Below, piece after piece: positions 1 through 50,538 of a stretch of 50,538 nt of DNA (position 1 is the first letter of the stretch; each line of letters starts with the position of its first letter). Source of the DNA: Rickettsiales bacterium (GTDB lineage Bacteria; Pseudomonadota; Alphaproteobacteria; Rickettsiales; UBA1997); contig JAIRXW010000027.1 in the NCBI GenBank assembly GCA_031268035.1, forward strand, positions 1 through 50,538, in the 5' to 3' direction. Below the pieces are notes generated by a model, which was given only the letters and a program-made list of their open reading frames with translations, had not been told where the DNA came from and ran no database searches. Made by a program: the position numbers and the translations under genes.

Positions 1-110
1 AAATAATTGCCCTATCGATGCTAAAAAAAGGTTTACCTCTAGATATGATAGTCGAATGCACCGGCCTTTCCCCGGAGGAAATTACCAAACTAGCCCAGAA
101 ACTGGACTAG
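1..110 (+). CDS. 3' end of a gene entering from the left edge; the tail resembles the C-termini of Rpn / PD-(D/E)XK 'putative transposase' family proteins
   Basis: The frame starting at nt 3 reads IIALSMLKKGLPLDMIVECTGLSPEEITKLAQKLD, with TAG at 108-110. The G-L-S/P-x-E-E-I tail is typical of that family. Only 36 codons are visible. Confidence 0.35.
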   Translation, partial: IIALSMLKKGLPLDMIVECTGLSPEEITKLAQKLD

Positions 111-116
111 GAGAAG

Positions 117-445
117 CTTCTAGTCCAACTAAACCTAGTGGAGGCTAATGGGTAGCCAATGACTAACTTGTGGCCAATACAAATATTCCCTGCCCTAGCC
201 TTCAGGTTTCCATCAGCAGTAGTTTCTAGTTCCGGTAGTTTCTAGTTCAATTGAACCTAGCAAGAGCTAATGGGTAGCCAATGACTAACTTGTGGCCAAT
301 ACAAATATTCCCCTGCCCTAGCCTTCAGGTTTCCATCGGCGGCAGTTTTTAATTCCGGGAATTTCTAGTTCAATTGAACTCAGTGAGGGCTGACGTATGG
401 TCTGCGGCCAATGCAAATATCCCCCTGCCCTAGCCTTTGAGTTCC
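117..445. repeat. Tandem repeat, about 2.7 copies of a 112-122 bp unit, whose last copy contains the stop codon and last codons of nusB
   Basis: GGGTAGCCAATGACTAACTTGTGGCCAATACAAATATTCC starts at 150 and again at 272 (period 122). A diverged third copy has GGCCAATGCAAATAT at 406. Units run approximately 117-238, 239-361 and 362-445. Confidence 0.9.
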
Positions 446-915
446 AGAGTCATCATTCTGTCTAAAACTCCATTGGTAAAATCAGTGCAATTTTTATCAC
501 AGAATTCTGCCACAATATCGACATACTCACTGATGATAATCTTTCTAGCTGTAGTAAAATTACTCAGTTCGAAACAGGCTAGCCTTAGACTTTGGAGTAC
601 TATGGAGTCAAGAGAATTTATACTGGAGCCATCCCGAAGAAGATTTTTGATTTTATCATCAAATTTCTCTCTGCCGATGATGACACCCTGGATAAGATTT
701 AGAGTGAACCTACCTCTGTAGATTCCTTGGTAGATATTTTTACCGTCGGTATCTCTAAGGGCATCCTCCACATAGTGGTCATTAACCATTCTAGAGAGAG
801 ATTCTATGTCTTTGTCTTCGTTATTTTGGTCATAGTACATAGCCAGTACCTGGCAGGCTATAAGTCTGGCTACACTCTTCTTAGATAACACTAAATCAAA
901 CTTTTGTGCAAACAA
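430..915 (-). CDS. nusB: Transcription antitermination factor NusB
   Basis: 161 aa. The N-terminal SVARLIACQVLAMYY helix and the overall length and helical pattern fit NusB. Confidence 0.75.
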   Translation of the reverse strand: MFAQKFDLVLSKKSVARLIACQVLAMYYDQNNEDKDIESLSRMVNDHYVEDALRDTDGKNIYQGIYRGRFTLNLIQGVIIGREKFDDKIKNLLRDGSSINSLDSIVLQSLRLACFELSNFTTARKIIISEYVDIVAEFCDKNCTDFTNGVLDRMMTLELKG

Positions 916-1215
916 TATGTTTCACATTAGCATATTGTTTTTAGTTTTTAAATAATCCCTCTGGCCAAAATGATCAACCCAGATCTCTGGGAATCTGATT
1001 CCGAGAAGCAAAGATTCCCTGGACCAGCAACAGCGCCTGACTAGAAAGTTAATTCTCTGTTCCAAAGGTATTTGATATTTATTTTATAGAGTGGTTAAAT
1101 AGCCCCAGAAAACAAACGGGGGATGTTAATCACCAGAAAGTTGTAAAAATTAATAATGTCACATTGACTTTTTAAAACCGAATAGCACCCTACGTTAATA
1201 ATCTAGTACTTTACA

Positions 1216-3657
1216 ATGAATCCGGACTTGAAAATTACTAACAGCCAATCTAACAGCGTCGATCCAAAGTTTGGAACCAAAAATTTTACGGTCGCCATCA
1301 TCTGTGGCGGTCCATCTCTAGAAAGGGGGATTTCTCTAAACTCCGCTAGATCTGTGCTAGATCATTTGGAAAACAAAAATGTGACAGTAAAAATATTGTA
1401 TGTTAACCCAAATTTGAATTTCTTTATCTTGGATAAAAAGCAGTTGTATTCGAATACTCCCTCGGATTTCGACTTTAAACTACTAGATTCTAGCGCCAAT
1501 CATCTTTCCGAAAAAAATTTTATAGCTGAATTAAAAAAAACAAACATAGTTTTTCCTCTCATCCATGGAAGCTATGGGGAGGACGGAGGTATCCAACAAC
1601 TTCTCGAAGATAATGCCCTGGCCTTTATCGGCAGCGGCAGTGCATCCTGCAGGTCTGGTTTTGATAAAATAGAGGCCTCAACAATTTTAAGTAAAAATGG
1701 TTTTTATGTTTTCCCCTCCGTACATTTTAAAGAAAATAGGGAGGAAAATGTAAAAATTATAGAGAGATTTTTTAAATTAAATAATCTCAGAAAGGCCGTG
1801 GTTAAACCGGCCTACGGAGGTTCTTCCATTGGAGTGCACTGCGTATATTCTCCCGATGAGGCCCTATCCAGAGTAAACGCACTATTTAGCCAGAACAATG
1901 CTCCAGTCATACTGGAACCCTTCTGCATAGGACAGGAATTTACCACAATTATTCTTAGAAACGCCAACGGAGGATGCCCAGTGGCGCTGCCGCCCACTGG
2001 AATAGAGATGAAATATGAGAATTATCAAATATTTGACTACAGAAGAAAATATTTGCCCACATCCCGAACAAGATTTCACACTCCGGCCAAATTTAGCGAA
2101 GAGGCGATAAAAAATATAATGAGATACTCCGAAGAAATATTCGAATTATTGAAACTAGAAGATATCGCGAGAATCGATGGCTGGCTATTGAATGATGGGA
2201 GGATTTGGTTTTCTGATATTAACATTGTCGCTGGAATGGAACAAAACAGTTTTGTTTTCCAACAGTCCACAAGAATTGGGATGACCCACAGAGATCTCGT
2301 CGGCTATGTGCTAGCATCGGCCTGCAGCAGATACGGTTTAGCATATCCTAGATATATCTCCGGGGGTAAAACCAGAAAGAAAGTCAATGTTTTATTTGGC
2401 GGTTCCAACGCAGAGAGGCAGATTTCTCTGATGAGCGGCACAAACGTCTGGCTGAAACTATTAAAATCTGAGAAATACTCTCCAAAGCCTTATTTTTTAG
2501 ATAAAAATGGCGATGTTTGGTATTTGCCCTATTCCTATGCCCTTAGCCACACGGTAGAGGAAATATACGATAATCTCCTGGAAACAGAGGAGATAGACAA
2601 AAAAACGAATCAAAGGCTAGTCGATGAGATATGTTCCAGACTAGATATTTCCCCGGGACAGAGCATAGAAACTCCAATCAGATATTCATTCGACAGGTTT
2701 GTAGCGCTGACAAAGAAGGAGAAGGCCTTCGTCTTTCTGGGGCTGCATGGAGGGATCGGCGAGGATGGAACCCTGCAGAGAAAGTTTGATGAAAATGGAC
2801 TGAAGTACAATGGCTCGGGGGAACAGGCCTCAGGTCTATGTATGGATAAATATGCCTCCGCCAAAGTCATCGAAAATCTTAGAGACGATGTTCTGACTGC
2901 TCTACCAAAAATAAAATTTAATCTCGATGATTTTAAAAATTTTTCCCGAGAGGACTATGCAAATTTTTTAGAGAAAATGGAAAAGAAACTCGGCTCCAAT
3001 AGTTTTATTCTGAAGCCCCGCAGCGATGGCAGCTCAGCTGGCATAGTGGAAATTTGCAACGCCAATGATCTTATAAATTACATAGATCTGCTGAAAAACG
3101 GTATTTTGTTCATACCCCCTCGTACCTTTAAAGGACAAATGGGCATAGTGGAAATGCCAAACAACAGTGCCCAGGATTTTTTACTGGAAAACTTTATAGA
3201 GGCGGATAAATTGATAATTAGAAACAATGACATAGTGCGGCAGGAAATCGACGGCTGGATTGAATTAACCGTTGGTATCCTAGAACACGGCGGGATCTAT
3301 CATTCACTGAGTCCGAGCATAACGGTGGCCGAAAGTAAAATTCTAACTCTAGAGGAAAAATTCCAGGGAGGAACTGGTGTTAACATCACGCCTCCCCCGA
3401 CGGAAATAATTAGTGCCGAGTTTTTGAAAATAATTAAACTAAACATTGAAAAAGCCGCGCGGGCACTAGCCATAGAAAATTACGCTAGACTTGATGTGTT
3501 TGTTAATCAGAAAAAAAATAAAATACTCTTCATCGAAGCAAATACCCTGCCGGCTCTGACCCCCTCTACGGTCATATTCCACCAGGCCCTCAGAGAGAGG
3601 GAGCCTCTGGTCCCAGAGAAATTTCTAGAGAAGCTCATTGAAATGAAAAATTTCTAA
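1216..3657 (+). CDS. ddl: Tandem double D-alanine--D-alanine ligase (two complete Ddl/ATP-grasp modules in one 813-aa ORF)
   Basis: Module 1 (aa ~24-375) has VAIICGGPSLERGISLNSA, PLIHGSYGEDGGIQQLLE and WFSDINIVAGMEQNS. Module 2 (aa ~388-813) has VNVLFGGSNAERQISLMSG, LGLHGGIGEDGTLQ and LFIEANTLPALTPST. Confidence 0.85.
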   Translation: MNPDLKITNSQSNSVDPKFGTKNFTVAIICGGPSLERGISLNSARSVLDHLENKNVTVKILYVNPNLNFFILDKKQLYSNTPSDFDFKLLDSSANHLSEKNFIAELKKTNIVFPLIHGSYGEDGGIQQLLEDNALAFIGSGSASCRSGFDKIEASTILSKNGFYVFPSVHFKENREENVKIIERFFKLNNLRKAVVKPAYGGSSIGVHCVYSPDEALSRVNALFSQNNAPVILEPFCIGQEFTTIILRNANGGCPVALPPTGIEMKYENYQIFDYRRKYLPTSRTRFHTPAKFSEEAIKNIMRYSEEIFELLKLEDIARIDGWLLNDGRIWFSDINIVAGMEQNSFVFQQSTRIGMTHRDLVGYVLASACSRYGLAYPRYISGGKTRKKVNVLFGGSNAERQISLMSGTNVWLKLLKSEKYSPKPYFLDKNGDVWYLPYSYALSHTVEEIYDNLLETEEIDKKTNQRLVDEICSRLDISPGQSIETPIRYSFDRFVALTKKEKAFVFLGLHGGIGEDGTLQRKFDENGLKYNGSGEQASGLCMDKYASAKVIENLRDDVLTALPKIKFNLDDFKNFSREDYANFLEKMEKKLGSNSFILKPRSDGSSAGIVEICNANDLINYIDLLKNGILFIPPRTFKGQMGIVEMPNNSAQDFLLENFIEADKLIIRNNDIVRQEIDGWIELTVGILEHGGIYHSLSPSITVAESKILTLEEKFQGGTGVNITPPPTEIISAEFLKIIKLNIEKAARALAIENYARLDVFVNQKKNKILFIEANTLPALTPSTVIFHQALREREPLVPEKFLEKLIEMKNF

Positions 3658-3732
3658 AATCACTGGAAAGGGCCAGGTTCTTCCGATTTTTTTTGTTCCA
3701 GAGTGCCCGGCAGACCATTGGGGTGACATTCA

Positions 3733-4440
3733 TTAAATGTTTTTATCGATAAATACCTTTGAATTCTGAATTTTAATTAATCCCTTCTGGCAGGCTCGCC
3801 ACAGAACAACGTCGATGAAGCCAATTTGCTCCCCAGTTTTTGAGAATAATTCCTCAAACATCCTGTCGCAGTATCCCTTGATTTTAGGTATAAGTTTTGA
3901 GTTATTCACCAGCGCCATATCTTCGAGTTCACCGTAGAAGGCAGTACCCAAACGCTGTATCCATATATCGTACTTAACAAAATTCAGCCCAAGATTCCTT
4001 GCTAGATGGTATTTTGTGATATTTCCCACATAGGGCAGCGTTCCCAAAAAATCTACCTTTTCTCCGGGAGTGGCCAGGGAATAAAACTTTTTCCGATATC
4101 TGTCCCGGTTACACCAGATATCCCATATAGCCGCAACTTTAGATTTATTACCATATATTTTGTCTAGATCGTCTCTGCTGCAATCCGGATTCTTAGAAAT
4201 AAAATCTATAATTTTTTCACACATAGCCTTAGCTATATCCTGCCTGAATCCAGCCACGCATATTACATAGAAACATTCCCAGGCGAATTCCTCCGAACTA
4301 AACACGGCCCCATTTCTCAAAAAAAGCTGTATTTCTCTAAAATTCCTCCTATCTGAGTCTAAACCCAGCACGTTCAGCCGGAACAGCAGATAATTGAATA
4401 TTGGATAGGTTATGGCGCCTATTTGCTCCATCGCGCTCAC
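3733..4440 (-). CDS. Hypothetical protein with a helix-hairpin-helix (HhH-GPD / endonuclease III-like) motif and no Fe-S cluster motif
   Basis: LGTLPYVGNITKYHLARNLGLNFVKYDIWIQRLG parallels the L-P-G-V-G-x-K-T-A...D-x-H-V-x-R-x-x-x-R-L-G segment of HhH glycosylases. It overlaps the upstream HAD gene by 4 nt. Confidence 0.4.
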   Translation of the reverse strand: MSAMEQIGAITYPIFNYLLFRLNVLGLDSDRRNFREIQLFLRNGAVFSSEEFAWECFYVICVAGFRQDIAKAMCEKIIDFISKNPDCSRDDLDKIYGNKSKVAAIWDIWCNRDRYRKKFYSLATPGEKVDFLGTLPYVGNITKYHLARNLGLNFVKYDIWIQRLGTAFYGELEDMALVNNSKLIPKIKGYCDRMFEELFSKTGEQIGFIDVVLWRACQKGLIKIQNSKVFIDKNI

Positions 4441-5141
4441 TCAAGGCTATCAATAAAGGCATCCATTTCCTCGGGTTTTCTACAAATTATAAAATTTGGA
4501 TCATCATTAATTCTATGTTTTTTGAGTTTTCTATTTTTATTCAGAGCAAAATTTAGGAAATAGTCAGATACCTTTTCTCTATAGACCTTCAGATCCGGCA
4601 TCCCATCCCCAATCATAATTATTTTTTCATCCGAACGAATAAAATCCTTATTTTTCAAAAATTTTATGATATTCTCCTTGCCACCATCATTTGCCAGAGG
4701 ATTACTCTCGTCGAAGCCAATTATATAGCCATTTTTATCGGCTATATGTTTATTGGCAAAATATATGTCCACACCGTGTTTTTCCATTATATCCTTTAGA
4801 ATTAATTTAAAGCTGTTACTTATAACTATAATTTTTCTATCCAGAGACCTGATGCGCTCCAGCAACTTTATGATGTGGGGAGACACCTTATCTTCCAGAA
4901 TCTTTGATACTCTCAGCAGATGCTCCTCTCTTAGAGATTGTTTTATTATTTCTATCTTCATTTTGAAATATTCTTTAAAACCAACCTCACTTTTCATACA
5001 AAGATCCGATAAAATTCTCAATTTACTCCCCACCTCGGACCTTCTCTGGTGCTCTCTAAGAGCCATATCAACCATCAAGTTTAGAGATTCTCCGTTAACA
5101 AATGTGGAATCAAAATCAATAACAAAAATGTCTATTTTCAT
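4437..5141 (-). CDS. HAD-superfamily phosphatase (phosphoserine phosphatase-like)
   Basis: DxDxT motif (VIDFDSTF) and GDGxxD motif (MIGDGMPD). The likely start is the MKIDIF ATG at 5141, directly after the recR stop, rather than the longer ORF-track start at 5189. Confidence 0.75.
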   Translation of the reverse strand: MKIDIFVIDFDSTFVNGESLNLMVDMALREHQRRSEVGSKLRILSDLCMKSEVGFKEYFKMKIEIIKQSLREEHLLRVSKILEDKVSPHIIKLLERIRSLDRKIIVISNSFKLILKDIMEKHGVDIYFANKHIADKNGYIIGFDESNPLANDGGKENIIKFLKNKDFIRSDEKIIMIGDGMPDLKVYREKVSDYFLNFALNKNRKLKKHRINDDPNFIICRKPEEMDAFIDSLE

Positions 5142-5142
5142 A

Positions 5143-5739
5143 TTAAAACTCTCTTTTATTTCTAAATGCAATGTCAAGCGTGCTGTCATCGAGACAACTG
5201 AGTTCGCTTCCCATGGGAACTCCCAATGCTGGCTGCGAAATTTTTATGTCAAATTCTTCCAGATGACTGGCTATATAAAAGGCTGTAGTCTGCCCATCGT
5301 TAGTGGGACTTGTGGCTATTATAACTTCTTCTATGGCATAGTCCTTTATCCTTTCTATAAGTTTTTCAATTCTTAGAACTTCGATTCCTCTTCCCTCTAT
5401 GGCCGATAGAGTGCCATCGAGAATATGGTATATCCCATTGTAAATGTTCACATTTTCTATAGCCCATAAATCCGCTATGTTTTCAACAATACATATGATT
5501 TGCCTGTTTCTCTTTGGATCTGAACAAATTTCACATACTTCCTCCGTAGTAAAATTACCACATAAATTACAGTTTCTTATCTTCAGGAAAGCCTCACTGA
5601 GGGAATCCAGAAGGGGTTTTATCATCTCTTCTCTATTCTGCAATAAACCTAACGCAATTTTTCTCGCACTTCTGTGCCCAACAAAGGGTAATCTCTGCAG
5701 AGAATTTACTAGATTATTTATTATGTAGTTTTTGCTCAT
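5143..5739 (-). CDS. recR: Recombination protein RecR
   Basis: HhH segment LPFVGHRSARKIA, C4 zinc finger CNLCGNFTTEEVCEIC, and a Toprim-like ICIVENIADLWAIE. Confidence 0.95.
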   Translation of the reverse strand: MSKNYIINNLVNSLQRLPFVGHRSARKIALGLLQNREEMIKPLLDSLSEAFLKIRNCNLCGNFTTEEVCEICSDPKRNRQIICIVENIADLWAIENVNIYNGIYHILDGTLSAIEGRGIEVLRIEKLIERIKDYAIEEVIIATSPTNDGQTTAFYIASHLEEFDIKISQPALGVPMGSELSCLDDSTLDIAFRNKREF

Positions 5740-6346
5740 TTCTAGTATTCACCTGCGGGTCTCTCAGATACACCGGTCGGATATCTCCCTCATTAAATTG
5801 CCCATTTATATATTTGAAATGGTTCAACGCCACAATCACAGCGGAATCAACTTGTCTAGAGACAATATTCGAACTTTTTAAAAAGTCCACATTGCCACGG
5901 TAGTTTGTTATTATGCGACTATCCCGGTCTAAAAGGTTATAACATTCATCTTTTTGAAGGTAACAATTATATTGTTCTTTGTTGCGTAGATACAAACTGC
6001 CATTATTAGTTTCTAATAGAATAAAATCGTATTCCTGTTGGAACGATAAAACCTGAAATAGGTCGTTTAGTATAATCCTGGTCTTCCCCATAGCACATTT
6101 GAGGGCCTTGATGAAGGCAATGGAAACCTTTAGGCCAATAAAACTACCTGGCCCATTTATGATGGAAAAACAATCGATGGAACTATAGGTAAGAGCATTT
6201 CTACGCAATACATTTTCGATGACAATCAGGAGTAGTTCAGCATGTTTATTTTCTGTATCGATAGATATATCATAGATTGGCTCTTTACCCTCCTGTAAAA
6301 TAATATGAATGCAATTCGTCGAAGTGTCTATTGTTAATATCTTCAT
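5714..6346 (-). CDS. tsaB: tRNA t6A biosynthesis protein TsaB (YeaZ)
   Basis: MKILTIDTST N-terminus and INGPGSFIGLKVSIAF (GPGSFTGLR-type motif). Confidence 0.8.
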   Translation of the reverse strand: MKILTIDTSTNCIHIILQEGKEPIYDISIDTENKHAELLLIVIENVLRRNALTYSSIDCFSIINGPGSFIGLKVSIAFIKALKCAMGKTRIILNDLFQVLSFQQEYDFILLETNNGSLYLRNKEQYNCYLQKDECYNLLDRDSRIITNYRGNVDFLKSSNIVSRQVDSAVIVALNHFKYINGQFNEGDIRPVYLRDPQVNTRNEQKLHNK

Positions 6347-6470
6347 ACTTCTCTTGACTATTTCAAAAAATTAGTGTATCTTATTTATCGATCCAATGAA
6401 AGTTTGTTTCTTTGGAGAAAATATTCAAGCGTCCAGTTACTGAAAGATTAAAGTTAAGGAAAATGAAAAA

Positions 6471-7028
6471 ATGGAAGAAGTGTTACACCCTTCGAGAAGA
6501 AGGACAATAGTTTTGATTGGGATGATGGGAGCCGGCAAAACAACTACAGGTTTTGGTTTGGCACAAAAACTCGGAATAAAATTTATGGACTCGGACAGAG
6601 AGATGGAAAAAATTGAAGGCATGACAATGGCGGAAATTTTCGAAAAAAAGGAACCTGCCCAGTTCAACGAGGTTGAAAAAAATATTATAAGAAAAATGCT
6701 AAAGACAACAAAACCGCAGGTTTTGTCCATAGGTGGTAATGCCTATGATGATCCAGATATAAGAAGGGAAATCAAAGAGAAAACCATCTCTGTGTTTGTC
6801 GATGTTGATCTAGATATTCTTATAAAAAGAGTTGAGAGGAGAAACAATAGGCCGTTTCTCGAGGGAAAGGATAAGGCGCGAGTTATGACCGATATGTATA
6901 ATGAAAAATATCCTATATACAGCACCACGGATATAGTGATCAACACAACCTATCTCAGCAAAGACGCTACAATAAACGTTATAATGCAACTTATAAGTGA
7001 TTATATAAATAGCTATGGCAAGAATTAA
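6471..7028 (+). CDS. aroK: Shikimate kinase
   Basis: Walker A IVLIGMMGAGKTTTG followed by FMDSD and MTMAEIFE, typical of AroK. Confidence 0.9.
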   Translation: MEEVLHPSRRRTIVLIGMMGAGKTTTGFGLAQKLGIKFMDSDREMEKIEGMTMAEIFEKKEPAQFNEVEKNIIRKMLKTTKPQVLSIGGNAYDDPDIRREIKEKTISVFVDVDLDILIKRVERRNNRPFLEGKDKARVMTDMYNEKYPIYSTTDIVINTTYLSKDATINVIMQLISDYINSYGKN

Positions 7029-7548
7029 CTCCACCCTGGGTAATGTGGAGATTTCCCTTTTCTCAAAACTGAAGAGGTATCTGTTTGTTTATAGTGCTTT
7101 TATATTTGCAACAGTTTTTCCTAAAACTCCGGGGCCCCTGTCGAGGATAGCTATTTTTTTCCCAGACATAAACATAATTTATGTTTTTTTTATTTTTTTC
7201 TGGTCCAAAGAGAAGAAAATTCCGATCTCTACGAATGATTTGTTTTTTTTTGGTCTCATAGTGGATGTTGTAAACTTTCTACCCATAGGTCTTTCTAGCC
7301 TAAGCTTTCTCGCTTCCTTTAGAATTATGTTAGAAATACACAAACATTCCACCAGAGGAGGGAGTATGTTGTATTTTATGGGTAACATAATGCTGTTCAT
7401 GTCTATATATATGTCCATACAGTGGTTTGCCTATTCGGCCTATAAAAATGTTTTCAGCTCTTTTACCCACGTTATACTAAATATATCAAAAAATTCAGCC
7501 TACAGTTTCCTAAGCTACCCACTATGGAAAAAATATAAAAATGTCTAA
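7015..7548 (+). CDS. mreD: Rod shape-determining protein MreD (polytopic membrane protein)
   Basis: 177 aa and multi-TM. FFFGLIVDVVNFLPIGLSSLSFL resembles the MreD G-L-x-x-D...P-x-G core. It overlaps the mrdA start by 8 nt. Confidence 0.5.
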   Translation: MARINSTLGNVEISLFSKLKRYLFVYSAFIFATVFPKTPGPLSRIAIFFPDINIIYVFFIFFWSKEKKIPISTNDLFFFGLIVDVVNFLPIGLSSLSFLASFRIMLEIHKHSTRGGSMLYFMGNIMLFMSIYMSIQWFAYSAYKNVFSSFTHVILNISKNSAYSFLSYPLWKKYKNV

Positions 7549-9400
7549 TCTACTGCAGGAACATATAAAGGGTTCGATTTTTATAGGGAGAGTACTGGCA
7601 TTCTCGGCCTTTCTGTTTGCTGCCTCTGGTCTGCTGCTCCTTAGACTTTTTTATTTGCAAATCAGAAGTTTCAACGAACTTAAAAACAGATCGGAGGAAA
7701 ATAGGATAAGAATAGATATTATCCCCCCTCTAAGGGGTGATATATTTGATAGAAATGACAACAGACTAACTAATAATAGGGTCAGCTACGGGGTTATTTT
7801 ACATCAGAACAAATACAGTTCAGCAAAAAGCATAATGAAAATTCTTGATACGGCAGCTGAAAGACAGCAGAAAATAATCAAAAAACTTGCGGCCAACAAA
7901 GATAGAAGGGCTATCTCTATAATAAACAATCTGACCTGGAACGAACTTGTTAAAATTTCAACTAACAGCTATATGGTTGATAATTTTTCTATCGACGAAG
8001 GCTACGTGAGAGAATATATCTACGGCAAAGAATTTGCCCATGTTCTTGGCTATGTGGCTATACCAGATGAAAATGACATAAAAAAACTATCCAGGCAAGC
8101 CGGGAAAAATATACTGCTGCACCCAAATTTTAAAATAGGCAAGGATGGCCTGGAAAGCTCGCTGAATTCCAAAATAACTGGAAAATCCGGTTACAAAAGA
8201 GTGGAAGTAAACGCCCGTAACATACCCGTAAGGGAAATTAACAGAAAAGATCCCACAAGGGGAGAAGATATAAAATTAACCCTGGACTCAAATCTTCAGA
8301 GAATGGTTTACAGCAAAGTTAAAAACCTTAGATCAGCTGTTATCGTTATGGACGTAGAAACCGGAGAAATACTGTCCATGGTATCTACACCATCCTTTGA
8401 GGCCAATGAATTTGTCGATGGCATATCTGGAGACTACTGGGCTGATCTATTGGCCGACGAGAGGAAGCCGATGCATAACAAGACTATCAATGCTCTATAC
8501 GCCATGGGCTCAACCTTTAAACCCATAGTGGCCATAGCTGCAATGGAGAACGGTTGGAATGAAAACAAAAAGATGGAATGTTCTGGGCTGCTGAAGATCA
8601 CCAAGAAATTAGACTTTAGATGTTGGAAAAAGAATGGACATGGCCACATTAACATCATAGAGGCGCTGGAAAGTTCCTGTAATATATTTTTCGCAAACCT
8701 TGGCGTTTTCGCCGGAATAAACAGTATTCACAGTGTCGCAAGACAACTGGGCATCGGGGAAAAATTTGAAATAGATTTGCCTGGCTACAACAATGGAATT
8801 CTTCCGAGCCCAGCATGGAAGAGAGAATACTATAGCGAAAGTTGGACCAGGGGGGACACAATAAATCTATCCATAGGACAGGGCTATGTGTCGGCCAATC
8901 CACTACAGCTGGCCATTATGGTCTCAAGAATAGCCAATGGCGGTTACCCCATAAAACCATTCCTGATTTACAACAGTAAAATAAGGGAATATAACAGGAA
9001 TTTATTTCTGAAAAAACCAATGTTTCAGGAAAAAAGTATAGCCATTACAAAAATCGGTATGTTCAATGTGGTAAACGGAAAATTTGGCACAGCCTCCTGG
9101 CTAAGAACAAAAAAACATTACCAAATATCTGGAAAAACCGGAACAGCCCAGGTGGTATCTCTAGAACTGAAGAAGAAAATGGAAAAACTTCTAAAGAACG
9201 GAGAAAAGCTAGAGGAAAAATATAGAGATCATGGCATTTTTATAGGATTCGCTCCCTTCGATAGACCTAAATACGCCGTGGTAGTGGTTGTGGAACACGG
9301 CGACAGCGGCAGCCTCAGCGCATCTCCCATAGCCATAGGCATATTGAAATATCTTCTGGATACATGGGAACAATTTTCAGATTACAAAATTAATTCATAG
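7541..9400 (+). CDS. mrdA: Penicillin-binding protein 2 (elongasome transpeptidase)
   Basis: N-terminal TM segment, RGDIFDRNDNRL, SxxK (STFK), SxN (SCN) and KTG (KTGT) motifs. Confidence 0.9.
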   Translation: MSNLLQEHIKGSIFIGRVLAFSAFLFAASGLLLLRLFYLQIRSFNELKNRSEENRIRIDIIPPLRGDIFDRNDNRLTNNRVSYGVILHQNKYSSAKSIMKILDTAAERQQKIIKKLAANKDRRAISIINNLTWNELVKISTNSYMVDNFSIDEGYVREYIYGKEFAHVLGYVAIPDENDIKKLSRQAGKNILLHPNFKIGKDGLESSLNSKITGKSGYKRVEVNARNIPVREINRKDPTRGEDIKLTLDSNLQRMVYSKVKNLRSAVIVMDVETGEILSMVSTPSFEANEFVDGISGDYWADLLADERKPMHNKTINALYAMGSTFKPIVAIAAMENGWNENKKMECSGLLKITKKLDFRCWKKNGHGHINIIEALESSCNIFFANLGVFAGINSIHSVARQLGIGEKFEIDLPGYNNGILPSPAWKREYYSESWTRGDTINLSIGQGYVSANPLQLAIMVSRIANGGYPIKPFLIYNSKIREYNRNLFLKKPMFQEKSIAITKIGMFNVVNGKFGTASWLRTKKHYQISGKTGTAQVVSLELKKKMEKLLKNGEKLEEKYRDHGIFIGFAPFDRPKYAVVVVVEHGDSGSLSASPIAIGILKYLLDTWEQFSDYKINS

Positions 9401-9617
9401 ATTTTACCTGGAACAGAAAAATTCTGGGCCCATCGATGATAATTCTAAACGTCCGCGGCCCTAGAGGCCTCAAATAATGTGTAAAGAGGCAGATTTCTGA
9501 GATGCTCACCACCCGCCATTCTGGAGACAAAAGCAAATGGCCCACGGCGAGCACAGGTTGATTTTTTTTAAAAGACAATCTATCATCACTTCGCAACTTT
9601 TTTAACCTGGAGAGATT

Positions 9618-10874
9618 ATGCTATCTAATGGCCGCAGTCTCGTTATGATAGGTCTACTTTTGTTCTACGCCGATACCGGCGCTCTGGCTAGTAAAAATTC
9701 AAAAACATCTGAGGTTCGTAGTTCCCTAGACAATGTATCGTTTTTCGGAGGAATTAATCATCAGTTTTCTACTAATAATAACTCCGGTAAAGCTGGAGAA
9801 TTATTTGGGATTCCAGCTATAAAAAAGAGATATGATGATGTTAATACCCCAAGGCTTATGCTTGGATTGAGCTGTAATGTCGATGATAAAAATTCTCTAT
9901 TTATACAGTTTAATTCAGAGGGGAAAAATATGGCGTTGAATTATCTCTATTTTAAAAATAGGATAACCGACAATCTAGCCATAAATTTTGGTCAAATGTC
10001 AACTTTGTCTTCGATGGAAAATGATACCGGCAATCGTTCTCTTTTTAATGAAAAAACCAGAAGTAACATCGGAAACGTTCCAGAAAGGAAGAAACTAAAG
10101 AAAAAATTTGCAACCATGTTCACAACCAATGGAACTGGTGTTGGTTTGGCATATTCCACTGAACGTCTTAGTCTGGGAGGCGGACTGTATGGCAATAGTT
10201 TCGGCGATAATGATGATGACATAAACAAATTAATTTTAAATTTTAGAGGTTACACTAATCCCTATCTAGACGGCAACAATGCAGTTCATATGGGAATTAA
10301 TTGTTTTTATGAAGATAGGAAAATGTATTTTGATAGATCATCGCCCGCCGATAATATTAGCACCGTGCCCATATTTAAGACAAAAAAAATTGGCCTTGAA
10401 TTCGCTCTGAACTACGGAATATTTAATGTCCAATCGGAATATCATTTTCTGTTCGCTAAGGTGGGCAATTTCTATGACGAGTCTTCCAAAGTCTGGACCA
10501 AAAGACTCGATAATTTCTATGTGCAATTGAATGTCAGCCTGACCGGCGAAACTCTGGGGTACGACAGGGGAACATTTAGTTTCTCAAACACTAGAAACCC
10601 CCTAACAAATAACGGCTTTGGCGCCGTTGCTCTGGCAGTTAGGTTTTCAGAGAATAATCTAAATGACTATGGGGTCAGAAAACTTTTTGACTATGGTAGA
10701 CACAGGGAAATAGCAGTTGCTCTAAACTGGATTCCGGTAAAAAATTTGAGATTCACGGTTCAATTTTCTAATTTTAGAGAAAATTTCGACCTCGAAGAGG
10801 CCCAAGAACTCAATGGGTGGAAAAATATAAACTACTACAACGTCTTTAGCCTAAAGAGCGGGTTCTCTTTCTAA
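9618..10874 (+). CDS. Outer-membrane beta-barrel protein (porin-like)
   Basis: Signal peptide (LLLFYADTGALA), aromatic-rich alternating strands, and a C-terminal ...FSLKSGFSF ending in Phe, as in BAM-dependent OMPs. Confidence 0.55.
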   Translation: MLSNGRSLVMIGLLLFYADTGALASKNSKTSEVRSSLDNVSFFGGINHQFSTNNNSGKAGELFGIPAIKKRYDDVNTPRLMLGLSCNVDDKNSLFIQFNSEGKNMALNYLYFKNRITDNLAINFGQMSTLSSMENDTGNRSLFNEKTRSNIGNVPERKKLKKKFATMFTTNGTGVGLAYSTERLSLGGGLYGNSFGDNDDDINKLILNFRGYTNPYLDGNNAVHMGINCFYEDRKMYFDRSSPADNISTVPIFKTKKIGLEFALNYGIFNVQSEYHFLFAKVGNFYDESSKVWTKRLDNFYVQLNVSLTGETLGYDRGTFSFSNTRNPLTNNGFGAVALAVRFSENNLNDYGVRKLFDYGRHREIAVALNWIPVKNLRFTVQFSNFRENFDLEEAQELNGWKNINYYNVFSLKSGFSF

Positions 10875-10975
10875 AAGTTTCTCAATTAATAGGATCACAC
10901 GAACAACACATGAGCCCATCTCTCTGGAATAAATAATTGGGAGTTTTGGCCCTTCTCTGGTGATAGACCTCTGGG

Positions 10976-11851
10976 CTAGAGCTGATGTCCATAATTTTTC
11001 TGAAGAATTATGACAAAATCTAGCATGTTGAGATTCGAATTTAGTTTCACAATTGATCTTTTGTCTCCTTTCATTGTCCTGCCTATTGGTGTTCCCTCCT
11101 GCAGAAGACTGCCATCATTTGAAGTGTAGACATCTTCATCTAGCGGAATATCCGTTTCATTATTAAAAATATATCCTATGTCCAGTGTGTCGGTGCCATT
11201 TCCACAGAGAATCACTTTAAATTTGCTGGTCTCTAGGATAGCGGGTATTTTCGATCTGTGATCGGATACCAGCATGATTTCTGCCGTTTCTTTTGTTACG
11301 TTTACAACGCGGCCAACTAGATTGCCATGCCTATCCAGGACTAGATCATGCTCCGTTGTGTTCTTTCGCTCCGTTTCGCTCAGGGGGATTAGAACACTGT
11401 GGACAAACCCGTGGGTACTTATCAGATTTATTTTTTTTACCATATAATTATTTAGGGATCTCCCAGAGATAAAATTTAACACCTCCCTAAAGTCATTATT
11501 TTCATTTCTAATCATGTCGAATTCAAACAATTTTAGTCTCAGGCTAAAATTTTCCCTTACCAGTTCATTATTTTTTTTGCTGAGAGACCACATATGCGAG
11601 ACTATCGTTAGACACTTTTCCATGGTGGTGGAAATACCTCTGGTAACAAACATGAATGGCTCTAGATGATAAAACATTACAGTTCTTGCCTTTTCCCCAA
11701 ATTTTTCGTTGTTCTTGCCATAGAAGAGCAAAATTACACTGAAAATCAACAAAAAGCCGTATGAAATTTTGCTAACTATTATCTGGATGCGGTAGGCTAT
11801 AGACCAATATAGACCCCTGGGTCCCGTTCTACTCCTGTAGATAGGTTTCAT
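10976..11851 (-). CDS. mreC: Rod shape-determining protein MreC
   Basis: N-terminal TM segment and a coiled-coil segment ELVRENFSLRLKLFEFDMIRNENNDFREVL. It lies immediately downstream of mreB (the mreC ATG at 11851 abuts the mreB stop at 11852). Confidence 0.75.
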   Translation of the reverse strand: MKPIYRSRTGPRGLYWSIAYRIQIIVSKISYGFLLIFSVILLFYGKNNEKFGEKARTVMFYHLEPFMFVTRGISTTMEKCLTIVSHMWSLSKKNNELVRENFSLRLKLFEFDMIRNENNDFREVLNFISGRSLNNYMVKKINLISTHGFVHSVLIPLSETERKNTTEHDLVLDRHGNLVGRVVNVTKETAEIMLVSDHRSKIPAILETSKFKVILCGNGTDTLDIGYIFNNETDIPLDEDVYTSNDGSLLQEGTPIGRTMKGDKRSIVKLNSNLNMLDFVIILQKNYGHQL

Positions 11852-12961
<1,110 letters not shown>

Positions 12962-13225
12962 TTATAAATGAAAAATACTGACATTTATACACTCTCTAAA
13001 TCTAACCAGTGGCCACTGGCGCCGATGGTTCAATGCTAAAAAATCATCCGGAGAAAATTAGATCGAAAAACTAAAAAATTTAATAAATCATTACAAATGT
13101 TTTTGCTATGCCCCATATAATTAATTATTAAATTCAATTTACGTAGTAGGTTTTCTATTGTATTTTAAAAAATCACTGGGTACCATTCCAGGCGTATAGT
13201 GGGTAACAATAATTGATTTTTTATC

Positions 13226-13366
13226 ATGTCTACAAAGAGAACTTTTCAGCCCAGTCTCCTTAAAAGAAAAAGGACACATGGATTTTTGGCTAGAATGTCA
13301 ACTAGAGGGGGAAGACTGGTAATAAAGAGAAGAAGAGCAAAAAAACGAAGGGTACTGTCTGCCTAG
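13226..13366 (+). CDS. rpmH: 50S ribosomal protein L34 (46 aa, too short for the ORF track)
   Basis: ATG at 13226 to TAG at 13364-13366. It translates to [46 protein letters not shown], the canonical L34 pattern. Confidence 0.92.
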
Positions 13367-13407
13367 GGGCCCCAGTGTCGTTCCCACTGGTATGTGTTTT
13401 TTGACGG

Positions 13408-13485
<78 letters not shown>

Positions 13486-13628
13486 GAGCAATCTGTTGGC
13501 TGTCTCTGGCTTTGACTCTATATCGGCAATCCAGCTGAACTAACGACAACACCGGTGGGCTGTGAGTGCGAGGCGCTCGACAATTTCCCAGAACTCTTAT
13601 GGTTGATTTTTTTGATGGAAATCCTAGA

Positions 13629-14183
13629 ATGGGGATCATGAATTTAGTCTGTAAATCCTTTTTTGTGGCGAGTGTATGCTGTGTGGCAAATAATAGTCAT
13701 GCCTACACAATAGAAAGAGCCGGAGATATGTTGAATTTAGCAATTCCCGCCTATGCTTTTGGCGAAGCAGTGCAGGAATCAACGCAAAAATCAGATTACA
13801 CTAGCACAAAACAATTTGCCTATAGTTATATCACCGCCCTGCTAACCCAGGTTGCTATAAAGGAGCTGAAAATAGAGCAGAGACCAAATGGTGGGGACCT
13901 AAGATCGTTTCCGAGTGGGCATACCCAAAGTGCCTTCTCAGGCGCCGCATTTATCCGGAAAAGATACGGATTTAAACAGGCGATAGTTCCATATTTATTA
14001 GCAGGATTTGTTGGCTATAGTAGAGTCTACGCCAAAGCACACTACTGGCATGACGTTGTGGCAGGAGCAATGGTGGCGGAGCTATGGGCTTGGCTTCTAG
14101 TTGATAGATGCGATTCCGGAATCAACATTCTGGTTTCGGCTGATAAAAATGGAGTGAGTTTATATTTTAATTTAAAATTCTAA
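13629..14183 (+). CDS. PAP2-family (type 2 phosphatidic acid/lipid) phosphatase, secreted or membrane-associated
   Basis: All three PAP2 motifs are present: KIEQRPNG (KxxxxxxRP), PSGH, and SRVYAKAHYWHDV (SRxxxxxHxxxD). Signal-like MNLVCKSFFVASVCCVA. The start is ambiguous between 13629 and 13638; the upstream part of the track ORF overlaps the tRNA region. Confidence 0.8.
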   Translation: MGIMNLVCKSFFVASVCCVANNSHAYTIERAGDMLNLAIPAYAFGEAVQESTQKSDYTSTKQFAYSYITALLTQVAIKELKIEQRPNGGDLRSFPSGHTQSAFSGAAFIRKRYGFKQAIVPYLLAGFVGYSRVYAKAHYWHDVVAGAMVAELWAWLLVDRCDSGINILVSADKNGVSLYFNLKF

Positions 14184-14241
14184 CAGTAACCCAGTGGGGA
14201 ATGTTAGATGTGGGGCTATGTCGCCCTGTATTTTACCCGGA

Positions 14242-14913
14242 TCACTGGCTGTTTTTCCCATTTTGGATGATCTTGTTTTTTTCTATGGAACCCCAGAAGT
14301 CACAGTACGTTCGTAGAGCACAGGAGGAACATAGAGGTTTCAGAGCCTTGCATTGGTATCTTCCAAAAAGTACGAGAAAATTATTGGCCTGGGCTATGTA
14401 TTTTTTGGGAATTGTTTTTAGCAACTGTCTTTCAGTTTCCAACACAGTCTTCGCTTTCGCGATTCCAAGTCTATTGCTAACGCGAAATACATGCGTATCA
14501 ACGGCTATGGTGGGTATTCCAAAAATTATGTTAAGAACAATATTTGCCGTTTTTCTTCCCACACCATCCAAACTTACCAAATCTGTCATGTTGCCAGGCA
14601 CTTTTGAGTCAAATGTTTCAATTAATTTTCTACTTGTCGAAAGTATATGTTTAGCTTTGGTATTATTATAGTTAATACTTTTTATCAATTCTCTGAGCCC
14701 ATCGAAACCAAGGTTGACTGCGTCCTCTGGAGTTTGGACAACTCTGAACAATTTTGATGTGACTCTATTTACCCCGACATCCGTTGATTGGGCCGAAAGC
14801 ATAACGGATACCAGTAAAGTGTAGGGGTTACTGTAGCTGAGCTCCGTGAGACCCCGCTGATCGTATTCTTTGGCCAATATAGAAAATATTTTGCCAATCT
14901 TCTGTCTTGTCAT
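14242..14913 (-). CDS. nth: Endonuclease III
   Basis: HhH LVSLDGVGRKTANIVLN, catalytic-region AVDTHVFRV, and Fe-S cluster motif C-x6-C-x2-C-x5-C (CKALKPLCSSCALRTYC). Confidence 0.92.
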   Translation of the reverse strand: MTRQKIGKIFSILAKEYDQRGLTELSYSNPYTLLVSVMLSAQSTDVGVNRVTSKLFRVVQTPEDAVNLGFDGLRELIKSINYNNTKAKHILSTSRKLIETFDSKVPGNMTDLVSLDGVGRKTANIVLNIIFGIPTIAVDTHVFRVSNRLGIAKAKTVLETERQLLKTIPKKYIAQANNFLVLFGRYQCKALKPLCSSCALRTYCDFWGSIEKNKIIQNGKNSQ

Positions 14914-16031
14914 CCTAGAAATTTCTGTTTCAGAATCATCAGGGTACTTTTGAGAAAAATATATTTATTTCTAACAAACAGAACCATGCTCCTGAAAGCC
15001 TCCAGAATAACATGAATTTTGGCCGCCCGATAGCTGAAATGAATTATTGTTACCATCGTGACAAATGATAACAAAAATGTTAGGTTTGTTCCAAATACAG
15101 GTTTTATAGCATCTTCAATTCCATTTACTTTCGCAACCTTTTTAATTCTGGAGCTAGTCAGAGGATGGGAGGAGAAAATAGAAAAATAGCCCCCATTACC
15201 CAGTGGACTAAGCGCCCGCGCCATATTTTGCCCGCCTATGACCATTGCCGCCTGTCTATCTGCTCTGTATTCCACGCTTTTGCTGATCTGCAGTTGAATA
15301 AAACTATATAGATTTAGCATAATGAATCTATAGAAGAAACGCATACTAAAGTCCAGGACACCGTAAGCACAATCTATGGCTAGGGCGATGTATTGGCCGA
15401 CCACTGGAATAATTTCAAAAATCCTAGCCAAAAGTCTGAAAACCCTATCTATTATTTTAGAAACTAGACCCGTAGCTCTCTCGTTCACTAGAAGCATAAG
15501 GGCTAAAAAATAATCTTTGTTAGCTATATGGGACATCTCATGGGCCATTATGCCCTCTATAGACATCAGAAATTCCTCTCTGTTTTCCTGGCTGAGTCTG
15601 TAGCTGTTCACAAGTCCTGTGGTTAGCACCACCACATTCCTTCTCAGGCTACCAACGGCATAGGCGTTAACGTTGTCGGTTTTCTCTATATATAACTCCA
15701 CATTGGGAACAGAAAATTTAGCTCTAACGATTTCGAAAATCTCGGAAAAATTTCTGTAGCTGTCCTCTTTGTTTTTTGCTATAGAAATACTTCTCGCCGT
15801 ATAGTAAGCTATGCTGGAAGAGAATAGAAAATCGAAGAACAAAAATAGAAGCATAAGAAAACTCACAGCGGCCAGCAGAAGAAAAACTATGGATTTTGTA
15901 TATTGCACCTGTATCGACACATTTAGAAAATGTTTCCCTAGAAACACAAAAATAAATGGGCTGAGAACCAGAATGAAGTTCGCCACACTCAGCACATAGA
16001 CCAGTAGAAAACCTAGGATTTTGGAAAACAC
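14910..16031 (-). CDS. M48-family (HtpX-like) membrane zinc metalloprotease
   Basis: N-terminal TM helices, HExxH (MAHEMSHIANKD) and additional C-terminal TM helices. Confidence 0.7.
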   Translation of the reverse strand: MFSKILGFLLVYVLSVANFILVLSPFIFVFLGKHFLNVSIQVQYTKSIVFLLLAAVSFLMLLFLFFDFLFSSSIAYYTARSISIAKNKEDSYRNFSEIFEIVRAKFSVPNVELYIEKTDNVNAYAVGSLRRNVVVLTTGLVNSYRLSQENREEFLMSIEGIMAHEMSHIANKDYFLALMLLVNERATGLVSKIIDRVFRLLARIFEIIPVVGQYIALAIDCAYGVLDFSMRFFYRFIMLNLYSFIQLQISKSVEYRADRQAAMVIGGQNMARALSPLGNGGYFSIFSSHPLTSSRIKKVAKVNGIEDAIKPVFGTNLTFLLSFVTMVTIIHFSYRAAKIHVILEAFRSMVLFVRNKYIFLKSTLMILKQKFLG

Positions 16032-16047
16032 TGGGTCAATACACCTA

Positions 16048-16524
16048 TCATTTACCCCACATCACATCGGTGATTCTGTAATACCTCGTGCCATTTGGCA
16101 CTTTTATTTCTGCGGATTCTCCAACACGTTTACCGAACAGGGCATTGCCTATGGGTGAATTTAGAGAAATGACATGCTTAGATGGATCTGCTTCAAATTC
16201 ACTCAGCAGAGTGTATTGAATTTGTTTTTCCGAATCCTCATCCACCAGAGTCACTGTGGAACCAAAATCAATGGAGTCGCCGGATAAATTACTTATATCA
16301 ACAACATCGGCATTGGAAATTTTTTCTCCGAGGGTAGATATGAGCGCCTCGTTAATCAACTGTCGTTCCTTAGAGGAACTGTACTCGGTGTTTTCACTTA
16401 GATCACCAAGTTTTATAGCTTCTCCTATTTCTTCGGAAATTTTTACTCTTTCCCTGTTAATAAGTTTATCCAAATCGGCCTTTAGTCTATTGTAGCCGTC
16501 TTTTGTTATTTTAAATCTCTGCAT
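16048..16524 (-). CDS. greA: Transcription elongation factor GreA
   Basis: 158 aa. ITKDGYNRLKADLDKL...GDLSENTEYSSSKERQ and the C-terminal FKBP-like domain pattern. Confidence 0.95.
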   Translation of the reverse strand: MQRFKITKDGYNRLKADLDKLINRERVKISEEIGEAIKLGDLSENTEYSSSKERQLINEALISTLGEKISNADVVDISNLSGDSIDFGSTVTLVDEDSEKQIQYTLLSEFEADPSKHVISLNSPIGNALFGKRVGESAEIKVPNGTRYYRITDVMWGK

Positions 16525-16986
16525 AGTGGGTCCTCATTTATAGCTCGGCAAAAATACAAAAATGGAACCAGAAAACAACGTTACTGATTCCATTACCTAT
16601 GGATGGTAAGGCTAATATAACATAAAAAAAAATCAATAAACATTTTATGAAGAGAATAAAAATAACCAAGTTTTATCATTGCCTAACTAATTACCACTGC
16701 CAGATCTTGGTTGGACACTGGATGGAATAGATAGGCTTTCAGCTGAATTCACCCCATCCCCCTAATGTAGTCCCACTGGGCCGTAAACGCGCCATTTGGA
16801 ATTGCACAGTGGGGGATAAAAATTTAGCCATTGTTTTTTAAAATTATTCTGAGAATCTTTAGGAGAATTGTTTTGGTATTTATTAATTATGTTTAGAGCA
16901 GTCGTCTGACCCAGTACCCATGAGTTACGCGTTTGGTCTCTCTAGGAGACTGAGACATTGTTGTGTATTTTTAACGGGAGAAGACT

Positions 16987-18480
16987 ATGCTAAAATTAGA
17001 AGGAATTTCAAAGAGCTTTTCTGGGCAAGAAATTTTCAATGATATCAGCTTTGTATTAGACGACGGCGAAAAACTAGGTTTGCTGGGCAGAAATGGCTCA
17101 GGCAAGACCACTCTACTGAAAATTATAGGTGGAAAATTAGCCCCGGACAGTGGAAATATAACCATGTCCAAAAACTACAGAATCGGCTACCTGGAGCAGC
17201 ACTTGAATTTTAGTAGAGAGACAGTGTTAGAGGAGGCCTGTTCGGCCCTGCTGGAATACCGAGAGAGCCACTACTGGGAAGCCGAAATAGTTCTCCAGAA
17301 TATGGGCTTTTCTCCAGAGGATATATATAAATCACCTAGAGAACTCTCTGGGGGATGGCAGATAAGATTAAATATCACAAAATTACTTCTTTCCGAGCCG
17401 GATTTGCTGCTGCTAGATGAGCCTACAAATTACCTGGATATCATATCCATAAGATGGCTAAAGAGATTTTTAAACGGCTGGAAAAAATCGTTTATCCTTA
17501 TAACTCACGATCGTGGTTTTATGAATGAAACCATAGACCACACTCTAATGATCCACCGGGGGACATCTAGAAAAATCAGGGGGAATGTCGATGATATGTA
17601 CCAAAAAATCAGAGAGGAAGAGGCTATCTATGAAAAAACTCGTCTGAATGAGAATAAAAAACGTGAGCAGACACAGAGATACATAGATAGATTTAGATAC
17701 AAGGCCACACTCGCCAAACAGGTGCAATCTAAGATAAAAATGCTAGACAGGCAGGAGGAAAAGCAAAAACTAACCGATCTGGAAGATCTGGAATTCGAAT
17801 TTAACTTTAAAAGTACCATCACAAACAGACCTCTGATAGAGGTCAGTGATCTGAAGTTTTTCTACGACAGCAGCAGAGTCCTAATAAAAAATCTATCATT
17901 CAAGATAGATATTGGTGACAAAATATGTGTCATTGGCAAAAACGGCGCAGGTAAATCAACTCTGCTGGAACTTCTAGCTGGAGAAATTACACAGACTTCC
18001 GGCAGAATCCGTGTCAACGATAAAACCAGTATCGGGTATTTCGGTCAGATGAACGTCAATAGACTAAATTTAACTAATAGCATAGAGGAGGAACTGCAGA
18101 CAGTGGACGAACATCTCCCTAGAAATAGAATTCTCAGCACAGCTGGACTGATGATGTTTAGTGGGAATGATCATAGAAAAAAACTGGAAGTTCTCAGTGG
18201 GGGTGAAAGAAGCAGAGTCCTTCTGGGTAAAATAATACTGCAACCGTGTAATTTGCTGCTGCTCGACGAGCCAACAAACCATTTGGATATGGAGAGCTGT
18301 ATTTCTCTAGCTGAGTCGCTAAATATCTTTCCCGGCGCAAGCATCACGGTCACCCACGACGAGGATTTCCTGAAAAATATAGCGAATAGGCTAATTGTAT
18401 TCGATAATGGCAGAGTTTTTCTGTTTGAGGGCTGTTACAGAGATTTTCTCAGAGAGGTTAAATATAGTGACGAAAAATAA
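16987..18480 (+). CDS. ABC-F family ATPase (two fused ABC domains, no TM domain)
   Basis: Walker A GRNGSGKTT and GKNGAGKST, signatures LSGGWQ and LSGGER, and a charged inter-domain linker (EEAIYEKTRLNENKKREQTQRY). Confidence 0.85.
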   Translation: MLKLEGISKSFSGQEIFNDISFVLDDGEKLGLLGRNGSGKTTLLKIIGGKLAPDSGNITMSKNYRIGYLEQHLNFSRETVLEEACSALLEYRESHYWEAEIVLQNMGFSPEDIYKSPRELSGGWQIRLNITKLLLSEPDLLLLDEPTNYLDIISIRWLKRFLNGWKKSFILITHDRGFMNETIDHTLMIHRGTSRKIRGNVDDMYQKIREEEAIYEKTRLNENKKREQTQRYIDRFRYKATLAKQVQSKIKMLDRQEEKQKLTDLEDLEFEFNFKSTITNRPLIEVSDLKFFYDSSRVLIKNLSFKIDIGDKICVIGKNGAGKSTLLELLAGEITQTSGRIRVNDKTSIGYFGQMNVNRLNLTNSIEEELQTVDEHLPRNRILSTAGLMMFSGNDHRKKLEVLSGGERSRVLLGKIILQPCNLLLLDEPTNHLDMESCISLAESLNIFPGASITVTHDEDFLKNIANRLIVFDNGRVFLFEGCYRDFLREVKYSDEK

Positions 18481-18560
18481 TTATTCTTCTACGGTTTCTA
18501 TGCTGGAACATAGGTGCCACCCAAATATAATTGTATTACCGCACCAGTAAATCCCAGTAG

Positions 18561-18710
18561 AGTTCATCAACCAGCAGCAGAAGATATCAAATTACAGCCG
18601 AAGACTGTAATATGGCTTAGAGCCCTTAGCATATTTTTCCTAGTAGCCAGAGTAAAAGTTCCTCTTCATTCTCTAGAGTAGTATCTCTGGGCAGCGCCAT
18701 TCACAATGCC
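18561..18710. repeat. Left copy of a dispersed direct repeat flanking the 19.0-21.8 kb cassette
   Basis: The core 18595-18710 (CAGCCGAAGACTGTAATATGGCTTAGAGCCCTTAGCATATTTTTCCTAGT...) recurs at 21880-21995 with only a few mismatches. AGTTCATCA at 18561 matches 21866. Weaker homology continues (GCAGCTATGGAA...AGATATAGGCAGT near 18882-18913 versus near 22030-22077). Confidence 0.9.
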
Positions 18711-19017
18711 GGTTCTATCTATTTTTCCAGAGTTATAGTGCTAGAGAGAAATTCCACCACTAGAGAGGGAACACACAGCGCTCAGCTAAAGAATATGAGT
18801 GCTGGTGTGCTAGTTCAGCCGATATTTACTAGAATATTATCTACCCGCAGGATTTAATTTTGAAGCTTAGCATCGGGTGGCAGCTATGGAACGGCGATTA
18901 GATATAGGCAGTCCCGTCATGGACCTTTTGCACTCCCTTGACTTATTTTAAATTGAGTCTAACATATATCAGAAGTTGTTTCTATTTTATTATCAAACGT
19001 TATTTTTGGAGAGGTCT

Positions 19018-19539
19018 ATGTTTAGAAAATTGATTATTTTAGGAAGCCTACTGCTAGTTGTGTCGGGTGCCAGAGCTGCTACGATAAATATTGATGACTA
19101 TATGGAACCGTTTATCCTCGATGAGTTCGGAAAGAGAGTGGGAATGGAAGAGGAAGAGGAAGAGGAAGAGGAAGAGGAAGAGGAAGAGGAAGAGGAAGAG
19201 GAAGAGGTTTGTAAAAAGACCTATGAAAATTCGGGAGTCTATACAAAAATCATACCGGTTCATCTTATCCCAGAAGAAGAGGAAGAGAAAGAGAAAGAGG
19301 TTTATAAAAAGACCGATGAAAATTCGGGAGTCTATACAAAAGCGTTTATCCTCGATAAGGCCGGAAATAGAGTGGGAATGGAAAAGGAAGAGGTTTATGA
19401 GGGGGTCGATAAAAATTCGGGAGTCTATACAGAAATCATACCGATTCATCTTACCCCAGAAGAAGTTGCCGAGATGGTTGAAAGTTTTAGAAAAATCATA
19501 GAGAGTGGTATTTTTGCAGAACTTGCGGTAACAAAGTAA
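19018..19539 (+). CDS. Secreted acidic repeat protein with a poly-Glu tract
   Basis: ATG at 19018 is preceded by GGAGAGG. Signal peptide MFRKLIILGSLLLVVSGARA. 20 consecutive Glu. Three copies of an (E/K)NSGVYT(K/E)(I/A) module and two copies of FILD(E/K)xG(K/N)RVGME. Confidence 0.7.
   Translation: MFRKLIILGSLLLVVSGARAATINIDDYMEPFILDEFGKRVGMEEEEEEEEEEEEEEEEEEEEVCKKTYENSGVYTKIIPVHLIPEEEEEKEKEVYKKTDENSGVYTKAFILDKAGNRVGMEKEEVYEGVDKNSGVYTEIIPIHLTPEEVAEMVESFRKIIESGIFAELAVTK
19147..19206. repeat. Perfect hexanucleotide microsatellite (GAAGAG)x10 inside the CDS
   Basis: Read directly: ten uninterrupted GAAGAG units, in frame, encoding 20 Glu. Confidence 0.97.
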
Positions 19540-19545
19540 AATAAT

Positions 19546-28808: not shown

Positions 28809-30350
28809 TCACTGGTCCTCTTTCTTATAAACATAATTAGGTTTCGATTGCCTTTTCCCCCTTCTCCTAGCGGGAGTGGTATTTTTTCGCCAGCGACTTC
28901 TGAATCTATTATTGTTCCCGACCGGCTGTTCCTTTGATTCCCCTATATCTCCAGCTCTATCATTTACTATGGAGGCTGTGTCACTAATTTTGAAATTATT
29001 TATTCTATCTCTCTCCTTCAGAAAGTCCGCAAGCTCGCTTCCCTCTAATCTGCTATAGGACATTGGTCTTATTTTAGCAGGATTTATTCTAGTTTCCCTA
29101 TAGATAAGCCCATAGTGAAGATGGGGGCCCGTTGCCATGCCGGTGTTCCCAACAAAGCCTATAACGTCACCCTGTCTAACTCTGGAACCAACAGTTACAT
29201 TTTTAGCTATTCTCGAAATATGTGCATATTCACTACTATAGAGGTTATTATGTCTTATGACTATATAGTTACCATAGCCGTCGCCACAGTGTCTATCCTT
29301 TCCTCTACAATTGAATATTATCTTTGTCACAACTCCATTGCCCGCCGCGTAGAATGGGGTACCAATTGGCGCTGCAAAGTCCACACCCTGGTGTGTTTTC
29401 GTATAGCCCAGAATGGGATGTTTTCTGGCCCCAAAACCAGAGGTTATTCGGGCACCATCTATGGGAGTTTTGAGTAGGGATTTCTTTATGCTCAGACCAT
29501 TTTCATTAAAATAGTTGTTTATCCCTTTATGACGGAATTTATACATTTTATGGTCAATTCCGCTAATATTAAGGTTTGCATAGATTATGCTGCCGTTCCT
29601 AGTTTTGCCGCCAACCTCCATGAATTTACTTTCAAAAACTATCTCCAGTTTGTCGCCCCTCCTTATATCCCTTTGGAAGTCAATGTCGAAACTATAGAGG
29701 CCTATCAACTCCATGATAACCTCCGCTGGAACTCCAGCAAACACTGCATCGGAATACAGGTTATTCCTTATTTCCACAAAAAATCTGTCATAGTAGATTG
29801 CCGCTCCAATTGCTCTTTTTTGGGGGTAATAGCTGCCATCGGGGCCCCTCGTGACAATAATTTCCACTAAATTTTGGTTATCTAGAATTCTCAGCTCTTC
29901 CAGATCCAGTTCTGCACTATTCGACGTCCCTCCATCTTTGACCCCACCAGATATTTTGTATTTAATGGAAATTTCCTGGCCAGCTCTGAGACGTTTCACA
30001 TCAAAGACCTTTTTCAGATGGGCCAAACATAAAATTACGCCGTTCCTCGAAAATTTCATATCGTAGATCAGTAGGTCGAAAAGATTTTCGCCGTTGCCCA
30101 GCTTACGCTTCACAATCTCATAGCCGCCGTTTGCCTCTATGGTGGCTAAACCATAGCCGGGGGGATATTCCTTTTCTCTCAGCCTGAGAACAGCCTGGGA
30201 ACTACAGAGTACTTTTTTGTAGTTGGACCACACGGATAGAAAAAATATAAGTGATAGAATAGCCATCGAGGGCAGCCAGTGTAGAATCTTTTCTTTTTGG
30301 AATTCTCCAAAATAATCTCTATAGAGGCGCGTTACTTTGCCATTCGACAT
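28809..30350 (-). CDS. M23-family (LytM-type) murein endopeptidase with an N-terminal TM anchor
   Basis: HQGVDFAAPIGTPFYAAGNG and GNTGMATGPHLHYG zinc-ligand motifs, plus a basic C-terminal tail. Confidence 0.85.
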   Translation of the reverse strand: MSNGKVTRLYRDYFGEFQKEKILHWLPSMAILSLIFFLSVWSNYKKVLCSSQAVLRLREKEYPPGYGLATIEANGGYEIVKRKLGNGENLFDLLIYDMKFSRNGVILCLAHLKKVFDVKRLRAGQEISIKYKISGGVKDGGTSNSAELDLEELRILDNQNLVEIIVTRGPDGSYYPQKRAIGAAIYYDRFFVEIRNNLYSDAVFAGVPAEVIMELIGLYSFDIDFQRDIRRGDKLEIVFESKFMEVGGKTRNGSIIYANLNISGIDHKMYKFRHKGINNYFNENGLSIKKSLLKTPIDGARITSGFGARKHPILGYTKTHQGVDFAAPIGTPFYAAGNGVVTKIIFNCRGKDRHCGDGYGNYIVIRHNNLYSSEYAHISRIAKNVTVGSRVRQGDVIGFVGNTGMATGPHLHYGLIYRETRINPAKIRPMSYSRLEGSELADFLKERDRINNFKISDTASIVNDRAGDIGESKEQPVGNNNRFRSRWRKNTTPARRRGKRQSKPNYVYKKEDQ

Positions 30351-30460
30351 AGCTAATTGTTAATTGTCAAAAAACGTACAAACATGTACTTGATTTAAAC
30401 AAAAAATATACTATCCTTGATGCTAAGAGGTTTTTTTTAAAAAAACAATCTGGGTGATTT

Positions 30461-30991
30461 ATGGCTTTATCTTTTAGAGTTAGCGACTACTGCGTCTATA
30501 AAACACACGGAGTAGCCAAGATAACGGATATACGGGATCTGAAGATAGCTGGAGTCGACACAAAGTGTCTAATACTTTTTTTTGAAAAGGAGAAATTGAC
30601 ACTTAGCGTGCCGGTAAGATTTAAAGAAAATGGGGATATCAGAAAGCTGGCCACTCTGGAGGAAATGGAAAGAGTATTTGATGTGCTCAAAAGTGGTACA
30701 AAAAAATCAAAGGGCATGTGGAGTCGAAGAGCAAAGGAATACAGAGATAAGATAAACTCCGGGGACGTATTCCAAACCGCAGAGGTGCTGAGAGATCTGG
30801 TGAGAGACGTGGAAGAGGCGGACAGGTCCTACAGCGAGAGGAGTATCTATGACACTGCTATATATAGATTGGCATCGGAGTACGCAATCATTAAAAAAAT
30901 ATCCTACGAAGAGGCTGAAAAAAATATACTGGAAATCACTAAGGAAAAAATAAAATTCAGTGATATTGAAACCATCCGAAAACAGGGTTAG
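30461..30991 (+). CDS. carD: CarD/CdnL-family RNA-polymerase-binding transcription factor
   Basis: FRVSDYCVYKTHGVAKITDI (Tudor-like N-domain) and a ~170 aa length. Confidence 0.85.
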   Translation: MALSFRVSDYCVYKTHGVAKITDIRDLKIAGVDTKCLILFFEKEKLTLSVPVRFKENGDIRKLATLEEMERVFDVLKSGTKKSKGMWSRRAKEYRDKINSGDVFQTAEVLRDLVRDVEEADRSYSERSIYDTAIYRLASEYAIIKKISYEEAEKNILEITKEKIKFSDIETIRKQG

Positions 30992-31757
30992 GAATTTCCT
31001 AGAAAAGCTGTTTTCGGCACCCGTCGATCTTCTCTACCCCCATAGATGTCCAGCCTGCAGGGTAATAACGAGCGATGATGCATTCTGCCAATCCTGCTGG
31101 GAAAAGTTGTCCTTTATCGAGGGACCCTGTTGTTTTGTCTGTGGAGAACCTCTGAGCGGAAACTATGACGGAAATCTATTGTGTGCCGTTTGTCTGAAAG
31201 AAAAGAGAAGTTTTGACAGACTATTTAGTGTTTTTGTCTATAATAAAACCATAGCCAAAGCAATCTATAGATTTAAATTCAAAAGACAGGCGTTTTTAGC
31301 GAAATTTTTTTTAAAATTTTTGCTAAAAAAACTAAAATCAATGGGGGATCCCGTAGACCTTCTAGTGCCAGTGCCCATATACATAAAACGACTGAAATGG
31401 AGAGGCTACAACCAGACACTCCTGCTGGCCCAGGAGATTTCAAAAAAAACTTCCATAGCCTATGCTCCAAACCTACTCCTTAAGAAAAGGCACACCGCGG
31501 CCCAGACAAGCCTACATTTCAGTAAAAGAAAGAGCAATCTCACTCTGGCCTTTGACATGGCCAATGGCTATGAAAGTAAAATTGTGAATAAAAATATTAT
31601 GATAATCGATGATGTGTTCACCACCGGCTCCACTGTCAATGAATGCGCCAAAATCCTAAAGAAAAATGGGGCTGGGAGGGTTTTTGTACTGACAATAGCA
31701 AAAACCATGCTATCCAAAAGGATAAAAATCATGGAAGAAATCCTGGCTCAACAATAA
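30960..31757 (+). CDS. comF: ComF-family phosphoribosyltransferase-like protein
   Basis: Cys clusters CPAC...CQSC...CCFVC, and the PRT motif IMIIDDVFTTGST. GTG start overlapping the carD 3' end. Confidence 0.85.
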   Translation: MILKPSENRVRNFLEKLFSAPVDLLYPHRCPACRVITSDDAFCQSCWEKLSFIEGPCCFVCGEPLSGNYDGNLLCAVCLKEKRSFDRLFSVFVYNKTIAKAIYRFKFKRQAFLAKFFLKFLLKKLKSMGDPVDLLVPVPIYIKRLKWRGYNQTLLLAQEISKKTSIAYAPNLLLKKRHTAAQTSLHFSKRKSNLTLAFDMANGYESKIVNKNIMIIDDVFTTGSTVNECAKILKKNGAGRVFVLTIAKTMLSKRIKIMEEILAQQ

Positions 31758-31822
31758 ATTTTTATACTTCCAGTGTTTTCTCTAGATGTAATTATCTAGC
31801 TATCAGCCACAGCTAAAAAAAA

Positions 31823-32623
31823 ATGGAATTTACAAACAATTTAAAACTTCCACTGCTAGTTCCGAACCAGTCTGGTAAAGAATTCACCCACAACGAGGCT
31901 CTTGTGATACTGGACAACCTTCTCCACAGCGGTGTTAAAAACACACTTAATGGACCACCGCCGGAGCCAATGACAGGTGACAGATACCTGGTCGGTCCAG
32001 AAGCGACCGGAGATTTCCTGGGAAAAGAAAATTCCATAGCTTTCTACGACAATGGCTGGAGATTTATTATTCCACCCCCGGGGCAACTCATTTGGAATCT
32101 GGCTCTGAGTAAACTCTATGTGTTCAATGGGGCCTGGAGTGAAGCCGTTGTTAATTCTAGCAGCGGAGAGGAAACCGCATTTGATCTAAATTTTACCTTC
32201 GACGAGCCCCAGAACGGCGATACCCTCATCTACAGCGGCGGTAAATTTGTCAATGATGCTGCACTGCAAACTTTTGCCACTAAAGACCTAGCTAATGTGA
32301 CTGGCGCCGCAAAGAATCTTATGGGAAAAATGTCTCTGCCATCGAATCAATATATAAATTTAACTGCCGAAAGCAGTGGCAGTAGTTACACGGCCCCGGC
32401 CGATGGCTATCTAAACATCACCGTCCGGGCAACTTCGGACAATGCCCAGGGTAGACTGCAGAATACAAGTAGTCTAATGGTCAACCAGTGGTTCATTGCA
32501 AAAATAAACTATTACGCCTCAGCGTTTATGCCCTGCTCCGCCGGAGACCTGGTGCAGTATTTTTATCAATCCCAAAGTGTTACAAAATTTACCTACCACT
32601 ATCTCATTGGAAACAATAATTAA
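31823..32623 (+). CDS. Phage tail-fibre-like protein with a DUF2793-type N-terminal domain
   Basis: NLKLPLLVPNQSGKEFTHNEALVILDNLL...PPPEPMTGDRYLVGPEATGDFLGKENSIAFYDNGWRFIIPPPGQLIW...LYVFNGAWSE matches the L-x-L-P...Q-x-x-K-x-x-T-H-N-E-A-L-x-x-L-D...G-x-x-Y-x-V...G-x-W-x-F pattern of that family as I recall it. Confidence 0.65.
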   Translation: MEFTNNLKLPLLVPNQSGKEFTHNEALVILDNLLHSGVKNTLNGPPPEPMTGDRYLVGPEATGDFLGKENSIAFYDNGWRFIIPPPGQLIWNLALSKLYVFNGAWSEAVVNSSSGEETAFDLNFTFDEPQNGDTLIYSGGKFVNDAALQTFATKDLANVTGAAKNLMGKMSLPSNQYINLTAESSGSSYTAPADGYLNITVRATSDNAQGRLQNTSSLMVNQWFIAKINYYASAFMPCSAGDLVQYFYQSQSVTKFTYHYLIGNNN

Positions 32624-32636
32624 AAGGATGTGAAAC

Positions 32637-33014
32637 ATGTTTATAGAATTAGACGACGAAAATAACATAGTGGCTGCTGCCACCTTTGCATTTGGTGACA
32701 ACAGTGTAGAAACTAGCAACGAAGTGGCCAGAGACGCCGATGGAAAATTATATTTTTCAGGAAGCAGGCCTCCGGTCGACAAAATTGCTGAACTAAAAAA
32801 AGAAATAATTTTCAGAAAACGAGCTGCATTGGACAGTATATTCTACAGCAACTATCCACTGCATAAACAATGTAATATTGGGATCTACGGCACAGAGGAG
32901 GAAAGAACTCTGTTCATGGAATTTCACAATGCGAAAGTTTCTGCGTTTGATTCCTTTGTGGATACGGTAGAAAACTGCACCACGGAAGAGGAACTTCAGG
33001 TATACCAGAATTAA
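32637..33014 (+). CDS. Small acidic protein, possible tail-fibre assembly/chaperone partner
   Basis: 125 aa, starting 13 nt after the tail-fibre-like gene. The function is inferred from position and size only. Confidence 0.35.
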   Translation: MFIELDDENNIVAAATFAFGDNSVETSNEVARDADGKLYFSGSRPPVDKIAELKKEIIFRKRAALDSIFYSNYPLHKQCNIGIYGTEEERTLFMEFHNAKVSAFDSFVDTVENCTTEEELQVYQN

Positions 33015-33173
33015 ATTCGGTAAAATTTTGCCAACGAATTCATTGTCCCCCTGGGCAACCCGGCATATAATTATTTAAATTCGCGGAATCGGCTGTTTCA
33101 GATCTGGCGGGCACTTGATCCGTAAAAATTATGTAGTAAACTTTCCTGAAAAGGATACCTTTAGGTCTACTCT

Positions 33174-33962
33174 ATGTCGAAGAAGAAAAAATTGAGAAAT
33201 TTATGTGCCTTTCAGCTGGCCGTTTGCACGATGATTTTTCTTGGGAAAAATGTCGCCGCCTCATCGGGAATATCATTCCAACCAGAAAATTGTCCTCTAG
33301 AGCGAAGTGATGAATTTGAATCTGGCCAATTTCTCAGCGAACTTTTAAAAAAGTGCCCGAATAATTTTCTTATTAGCGGCCAAAACAACACGACGGTGAA
33401 AATATATCCCGGGGATCTCATATTCCAGAGAGCAGTGGGCAGAGAATTTAGCGAAGCTGTCGCCCGGAGCGGAGGAAATAATAATTCCGTCACCCATGTT
33501 GGGATAGTCTCCCTGCTGAACACCATGATAGAATCCGCTGGTTCAAAAGTCTCCAGGGTAAAAATATGTGACTATCTCGGGAGGCCCTCCACTGTAAATT
33601 TACTGGTGAGAGTGAGGGATAGAACTATAATCCAGGAATCTCTGGAGAGGGCAGAGAGCTTTTTGGGACGACCATACAATCCAACTTTTTATCCAAATTC
33701 AGAGGGACTATATTGCAGCGAACTGGTGATGGAAAGTTTTCTTAGAAAAAATGGATCCCATCATTTCGCACAGAAGCCCATGAAATTTGAGACAACCTTC
33801 TGGGATGACTATTTCGAATCTCTGGGTGTTCCCATCCCCCACAATGTTCTGGGATCGCATCCCCAGGGAATTCTCGACCAGAAGGAATTACTCGAAGAAA
33901 TTGCAGAAATAAAAGAAGAAATTACAAATTCTGTGATTGGTGAGTTTCCTGATGATATTTAA
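33174..33962 (+). CDS. Secreted YiiX/YaeF-like permuted papain-fold (NlpC/P60 superfamily) hydrolase
   Basis: Signal peptide. PGDLIFQR...VTHVGIVS...GRPYNPTF...GLYCSELVMESF follows the family's permuted His...Cys arrangement. Confidence 0.6.
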   Translation: MSKKKKLRNLCAFQLAVCTMIFLGKNVAASSGISFQPENCPLERSDEFESGQFLSELLKKCPNNFLISGQNNTTVKIYPGDLIFQRAVGREFSEAVARSGGNNNSVTHVGIVSLLNTMIESAGSKVSRVKICDYLGRPSTVNLLVRVRDRTIIQESLERAESFLGRPYNPTFYPNSEGLYCSELVMESFLRKNGSHHFAQKPMKFETTFWDDYFESLGVPIPHNVLGSHPQGILDQKELLEEIAEIKEEITNSVIGEFPDDI

Positions 33963-34046
33963 AAACCCCATCGAGCCCTAACAAATTCATTGACTTTAGT
34001 AATTTATTCTAGATGTTTTCCTATATAAAACATAGTATTCGTTCAC

Positions 34047-34958
34047 ATGAAAAACCACGAGAACCTAAAAGACCACAGAGACGAAGGGGGCCATTCCGGG
34101 CACAGACATCACGTCTCCGGTGATAACGAAGGAGCAGCACTAATAAGCCTTCTGATCACCTTTTCCTTTATGATCATTGAGTTTATAGGAGGATATATCT
34201 CGGGTTCACTAGCTCTAACGACAGATGCTGTCCACATGCTCGTAGATGCCGGCGTTCTGTTATCCACCTGGGCAGGTTTTTATTTTGGCCGAATACCCAC
34301 AAATTCTAGAAAAACCTTTGGCTACCAGAGATTTGAGATCCTAGCATCCCTGTTCAATGCTCTTCTGCTATTTTGTCTAACACTTTTTGTAAGTCTTGAG
34401 GCCCTAAAAAGACTTTCGAGACCAGTGGAAATTATGAGTGGACCAATGCTGGTCATATCGGTGCTGGGATTATTGGTAAACTGCGCAGTTTTCTACATTC
34501 TGAATCGTGGCGAAAAAAGTCATTTAAATATCAAGGGAGCTATTCTACATGTCATTGGGGATCTTCTGGGTTCAGTGGCAGCCATACTGGCATCCATTGT
34601 GATATATATCACAGGCTGGACTCCAATAGATTCCATTCTATCGATATTCGCTTGCCTTCTGGTATTAAACAGCGCCGCCCGTCTGCTTTTGGATTCTCTA
34701 AATGTGCTTATGGAAGGGGCTCCGCCTAGCTTTGACATTGCTGAAATGGAACAGCATGTACGAAAAATACCAAATGTTAGAAATGTATGCCATGTGCATG
34801 TCTGGGAAATAACCTCCGGGAAAGTTGTGATTATGCTAGACATAGAACTCGAAAATCAGGCCCAGGCGACGGAGACAGTGCGAATTGTGAAGACTGAACT
34901 GATAGACGACTTTGGCGTGCATCATGCCAATGTCGGCATAGCTAGCAACCCACTCTAG
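34047..34958 (+). CDS. Cation diffusion facilitator (CzcD/ZitB-type Zn/Co/Cd efflux)
   Basis: His-rich N-terminus (HSGHRHH), TM2 TDAVHMLVD, TM5 HVIGDLLGS and a C-terminal cytoplasmic domain. Confidence 0.9.
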   Translation: MKNHENLKDHRDEGGHSGHRHHVSGDNEGAALISLLITFSFMIIEFIGGYISGSLALTTDAVHMLVDAGVLLSTWAGFYFGRIPTNSRKTFGYQRFEILASLFNALLLFCLTLFVSLEALKRLSRPVEIMSGPMLVISVLGLLVNCAVFYILNRGEKSHLNIKGAILHVIGDLLGSVAAILASIVIYITGWTPIDSILSIFACLLVLNSAARLLLDSLNVLMEGAPPSFDIAEMEQHVRKIPNVRNVCHVHVWEITSGKVVIMLDIELENQAQATETVRIVKTELIDDFGVHHANVGIASNPL

Positions 34959-35217
34959 ATCGCCAACGACTAGTCGGATTTACGAAGCGCCGCTATAGCG
35001 GCTAGAGTGCATTTATATCTAAAATCATGGGGGTATATAACTAATCCACTAATTCACTTGATTTTTACTGGGAAATAACTACCATGACCAGCGATGTGGA
35101 GTTGGCCCGGTGATAAATCTAGCTGGAAAAACCTGAGTGGGTGTTGTGCTGGTCTATAGTTTGGTTTTGGCGCAGCTGGCTGGACTGTTTCTGTGAGGCA
35201 GAATTCCCCTAGGTCGT

Positions 35218-35294
35218 GGCGGAGTAGCTCAGTTGGTTAGAGCAATGGAATCATAATCCATGTGTCGGAGGTTCAAATCCCTCCTCCGCTACCA
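35218..35294 (+). tRNA. tRNA with CAU anticodon (elongator Met or lysidine-modified Ile2; not distinguishable by eye), CCA encoded
   Basis: Acceptor GGCGGAG/CTCCGCT (G1-U72 wobble), TAGCTCAGTTGGTTAGAGC D arm, anticodon stem ATGGA/TCCAT with loop ATCATAA, and a GGTTCAAATCC T arm with one A-C mismatch. Confidence 0.85.
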
Positions 35295-35471
35295 AATTTA
35301 ACATCTCGGTAAGATGCGCCTTTCCTTCTCTGGAAATTAAAACTCATCGCACAGAGGCAAAGATCCTCATCGGGGGGTATGTTTTTATGTTTTCACCTGC
35401 CCCCACTGGCCCGGCGCCAGGTGGAACGAACAATAAAGATAGTTTCACCTTCCCGATAGACCTTGCATATA

Positions 35472-35501
35472 TTGGATTCAAAGGTAAATATTATCTATAA
35501 T
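35472..35501 (+). promoter_or_regulatory. Candidate sigma-70-type promoter upstream of rpsT
   Basis: TTGGAT (35472-35477), an 18-bp spacer, then a perfect TATAAT (35496-35501), about 140 bp upstream of the rpsT ATG. A second TATAAT lies at 35600-35605. Confidence 0.3.
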
Positions 35502-35641
35502 TTCCCCTGGGAAGAGGGCATCATCCTCTAAATGGTAGATTTCTGTGTAATCCTTCTTGCTTTATTAAAATTAATTGTTTAGGCTTAGGGCCTGTGTATT
35601 ATAATGGGGCGGTGATGCCGCTCAAGCTAGTTGGAGATTTC

Positions 35642-35914
35642 ATGGCGCACACTTTGACTACCAGGAAGAACATTAGGACTACAGCAAAGAGAACTGCTGT
35701 AAACAGATCAAGGAAAAAAAGAATAGCCTCCTCTATGAAGAGAGCAAGTGATATTGCTAGAGATGGTACGAGTCAAGCGACAAGGGAAGCTTTTGTCAAC
35801 TTTGAATCTGAGCTGATGAAAGGGGTTTCAAGAGGCGTCTACAAGAAAAACACAGCCGTTAGAAAACTGAAGAATTTGAGTAAAAAAATAATAACCGGCT
35901 TGAAAAGCTCCTAG
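35642..35914 (+). CDS. rpsT: 30S ribosomal protein S20
   Basis: MAHTLTTRKNIRTTAKRTAVNRSRKKRIASSMKRA, a basic helical S20 pattern. The ATG at 35642 is preceded by GGAG; the track ORF start at 35594 is probably too far upstream. Confidence 0.85.
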   Translation: MAHTLTTRKNIRTTAKRTAVNRSRKKRIASSMKRASDIARDGTSQATREAFVNFESELMKGVSRGVYKKNTAVRKLKNLSKKIITGLKSS

Positions 35915-35968
35915 TGATTGGTTTTGTGTTTAATATTAGTCTGATTATTAATTTAGTAGGGTTATTCT

Positions 35969-37360
35969 ATGAAGAGAACTAAAATCGTAGCAACTATAGG
36001 ACCAGTATCCACCTCGAAGGAAATTTTAGAAGAACTGTCGGAGGCTGGTGTTGATATTTTTAGAATAAATTTTTCCCATGGCACCCACGAGTCTCATACG
36101 GTAGAAATAAATCTCATAAAAAGTCTAAGAGTGCCCGGCACTATAATGCTAGACACCAAGGGTCCAGAAATTAGAATTGGCGAAATAAGGGGCCAACTCA
36201 ATTTAAAAACCGGAGATTCGTTTATAATGACAACGAAAAAAGGTATCTATGAGGACGAGGGCAAAGTCAGCGTAAGCCATGATGGTTTCTATAATGATGT
36301 CAATGTGGGAGATGCTATAGTGCTGGATGGGGGAGTTATGCAGGCTAGAGCACTGGAAAAAAGGAGTAATAATGAAATTCTTTTCGAAATAACGGGAGGA
36401 TGGGGAGCTCTTACGAGCAAGAGACATGTGAATCTGTTCGGCAAACCAGTCTCTCTACCGACAATAACCGAACAGGACTGGAAAGATATAGATTTTGGTC
36501 TGGAAAAGGGCATAGATATGATTGCCCTATCCTTTGTCAGAAGTGCTGAAGATATAGATAAGGTTAGAGAATATTGCAAATCAAAGGGCCATGGTGATGT
36601 GCAGCTAGTGGCTAAAATTGAAAATTTTGAGTCCACCCAGAATCTTGAGGGTATAGTCAAAAAAAGCGATGGAATCATGGTGGCCAGGGGCGATCTGGCC
36701 TGTGAAATTCAATTTTCCAAGGTGCCAGCTCTACAGAAAAAAATCATTGCACTCTGCCGAATTCATGGAAAACCTGTGATAGTTGCAACCCAGATGCTTC
36801 TGTCCATGGTTGAAAACGTAAGGCCCACTAGAGCCGAAGTTTCAGATGTGGCTAATGCTGTTTTTGAACAGGCCGATGCAGTTATGACTTCTGACGAGAC
36901 AGCAAAAGGAAACTATCCGATCGACACCATAAAAACCATGGCAAACATTGTCATCTCCACCGAAGAGGAAATCTATGAAAATAGGAATAACTACATTAGT
37001 CCGAAACGCTGTTCCTGTGGCGATTCCTCCAAAGAAAGTGTTATACCTATGCTGATGCCCTACACAAATAGAATCAGCGCGATTCTTGTGCTGGGGAACA
37101 GAGGCGAATATCTTAGCAATGTCGCTAGTGCAAGAATTGATCTGCCAATTTTTTCCTTCACTAGCAGTGAGAATTTAAGGAATAGTCAGCGTCTCACATG
37201 GAACACCACACCAATCCTTGCGCCCATATCGGATGATTGGACAAAAAATATAGATATCGCTCTGGGAATAATGAATAAAACCTACGGGAAGAAATATAAA
37301 GAGGTTGCAATTATTTTTGAAATGGGAGATAATCTAACTGTTCAGCTGAGGAAAATCTAA
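35969..37360 (+). CDS. pyk: Pyruvate kinase
   Basis: KIVATIGPVS, FRINFSHG, MLDTKGPEIR, MVARGDLACEI and VATQMLLSM. Confidence 0.95.
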   Translation: MKRTKIVATIGPVSTSKEILEELSEAGVDIFRINFSHGTHESHTVEINLIKSLRVPGTIMLDTKGPEIRIGEIRGQLNLKTGDSFIMTTKKGIYEDEGKVSVSHDGFYNDVNVGDAIVLDGGVMQARALEKRSNNEILFEITGGWGALTSKRHVNLFGKPVSLPTITEQDWKDIDFGLEKGIDMIALSFVRSAEDIDKVREYCKSKGHGDVQLVAKIENFESTQNLEGIVKKSDGIMVARGDLACEIQFSKVPALQKKIIALCRIHGKPVIVATQMLLSMVENVRPTRAEVSDVANAVFEQADAVMTSDETAKGNYPIDTIKTMANIVISTEEEIYENRNNYISPKRCSCGDSSKESVIPMLMPYTNRISAILVLGNRGEYLSNVASARIDLPIFSFTSSENLRNSQRLTWNTTPILAPISDDWTKNIDIALGIMNKTYGKKYKEVAIIFEMGDNLTVQLRKI

Positions 37361-37433
37361 TGGATGGGAGGAGCTGGTAGCCACTCCCATGGATCCTGAC
37401 AGCTATAGTAAACATTAACAGAGGGGTTTTGTA

Positions 37434-38120
37434 GTGCTTTTTCAGTCTAATTTGGATCTCTGGGTTGTAACAATACCGCTGTTTCTATCTCTCGTTGGGC
37501 TGGCTAGAGGATTTTTGAAGGAAATTGTCTCCATATTAAATTGGTTCGGTTCTTTTTACTTCACATCGCTAGCGAAACCAATAGCCGTGGAACTATTGCG
37601 AAGTCGAATAACTACTCCATTTCTGCTGGATATAGTGTCTAACACCATTTTGTTTGTATTTTTTGCTATAGCATTTTCTCTATTGAGCAATTATGTGGTC
37701 AATAGGGTCGGCAGATTTATACCGGGTTCAGTCAATAGAATTCTAGGTCTCGCCTTCGGCTGTATCAAGGGTGCTCTAATTTCTATGGTAATACTGGCTT
37801 CGGTAAACATACTCTACAGAAACCCCAGTATAAATGATCCAATTTGGCTGCAAAATTCGATTGCCTACCAGTACTTTGATGGTCCAAAGGGAAGTGTTTT
37901 TGTAAAAATTTTGGAAAGAATATTCGGAGATATGATCAGAGAAGAAAATAATGATGAGAAGATAGATGGAACGATAGAAAATGATTTTAGACAAAAATTG
38001 GACGAAAAGATAGAGGATATAACCAAAGACATCATCCTGAACAGCCCCAGAGATAAAAATAACGAAAACGAGATGGATTCTAAAGGTATTGAGCATCTGC
38101 TCGACAAAATAGTCGAATAG
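37434..38120 (+). CDS. cvpA: CvpA-family membrane protein
   Basis: 4 TM helices, an ARGFLKEIVSILNW motif near TM1 and an acidic C-terminal tail. GTG start. Confidence 0.65.
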   Translation: MLFQSNLDLWVVTIPLFLSLVGLARGFLKEIVSILNWFGSFYFTSLAKPIAVELLRSRITTPFLLDIVSNTILFVFFAIAFSLLSNYVVNRVGRFIPGSVNRILGLAFGCIKGALISMVILASVNILYRNPSINDPIWLQNSIAYQYFDGPKGSVFVKILERIFGDMIREENNDEKIDGTIENDFRQKLDEKIEDITKDIILNSPRDKNNENEMDSKGIEHLLDKIVE

Positions 38121-38179
38121 ATTCCTATGTTTACTCCCATCCACAATATAGCTAATTATCAACAAATGGACAGTGAAAA

Positions 38180-39610
38180 ATGCAGAATGACCTAGACTGT
38201 AGAAGTTTGTATAACATTGAGGCCGAACAAATTATCCTGGGCAAAATCATATACAACAATGACTACTATCAGAAAGTTGCGGAATATCTGCAGGACGACT
38301 GTTTCTACGAACTGGCCCACAGAGAGATCTATCGCTACATCACAAATGTTATACACAGATCAACCATCATAGCTGACAGCGTAACTTTAAAAAATTTTTT
38401 TGACACAAACGAAATTGTCCTGGTGGTAGGTGGTAGCAACTATCTGTCACTGCTCCTCAGTGTGAGTAGCGGCATAGTGGATATTGTCAGCTATGCCAGA
38501 ATGGTTCAGGATTTGGCCACTAAGCGAAAATTAGCTCTGATTGGGGAAGAAATAGTAAACATGGTCCACGCAAAGGATACCCAGGGGAATAGCGCCCGGG
38601 AACAGATAGAGCTGGTGGAGAAAAAATTATTTGATCTTGGCAATAAAATCGAATACAGCAGAGGATTTGTTGGTATGGCCGACAGTCTCACCGAAACCAT
38701 AGAAAATATAAAATTAGCAAAACAGAGGGATAATCACATAAGCGGCATTTCCTCCGGCTTTGCGGATTTAGATAGAACACTGAGCGGGTTCCAAAAATCT
38801 GATCTAATTATTCTTGCGGGAAGGCCCTCCATGGGGAAAACAACCCTCGCCATAAACATTGCCTACAATGCGGCGCTAGAATTTCTCGAGGAGTTTGAAT
38901 CCGGAAGTTGCGCAAAAAAATCTGTGGGTTTTTTTTCCCTAGAAATGCCCGTGAATCAGATTAGTGCAAAAATCCTCTCTCTGGAAACGGGAATAAACAC
39001 CGACAAATTCAGAAAAGGAGAAATAAATGAAAGAGAATTTGGCAGAATAGTCGAAAAATCTGAAAAAATATCGAGGGTCTCTTTTTTTATAGACGACAGC
39101 CCAGCTCTAGCCATATCTTCTCTAAGAACAAGGGTCAGGAGGTTGGTGAGACAGGAAAATGCCGGCTTTATTGTGGTGGACTATCTGCAGCTTCTGCGGG
39201 GTGTAAACGACAGCTCCAGAAATAACAGAGTTCTAGAAATTTCTGAGATAACCCAGGGGCTCAAAACCATCGCGAAGGAATTTAATATCCCTGTTCTGGC
39301 CCTTTCTCAGCTTTCTAGATTGGTAGAGCAGAGAGAGGATAAAAAACCCCAGTTATCAGACCTGAGAGAATCTGGCTCCATAGAACAGGATGCGGACATA
39401 GTCATGTTTGTCTTCAGAGAATCCTACTACGAGGAGAGAAAAAAGCCAAGCAATGACCAGACTGAAAAACTAAAGAATTGGCAAATGAATATGGAGCAGC
39501 TGAGAAACAAATCGGAGGTTATCATAGCTAAACATAGAAATGGCCCCATAGGAAGCATTGACCTTTACTACAGTGCCGAATCATCTAAATTTGCCGACTA
39601 CATGAGGTAA
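38180..39610 (+). CDS. dnaB: Replicative DNA helicase DnaB
   Basis: NIEAEQIILGKII, Walker A GRPSMGKTT, IVVDYLQLL and SQLSRLVEQR. Confidence 0.95.
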   Translation: MQNDLDCRSLYNIEAEQIILGKIIYNNDYYQKVAEYLQDDCFYELAHREIYRYITNVIHRSTIIADSVTLKNFFDTNEIVLVVGGSNYLSLLLSVSSGIVDIVSYARMVQDLATKRKLALIGEEIVNMVHAKDTQGNSAREQIELVEKKLFDLGNKIEYSRGFVGMADSLTETIENIKLAKQRDNHISGISSGFADLDRTLSGFQKSDLIILAGRPSMGKTTLAINIAYNAALEFLEEFESGSCAKKSVGFFSLEMPVNQISAKILSLETGINTDKFRKGEINEREFGRIVEKSEKISRVSFFIDDSPALAISSLRTRVRRLVRQENAGFIVVDYLQLLRGVNDSSRNNRVLEISEITQGLKTIAKEFNIPVLALSQLSRLVEQREDKKPQLSDLRESGSIEQDADIVMFVFRESYYEERKKPSNDQTEKLKNWQMNMEQLRNKSEVIIAKHRNGPIGSIDLYYSAESSKFADYMR

Positions 39611-39744
39611 TCTAGAGCGGTGGGCACCCTGGACTAGGTATATAGTATGGTTTGGAAAGTTTTTATCTGAACAGCATCATATCAGGTATATTGCTTTTTC
39701 ATTAGTCATCGATATTCTTTTAGTCAAAATTAGCACTGTTTACC

Positions 39745-40878
39745 ATGAAATTTGTAGTAGAAAAAAATTCTTTTCTAAGGTTACTGATAGGTACATACGG
39801 AGTAGCCAGCAAAAAAAATCCCGGAAATCTAGCAATTCTGCAGAATGTGAAAATAGAAGCCAGCGAAGGTTTGCTGTACCTAACTGGGACGGATTCCGAC
39901 ACCTATATAAAAAATCATGGAGAGGCCAATGTGGAAACGGATGGAGTAACAACAGTGTCTGCACAACTGCTCTATGAAATAGTGAGGAAAATGGAAGATG
40001 GTTCGGAAATATCCTGCAGCTATTCGACCAATGACAAAATTCTAAGTGTTGGTTCCGGCAGAAGTAGATTCAAGCTTATGTGCATGGACGCCGGAAACTA
40101 TCCAAATTTTGAGGATCAGCAGATACAATCTAAATTCCAACTGAAACTAAAAGATCTCATGACTATGATAGACAAAACCAGATTTTCCATATCGGATGAC
40201 CTGAGTAGATACTATCTCAATGGCCTATTTTTACACACCATCGAAGATGATAGAGGCAGAAAACTTGTGGCAACATCGACCGACAGCCATAGATTGTCCG
40301 TGGTGGAGCTGAGCTATTACGACGGAAATGAACCTCTGGCGGGAGTCATAGTGCCTAAAAAAGCTCTGCCTGAGATAAAAAAAATAGTCTCCATGTCGGA
40401 TCAGGAGGAAATCCAGGTTTCTGTTTCGAAGACCAAGATAAAATTTGAAACGGATAACAGCCTCATAATATCAAAACTGATAGACGCTGAATTCCCGGAC
40501 TACAGGAGAGTTGTCCCCAGAGAAAACAATCGACTCATGAGGGTCAACAGGAAAGAGATCACCAGTGTCATAGATAGAGTTTCCACTGTCACCAGTGACA
40601 GCCATCGGGGCATAAAATTTATTCTTAGCGAAAATAATCTACTGCTGGAGGCCCATTCGAACGAGAATGGCTCCGCCAGCGAAGAGATAAAAGTTGATTT
40701 TAACTATCCGGAAAAAATCGAGGTTGGTTTTAATTCAAAATTTGTTCTAGATATTTTCAGCCAAATAGATAGCGAGACAGTTAACATCTTTTTCAAAGAC
40801 AGCGCTTCAGCCATATTGGTTGAAGATAGAGGGGAAACAACGAATAATACCTTTGTTCTAATGCCAATACGTATCTAA
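39745..40878 (+). CDS. dnaN: DNA polymerase III beta sliding clamp
   Basis: MKFVVEKNSFLRLL...ILQNVKIEASEGLLYLTGTDSD, 377 aa, C-terminal FVLMPIRI. Confidence 0.95.
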   Translation: MKFVVEKNSFLRLLIGTYGVASKKNPGNLAILQNVKIEASEGLLYLTGTDSDTYIKNHGEANVETDGVTTVSAQLLYEIVRKMEDGSEISCSYSTNDKILSVGSGRSRFKLMCMDAGNYPNFEDQQIQSKFQLKLKDLMTMIDKTRFSISDDLSRYYLNGLFLHTIEDDRGRKLVATSTDSHRLSVVELSYYDGNEPLAGVIVPKKALPEIKKIVSMSDQEEIQVSVSKTKIKFETDNSLIISKLIDAEFPDYRRVVPRENNRLMRVNRKEITSVIDRVSTVTSDSHRGIKFILSENNLLLEAHSNENGSASEEIKVDFNYPEKIEVGFNSKFVLDIFSQIDSETVNIFFKDSASAILVEDRGETTNNTFVLMPIRI

Positions 40879-41981
40879 TGCCAGAAAAATATATTTCTGA
40901 AGTTGTTCTAAATAATTTTAGGAACTATTCCCAGAGGGCATTCTCCTTCTGTGGTGGTTTTAATGCCATAGTTGGTCCCAACGGACGGGGAAAAACTAGT
41001 CTGCTGGAGGCCATATCCCTAGTGACTGACGCCCGAGGACTGAGGGGCGCCCAGGTCTCCGATATGATTTCCCAGAACGGCGTAAAGTCAGATCTACCGG
41101 ACGACACGCTATTTTCCATTTTTATAAAGTTCAATGATGGCGACAAAATTGTTCTTCTGCAGAAACAGGATAAAAAATTGATAAAATTCAACGAGGAGCA
41201 ACTTAGAAGTAGTGGTATACTGATAAAAATACTTAAAATAACCTATTTTGTACCCCAAATGGAGGATTTTTTCCTGGGCGCTCGCTCCAATCGAATAAAA
41301 TTTTTAGATAGAACGGCAACTCTGCTCTTCCTGGGCCATGGAGATGATTTGAGAAAATATGAATTTTTTCTAAGAGAAAGAATGAAAATTCTACTGACCC
41401 AGGCCAGTCAAAGTAAATGGCTAGATATAGTCGAAAAAAAGATTGCAGAACTTGGTGCGGCCATAGCCGATGTGAGAAATAGAGTTTTGGAACATCTCAA
41501 CCAAATATTTTCGGAGCACACAACGGAATTTCCAACGGGACACCTGCATATATCTGGCGAAGTTGAAAATCTCTTCGACACCAGAAGGGCTACGGAGATA
41601 GAGGCCGCCTATAGAAAAATTCTATTTTCAAATAGAACCCTGGACGCGGAAACAAAAAAAACAAATTTTGGAGTTCACCGAAGTAATCTCAGTGTCTTTA
41701 ACAGTTCCAATGGTCTCAGGGCGGAATTGTGTTCAAGCGGGGAACAAAAAATGCTTCTACTGTCCCTGATAATTGTCAAAGCCATATTTTCAAAACAAAT
41801 TAACGAAGGAACGCCAATTTTACTGCTGGACGACATGTGTTCACAGATTGACACCGGGACAAAGAATAAATTGTTTTTAGAATTAAAAAAATTGAATATT
41901 CAGATATTTATAACAGACACTACGGAAGAATCTTTTAGAACACTGGAAAATTTCAGTGACAGTAAAATAATAGAACTATGA
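40878..41981 (+). CDS. recF: DNA replication and repair protein RecF
   Basis: LNNFRNY, Walker A GPNGRGKTSLLEAI, signature SSGEQKMLLLSL and Walker B ILLLDD. Confidence 0.9.
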   Translation: MPEKYISEVVLNNFRNYSQRAFSFCGGFNAIVGPNGRGKTSLLEAISLVTDARGLRGAQVSDMISQNGVKSDLPDDTLFSIFIKFNDGDKIVLLQKQDKKLIKFNEEQLRSSGILIKILKITYFVPQMEDFFLGARSNRIKFLDRTATLLFLGHGDDLRKYEFFLRERMKILLTQASQSKWLDIVEKKIAELGAAIADVRNRVLEHLNQIFSEHTTEFPTGHLHISGEVENLFDTRRATEIEAAYRKILFSNRTLDAETKKTNFGVHRSNLSVFNSSNGLRAELCSSGEQKMLLLSLIIVKAIFSKQINEGTPILLLDDMCSQIDTGTKNKLFLELKKLNIQIFITDTTEESFRTLENFSDSKIIEL

Positions 41982-42664
41982 CAGAACAAATGAGTTTTAA
42001 TTTTCCCCAGGAGGAAAACTACAGTGCAAATAACTTTATCGTATTCAGTGGTAATCTAGAGGCTTTCTGCCTTCTGAATCAGGCCAGGGATGATTCGGAG
42101 GCTCTGGGCAACCAGATAATTTTTCTCCATGGTGAAGAAAAAAGTGGGAAAACCCATCTGGGACAAATATGGAGGCACAATCACGGCGCAATAAATATGG
42201 ATCTGCAGGAACTGGTGAAACTGGATTTTGAAGAATTTGTTCCAAAAATCGGATCTATCATCGAAAAGCTGGAATACTATCTCTTTGATAATTTCCCCTC
42301 GGATATCGAAGAGGACAAATTCTTCTATCTTATCAACACAGTGATAACCAATGGCTCCTCGGCTCTCTTTATAACCCGCGACAGCATTCCCAAAAAACAC
42401 AGAACGATGAAAGATTTAGAATCCCGCATCAGAGGAGGCATAGATATCAGGATAGGGAAGCTCAGCAGCGACGCCAAACCCATGCTGATAAATAAGCTTT
42501 TTGCCGACAGACAGATATTCCTGGGTGGTGATCTGCTGAAATATCTAAACACAAAACTCGGTACAAATTACCGCGAAATATACGACCATATCAATAGAAT
42601 AGTTCTAGAGGTGTCCAATGGCGGCCAGAGGCTAACGATCAGTTTTCTGAAAACGATTCTGTGA
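41978..42664 (+). CDS. hda: DnaA-related AAA+ protein, Hda/HdaA-like regulatory inactivator of DnaA
   Basis: Q-M-S-F-N-F clamp-binding-like N-terminus, NNFIVFSGN and a degenerate Walker A HGEEKSGKTHL. ~228 aa. It overlaps the recF stop by 4 nt. Confidence 0.65.
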   Translation: MTEQMSFNFPQEENYSANNFIVFSGNLEAFCLLNQARDDSEALGNQIIFLHGEEKSGKTHLGQIWRHNHGAINMDLQELVKLDFEEFVPKIGSIIEKLEYYLFDNFPSDIEEDKFFYLINTVITNGSSALFITRDSIPKKHRTMKDLESRIRGGIDIRIGKLSSDAKPMLINKLFADRQIFLGGDLLKYLNTKLGTNYREIYDHINRIVLEVSNGGQRLTISFLKTIL

Positions 42665-42689
42665 CAATCTAGTTCGCCGCAGCTAGCTA

Positions 42690-45600
42690 TTAATTTCCCC
42701 ATCTAACGATAACCGTTGCCACACCTGAATTTGCATCGTTTGATCCTCCGCAACTGGTTATATTACAGTAGCCAGAACCGCCGCCACCACCGCCATAGGA
42801 TACACATCTTTCGCCCGATAGGGTCGCAACCCCACCAGTATGGAGGAGGGCCGAACTGCCCGCAGCACCGCCCCGGTAGCCGCCTCCTCCGCCACCGCCG
42901 CACCAGACAGATTGGTTAGGAGCGCCCTTGGCATTTCCTCCGTTCATCCCACTGCCGTTAGCGCCACAGCTATTAGTGCTGGTACCCGCAGAACTAGTAT
43001 TAACATCACAGTTTGCACAAGCATTACTGGCATTAGCAGTAGTACCACCCCCACAGGAAAAGTAACAATTATCATTGGTGGCCCCTGACCCTCCTCTGCC
43101 ACTACCACCACCTCCATATCCTCCATTATGATTGTAAGAATTACCGCCTCCGCCTCCGCCAGCCACCACCAATGTTGTACTGCCACTGTAGACTGCCGCG
43201 TAGTTACCTCCGGCGCCCCCCCTTGCTGTGACATAGCCGGGCGCCGTGCATAGACCGCCGGCTCCTCCGCCGGCTATGGTTACAGTCAGAGTTTTGGCCG
43301 AAGAAGAGGTGTAGCTGTACGTCCCCGTTGTGTAGCCACCATACCCGCCTCTGCCACTTGTTACGCCATCTGTCTGGCTCCCCGTGCCGCCGGCGGATCC
43401 CCAGGCCTGTATGGTTATTTTTTTCACACAGGCGGGTATGGTGATGTCGCCGGAGGATGTTCTGGTCACATAACCGTTCTCGCAGCACTGGCTATCGGTG
43501 TTGCTTAGACTCCACGCTCCCTTTGAACATGTCAAGCTCGCTTTTCCGCTGCTAGCATAGCTCGTATAGCCACTGGCACAGGAAAATTCAACGGTGGCCC
43601 CGCCGCTAGTGGCTCCGGTGGTTGCCACGGCTTTGAAGCTGGTCACAGCGCTGTTTTGACATGGAATTTCACGACAGCTGACTTCGTTGGTGCTCCAGGT
43701 GCCCTGGCTGCAGGTTTTGGTCACCGTCGAACCTGTGGGTTCATAGCCACTGCTGCAGGTGAGGGTGGCCACGGAACCATGTTTCTGTGTGTTTGTGTAT
43801 GTCCAGGTGCCATTGGCAACGGCAGTCACAGCGGCGCAGTTTTTATAGCAGGTGGCCGTTGTGTCGTAGGTCCAGGCGCCGCCGCTGCAGGTGCCCCTTC
43901 GGCTGGTGTCTGGTAAAAGACTGTAGCCGCTGCTGCAGGCGAGGGTGGCCACGGAACCATGATTCTGTGCGTTTGTGTACGTCCAGGTGCCATTGGCAAC
44001 GGCAACGGCAACGGTACAGTTTTTGTAGCATGTTCCCACCCGTTTCCAGGCGCTATTCTTGCAATAATAGTAATAGTTCCAGCTTTTGCCGCCACAGGCG
44101 CTGGCCTCACAGTCTCCTCCGGCGGCAGATTCTAGATAGCCTGTCTGACATTCTGCATTAAGAAACGAGCTATCTACAGTAAACAGTGAATTTCCCATCG
44201 CTGTGGTGGGGGTCACCACTAGACCGGAATTATAAAAATACCCGCTGTTTTCTATGGTGGTGCCACTGGAAATAGTGAACTTACCTCCTGTCACAAGTGC
44301 GGGCAATCCGCTGCAGCCCTGGTTGCAGGTGCTTGGCTCGCTGTCCCAGTTGCCTTCGACACATTTGCGAACACCGGAGGAACCAGTAATTCCATAGCCG
44401 CTGCTGCAGGTGAGAGTGGCCACAGAACCATGTTTTTGCGTATTTGTGTAGCTCCAGCTTCCCTTAGCCGGATTCGAAATGACCGCACAGTTTTTATGGC
44501 AGACTCCAATCTGTTTCCAACTGCTGCCATTGCAGTAGTAGTAGGGCCAATGTTCACTGTCACAGTTTCTAATGCCACAGTTGCTCTCGTCGTTGAATTT
44601 TGAGTAGCCCTCGTCACAGACAAAATTCAAAATTGATCTATTTGCCGAGAACAGATTCTGGGGATTGTCTGGGAAGGGCTGTGAGTCTGAACCCTGGGTA
44701 TCATAGAAATTTCCAACGTGCTCTATGATAGTATCCTGGTTAATCAAATTAAAACTGGCTCCAACTAGAAGTTTTGGTAGACCAACGCACCCGGGGATAC
44801 AGCTGACAGAGCTTACACTCCAGGTGCCATTTTCGCATTGGCGTACATTTGGACTGCCACTGAATCCATGACCACTGTCACAGGACAGCACTGCCTTTGC
44901 ACCGTGATTTTTGCCCTCGGGATAGCTCCAGAGGCCATTTGGCATACTCTCGATGTCGGAGCAATTTTTGTAGCAGGCGCCCTCGCTGTATCTCCATTGG
45001 CCAAGGTGACAGTACTGAGTTACATTGCCGCTGTAACCGCTAGAACAATTGAATGTCTTGGTTCCACCAGAACCTGTGATCCCACTTAAATTTGAAGTGT
45101 CTATATTGTAGCTGATTGAATCACTGTCTCTGGTGAGTAGTTCATTATTTTGGCAAGGGTTGGCATTACAGAAACCGCTTTTTACAGACCATTTTTTATC
45201 TTGCCCACAAATATATTCCACTTGTCCCTCCATACCCCCGGATAGAGTGTAGCCAGCGGCACATTGCCTGCGCACAGTCATGGATATTCCATAATTCTTA
45301 GGAATTATTTCCATCTCACTTTCCTCAAAGACGCAATTATTGTCTCTAATTATTTTTCTAAGATCACCACTGGTGCAATTATCCAAAGGAGTAGCAATTC
45401 GTTCAAAATTACTGCCACCATTTTTACACAGGGAATAGGTTTCGGGGCCAATTTCAAGGCAGGGATTTATCTGTTCCCTTTCTTCGGGATCATACCAATC
45501 TCCCCAGCATATTCTGGCAAAACCGTTGCCGTCGTTATATTCTTCAGAATCGAGAGTGTTGATTTCTGTTATTGCATCCTCCAATTTGTCCGAAGACACA

Positions 45601-50538: not shown

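Follow-up and report, generated by a model that had tools for sequence, protein, structure and literature searches.

The window, by which is meant the whole stretch of 50,538 nucleotides that was analysed, carries a gene at 42690..48344 on the minus strand that reads through without interruption and has no ambiguous bases. It encodes 1,884 amino acids plus the stop, in agreement with the single unbroken 5.65-kb reading frame described in an earlier note made from the sequence alone. An exact-sequence look-up of the 1,884-aa protein found no identical entry on record, and an NCBIfam scan of it gave zero matches. The domain order is a Sec signal peptide, a VirB2/TrbC hairpin, six CCP-like Cys modules, a glycine-rich domain (GRD1), a region of Sushi modules and module X, and a second glycine-rich domain (GRD2). 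The six canonical Sushi modules alternate with two copies of module X, a family-specific Cys module of ~100 aa. The architecture proposed in the earlier note is real as judged by Pfam scans, purpose-built HMMs, the Cys map and AF2/Foldseek, and the gene is confirmed to be a genuine fusion of a VirB2-type pilin to adhesin-like modules. Its features and one neighbour are the following.

42690..48344, minus strand: whole gene, candidate modular VirB2 pilin with a CCP/GRD ectodomain (single ORF)
48270..48344, minus strand: Sec signal peptide, aa 1-25 (MGRISLRFLLHLVVSLALLLPFSSA, followed by YC), read from sequence; orthologue N-termini equivalent
47973..48224, minus strand: VirB2/TrbC-type pilin domain, aa 41-124 (Pfam TrbC, hhalign, AF2 and Foldseek, orthologue conservation)
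46275..47972, minus strand: six CCP/Sushi-like Cys modules, aa 125-690 (Cys map, AF2 and Foldseek on part, Pfam Sushi 29 bits)
45501..46262, minus strand: GRD1, aa 695-948, PF12810 ALK_LTK_GRD (107.8 bits, E 1e-30)
45156..45500, minus strand: linker with a single weak Sushi-like module, aa 949-1063 (18 bits with Pfam Sushi, under the cut-off; own HMM weak at 1027-1060)
44796..45155, minus strand: two canonical Sushi modules, aa 1064-1183 (own HMM, 63 and 88 bits)
44487..44798, minus strand: module X copy 1, aa 1183-1286 (paralogous to copy 2; recurs in homologues)
44319..44495, minus strand: Sushi module, aa 1284-1342 (own HMM, 88 bits)
44016..44324, minus strand: module X copy 2, aa 1341-1443 (alignment to copy 1; recurs in homologues)
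43479..44024, minus strand: three tandem Sushi modules, aa 1441-1622 (own HMM)
42693..43472, minus strand: GRD2, aa 1625-1884, to the C-terminus, PF21722 Gly_rich_2 (Pfam, isolated segment)
48371..48958, minus strand: Flavodoxin_2/FMN reductase gene, a neighbour and not part of the protein (Pfam; syntenic marker)

The Sec-type features of the signal peptide, which had been claimed before, are legible at aa 1-25: the n-region has R3 and R7, the hydrophobic core extends from L8 to F22, and small residues S23 and A25 occupy positions -3 and -1 (SSA/YC, the slash marking the cleavage site). SAYC was also considered as a lipoprotein site and discarded, as there is no lipobox and the Cys is absent from the orthologues.

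The pilin domain has helices at residues 55-68, 70-88 and 94-118, a GGVKW loop, and conserved Cys61 and Cys124. Pfam TrbC (PF04956) matches aa 41-115 with 25.0 bits when the whole protein is scanned and 27.8 bits when the N-terminus is scanned alone, which is marginal at a cut-off of 27.9. The orthologue from mouse gut (L006) scores 34.9 bits, above the cut-off, and 26 of the 29 large family members are matched at E<=1e-3, with a best value of 2.4e-9. Searches of PDB sequences with the N-terminus and with a three-sequence profile returned chance matches and no pilin; the link to VirB2 needed profile-profile and fold comparison. Alignment of the fused with the stand-alone VirB2 pilin domains by hhalign gave 99.35% and an E-value of 6e-21 over 83 columns. 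The N-domain profile reaches stand-alone proteins in hmmsearch at values between 1e-5 and 1e-13. It retrieved 42 small or tandem proteins, which all carry Pfam TrbC and some of which are VirB2 in IMG naming. The AF2 model of the region has a pLDDT of 80, and the first two Foldseek matches in the PDB are the A. tumefaciens T-pilus VirB2 structures 8exh and 8cue (probability 0.98 and 0.93, TM 0.67 and 0.66, rmsd 2.7 Å), with weak E-values of 0.2-0.5.

The pilin domain is the most conserved portion of the whole protein, its identity among orthologues being 51-76% without gaps, against 20-54% in the ectodomain. The fused and stand-alone pilins have in common four Gly and two Cys positions that hardly vary. 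The lumen-facing loop Lys is missing in some family members, which have GGASW or GSANW instead. The fusion point lies at the C-terminus of the pilin domain, after the conserved Cys. Short-tailed stand-alone relatives stop 0-6 residues past this Cys; the window protein runs on for ~1,760 aa from C124 and so lacks the small mature size typical of the TrbC/VirB2 family. The junction motif, ISxNxYSC, is strongly conserved and is equally so, Cys included, in stand-alone pilins that end there. The hhalign match, the fold matches to T-pilus VirB2 and the high conservation of the domain firmly identify the N-terminus as a bona fide VirB2/TrbC-family homologue in spite of the borderline Pfam score. The two-helix hairpin placed earlier at aa ~54-118 is thereby upheld, and a generic transmembrane anchor lacking any VirB2 profile match is not what was found.

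The six modules between the pilin domain and GRD1 were counted from the Cys spacing, the bounding C-x3-C pairs being 235/239, 320/324, 401/405, 481/485 and 565/569. Pfam Sushi gives a summed 29 bits across aa 120-700. AF2 was run on aa 28-420, roughly the first three modules, and the model has a pLDDT of 85-93 across them. Foldseek matched this part to beta2-GPI, factor H, DAF and CD46 (E 1e-4, probability ~1.0), and essentially all of the top 50 matches are CCP-containing proteins. The ~570 aa of divergent Cys-rich modules noted earlier can thus be counted as six, with a CCP/Sushi fold match for aa 28-420.

In the region following GRD1, at least five canonical Sushi modules had been anticipated, and six strong ones were found, at residues 1065-1126, 1126-1183, 1284-1342, 1441-1501, 1501-1559 and 1563-1622. 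They have the ~60-aa length, four Cys and conserved Trp of Sushi/CCP modules; Pfam Sushi (PF00084) gives 90 bits over six stretches, and the purpose-built HMM gives 58-88 bits for each of the six. The Cys module expected to occur twice is module X, whose two copies align with a score of 182 and follow the pattern GC.G.P ... C..GY ... C..C ... YYYC..G.WK..G.C. Pfam gave no match on module X, which recurs in the homologues P0011, P0012, P0014 and P0017. Self-BLAST of the protein for internal repeats gave nothing useful, and the repeats were defined by purpose-built HMMs and DNA repeats. The first two of the three tandem Sushi modules are recent duplicates, their 110-nt DNA repeats being 87% identical, and the module at aa 1284-1342 is one copy of the 110-nt repeat at 74% identity. 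The GC3 of the tandem triplet is 0.64, compared with a background of ~0.41. Most of the GC increase toward the 3' end falls on codon position 2, and recent horizontal transfer was therefore largely discounted as its cause.

The presence of two glycine-rich domains has held up, but their description as ALK/LTK-type has not. GRD1, with its core at aa ~704-945, belongs to PF12810, as do all of its 109 homologues. GRD2, at aa ~1632-1878, matches PF21722 as an isolated segment (26.7 bits, cut-off 24.3), and its match to PF12810 is below significance; it aligns locally with GRD1. The closest relatives of GRD1 are small bacterial proteins, several of them fused to type IV pilin N-termini, and parabasalid protist proteins; neither ALK nor LTK is among the nearest. 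The type IV pilin fusions P0149, P0167 and P0195 combine PF07963 with PF12810. Judging from the sequences retrieved, PF12810 is common in bacteria, and the ALK/LTK label is mainly a Pfam name. Membership in the ALK/LTK receptor tyrosine kinases was rejected, Pfam having found no kinase or other ALK modules in the protein. Given the bacterial and parabasalid kinship of GRD1 and the assignment of GRD2 to PF21722, the description as eukaryote-like or eukaryote-mimicking is not supported either.

Homologues with the same fusion, which the earlier note had suggested looking for, form ~25 sequence clusters, all from metagenome-assembled genomes of uncultured gut Rickettsiales or alphaproteobacteria (termite, mouse, ruminant). 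On this comparison of sequences the architecture marks out a conserved family among Rickettsiales-like alphaproteobacteria that are uncultured and associated with the gut. Collinear orthologues include P0002 (1,189 aa), the L006 protein (1,772 aa) and P0011 (1,949 aa); one orthologue consists of two ORFs, of 1,283 aa and 642 aa, on one contig. The literature searched (VirB2 with Sushi, pilin with GRD, bacterial PF12810, symbiont Sushi, VirB2 C-terminal extensions) holds no description of the architecture, consistent with the initial impression that no described protein combines these modules.

The Flavodoxin_2 gene lies upstream on the same strand, 26 nt from the start codon of the fusion gene, and it also adjoins the orthologues in L001 and L002. 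No T4SS genes were found in the window or next to orthologues, and the sole T4SS gene seen near any family member is a TrbI/VirB10, which lies ~10 kb away from P0031, a distant member. The genes of the stand-alone pilin relatives are as scattered as the fusion genes. Some orthologues have eukaryote-like kinases and a DOT1-like gene in their neighbourhood. In Rickettsia rvh T4SSs only VirB5 is missing and the genes are dispersed in islets (PMC2653234), and housekeeping neighbours are therefore to be expected for the fusion gene.

In solved pili the pilin termini are adjacent and can be covalently joined, and the loop between the helices faces the lumen (PMC11722321). A C-terminal extension on VirB2 would consequently be expected to point outward. 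Pilus assembly draws VirB2 out of the inner membrane and inserts it at the base, beneath a tip complex (PMC9259494, PMC12857230). The reading that we tentatively favour, giving it a little less than an even chance, is that the protein is a modular VirB2 pilin, displayed by a T4SS as a minor or tip subunit that bears a host-binding arm. Sec would place the hairpin in the inner membrane so that its two ends face the periplasm, where the Cys-rich ectodomain would oxidise and fold. A C61-C124 disulfide could staple the two pilin ends together, as a covalent analogue of pilin cyclisation. The vir/rvh-type T4SS of the lineage would then extract the pilin domain like any VirB2. The fusion protein would be a minor subunit, most likely in the first (tip) layer, because a pilus is extended at its base and there would be no room to pack a 1,760-aa arm for every subunit. 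The tip arm, ~70 nm of beads on a string, would bind the host cell surface of a gut protist or an epithelium, and could functionally replace the VirB5 adhesin that is absent from Rickettsia-type T4SSs. The fuller proposal, that the T4SS pilus of this clade is capped or nucleated by a VirB2 whose ~70-nm CCP/glycine-rich arm stands in for VirB5 and couples the secretion of effectors to host recognition, as a class of modular T4SS pilin not known before, is somewhat unlikely. Precedent for the modular-pilin reading is provided by the grafting of PF12810 onto type IV pilin N-termini in other bacteria, and Pfam found no autotransporter, T9SS or sortase domain in the window protein as another export signal. 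Against it stand the lack of T4SS genes in the window and beside orthologues, the TrbC score slightly below the cut-off and the loss of the loop Lys in some members. In addition, a VirB2 with a large extension has no demonstrated pilus assembly, and a folded, disulfide-bonded ectodomain would need to cross the outer-membrane core complex.

Alternatively, the hairpin may have been recruited solely to anchor the protein in the inner membrane, with an ectodomain that is periplasmic, associated with the envelope or shed, independently of a T4SS. The absence of T4SS genes beside any family member, the loss of the Lys and the want of experimental precedent for assembly of an extended VirB2 (none is mentioned in PMC12857230) are in its favour. 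However, a mere anchor should keep its hydrophobicity and not its sequence, and the hairpin is the best conserved part of the protein and retains the pilin-specific Gly and Cys positions. Moreover, ~17 CCP-type modules and two GRDs would by estimate measure ~70 nm if extended, far more than the width of the periplasm, and Sushi and GRD are typical extracellular binding modules. This explanation is rather unlikely. It is still less probable that the protein is a precursor cleaved near ISxNxYSC, whose pilin portion assembles into a normal pilus or piston while the freed ectodomain is pushed through the T4SS outer-membrane complex, as in the pertussis-toxin/Ptl model. C-terminal processing is common in VirB2/TrbC pilins (PMC2653234), TrhA loses its last five residues by cleavage (PMC11722321), and in the Ptl model periplasmic cargo docks on a pilus-like piston (PMC12857230). 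The strong conservation of the junction motif would fit such a cleavage, but its equal conservation in the stand-alone pilins, Cys included, marks it as a pilin feature and not as a cleavage site specific to the fusion, and synthesis of a 1,760-aa cargo for every pilin would be very costly.

The eukaryote mimicry suggested in the earlier note, taken here to mean that animal-derived Sushi and ALK-type modules mimic complement regulators or ALK/LTK ligand-binding domains to manipulate host signalling, is improbable. The best full-length matches outside the family are Sushi-rich eukaryote-type proteins such as SVEP1, the fold matches are human complement regulators, and the eukaryote-like kinases and DOT1-like gene near orthologues point the same way. 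The eukaryotic Sushi proteins are, however, just 21-23% identical, the GRD kin are overwhelmingly small bacterial proteins (type IV pilin fusions included) and parabasalid proteins, with GRD2 in PF21722, and vertebrate complement and ALK ligands are irrelevant to the members from termite gut. There is very little likelihood that the gene is an artefact in which separate genes were joined by chimeric assembly or an overlooked frameshift. One orthologue is split as described above, and GC and GC3 climb toward the 3' end; but the collinear architecture is repeated in independent assemblies (termite, mouse, ruminant and other samples), the Flavodoxin_2 synteny is found three times, and codon position 2 accounts for most of the increase in GC, which reflects Gly/Ala/Ser/Thr content.

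If the protein is indeed a modular pilin, T4SS pili can be modular, as type IV and chaperone-usher pili already are. VirB2 pilins are usually viewed as small, minimal subunits. The family bears on the question of how T4SSs that lack VirB5, among them the systems of Rickettsiales pathogens, achieve specific contact with their target cells. It also supplies a concrete candidate for the element with which uncultured gut symbionts recognise their hosts, and a natural test of what T4SS pilus assembly tolerates at the pilin C-terminus. The "ALK/LTK glycine-rich domain" would be recast as a bacterial module of wide occurrence, joined time and again to filament subunits.

The window protein shares with the stand-alone VirB2/TrbC pilins of P-type T4SSs (A. 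tumefaciens VirB2, R388 TrwL, Rickettsia RvhB2; PF04956) the signal peptide, the helix-loop-helix hairpin and the conserved Gly, along with the hhalign match of 99.35% and the best structural matches, 8exh and 8cue. Its gene lies outside T4SS clusters, comparable to the scattered arrangement in Rickettsiales. Those pilins have ~70-120 aa when mature and end, are trimmed or are cyclised where the window protein adds its ~1,760 residues; a conserved Cys pair is found in the fused subfamily in place of cyclisation. The extended VirB6 proteins of the same bacterial order, the Rickettsiales, such as Anaplasma VirB6-4 of >4,000 aa, are likewise a core T4SS membrane component with a huge hydrophilic C-terminal extension (PMC7648143, PMC12857230), but VirB6 is another subunit of the T4SS, and CCP/GRD arrays do not make up its extensions.

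The tip adhesins VirB5, TraC and CagL have the role proposed here, that of a minor component which is located at the tip, binds the host or recipient and enters the pilus first. Rickettsia-type systems are without the VirB5 tip protein (PMC2653234). The window protein has no sequence or fold kinship with VirB5/TraC/CagL, neither Pfam nor NCBIfam having matched VirB5 in it, and its attachment would be through a true VirB2 domain. The chaperone-usher tip adhesins FimH and PapG likewise unite a pilin and a receptor-binding domain in one chain and are incorporated first, hence at the tip, but their fold and assembly pathway are unrelated to those of the window protein. The modular type IV pilins, for example Streptococcus sanguinis PilB and PilC, have the same design of a polymerisation module followed by a C-terminal adhesive module (PMC8179133, PMC9934059). 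They form an unrelated filament, with a class III signal peptide (G/FTLIE) and a single N-terminal helix, in contrast to the Sec signal, VirB2 hairpin and far larger ectodomain of the window protein. Membership in this group was rejected, as the window protein has no PF07963 match and its N-terminus is of the Sec type. In P0149, P0167 and P0195 the module grafted onto the pilin is nevertheless from the same glycine-rich domain family as that of the window protein.

The fusion gene is one unbroken reading frame of 1,884 codons without ambiguous bases, in agreement with the single ORF of about 5.65 kb described in the earlier note. The order dnaB, dnaN, recF, hda is found upstream on the plus strand. 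Its immediate surroundings are:
41978..42664 (+), hda-like gene, convergent with the fusion gene
42690..48344 (-), fusion gene
48371..48958 (-), Flavodoxin_2 gene, 26 nt upstream of the fusion gene

In the whole protein, Pfam recognizes ALK_LTK_GRD (101 bits), Sushi in six stretches (90 bits), Gly_rich_2 (20 bits) and, at aa 41-115, TrbC/VirB2 (25.0 bits against a cut-off of 27.9). Scanned as isolated segments, the N-terminal 140 aa give TrbC at 27.8 bits (cut-off 27.9), aa 120-700 give Sushi at a summed 29 bits, aa 690-960 give ALK_LTK_GRD at 107.8 bits, aa 1620-1884 give Gly_rich_2 (PF21722) at 26.7 bits, above its cut-off of 24.3, and aa 1183-1286 have no Pfam match. A custom HMM trained on modules of this protein detects weak Sushi-like cores throughout aa 189-553 along with six strong modules, which alternate with two copies of a Cys module of about 100 aa (module X; mutual alignment score 182) that is also present in homologues:
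aa 1065-1126, strong Sushi module
aa 1126-1183, strong Sushi module
aa 1183-1286, module X
aa 1284-1342, strong Sushi module
aa 1341-1443, module X
aa 1441-1501, strong Sushi module
aa 1501-1559, strong Sushi module
aa 1563-1622, strong Sushi module

The protein contains 97 Cys in total. The anatomy of the earlier note, including the duplicated Cys module, is correct apart from two small points. The canonical Sushi array is present, but it has six modules and not the five counted as a minimum; and of the two glycine-rich domains assigned to the ALK/LTK type, the first (GRD1) belongs there (PF12810, 107.8 bits), whereas the C-terminal one is of the PF21722 type, with PF12810 not significant.

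Because the Pfam TrbC score is borderline for this protein alone, pilin identity was examined by four further tests. An exhaustive search of 1.84 billion representative proteins with a three-sequence profile of the N-terminal domain matched 111 proteins: about 25 are long (371-1,949 aa), many are stand-alone (100-150 aa), and some carry 4-8 tandem copies. Pfam TrbC is found in all 42 small or tandem proteins scanned (best 8.5e-96) and, at E<=1e-3, in 26 of 29 long ones. The 1,772-aa mouse-gut orthologue exceeds the Pfam cut-off (34.9 bits), two small relatives are named VirB2 by IMG, and a partial orthologue is already annotated "TrbC/VirB2 family protein" by NCBI. Profile-profile comparison of 21 fused domains with 26 stand-alone pilins gave a probability of 99.35% (E 6e-21) over 83 columns. 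The AF2 model of aa 28-161 is a helix-loop-helix (pLDDT 80), and its only meaningful Foldseek matches in the PDB are the Agrobacterium T-pilus VirB2 structures 8exh and 8cue (probability 0.98 and 0.93, TM 0.67 and 0.66, rmsd 2.7 Å; next matches 0.02), with weak E-values (0.2-0.5), in line with what a hairpin of 64 residues can give.

The pilin domain is also the best-conserved part of the protein, aligning without gaps to five orthologues at 76, 60, 51, 54 and 67% identity; identity is 33-44% in the CCP-like region and 39-54% in GRD1. Four Gly and two Cys (C61 and C124) are near-invariant in fused and stand-alone proteins alike. Stand-alone pilins carry the second Cys close to their C-terminus (0-6 residues from the end in short-tailed ones), so the fusion begins exactly where a pilin normally ends. 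This fusion point and the conservation pattern would not be seen in a generic transmembrane anchor, and the N-terminal hairpin proposed to be a VirB2/TrbC pilin is a homologue of that family. Seven of the tandem proteins (P0027, P0029, P0046, P0052, P0073, P0085 and P0093) have 4-8 TrbC/VirB2 domains in a polypeptide of 400-800 aa, a "poly-pilin" architecture that is unusual in itself.

By Cys spacing, aa 125-690 comprise six divergent CCP-like modules, about the first three of which were covered by AF2 modelling of aa 28-420 (overall pLDDT 78, rising to 85-93 in the Cys modules). This model resembles the multi-CCP proteins beta2-glycoprotein I, factor H, DAF/CD55 and CD46 in the PDB (E 1e-4 to 1e-3, probability about 1.0), and the modules within it are CCP-like by predicted fold. 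The Sushi region is only 21-23% identical to eukaryotic proteins. Direct DNA repeats of 110 nt, 87% and 74% identical (window 43479-44504), show that Sushi modules were recently duplicated inside the gene. The last three Sushi modules have a GC3 of 0.64, compared with about 0.41 in neighbouring genes; the GC rise in the 3' half is mostly at codon position 2, corresponding to its Gly/Ala/Ser/Thr content.

GRD1 has 109 detectable relatives, all with PF12810, mostly metagenomic and 270-450 aa long; the named ones belong either to Bacilli MAGs or to the parabasalids Histomonas (P0198) and Trichomonas (P0206). Several combine PF07963 with PF12810 and have a classic type IV prepilin start (G|FTLIE), as in the P0149 N-terminus, 'KKGFTLIEVLAV'. 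These proteins (P0149, P0167, P0195 and others) look like T4P-type modular pilins bearing a glycine-rich domain. PF12810 is thus a common bacterial module that has repeatedly become attached to filament subunits. The label "ALK/LTK-type" comes from the Pfam name and does not point to an animal origin.

Homologues with the same fusion occur in related bacteria. The closest, P0002 from Rickettsiales MAG Roe453_bin92 (1,189 aa, 42% identical), has the same TrbC, Sushi and GRD content and, like partial orthologue P0005, is preceded by a Flavodoxin_2 gene. Among 185,579 species-representative genomes, six carry such a locus, five in records titled Rickettsiales bacterium and one in "uncultured Alphaproteobacteria bacterium"; judged by names and accession series, three are termite-gut MAGs, and the others are one MAG from mouse gut, one from water-deer colon and one further bin. 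All long orthologues are collinear to about aa 1,190, beyond which the numbers of Sushi, X and GRD modules differ. P0011 (1,949 aa) has an orthologue on a 206-kb contig (L012 10001-15847) that is broken into two neighbouring ORFs of 1,283 and 642 aa; a frameshift, pseudogenization or sequencing error could account for this.

The neighbours of family members are always housekeeping genes. The sole T4SS gene near any member examined is TrbI/VirB10 (L013 23912-24216; 561 aa, truncated where the locus ends), about 10 kb from the distant member P0031, whose pilin domain is internal (aa ~496-601) behind an N-terminal region of about 500 aa. The stand-alone VirB2 relatives (L009, L011, L018, L019) are isolated amid housekeeping genes outside T4SS operons, two directly downstream of prfA (RF-1), consistent with the dispersal of Rickettsia rvh genes as an "archipelago" (PMC2653234). 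Genes for Ser/Thr protein kinases of eukaryote type and for a DOT1-like methyltransferase also lie near family members (L001 1-4229, with three kinase genes in a row; L015 6579-7943; L008 14048-14638), which suggests host-manipulating lifestyles.

Reading together with a partial Pfam scan identified most of the remaining window genes as housekeeping and none as a T4SS gene. The 813-aa protein encoded at 1216-3657 (+) consists of two entire D-Ala-D-Ala ligase units in a tandem fusion. Two successive genes without a Pfam match could encode effectors: the first (18976-19539, +) specifies 187 aa, including a long stretch of poly-Glu and recurring "ENSGVYTK" motifs, and the second (19546-21804, +) is an ORF of 752 aa. 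A DUF2793 protein (31823-32623, +), which we take to be phage or GTA tail-fibre-like, is followed by a small ORF (32637-33014, +) without a Pfam match, amid housekeeping genes.

The domain order places both ends of the predicted hairpin in the periplasm after Sec export and signal-peptide cleavage, with the Cys-rich ectodomain expected on the oxidizing side. VirB2 resides in the inner membrane until VirB4/VirB11 extract it; it then joins the growing pilus from below, at the base, where VirB6 forms the platform, and whatever enters first becomes the tip (PMC9259494, PMC12857230). Solved pilus structures have the helix-helix loop facing the lumen, with neighbouring termini that can be linked covalently (PMC11722321). 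A C61-C124 disulfide would staple the two ends of the pilin, and an arm at its C-terminus would point outward from the pilus. This arm, estimated at about 17 CCP-type modules and two GRDs, or about 70 nm if extended, would be too large for every subunit to carry; the fusion would therefore be a minor subunit, probably in the first layer, at the tip, acting as an adhesin. We favour this reading tentatively, at a little under even odds, its display, T4SS dependence and ligand being part of the proposal.

A protein that merely anchors its ectodomain in the membrane is an appreciably weaker candidate, for neither the pilin-specific conservation nor the arm length is in keeping with it. A pro-protein, from which the ectodomain is released and then pushed out in a Ptl-like manner, is rather improbable, as the junction motif is common to stand-alone pilins too. 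Mimicry of animal proteins is very unlikely, and an artefact is scarcely credible.

Rickettsia rvh systems lack a single component, VirB5 (PMC2653234), and a minor adhesin-bearing pilin suggests a testable way in which systems without VirB5 might recognize targets. The architecture itself is solid and is surprising for T4SS biology. Literature searches yielded no account of a VirB2-Sushi-GRD protein, nor of any VirB2 pilin bearing a large extension; the earlier note likewise knew of no such combination. The VirB2 and VirB5 passages of a 2025 review of T4SS diversity cover extended VirB6 and VirB5-less systems, with extended VirB2 absent from them. Public databases label family proteins "hypothetical protein" or "TrbC/VirB2 family protein, partial". 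FimH-type adhesins also pair a pilin module with an adhesin module. The same principle is already known from type IV modular pilins (PMC8179133), and the architecture is not categorically new.

Follow-up and report, generated by a model that had tools for sequence, protein, structure and literature searches.

The window considered here (the whole stretch of DNA that was analysed, 50,538 nucleotides) carries one intact open reading frame (ORF) of 1884 residues, in which the presence of genuine Sushi, or complement control protein (CCP), modules in a bacterial gene is confirmed, their fold being predicted to be the CCP beta-sandwich. From the N-terminus, the protein is comprised of a signal peptide, a VirB2/TrbC-like hairpin, six divergent CCP modules, a first glycine-rich domain, nine further CCP modules, and a second glycine-rich domain (Table 1). 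Behind the leader and the hairpin, approximately 1,760 residues of the same polypeptide consist of CCP modules and the two glycine-rich domains. Modules of the CCP/Sushi type number about 15 in all, of which 6 are divergent, 6 canonical or near-canonical, and 3 variants. The product may be a disulfide-rich fibre or adhesin of the cell surface that is anchored by its pilin module, a reading whose chances we judge about even; it may also be that a type IV secretion system (T4SS) mounts it, for which the evidence is circumstantial.

A first-pass annotation had pointed to five canonical modules at positions 43485-44975, which correspond to residues 1124-1620 of this minus-strand ORF. The signal peptide, the pilin-like hairpin, the total of about 15 modules, and both glycine-rich domains were missed at that stage. 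The joining of an N-terminal VirB2/TrbC-like hairpin to the modules changes their functional reading. A promoter/terminator scan around the gene yielded signals not above shuffled expectation.

Table 1. Features of the CCP-module gene and of the gene directly upstream
Feature	Residues	Position	Strand	Basis or remark
Whole gene		42690..48344	-	One intact ORF, 1884 aa
Predicted Sec signal peptide (MGRISLR, then FLLHLVVSLALLLPF, then SSA, followed by YC)	1-25	48270..48344	-	Read from sequence
VirB2/TrbC pilin-like two-helix hairpin	41-115	48000..48224	-	Pfam TrbC, family profile, PDB, model
Divergent CCP-like modules N1-N6, some with an extra local Cys pair	124-678	46311..47975	-	Skeleton, hhalign, model
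Glycine-rich domain 1 (ALK/LTK type)	704-945	45510..46235	-	Pfam PF12810, 101 bits
CCP modules C0 and C1	988-1061 and 1062-1126	44967..45383	-	C0 19.9 bits, borderline; C1 skeleton only
Canonical Sushi module C2	1126-1184	44793..44969	-	37.5 bits; pLDDT about 80
Long CCP variant C3	1184-1284	44493..44795	-	Skeleton alignment; insert of about 40 aa plus extra Cys pair
Canonical Sushi module C4	1284-1342	44319..44495	-	32.1 bits; pLDDT 85-88
Long CCP variant C5, paralogue of C3	1342-1441	44022..44321	-	Skeleton alignment; pLDDT 84-89
Canonical Sushi module C6	1441-1501	43842..44024	-	21.8 bits
Canonical Sushi module C7	1501-1559	43668..43844	-	29.8 bits
Sushi module C8	1560-1622	43479..43667	-	25.9 bits; low model confidence
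Glycine-rich domain 2	1632-1878	42711..43451	-	Gly_rich_2 PF21722
Flavodoxin-fold gene (Flavodoxin_2 / FMN_red)		48371..48958	-	Pfam; 26 nt upstream, same strand

In the Sushi HMM scan that the first-pass annotation had proposed (Pfam PF00084, cut-off 20.7 bits), the whole protein scores 90 bits (E = 1.3e-25) over six stretches, and each of the five modules named there passes when scanned singly (21.8-37.5 bits). Three further modules (residues 1062-1126, 1184-1284, and 1342-1441, the last two being long forms of about 100 residues) possess the Cys/Trp skeleton without a Pfam match. The consensus in the 15-module alignment spans about 60 residues and has four Cys; Cys II lies in the motif C-x2-G-[YF], and Cys IV is preceded by G-x-W. 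When the PDB was searched by phmmer, factor H CCP2-4 was the best match (2qfg, E = 2e-15). CR2, DAF, and beta2-GPI came next, and vaccinia VCP was also among the best solved-structure matches. No near-identical PDB entry was found by phmmer, nor did the PDB search detect likeness to any single complement regulator beyond the generic CCP consensus. An AlphaFold2 model of residues 1126-1625 (mean pLDDT 71.6, with low confidence in the insert of C3) matches CCP arrays exclusively in Foldseek, namely those of CR1 (9e-15), CR2, and factor H.

The "more divergent versions" that the first-pass annotation had placed at about residues 124-690 are recognizable as six CCP-like modules by skeleton, hhalign, and predicted fold, all below the Pfam Sushi threshold (best 15.2 bits). 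The skeleton C-x2-G-[YF] ... C ... G-x-[WF] ... C is common to all six. Against a metazoan Sushi profile, hhalign assigns four of the six a probability of 62-92%, and the scores of all six exceed 30 column-shuffled controls. The AlphaFold2 model of residues 30-690 (pLDDT 75.0) also matches only CCP arrays in Foldseek (beta2-GPI, 4e-9), and the predicted fold is compatible with the CCP assignment in both modelled halves. The N-terminal region is shared by 20 homologues, across which the four core Cys of its modules are invariant. In the homologue P0052, module N1 has lost both Cys I and Cys III (YCYC), and the extra local Cys pairs likewise show joint loss among homologues; these losses lend indirect support to the expected disulfide pairing (I-III and II-IV).

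It appears that the hairpin preceding these modules is related to the T4SS pilin VirB2/TrbC, with a marginal Pfam score. The sequence, the VirB2 alignment, and the modelled helices show a leader peptide and, after it, a hydrophobic hairpin of two helices, and leader peptides of this type are present on TrbC/VirB2 propilins (PMC2653234). The Pfam TrbC profile (PF04956, cut-off 27.9 bits) gave 25.0 bits on the whole protein and 28.3 bits on residues 1-123 alone; among the 13 large homologues scanned, all matched (22.0-37.7 bits), 7 of them under the cut-off. The two best PDB matches of the hairpin are both A. tumefaciens VirB2 (E = 0.12 and 0.26, not significant alone), with an alignment covering VirB2 residues 58-114. 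A family hairpin profile retrieves 431 proteins, among them ordinary pilins of 110-150 residues (E about 1e-9), including proteins of 120 residues, that score 62-64 bits with Pfam TrbC. The hairpin is flanked by the invariant Cys61 and Cys124, and a census of aligned hairpins counted both Cys in 100 and a single Cys in 8. Helix 2 is followed by a sharply conserved junction motif, N-K-Y-S-C.

A standard repeating pilus subunit of 1884 residues is impossible; assignment as an ordinary VirB2/TrbC pilin, a small polymerising subunit, was therefore rejected, and the protein is classed only as a carrier of a pilin-family module. With the VirB2/TrbC pilins (PF04956; A. tumefaciens VirB2 and RP4 TrbC) it shares a leader, two hydrophobic helices, a short basic loop, and a conserved Gly pattern, whereas known members are about 70-120 residues when mature and polymerise as such, without a C-terminal chain of 1,760 residues. 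VirB2/TrbC pilins undergo head-to-tail cyclisation, while here the hairpin is bracketed by two conserved Cys and T4SS genes are not found nearby.

With regard to the glycine-rich domains, PF12810 reports two stretches in the whole protein, the PDB matches of domain 1 are ALK structures (7lrz and 7mzy, E = 1.5e-4), and PF21722 scores 26.8 bits (cut-off 24.3) on residues 1626-1884 scanned alone. An ordered series of poly-Gly motifs is shared with the ALK/LTK domain (PF12810; 7lrz, 7mzy) and with bacterial "glycine-rich protein" homologues, although no TNF-like partner domain was identified here. Domain 1 ends in GFARICWG, comparable to the C-terminus of the protein. In phage S16 gp38, the receptor-binding tip is built of polyglycine-II lattices, a precedent that would fit, by analogy, a role of the glycine-rich domains as binding "heads".

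A mechanism can be proposed in which the protein would be exported by Sec and its hairpin would insert in the inner membrane like a pilin, so that both ends would face the periplasm. A Cys61-Cys124 clasp would then join the ends of the hairpin and stand in for the head-to-tail cyclisation of VirB2/TrbC, while the C-terminal chain would fold under the oxidising conditions of the periplasm and form two disulfides in each module. The pilin module may direct uptake by a VirB-type machine, either into its pilus or channel or at the tip or side of that structure. From there, a CCP stalk of some tens of nanometres would hold the glycine-rich heads away from the cell, where they would serve as an adhesin towards a partner or host. 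Because an appendage of 1,760 residues is impossible on every subunit of a helical pilus, incorporation would necessarily be sparse or terminal, a behaviour for which no documented case was found in the literature searched. The most specific form of this proposal, in which the T4SS pilin is itself the adhesin (a VirB2 paralogue with a stalk of about 15 CCP modules, two polyglycine heads, and a disulfide clasp replacing cyclisation, which host-associated, alphaproteobacteria-like bacteria would carry on their VirB-type pilus or channel), is tentative and somewhat unlikely. Two other routes to the surface were rejected. For lipoprotein anchoring no lipobox is present (the sequence reads S-A-Y-C) and the Cys in question is not conserved in the homologue P0013, and no T9SS, T5SS, or T1SS export signal was recognized by eye, the C-terminus being the last strand of a glycine-rich domain.

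Several known systems resemble parts of this design. T4SS pilus adhesins, such as the VirB5 tip protein and H. pylori CagL, share the proposed contact with target cells via a T4SS filament but are separate proteins rather than covalent pilin fusions. Extended VirB6 paralogues of Rickettsiales reach more than 4,000 residues (PMC7648143, PMC2653234); as here, a core T4SS membrane subunit is fused to a very large extension and the genes are scattered over the chromosome, whereas in the present case the subunit is of VirB2 type and the extension is built of recognisable extracellular modules. Diversified chromosomal VirB2-like paralogues have also been described as arrays in Patescibacteria, in which the pilins are small (PMC12857230), and a covalent fusion of a pilin to CCP or glycine-rich domains is unmentioned in that review.

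The genomic setting bears on whether a T4SS is involved at all. Flanking genes in the window are bacterial housekeeping genes (dnaB, dnaN, recF, an hda-like gene, mreB, and PBP2). The best match of the DnaB is at 42% identity, in an uncultured alphaproteobacterial single-cell genome, and a DUF2793 gene is also present. No T4SS genes were detected in the 50-kb window; of the 10 distinct family loci whose flanks were examined, 9 likewise showed none, and tblastn of virB-operon proteins against all family loci returned nothing except the VirB6-like gene of locus L038 itself. This housekeeping setting, in the window and in most relatives, together with the marginal TrbC membership by Pfam, favours the possibility that the hairpin, through co-option, now does no more than anchor the protein in the inner membrane, and that the protein works as a scaffold or sensor in the periplasm or envelope without ever meeting a T4SS. 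This alternative is regarded as unlikely. A CCP module is usually 3-4 nm long, and some 15 in tandem plus two heads would, by our estimate, far exceed the width of the periplasm. In addition, small genuine pilins whose genes neighbour virB operons have sequence features of the hairpin in common with it, the Cys clasp among them; a small Cys-clasped paralogue lies 3.6 kb from a virB2-B3-B4-B6-B8-B9 operon, and one family member (P0030) is encoded directly downstream of a giant gene of 1,991 residues with a TrbL/VirB6 domain.

It is also conceivable, at rather low probability, that cleavage behind the hairpin, perhaps close to N-K-Y-S-C, sets the CCP/glycine-rich chain free into the envelope or medium as a fibre or matrix protein, with the pilin module serving only as a prodomain for export or targeting. 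N- and C-terminal processing is known for VirB2/TrbC pilins (PMC2653234), and the sharp conservation of the junction after helix 2 could be read in the same way. However, Cys124 at this junction co-occurs with Cys61, which fits a structural clasp better than a cleavage site, and the family loci have no conserved protease gene as a neighbour.

The origin of the modules is best judged from the family as a whole, which was recovered solely by exhaustive profile search; word-indexed homologue searches with a three-module piece and with residues 120-690 added nothing new, a scan of genome contigs with the protein gave no match, and a profile scan of metagenome contigs matched no relative. The architecture is colinear in at least 20 protein clusters (at the 50% identity level) from uncultured bacteria and metagenomes. 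The closest homologue, P0013, shows 42% identity over 1,200 residues and has the same 195-residue flavodoxin-fold gene directly upstream (in L027), while P0040 and P0019 are colinear at 32% identity, and a homologue of the long module C5 is found at the end of P0040. Neighbours of the relatives include DUF2155 and gene transfer agent (GTA) genes, and the few phylogenetic clues point to Alphaproteobacteria as the carriers. Carrier assemblies include GCA_031287725.1, GCA_025998795.1, GCA_949021165.1, and GCA_951800555.1. Genomes of the carriers span 26-50% GC, and the GC content at third codon positions (GC3) of the homologues follows each genome (0.13 to 0.63), which argues for long residence. 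Expansions of the modules are lineage-specific and intragenic; at the DNA level, C6 and C7 are 87% identical over 110 nt. In a tree of modules, 21 canonical bacterial modules group together as a single clade (98/95 support), separate from 26 modules of animal SVEP1. The identity of the protein to SVEP1 is 23-24%, a remote-homology level. The branch of C8 is long, with an unresolved placement.

Compared with animal CCP arrays (factor H, CR1, CR2, DAF/CD55, beta2-glycoprotein I, and SVEP1) and poxvirus VCP/SPICE, the bacterial array shares module length, the four-Cys and Trp consensus, C-x3-C linkers, tandem arrangement, and the predicted fold. It differs from the animal arrays in its bacterial origin, its pilin anchor, the glycine-rich domains inserted in the array, and the inserts and putative third disulfide of many modules, and the identity is only remote. 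Poxvirus VCP/SPICE mimic regulators of complement activation, and the first-pass annotation had suggested host mimicry or horizontal acquisition for the present gene. Its domain assignment stands, whereas the module tree with animal SVEP1, the conserved bacterial architecture, GC3, and the remote identity leave host mimicry or a recent acquisition unsupported. That the array derives from an animal host and protects the bacterium from complement by mimicking its regulators would agree with the best solved-structure matches (factor H, CR1/CR2, DAF, and vaccinia VCP) and with a GC3 of 0.53-0.63 in the canonical Sushi segment (codons 1200-1600), higher than in neighbouring genes (0.33-0.47), but is very improbable, since the modules are remote from animal CCP proteins, monophyletic, and part of a conserved architecture with matching codon composition across the carrier genomes. 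The local rise in GC3 coincides with recently duplicated modules, and exchange between bacteria explains it equally, the genome of the closest relative having a GC3 of 0.63. Moreover, the array sits between the pilin and glycine-rich domains, and we know of no complement regulator with either. Eukaryotic contamination was rejected on the basis of the bacterial flanks, the single table 11 ORF, and the bacterial homologues in similar settings.

We infer that the CCP modules have long belonged to this bacterial family, in which they evolve vertically and duplicate internally, and that they are not a recent copy of a host complement regulator; an ancient transfer, in either direction, may have taken place. 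As the design is common to a whole family of bacteria not yet in culture, it resembles a long-established surface fibre of bacteria and not a recent theft from a host.

Sushi/CCP arrays are textbook immune and adhesion modules of animals. In the present family, they are integral and conserved in bacteria, where they are fused to a secretion-pilin module and to a glycine-rich domain of the ALK-receptor type. "Eukaryote-like" domains should not be read as recent host mimicry before the family has been examined. If the fibre is displayed by a T4SS, it would represent a new route to target cells, with a covalent pilin-adhesin replacing the separate tip protein, and would offer a handle on partner contact by poorly known, probably host-associated bacteria of gut and other metagenomes. 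If the pilin-adhesin reading is true, CCP/Sushi and ALK-type glycine-rich domains would be long-standing bacterial modules for cell contact, and the direction in which these "animal" domains have travelled would be reopened.

The stretch at window 43485-44975, where the first-pass annotation had claimed at least five canonical Sushi/CCP modules, corresponds to aa 1124-1620 of a single uninterrupted 1884-aa ORF (42690-48344, minus strand). In the whole protein, Pfam Sushi scored 90 bits in six stretches (cut-off 20.7). When the protein was cut at its C-x3-C linkers and each module was scanned singly, the five modules (C2, C4, C6, C7, and C8 of the array C0-C8) gave 37.5, 32.1, 21.8, 29.8, and 25.9 bits, all individually above the cut-off, and a sixth, C0 (aa 988-1061), reached 19.9 bits. 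These scans gave no Pfam match in aa 1062-1126, 1184-1284, and 1342-1441 despite the shared skeleton; the latter two are long CCP forms of 100 aa, each with a ~40-aa insert and an extra Cys pair. Among all PDB sequences, phmmer placed factor H CCP2-4 first (E 2e-15), followed by CR2, DAF, vaccinia VCP, and beta2-GPI. An AlphaFold2 model of aa 1126-1625, based on nine family sequences, had a mean pLDDT of 71.6, with C2, C4, the long C5, C6, and C7 in blocks of 75-89 and low confidence in the C3 insert and C8. It resembled only CCP arrays, as the top 50 Foldseek matches in PDB were all CCP-array proteins, including CR1 (9e-15), CR2 (1e-13), factor H, beta2-GPI, factor XIII-B, DAF, and CD46. Taken together, these results confirm the Sushi claim far beyond what chance would give.

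More divergent Sushi versions had also been proposed for aa ~124-690, and this region was found to comprise six CCP-like modules (N1-N6), separated by C-x3-C linkers as in the C-terminal array and sharing the skeleton C-x2-G-[YF] ... C ... G-x-[WF] ... C. Pfam Sushi gave them 15.2 bits at most (cut-off 20.7). Module profiles from 20 aligned homologues were compared by hhalign with a Sushi profile built from animal SVEP1 modules only; the probabilities were 92% (N3), 84% (N4), 76% (N6), 62% (N2), 15% (N1), and 7% (N5), and all six real scores exceeded all 30 column-shuffled controls. A model of aa 30-690 from eight sequences (pLDDT 75; modules 70-89) matched CCP arrays exclusively, namely beta2-GPI (4e-9), factor H, DAF, and CD46. 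Limited, indirect evidence on disulfide geometry comes from the Cys pattern: the four core Cys are kept in all aligned modules except in one homologue, whose N1 has jointly lost Cys I and III, and extra Cys pairs tend to disappear jointly. Since the N-terminal modules are also CCP-like by profile and model, CCP-type modules in the giant protein number about 15 in total.

Two glycine-rich domains and a TrbC/VirB2 match in the same protein, listed below with other features of the window, were left unconnected to the Sushi array by the first-pass annotation.

Features of the giant protein (aa) and of its surroundings (nt)
Feature	Position	Strand	Remarks
TrbC/VirB2 pilin match	aa 41-115	-	Pfam TrbC
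ALK/LTK-type glycine-rich domain	aa 704-945	-	Pfam 101 bits; ALK ectodomain in PDB E 1.5e-4
Second, C-terminal glycine-rich domain	aa 1632-1878	-	Gly_rich_2 26.8 bits when scanned by itself
Flavodoxin-fold gene (Flavodoxin_2 / FMN_red), 195 aa	48371-48958	-	26 nt upstream of giant gene
MORN-repeat protein gene	49177-50538	+	at least 4 repeats, 80 bits; overruns window end; divergent from flavodoxin/giant-gene pair
813-aa ORF, tandem double Ddl	1216-3657	+	two complete D-Ala-D-Ala ligase units
DUF2793 protein gene	31823-32623	+	75 bits; among housekeeping genes

The Pfam TrbC match is marginal: against a cut-off of 27.9, the full protein scores 25.0 bits and the isolated segment aa 1-123 scores 28.3 bits. 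A good alignment was obtained for the hairpins of four giant homologues around the pattern '...CY.LD.ITG..GRAI.A.....G......G....', with the junction motif N-[KN]-[YF]-S-C. An exhaustive search of 1.84 billion representatives with a profile from this alignment retrieved 431 proteins, 67 of them with E below 1e-10. They comprise large proteins with a single hairpin, proteins with 3-9 hairpins in tandem, and ordinary proteins of 110-150 aa. Two of the small proteins are strong Pfam TrbC matches (64 and 62 bits), and the tandem-hairpin protein P0009 contains nine TrbC repeats (315 bits). In PDB, the best two matches of the profile were A. tumefaciens VirB2 (8exh, E 0.12; 8cue, E 0.26), with the alignment spanning the full mature pilin. 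Judged by sequence comparison, the assignment as a TrbC/VirB2 pilin module appears to hold up despite the marginal Pfam score. P0009 (L033 10001-12385), P0011, and P0015 are single ORFs with 5-9 tandem VirB2/TrbC hairpins ('polypilins'); unannotated genes surround the P0009 ORF, and a phage-portal-like gene is close by.

The hairpin is preceded by a typical leader, with a basic n-region, a hydrophobic core, and S-S-A|Y. In the known pilin topology both ends lie in the periplasm, and with this topology the 1,760-aa C-terminal chain would be exported, which fits its 90-odd cysteines. Cys61 and Cys124 flank the hairpin, and both are present in 100 aligned hairpins and only one of them in 8. VirB2/TrbC pilins are known to undergo cyclisation, in place of which Cys61-Cys124 could form a putative disulfide clasp.

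The giant protein belongs to a family and is not singular. P0013 (NCBI GCA_031287725.1) shares 42% identity with it over 1,200 aa, and P0040 and P0019 (32% identity) are colinear across the hairpin, N1-N6, the glycine-rich domain, and the Sushi modules. The region aa 120-690 is matched by 23 other cluster representatives, 20 of which are colinear. By Pfam, TrbC, Sushi, and ALK_LTK_GRD occur together in P0019, P0013, P0040, P0042, and P0052; TrbC and Sushi in P0008 (11 repeats, 330 bits), P0055, P0044, and P0018; and TrbC and GRD in P0027. The carriers include human gut metagenome contigs (Hadza, Nepal) as well as several MAGs, and their GC content spans 26%-50%. Eukaryote-type Ser/Thr protein kinase genes near family members (three in a row in L027 1-4229; L037 3725-5089) are compatible with host-associated carriers.

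The C-terminal part of the family is plastic. P0013 ends after C2, the first canonical Sushi module, and a Sushi module fragment (...DSAATLSCSTGYVEVQ...) follows in another frame (L027 13462-13734), which suggests that its 3' end is truncated or decayed. Downstream of P0042 (L031 5118-9861), stray Sushi/glycine-rich ORFs of 380 aa and 270 aa alternate with mobile-looking genes (a DUF4143 ATPase, a Fic protein, and a HigBA-like pair); these ORFs either are decayed parts of what was once a longer gene or serve as spare cassettes.

With regard to origin, host mimicry or horizontal acquisition had been proposed. The GC3 of the homologues tracks that of the respective genome, at 0.13-0.15 for AT-rich carriers and 0.63 for the carrier with 50% GC. 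A maximum-likelihood tree was built from 48 modules, chosen by an HMM seeded from the giant protein itself, with just two SVEP1 proteins as the animal sample. It groups 21 canonical modules of bacteria in a single clade (98/95) that is separate from the 26 SVEP1 modules and contains lineage-specific sub-clades; C8 alone is unplaced. Identity to SVEP1 is 23-24%, a remote-homology level, and phmmer found no near-identical match among all PDB sequences. The GC3 tracking, the bacterial clade, and the remote identity to animal CCPs argue against recent host capture and against the specific idea of a complement mimic; an ancient transfer, in either direction, may have occurred. The Sushi identity stands, but the proposed origin and purpose are not supported. 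A 110-nt repeat occurs in C4, C6, and C7; relative to its C7 copy, identity is 87% for C6 and 74% for C4. GC3 at codons ~1200-1600 (window 43668-44504) is 0.53-0.63, compared with 0.35-0.46 over the first 1,200 codons of the gene and 0.33-0.47 for 14 genes nearby. In position, this high-GC3 stretch matches the Sushi modules that were recently duplicated, and it may derive by recombination from a relative of higher GC; the genome of the closest homologue has a GC3 of 0.63.

The surroundings of the giant gene (GC 48.6% versus ~40% for the window) are those of an ordinary Gram-negative chromosome. The genes dnaB, dnaN, recF, and an hda-like one are oriented towards its 3' end; mreB, mreC, PBP2, a phosphate porin, recR, and others lie further away. 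The 195-aa flavodoxin-fold gene is also directly upstream of P0013 (L027 9389-9976), and lgt or other genes occupy this position in more distant relatives. The 813-aa ORF is considered a tandem double Ddl because the N and C domains of D-Ala-D-Ala ligase are each matched twice. The DUF2793 gene, which has no further phage or GTA genes close to it, is one of few hints at an alphaproteobacterial organism. A 752-aa ORF (19546-21804, plus strand) had no Pfam match at E<=0.001.

The link to type IV secretion is the weak step. In its favour, L038 3811-9786 encodes a 1,991-aa protein whose aa 1356-1558 form a TrbL/VirB6 domain, and the next gene downstream is that of family member P0030; the 1,991-aa protein resembles the extended VirB6 paralogues that Rickettsiales possess along with scattered vir 'islets' (PMC2653234, PMC7648143). 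In addition, only 3.6 kb separate a small pilin paralogue with the Cys clasp from a virB2-B3-B4-B6-B8-B9 operon. Against it, the window contains no T4SS genes, and tblastn of the proteins of this operon against the family loci gave no match outside the P0030 locus. VirB2 fused to large extracellular domains was not described in the literature searched, including a 2025 T4SS review (PMC12857230). T4SS-dependent display of the giant protein is plausible but unproven.

The giant protein combines known kinds of parts, a VirB2-family module and a CCP array, and the organism that encodes it is alphaproteobacterium-like and probably host-associated. The best-supported reading is that of a surface fibre or adhesin with a pilin anchor, a CCP stalk, and glycine-rich heads.
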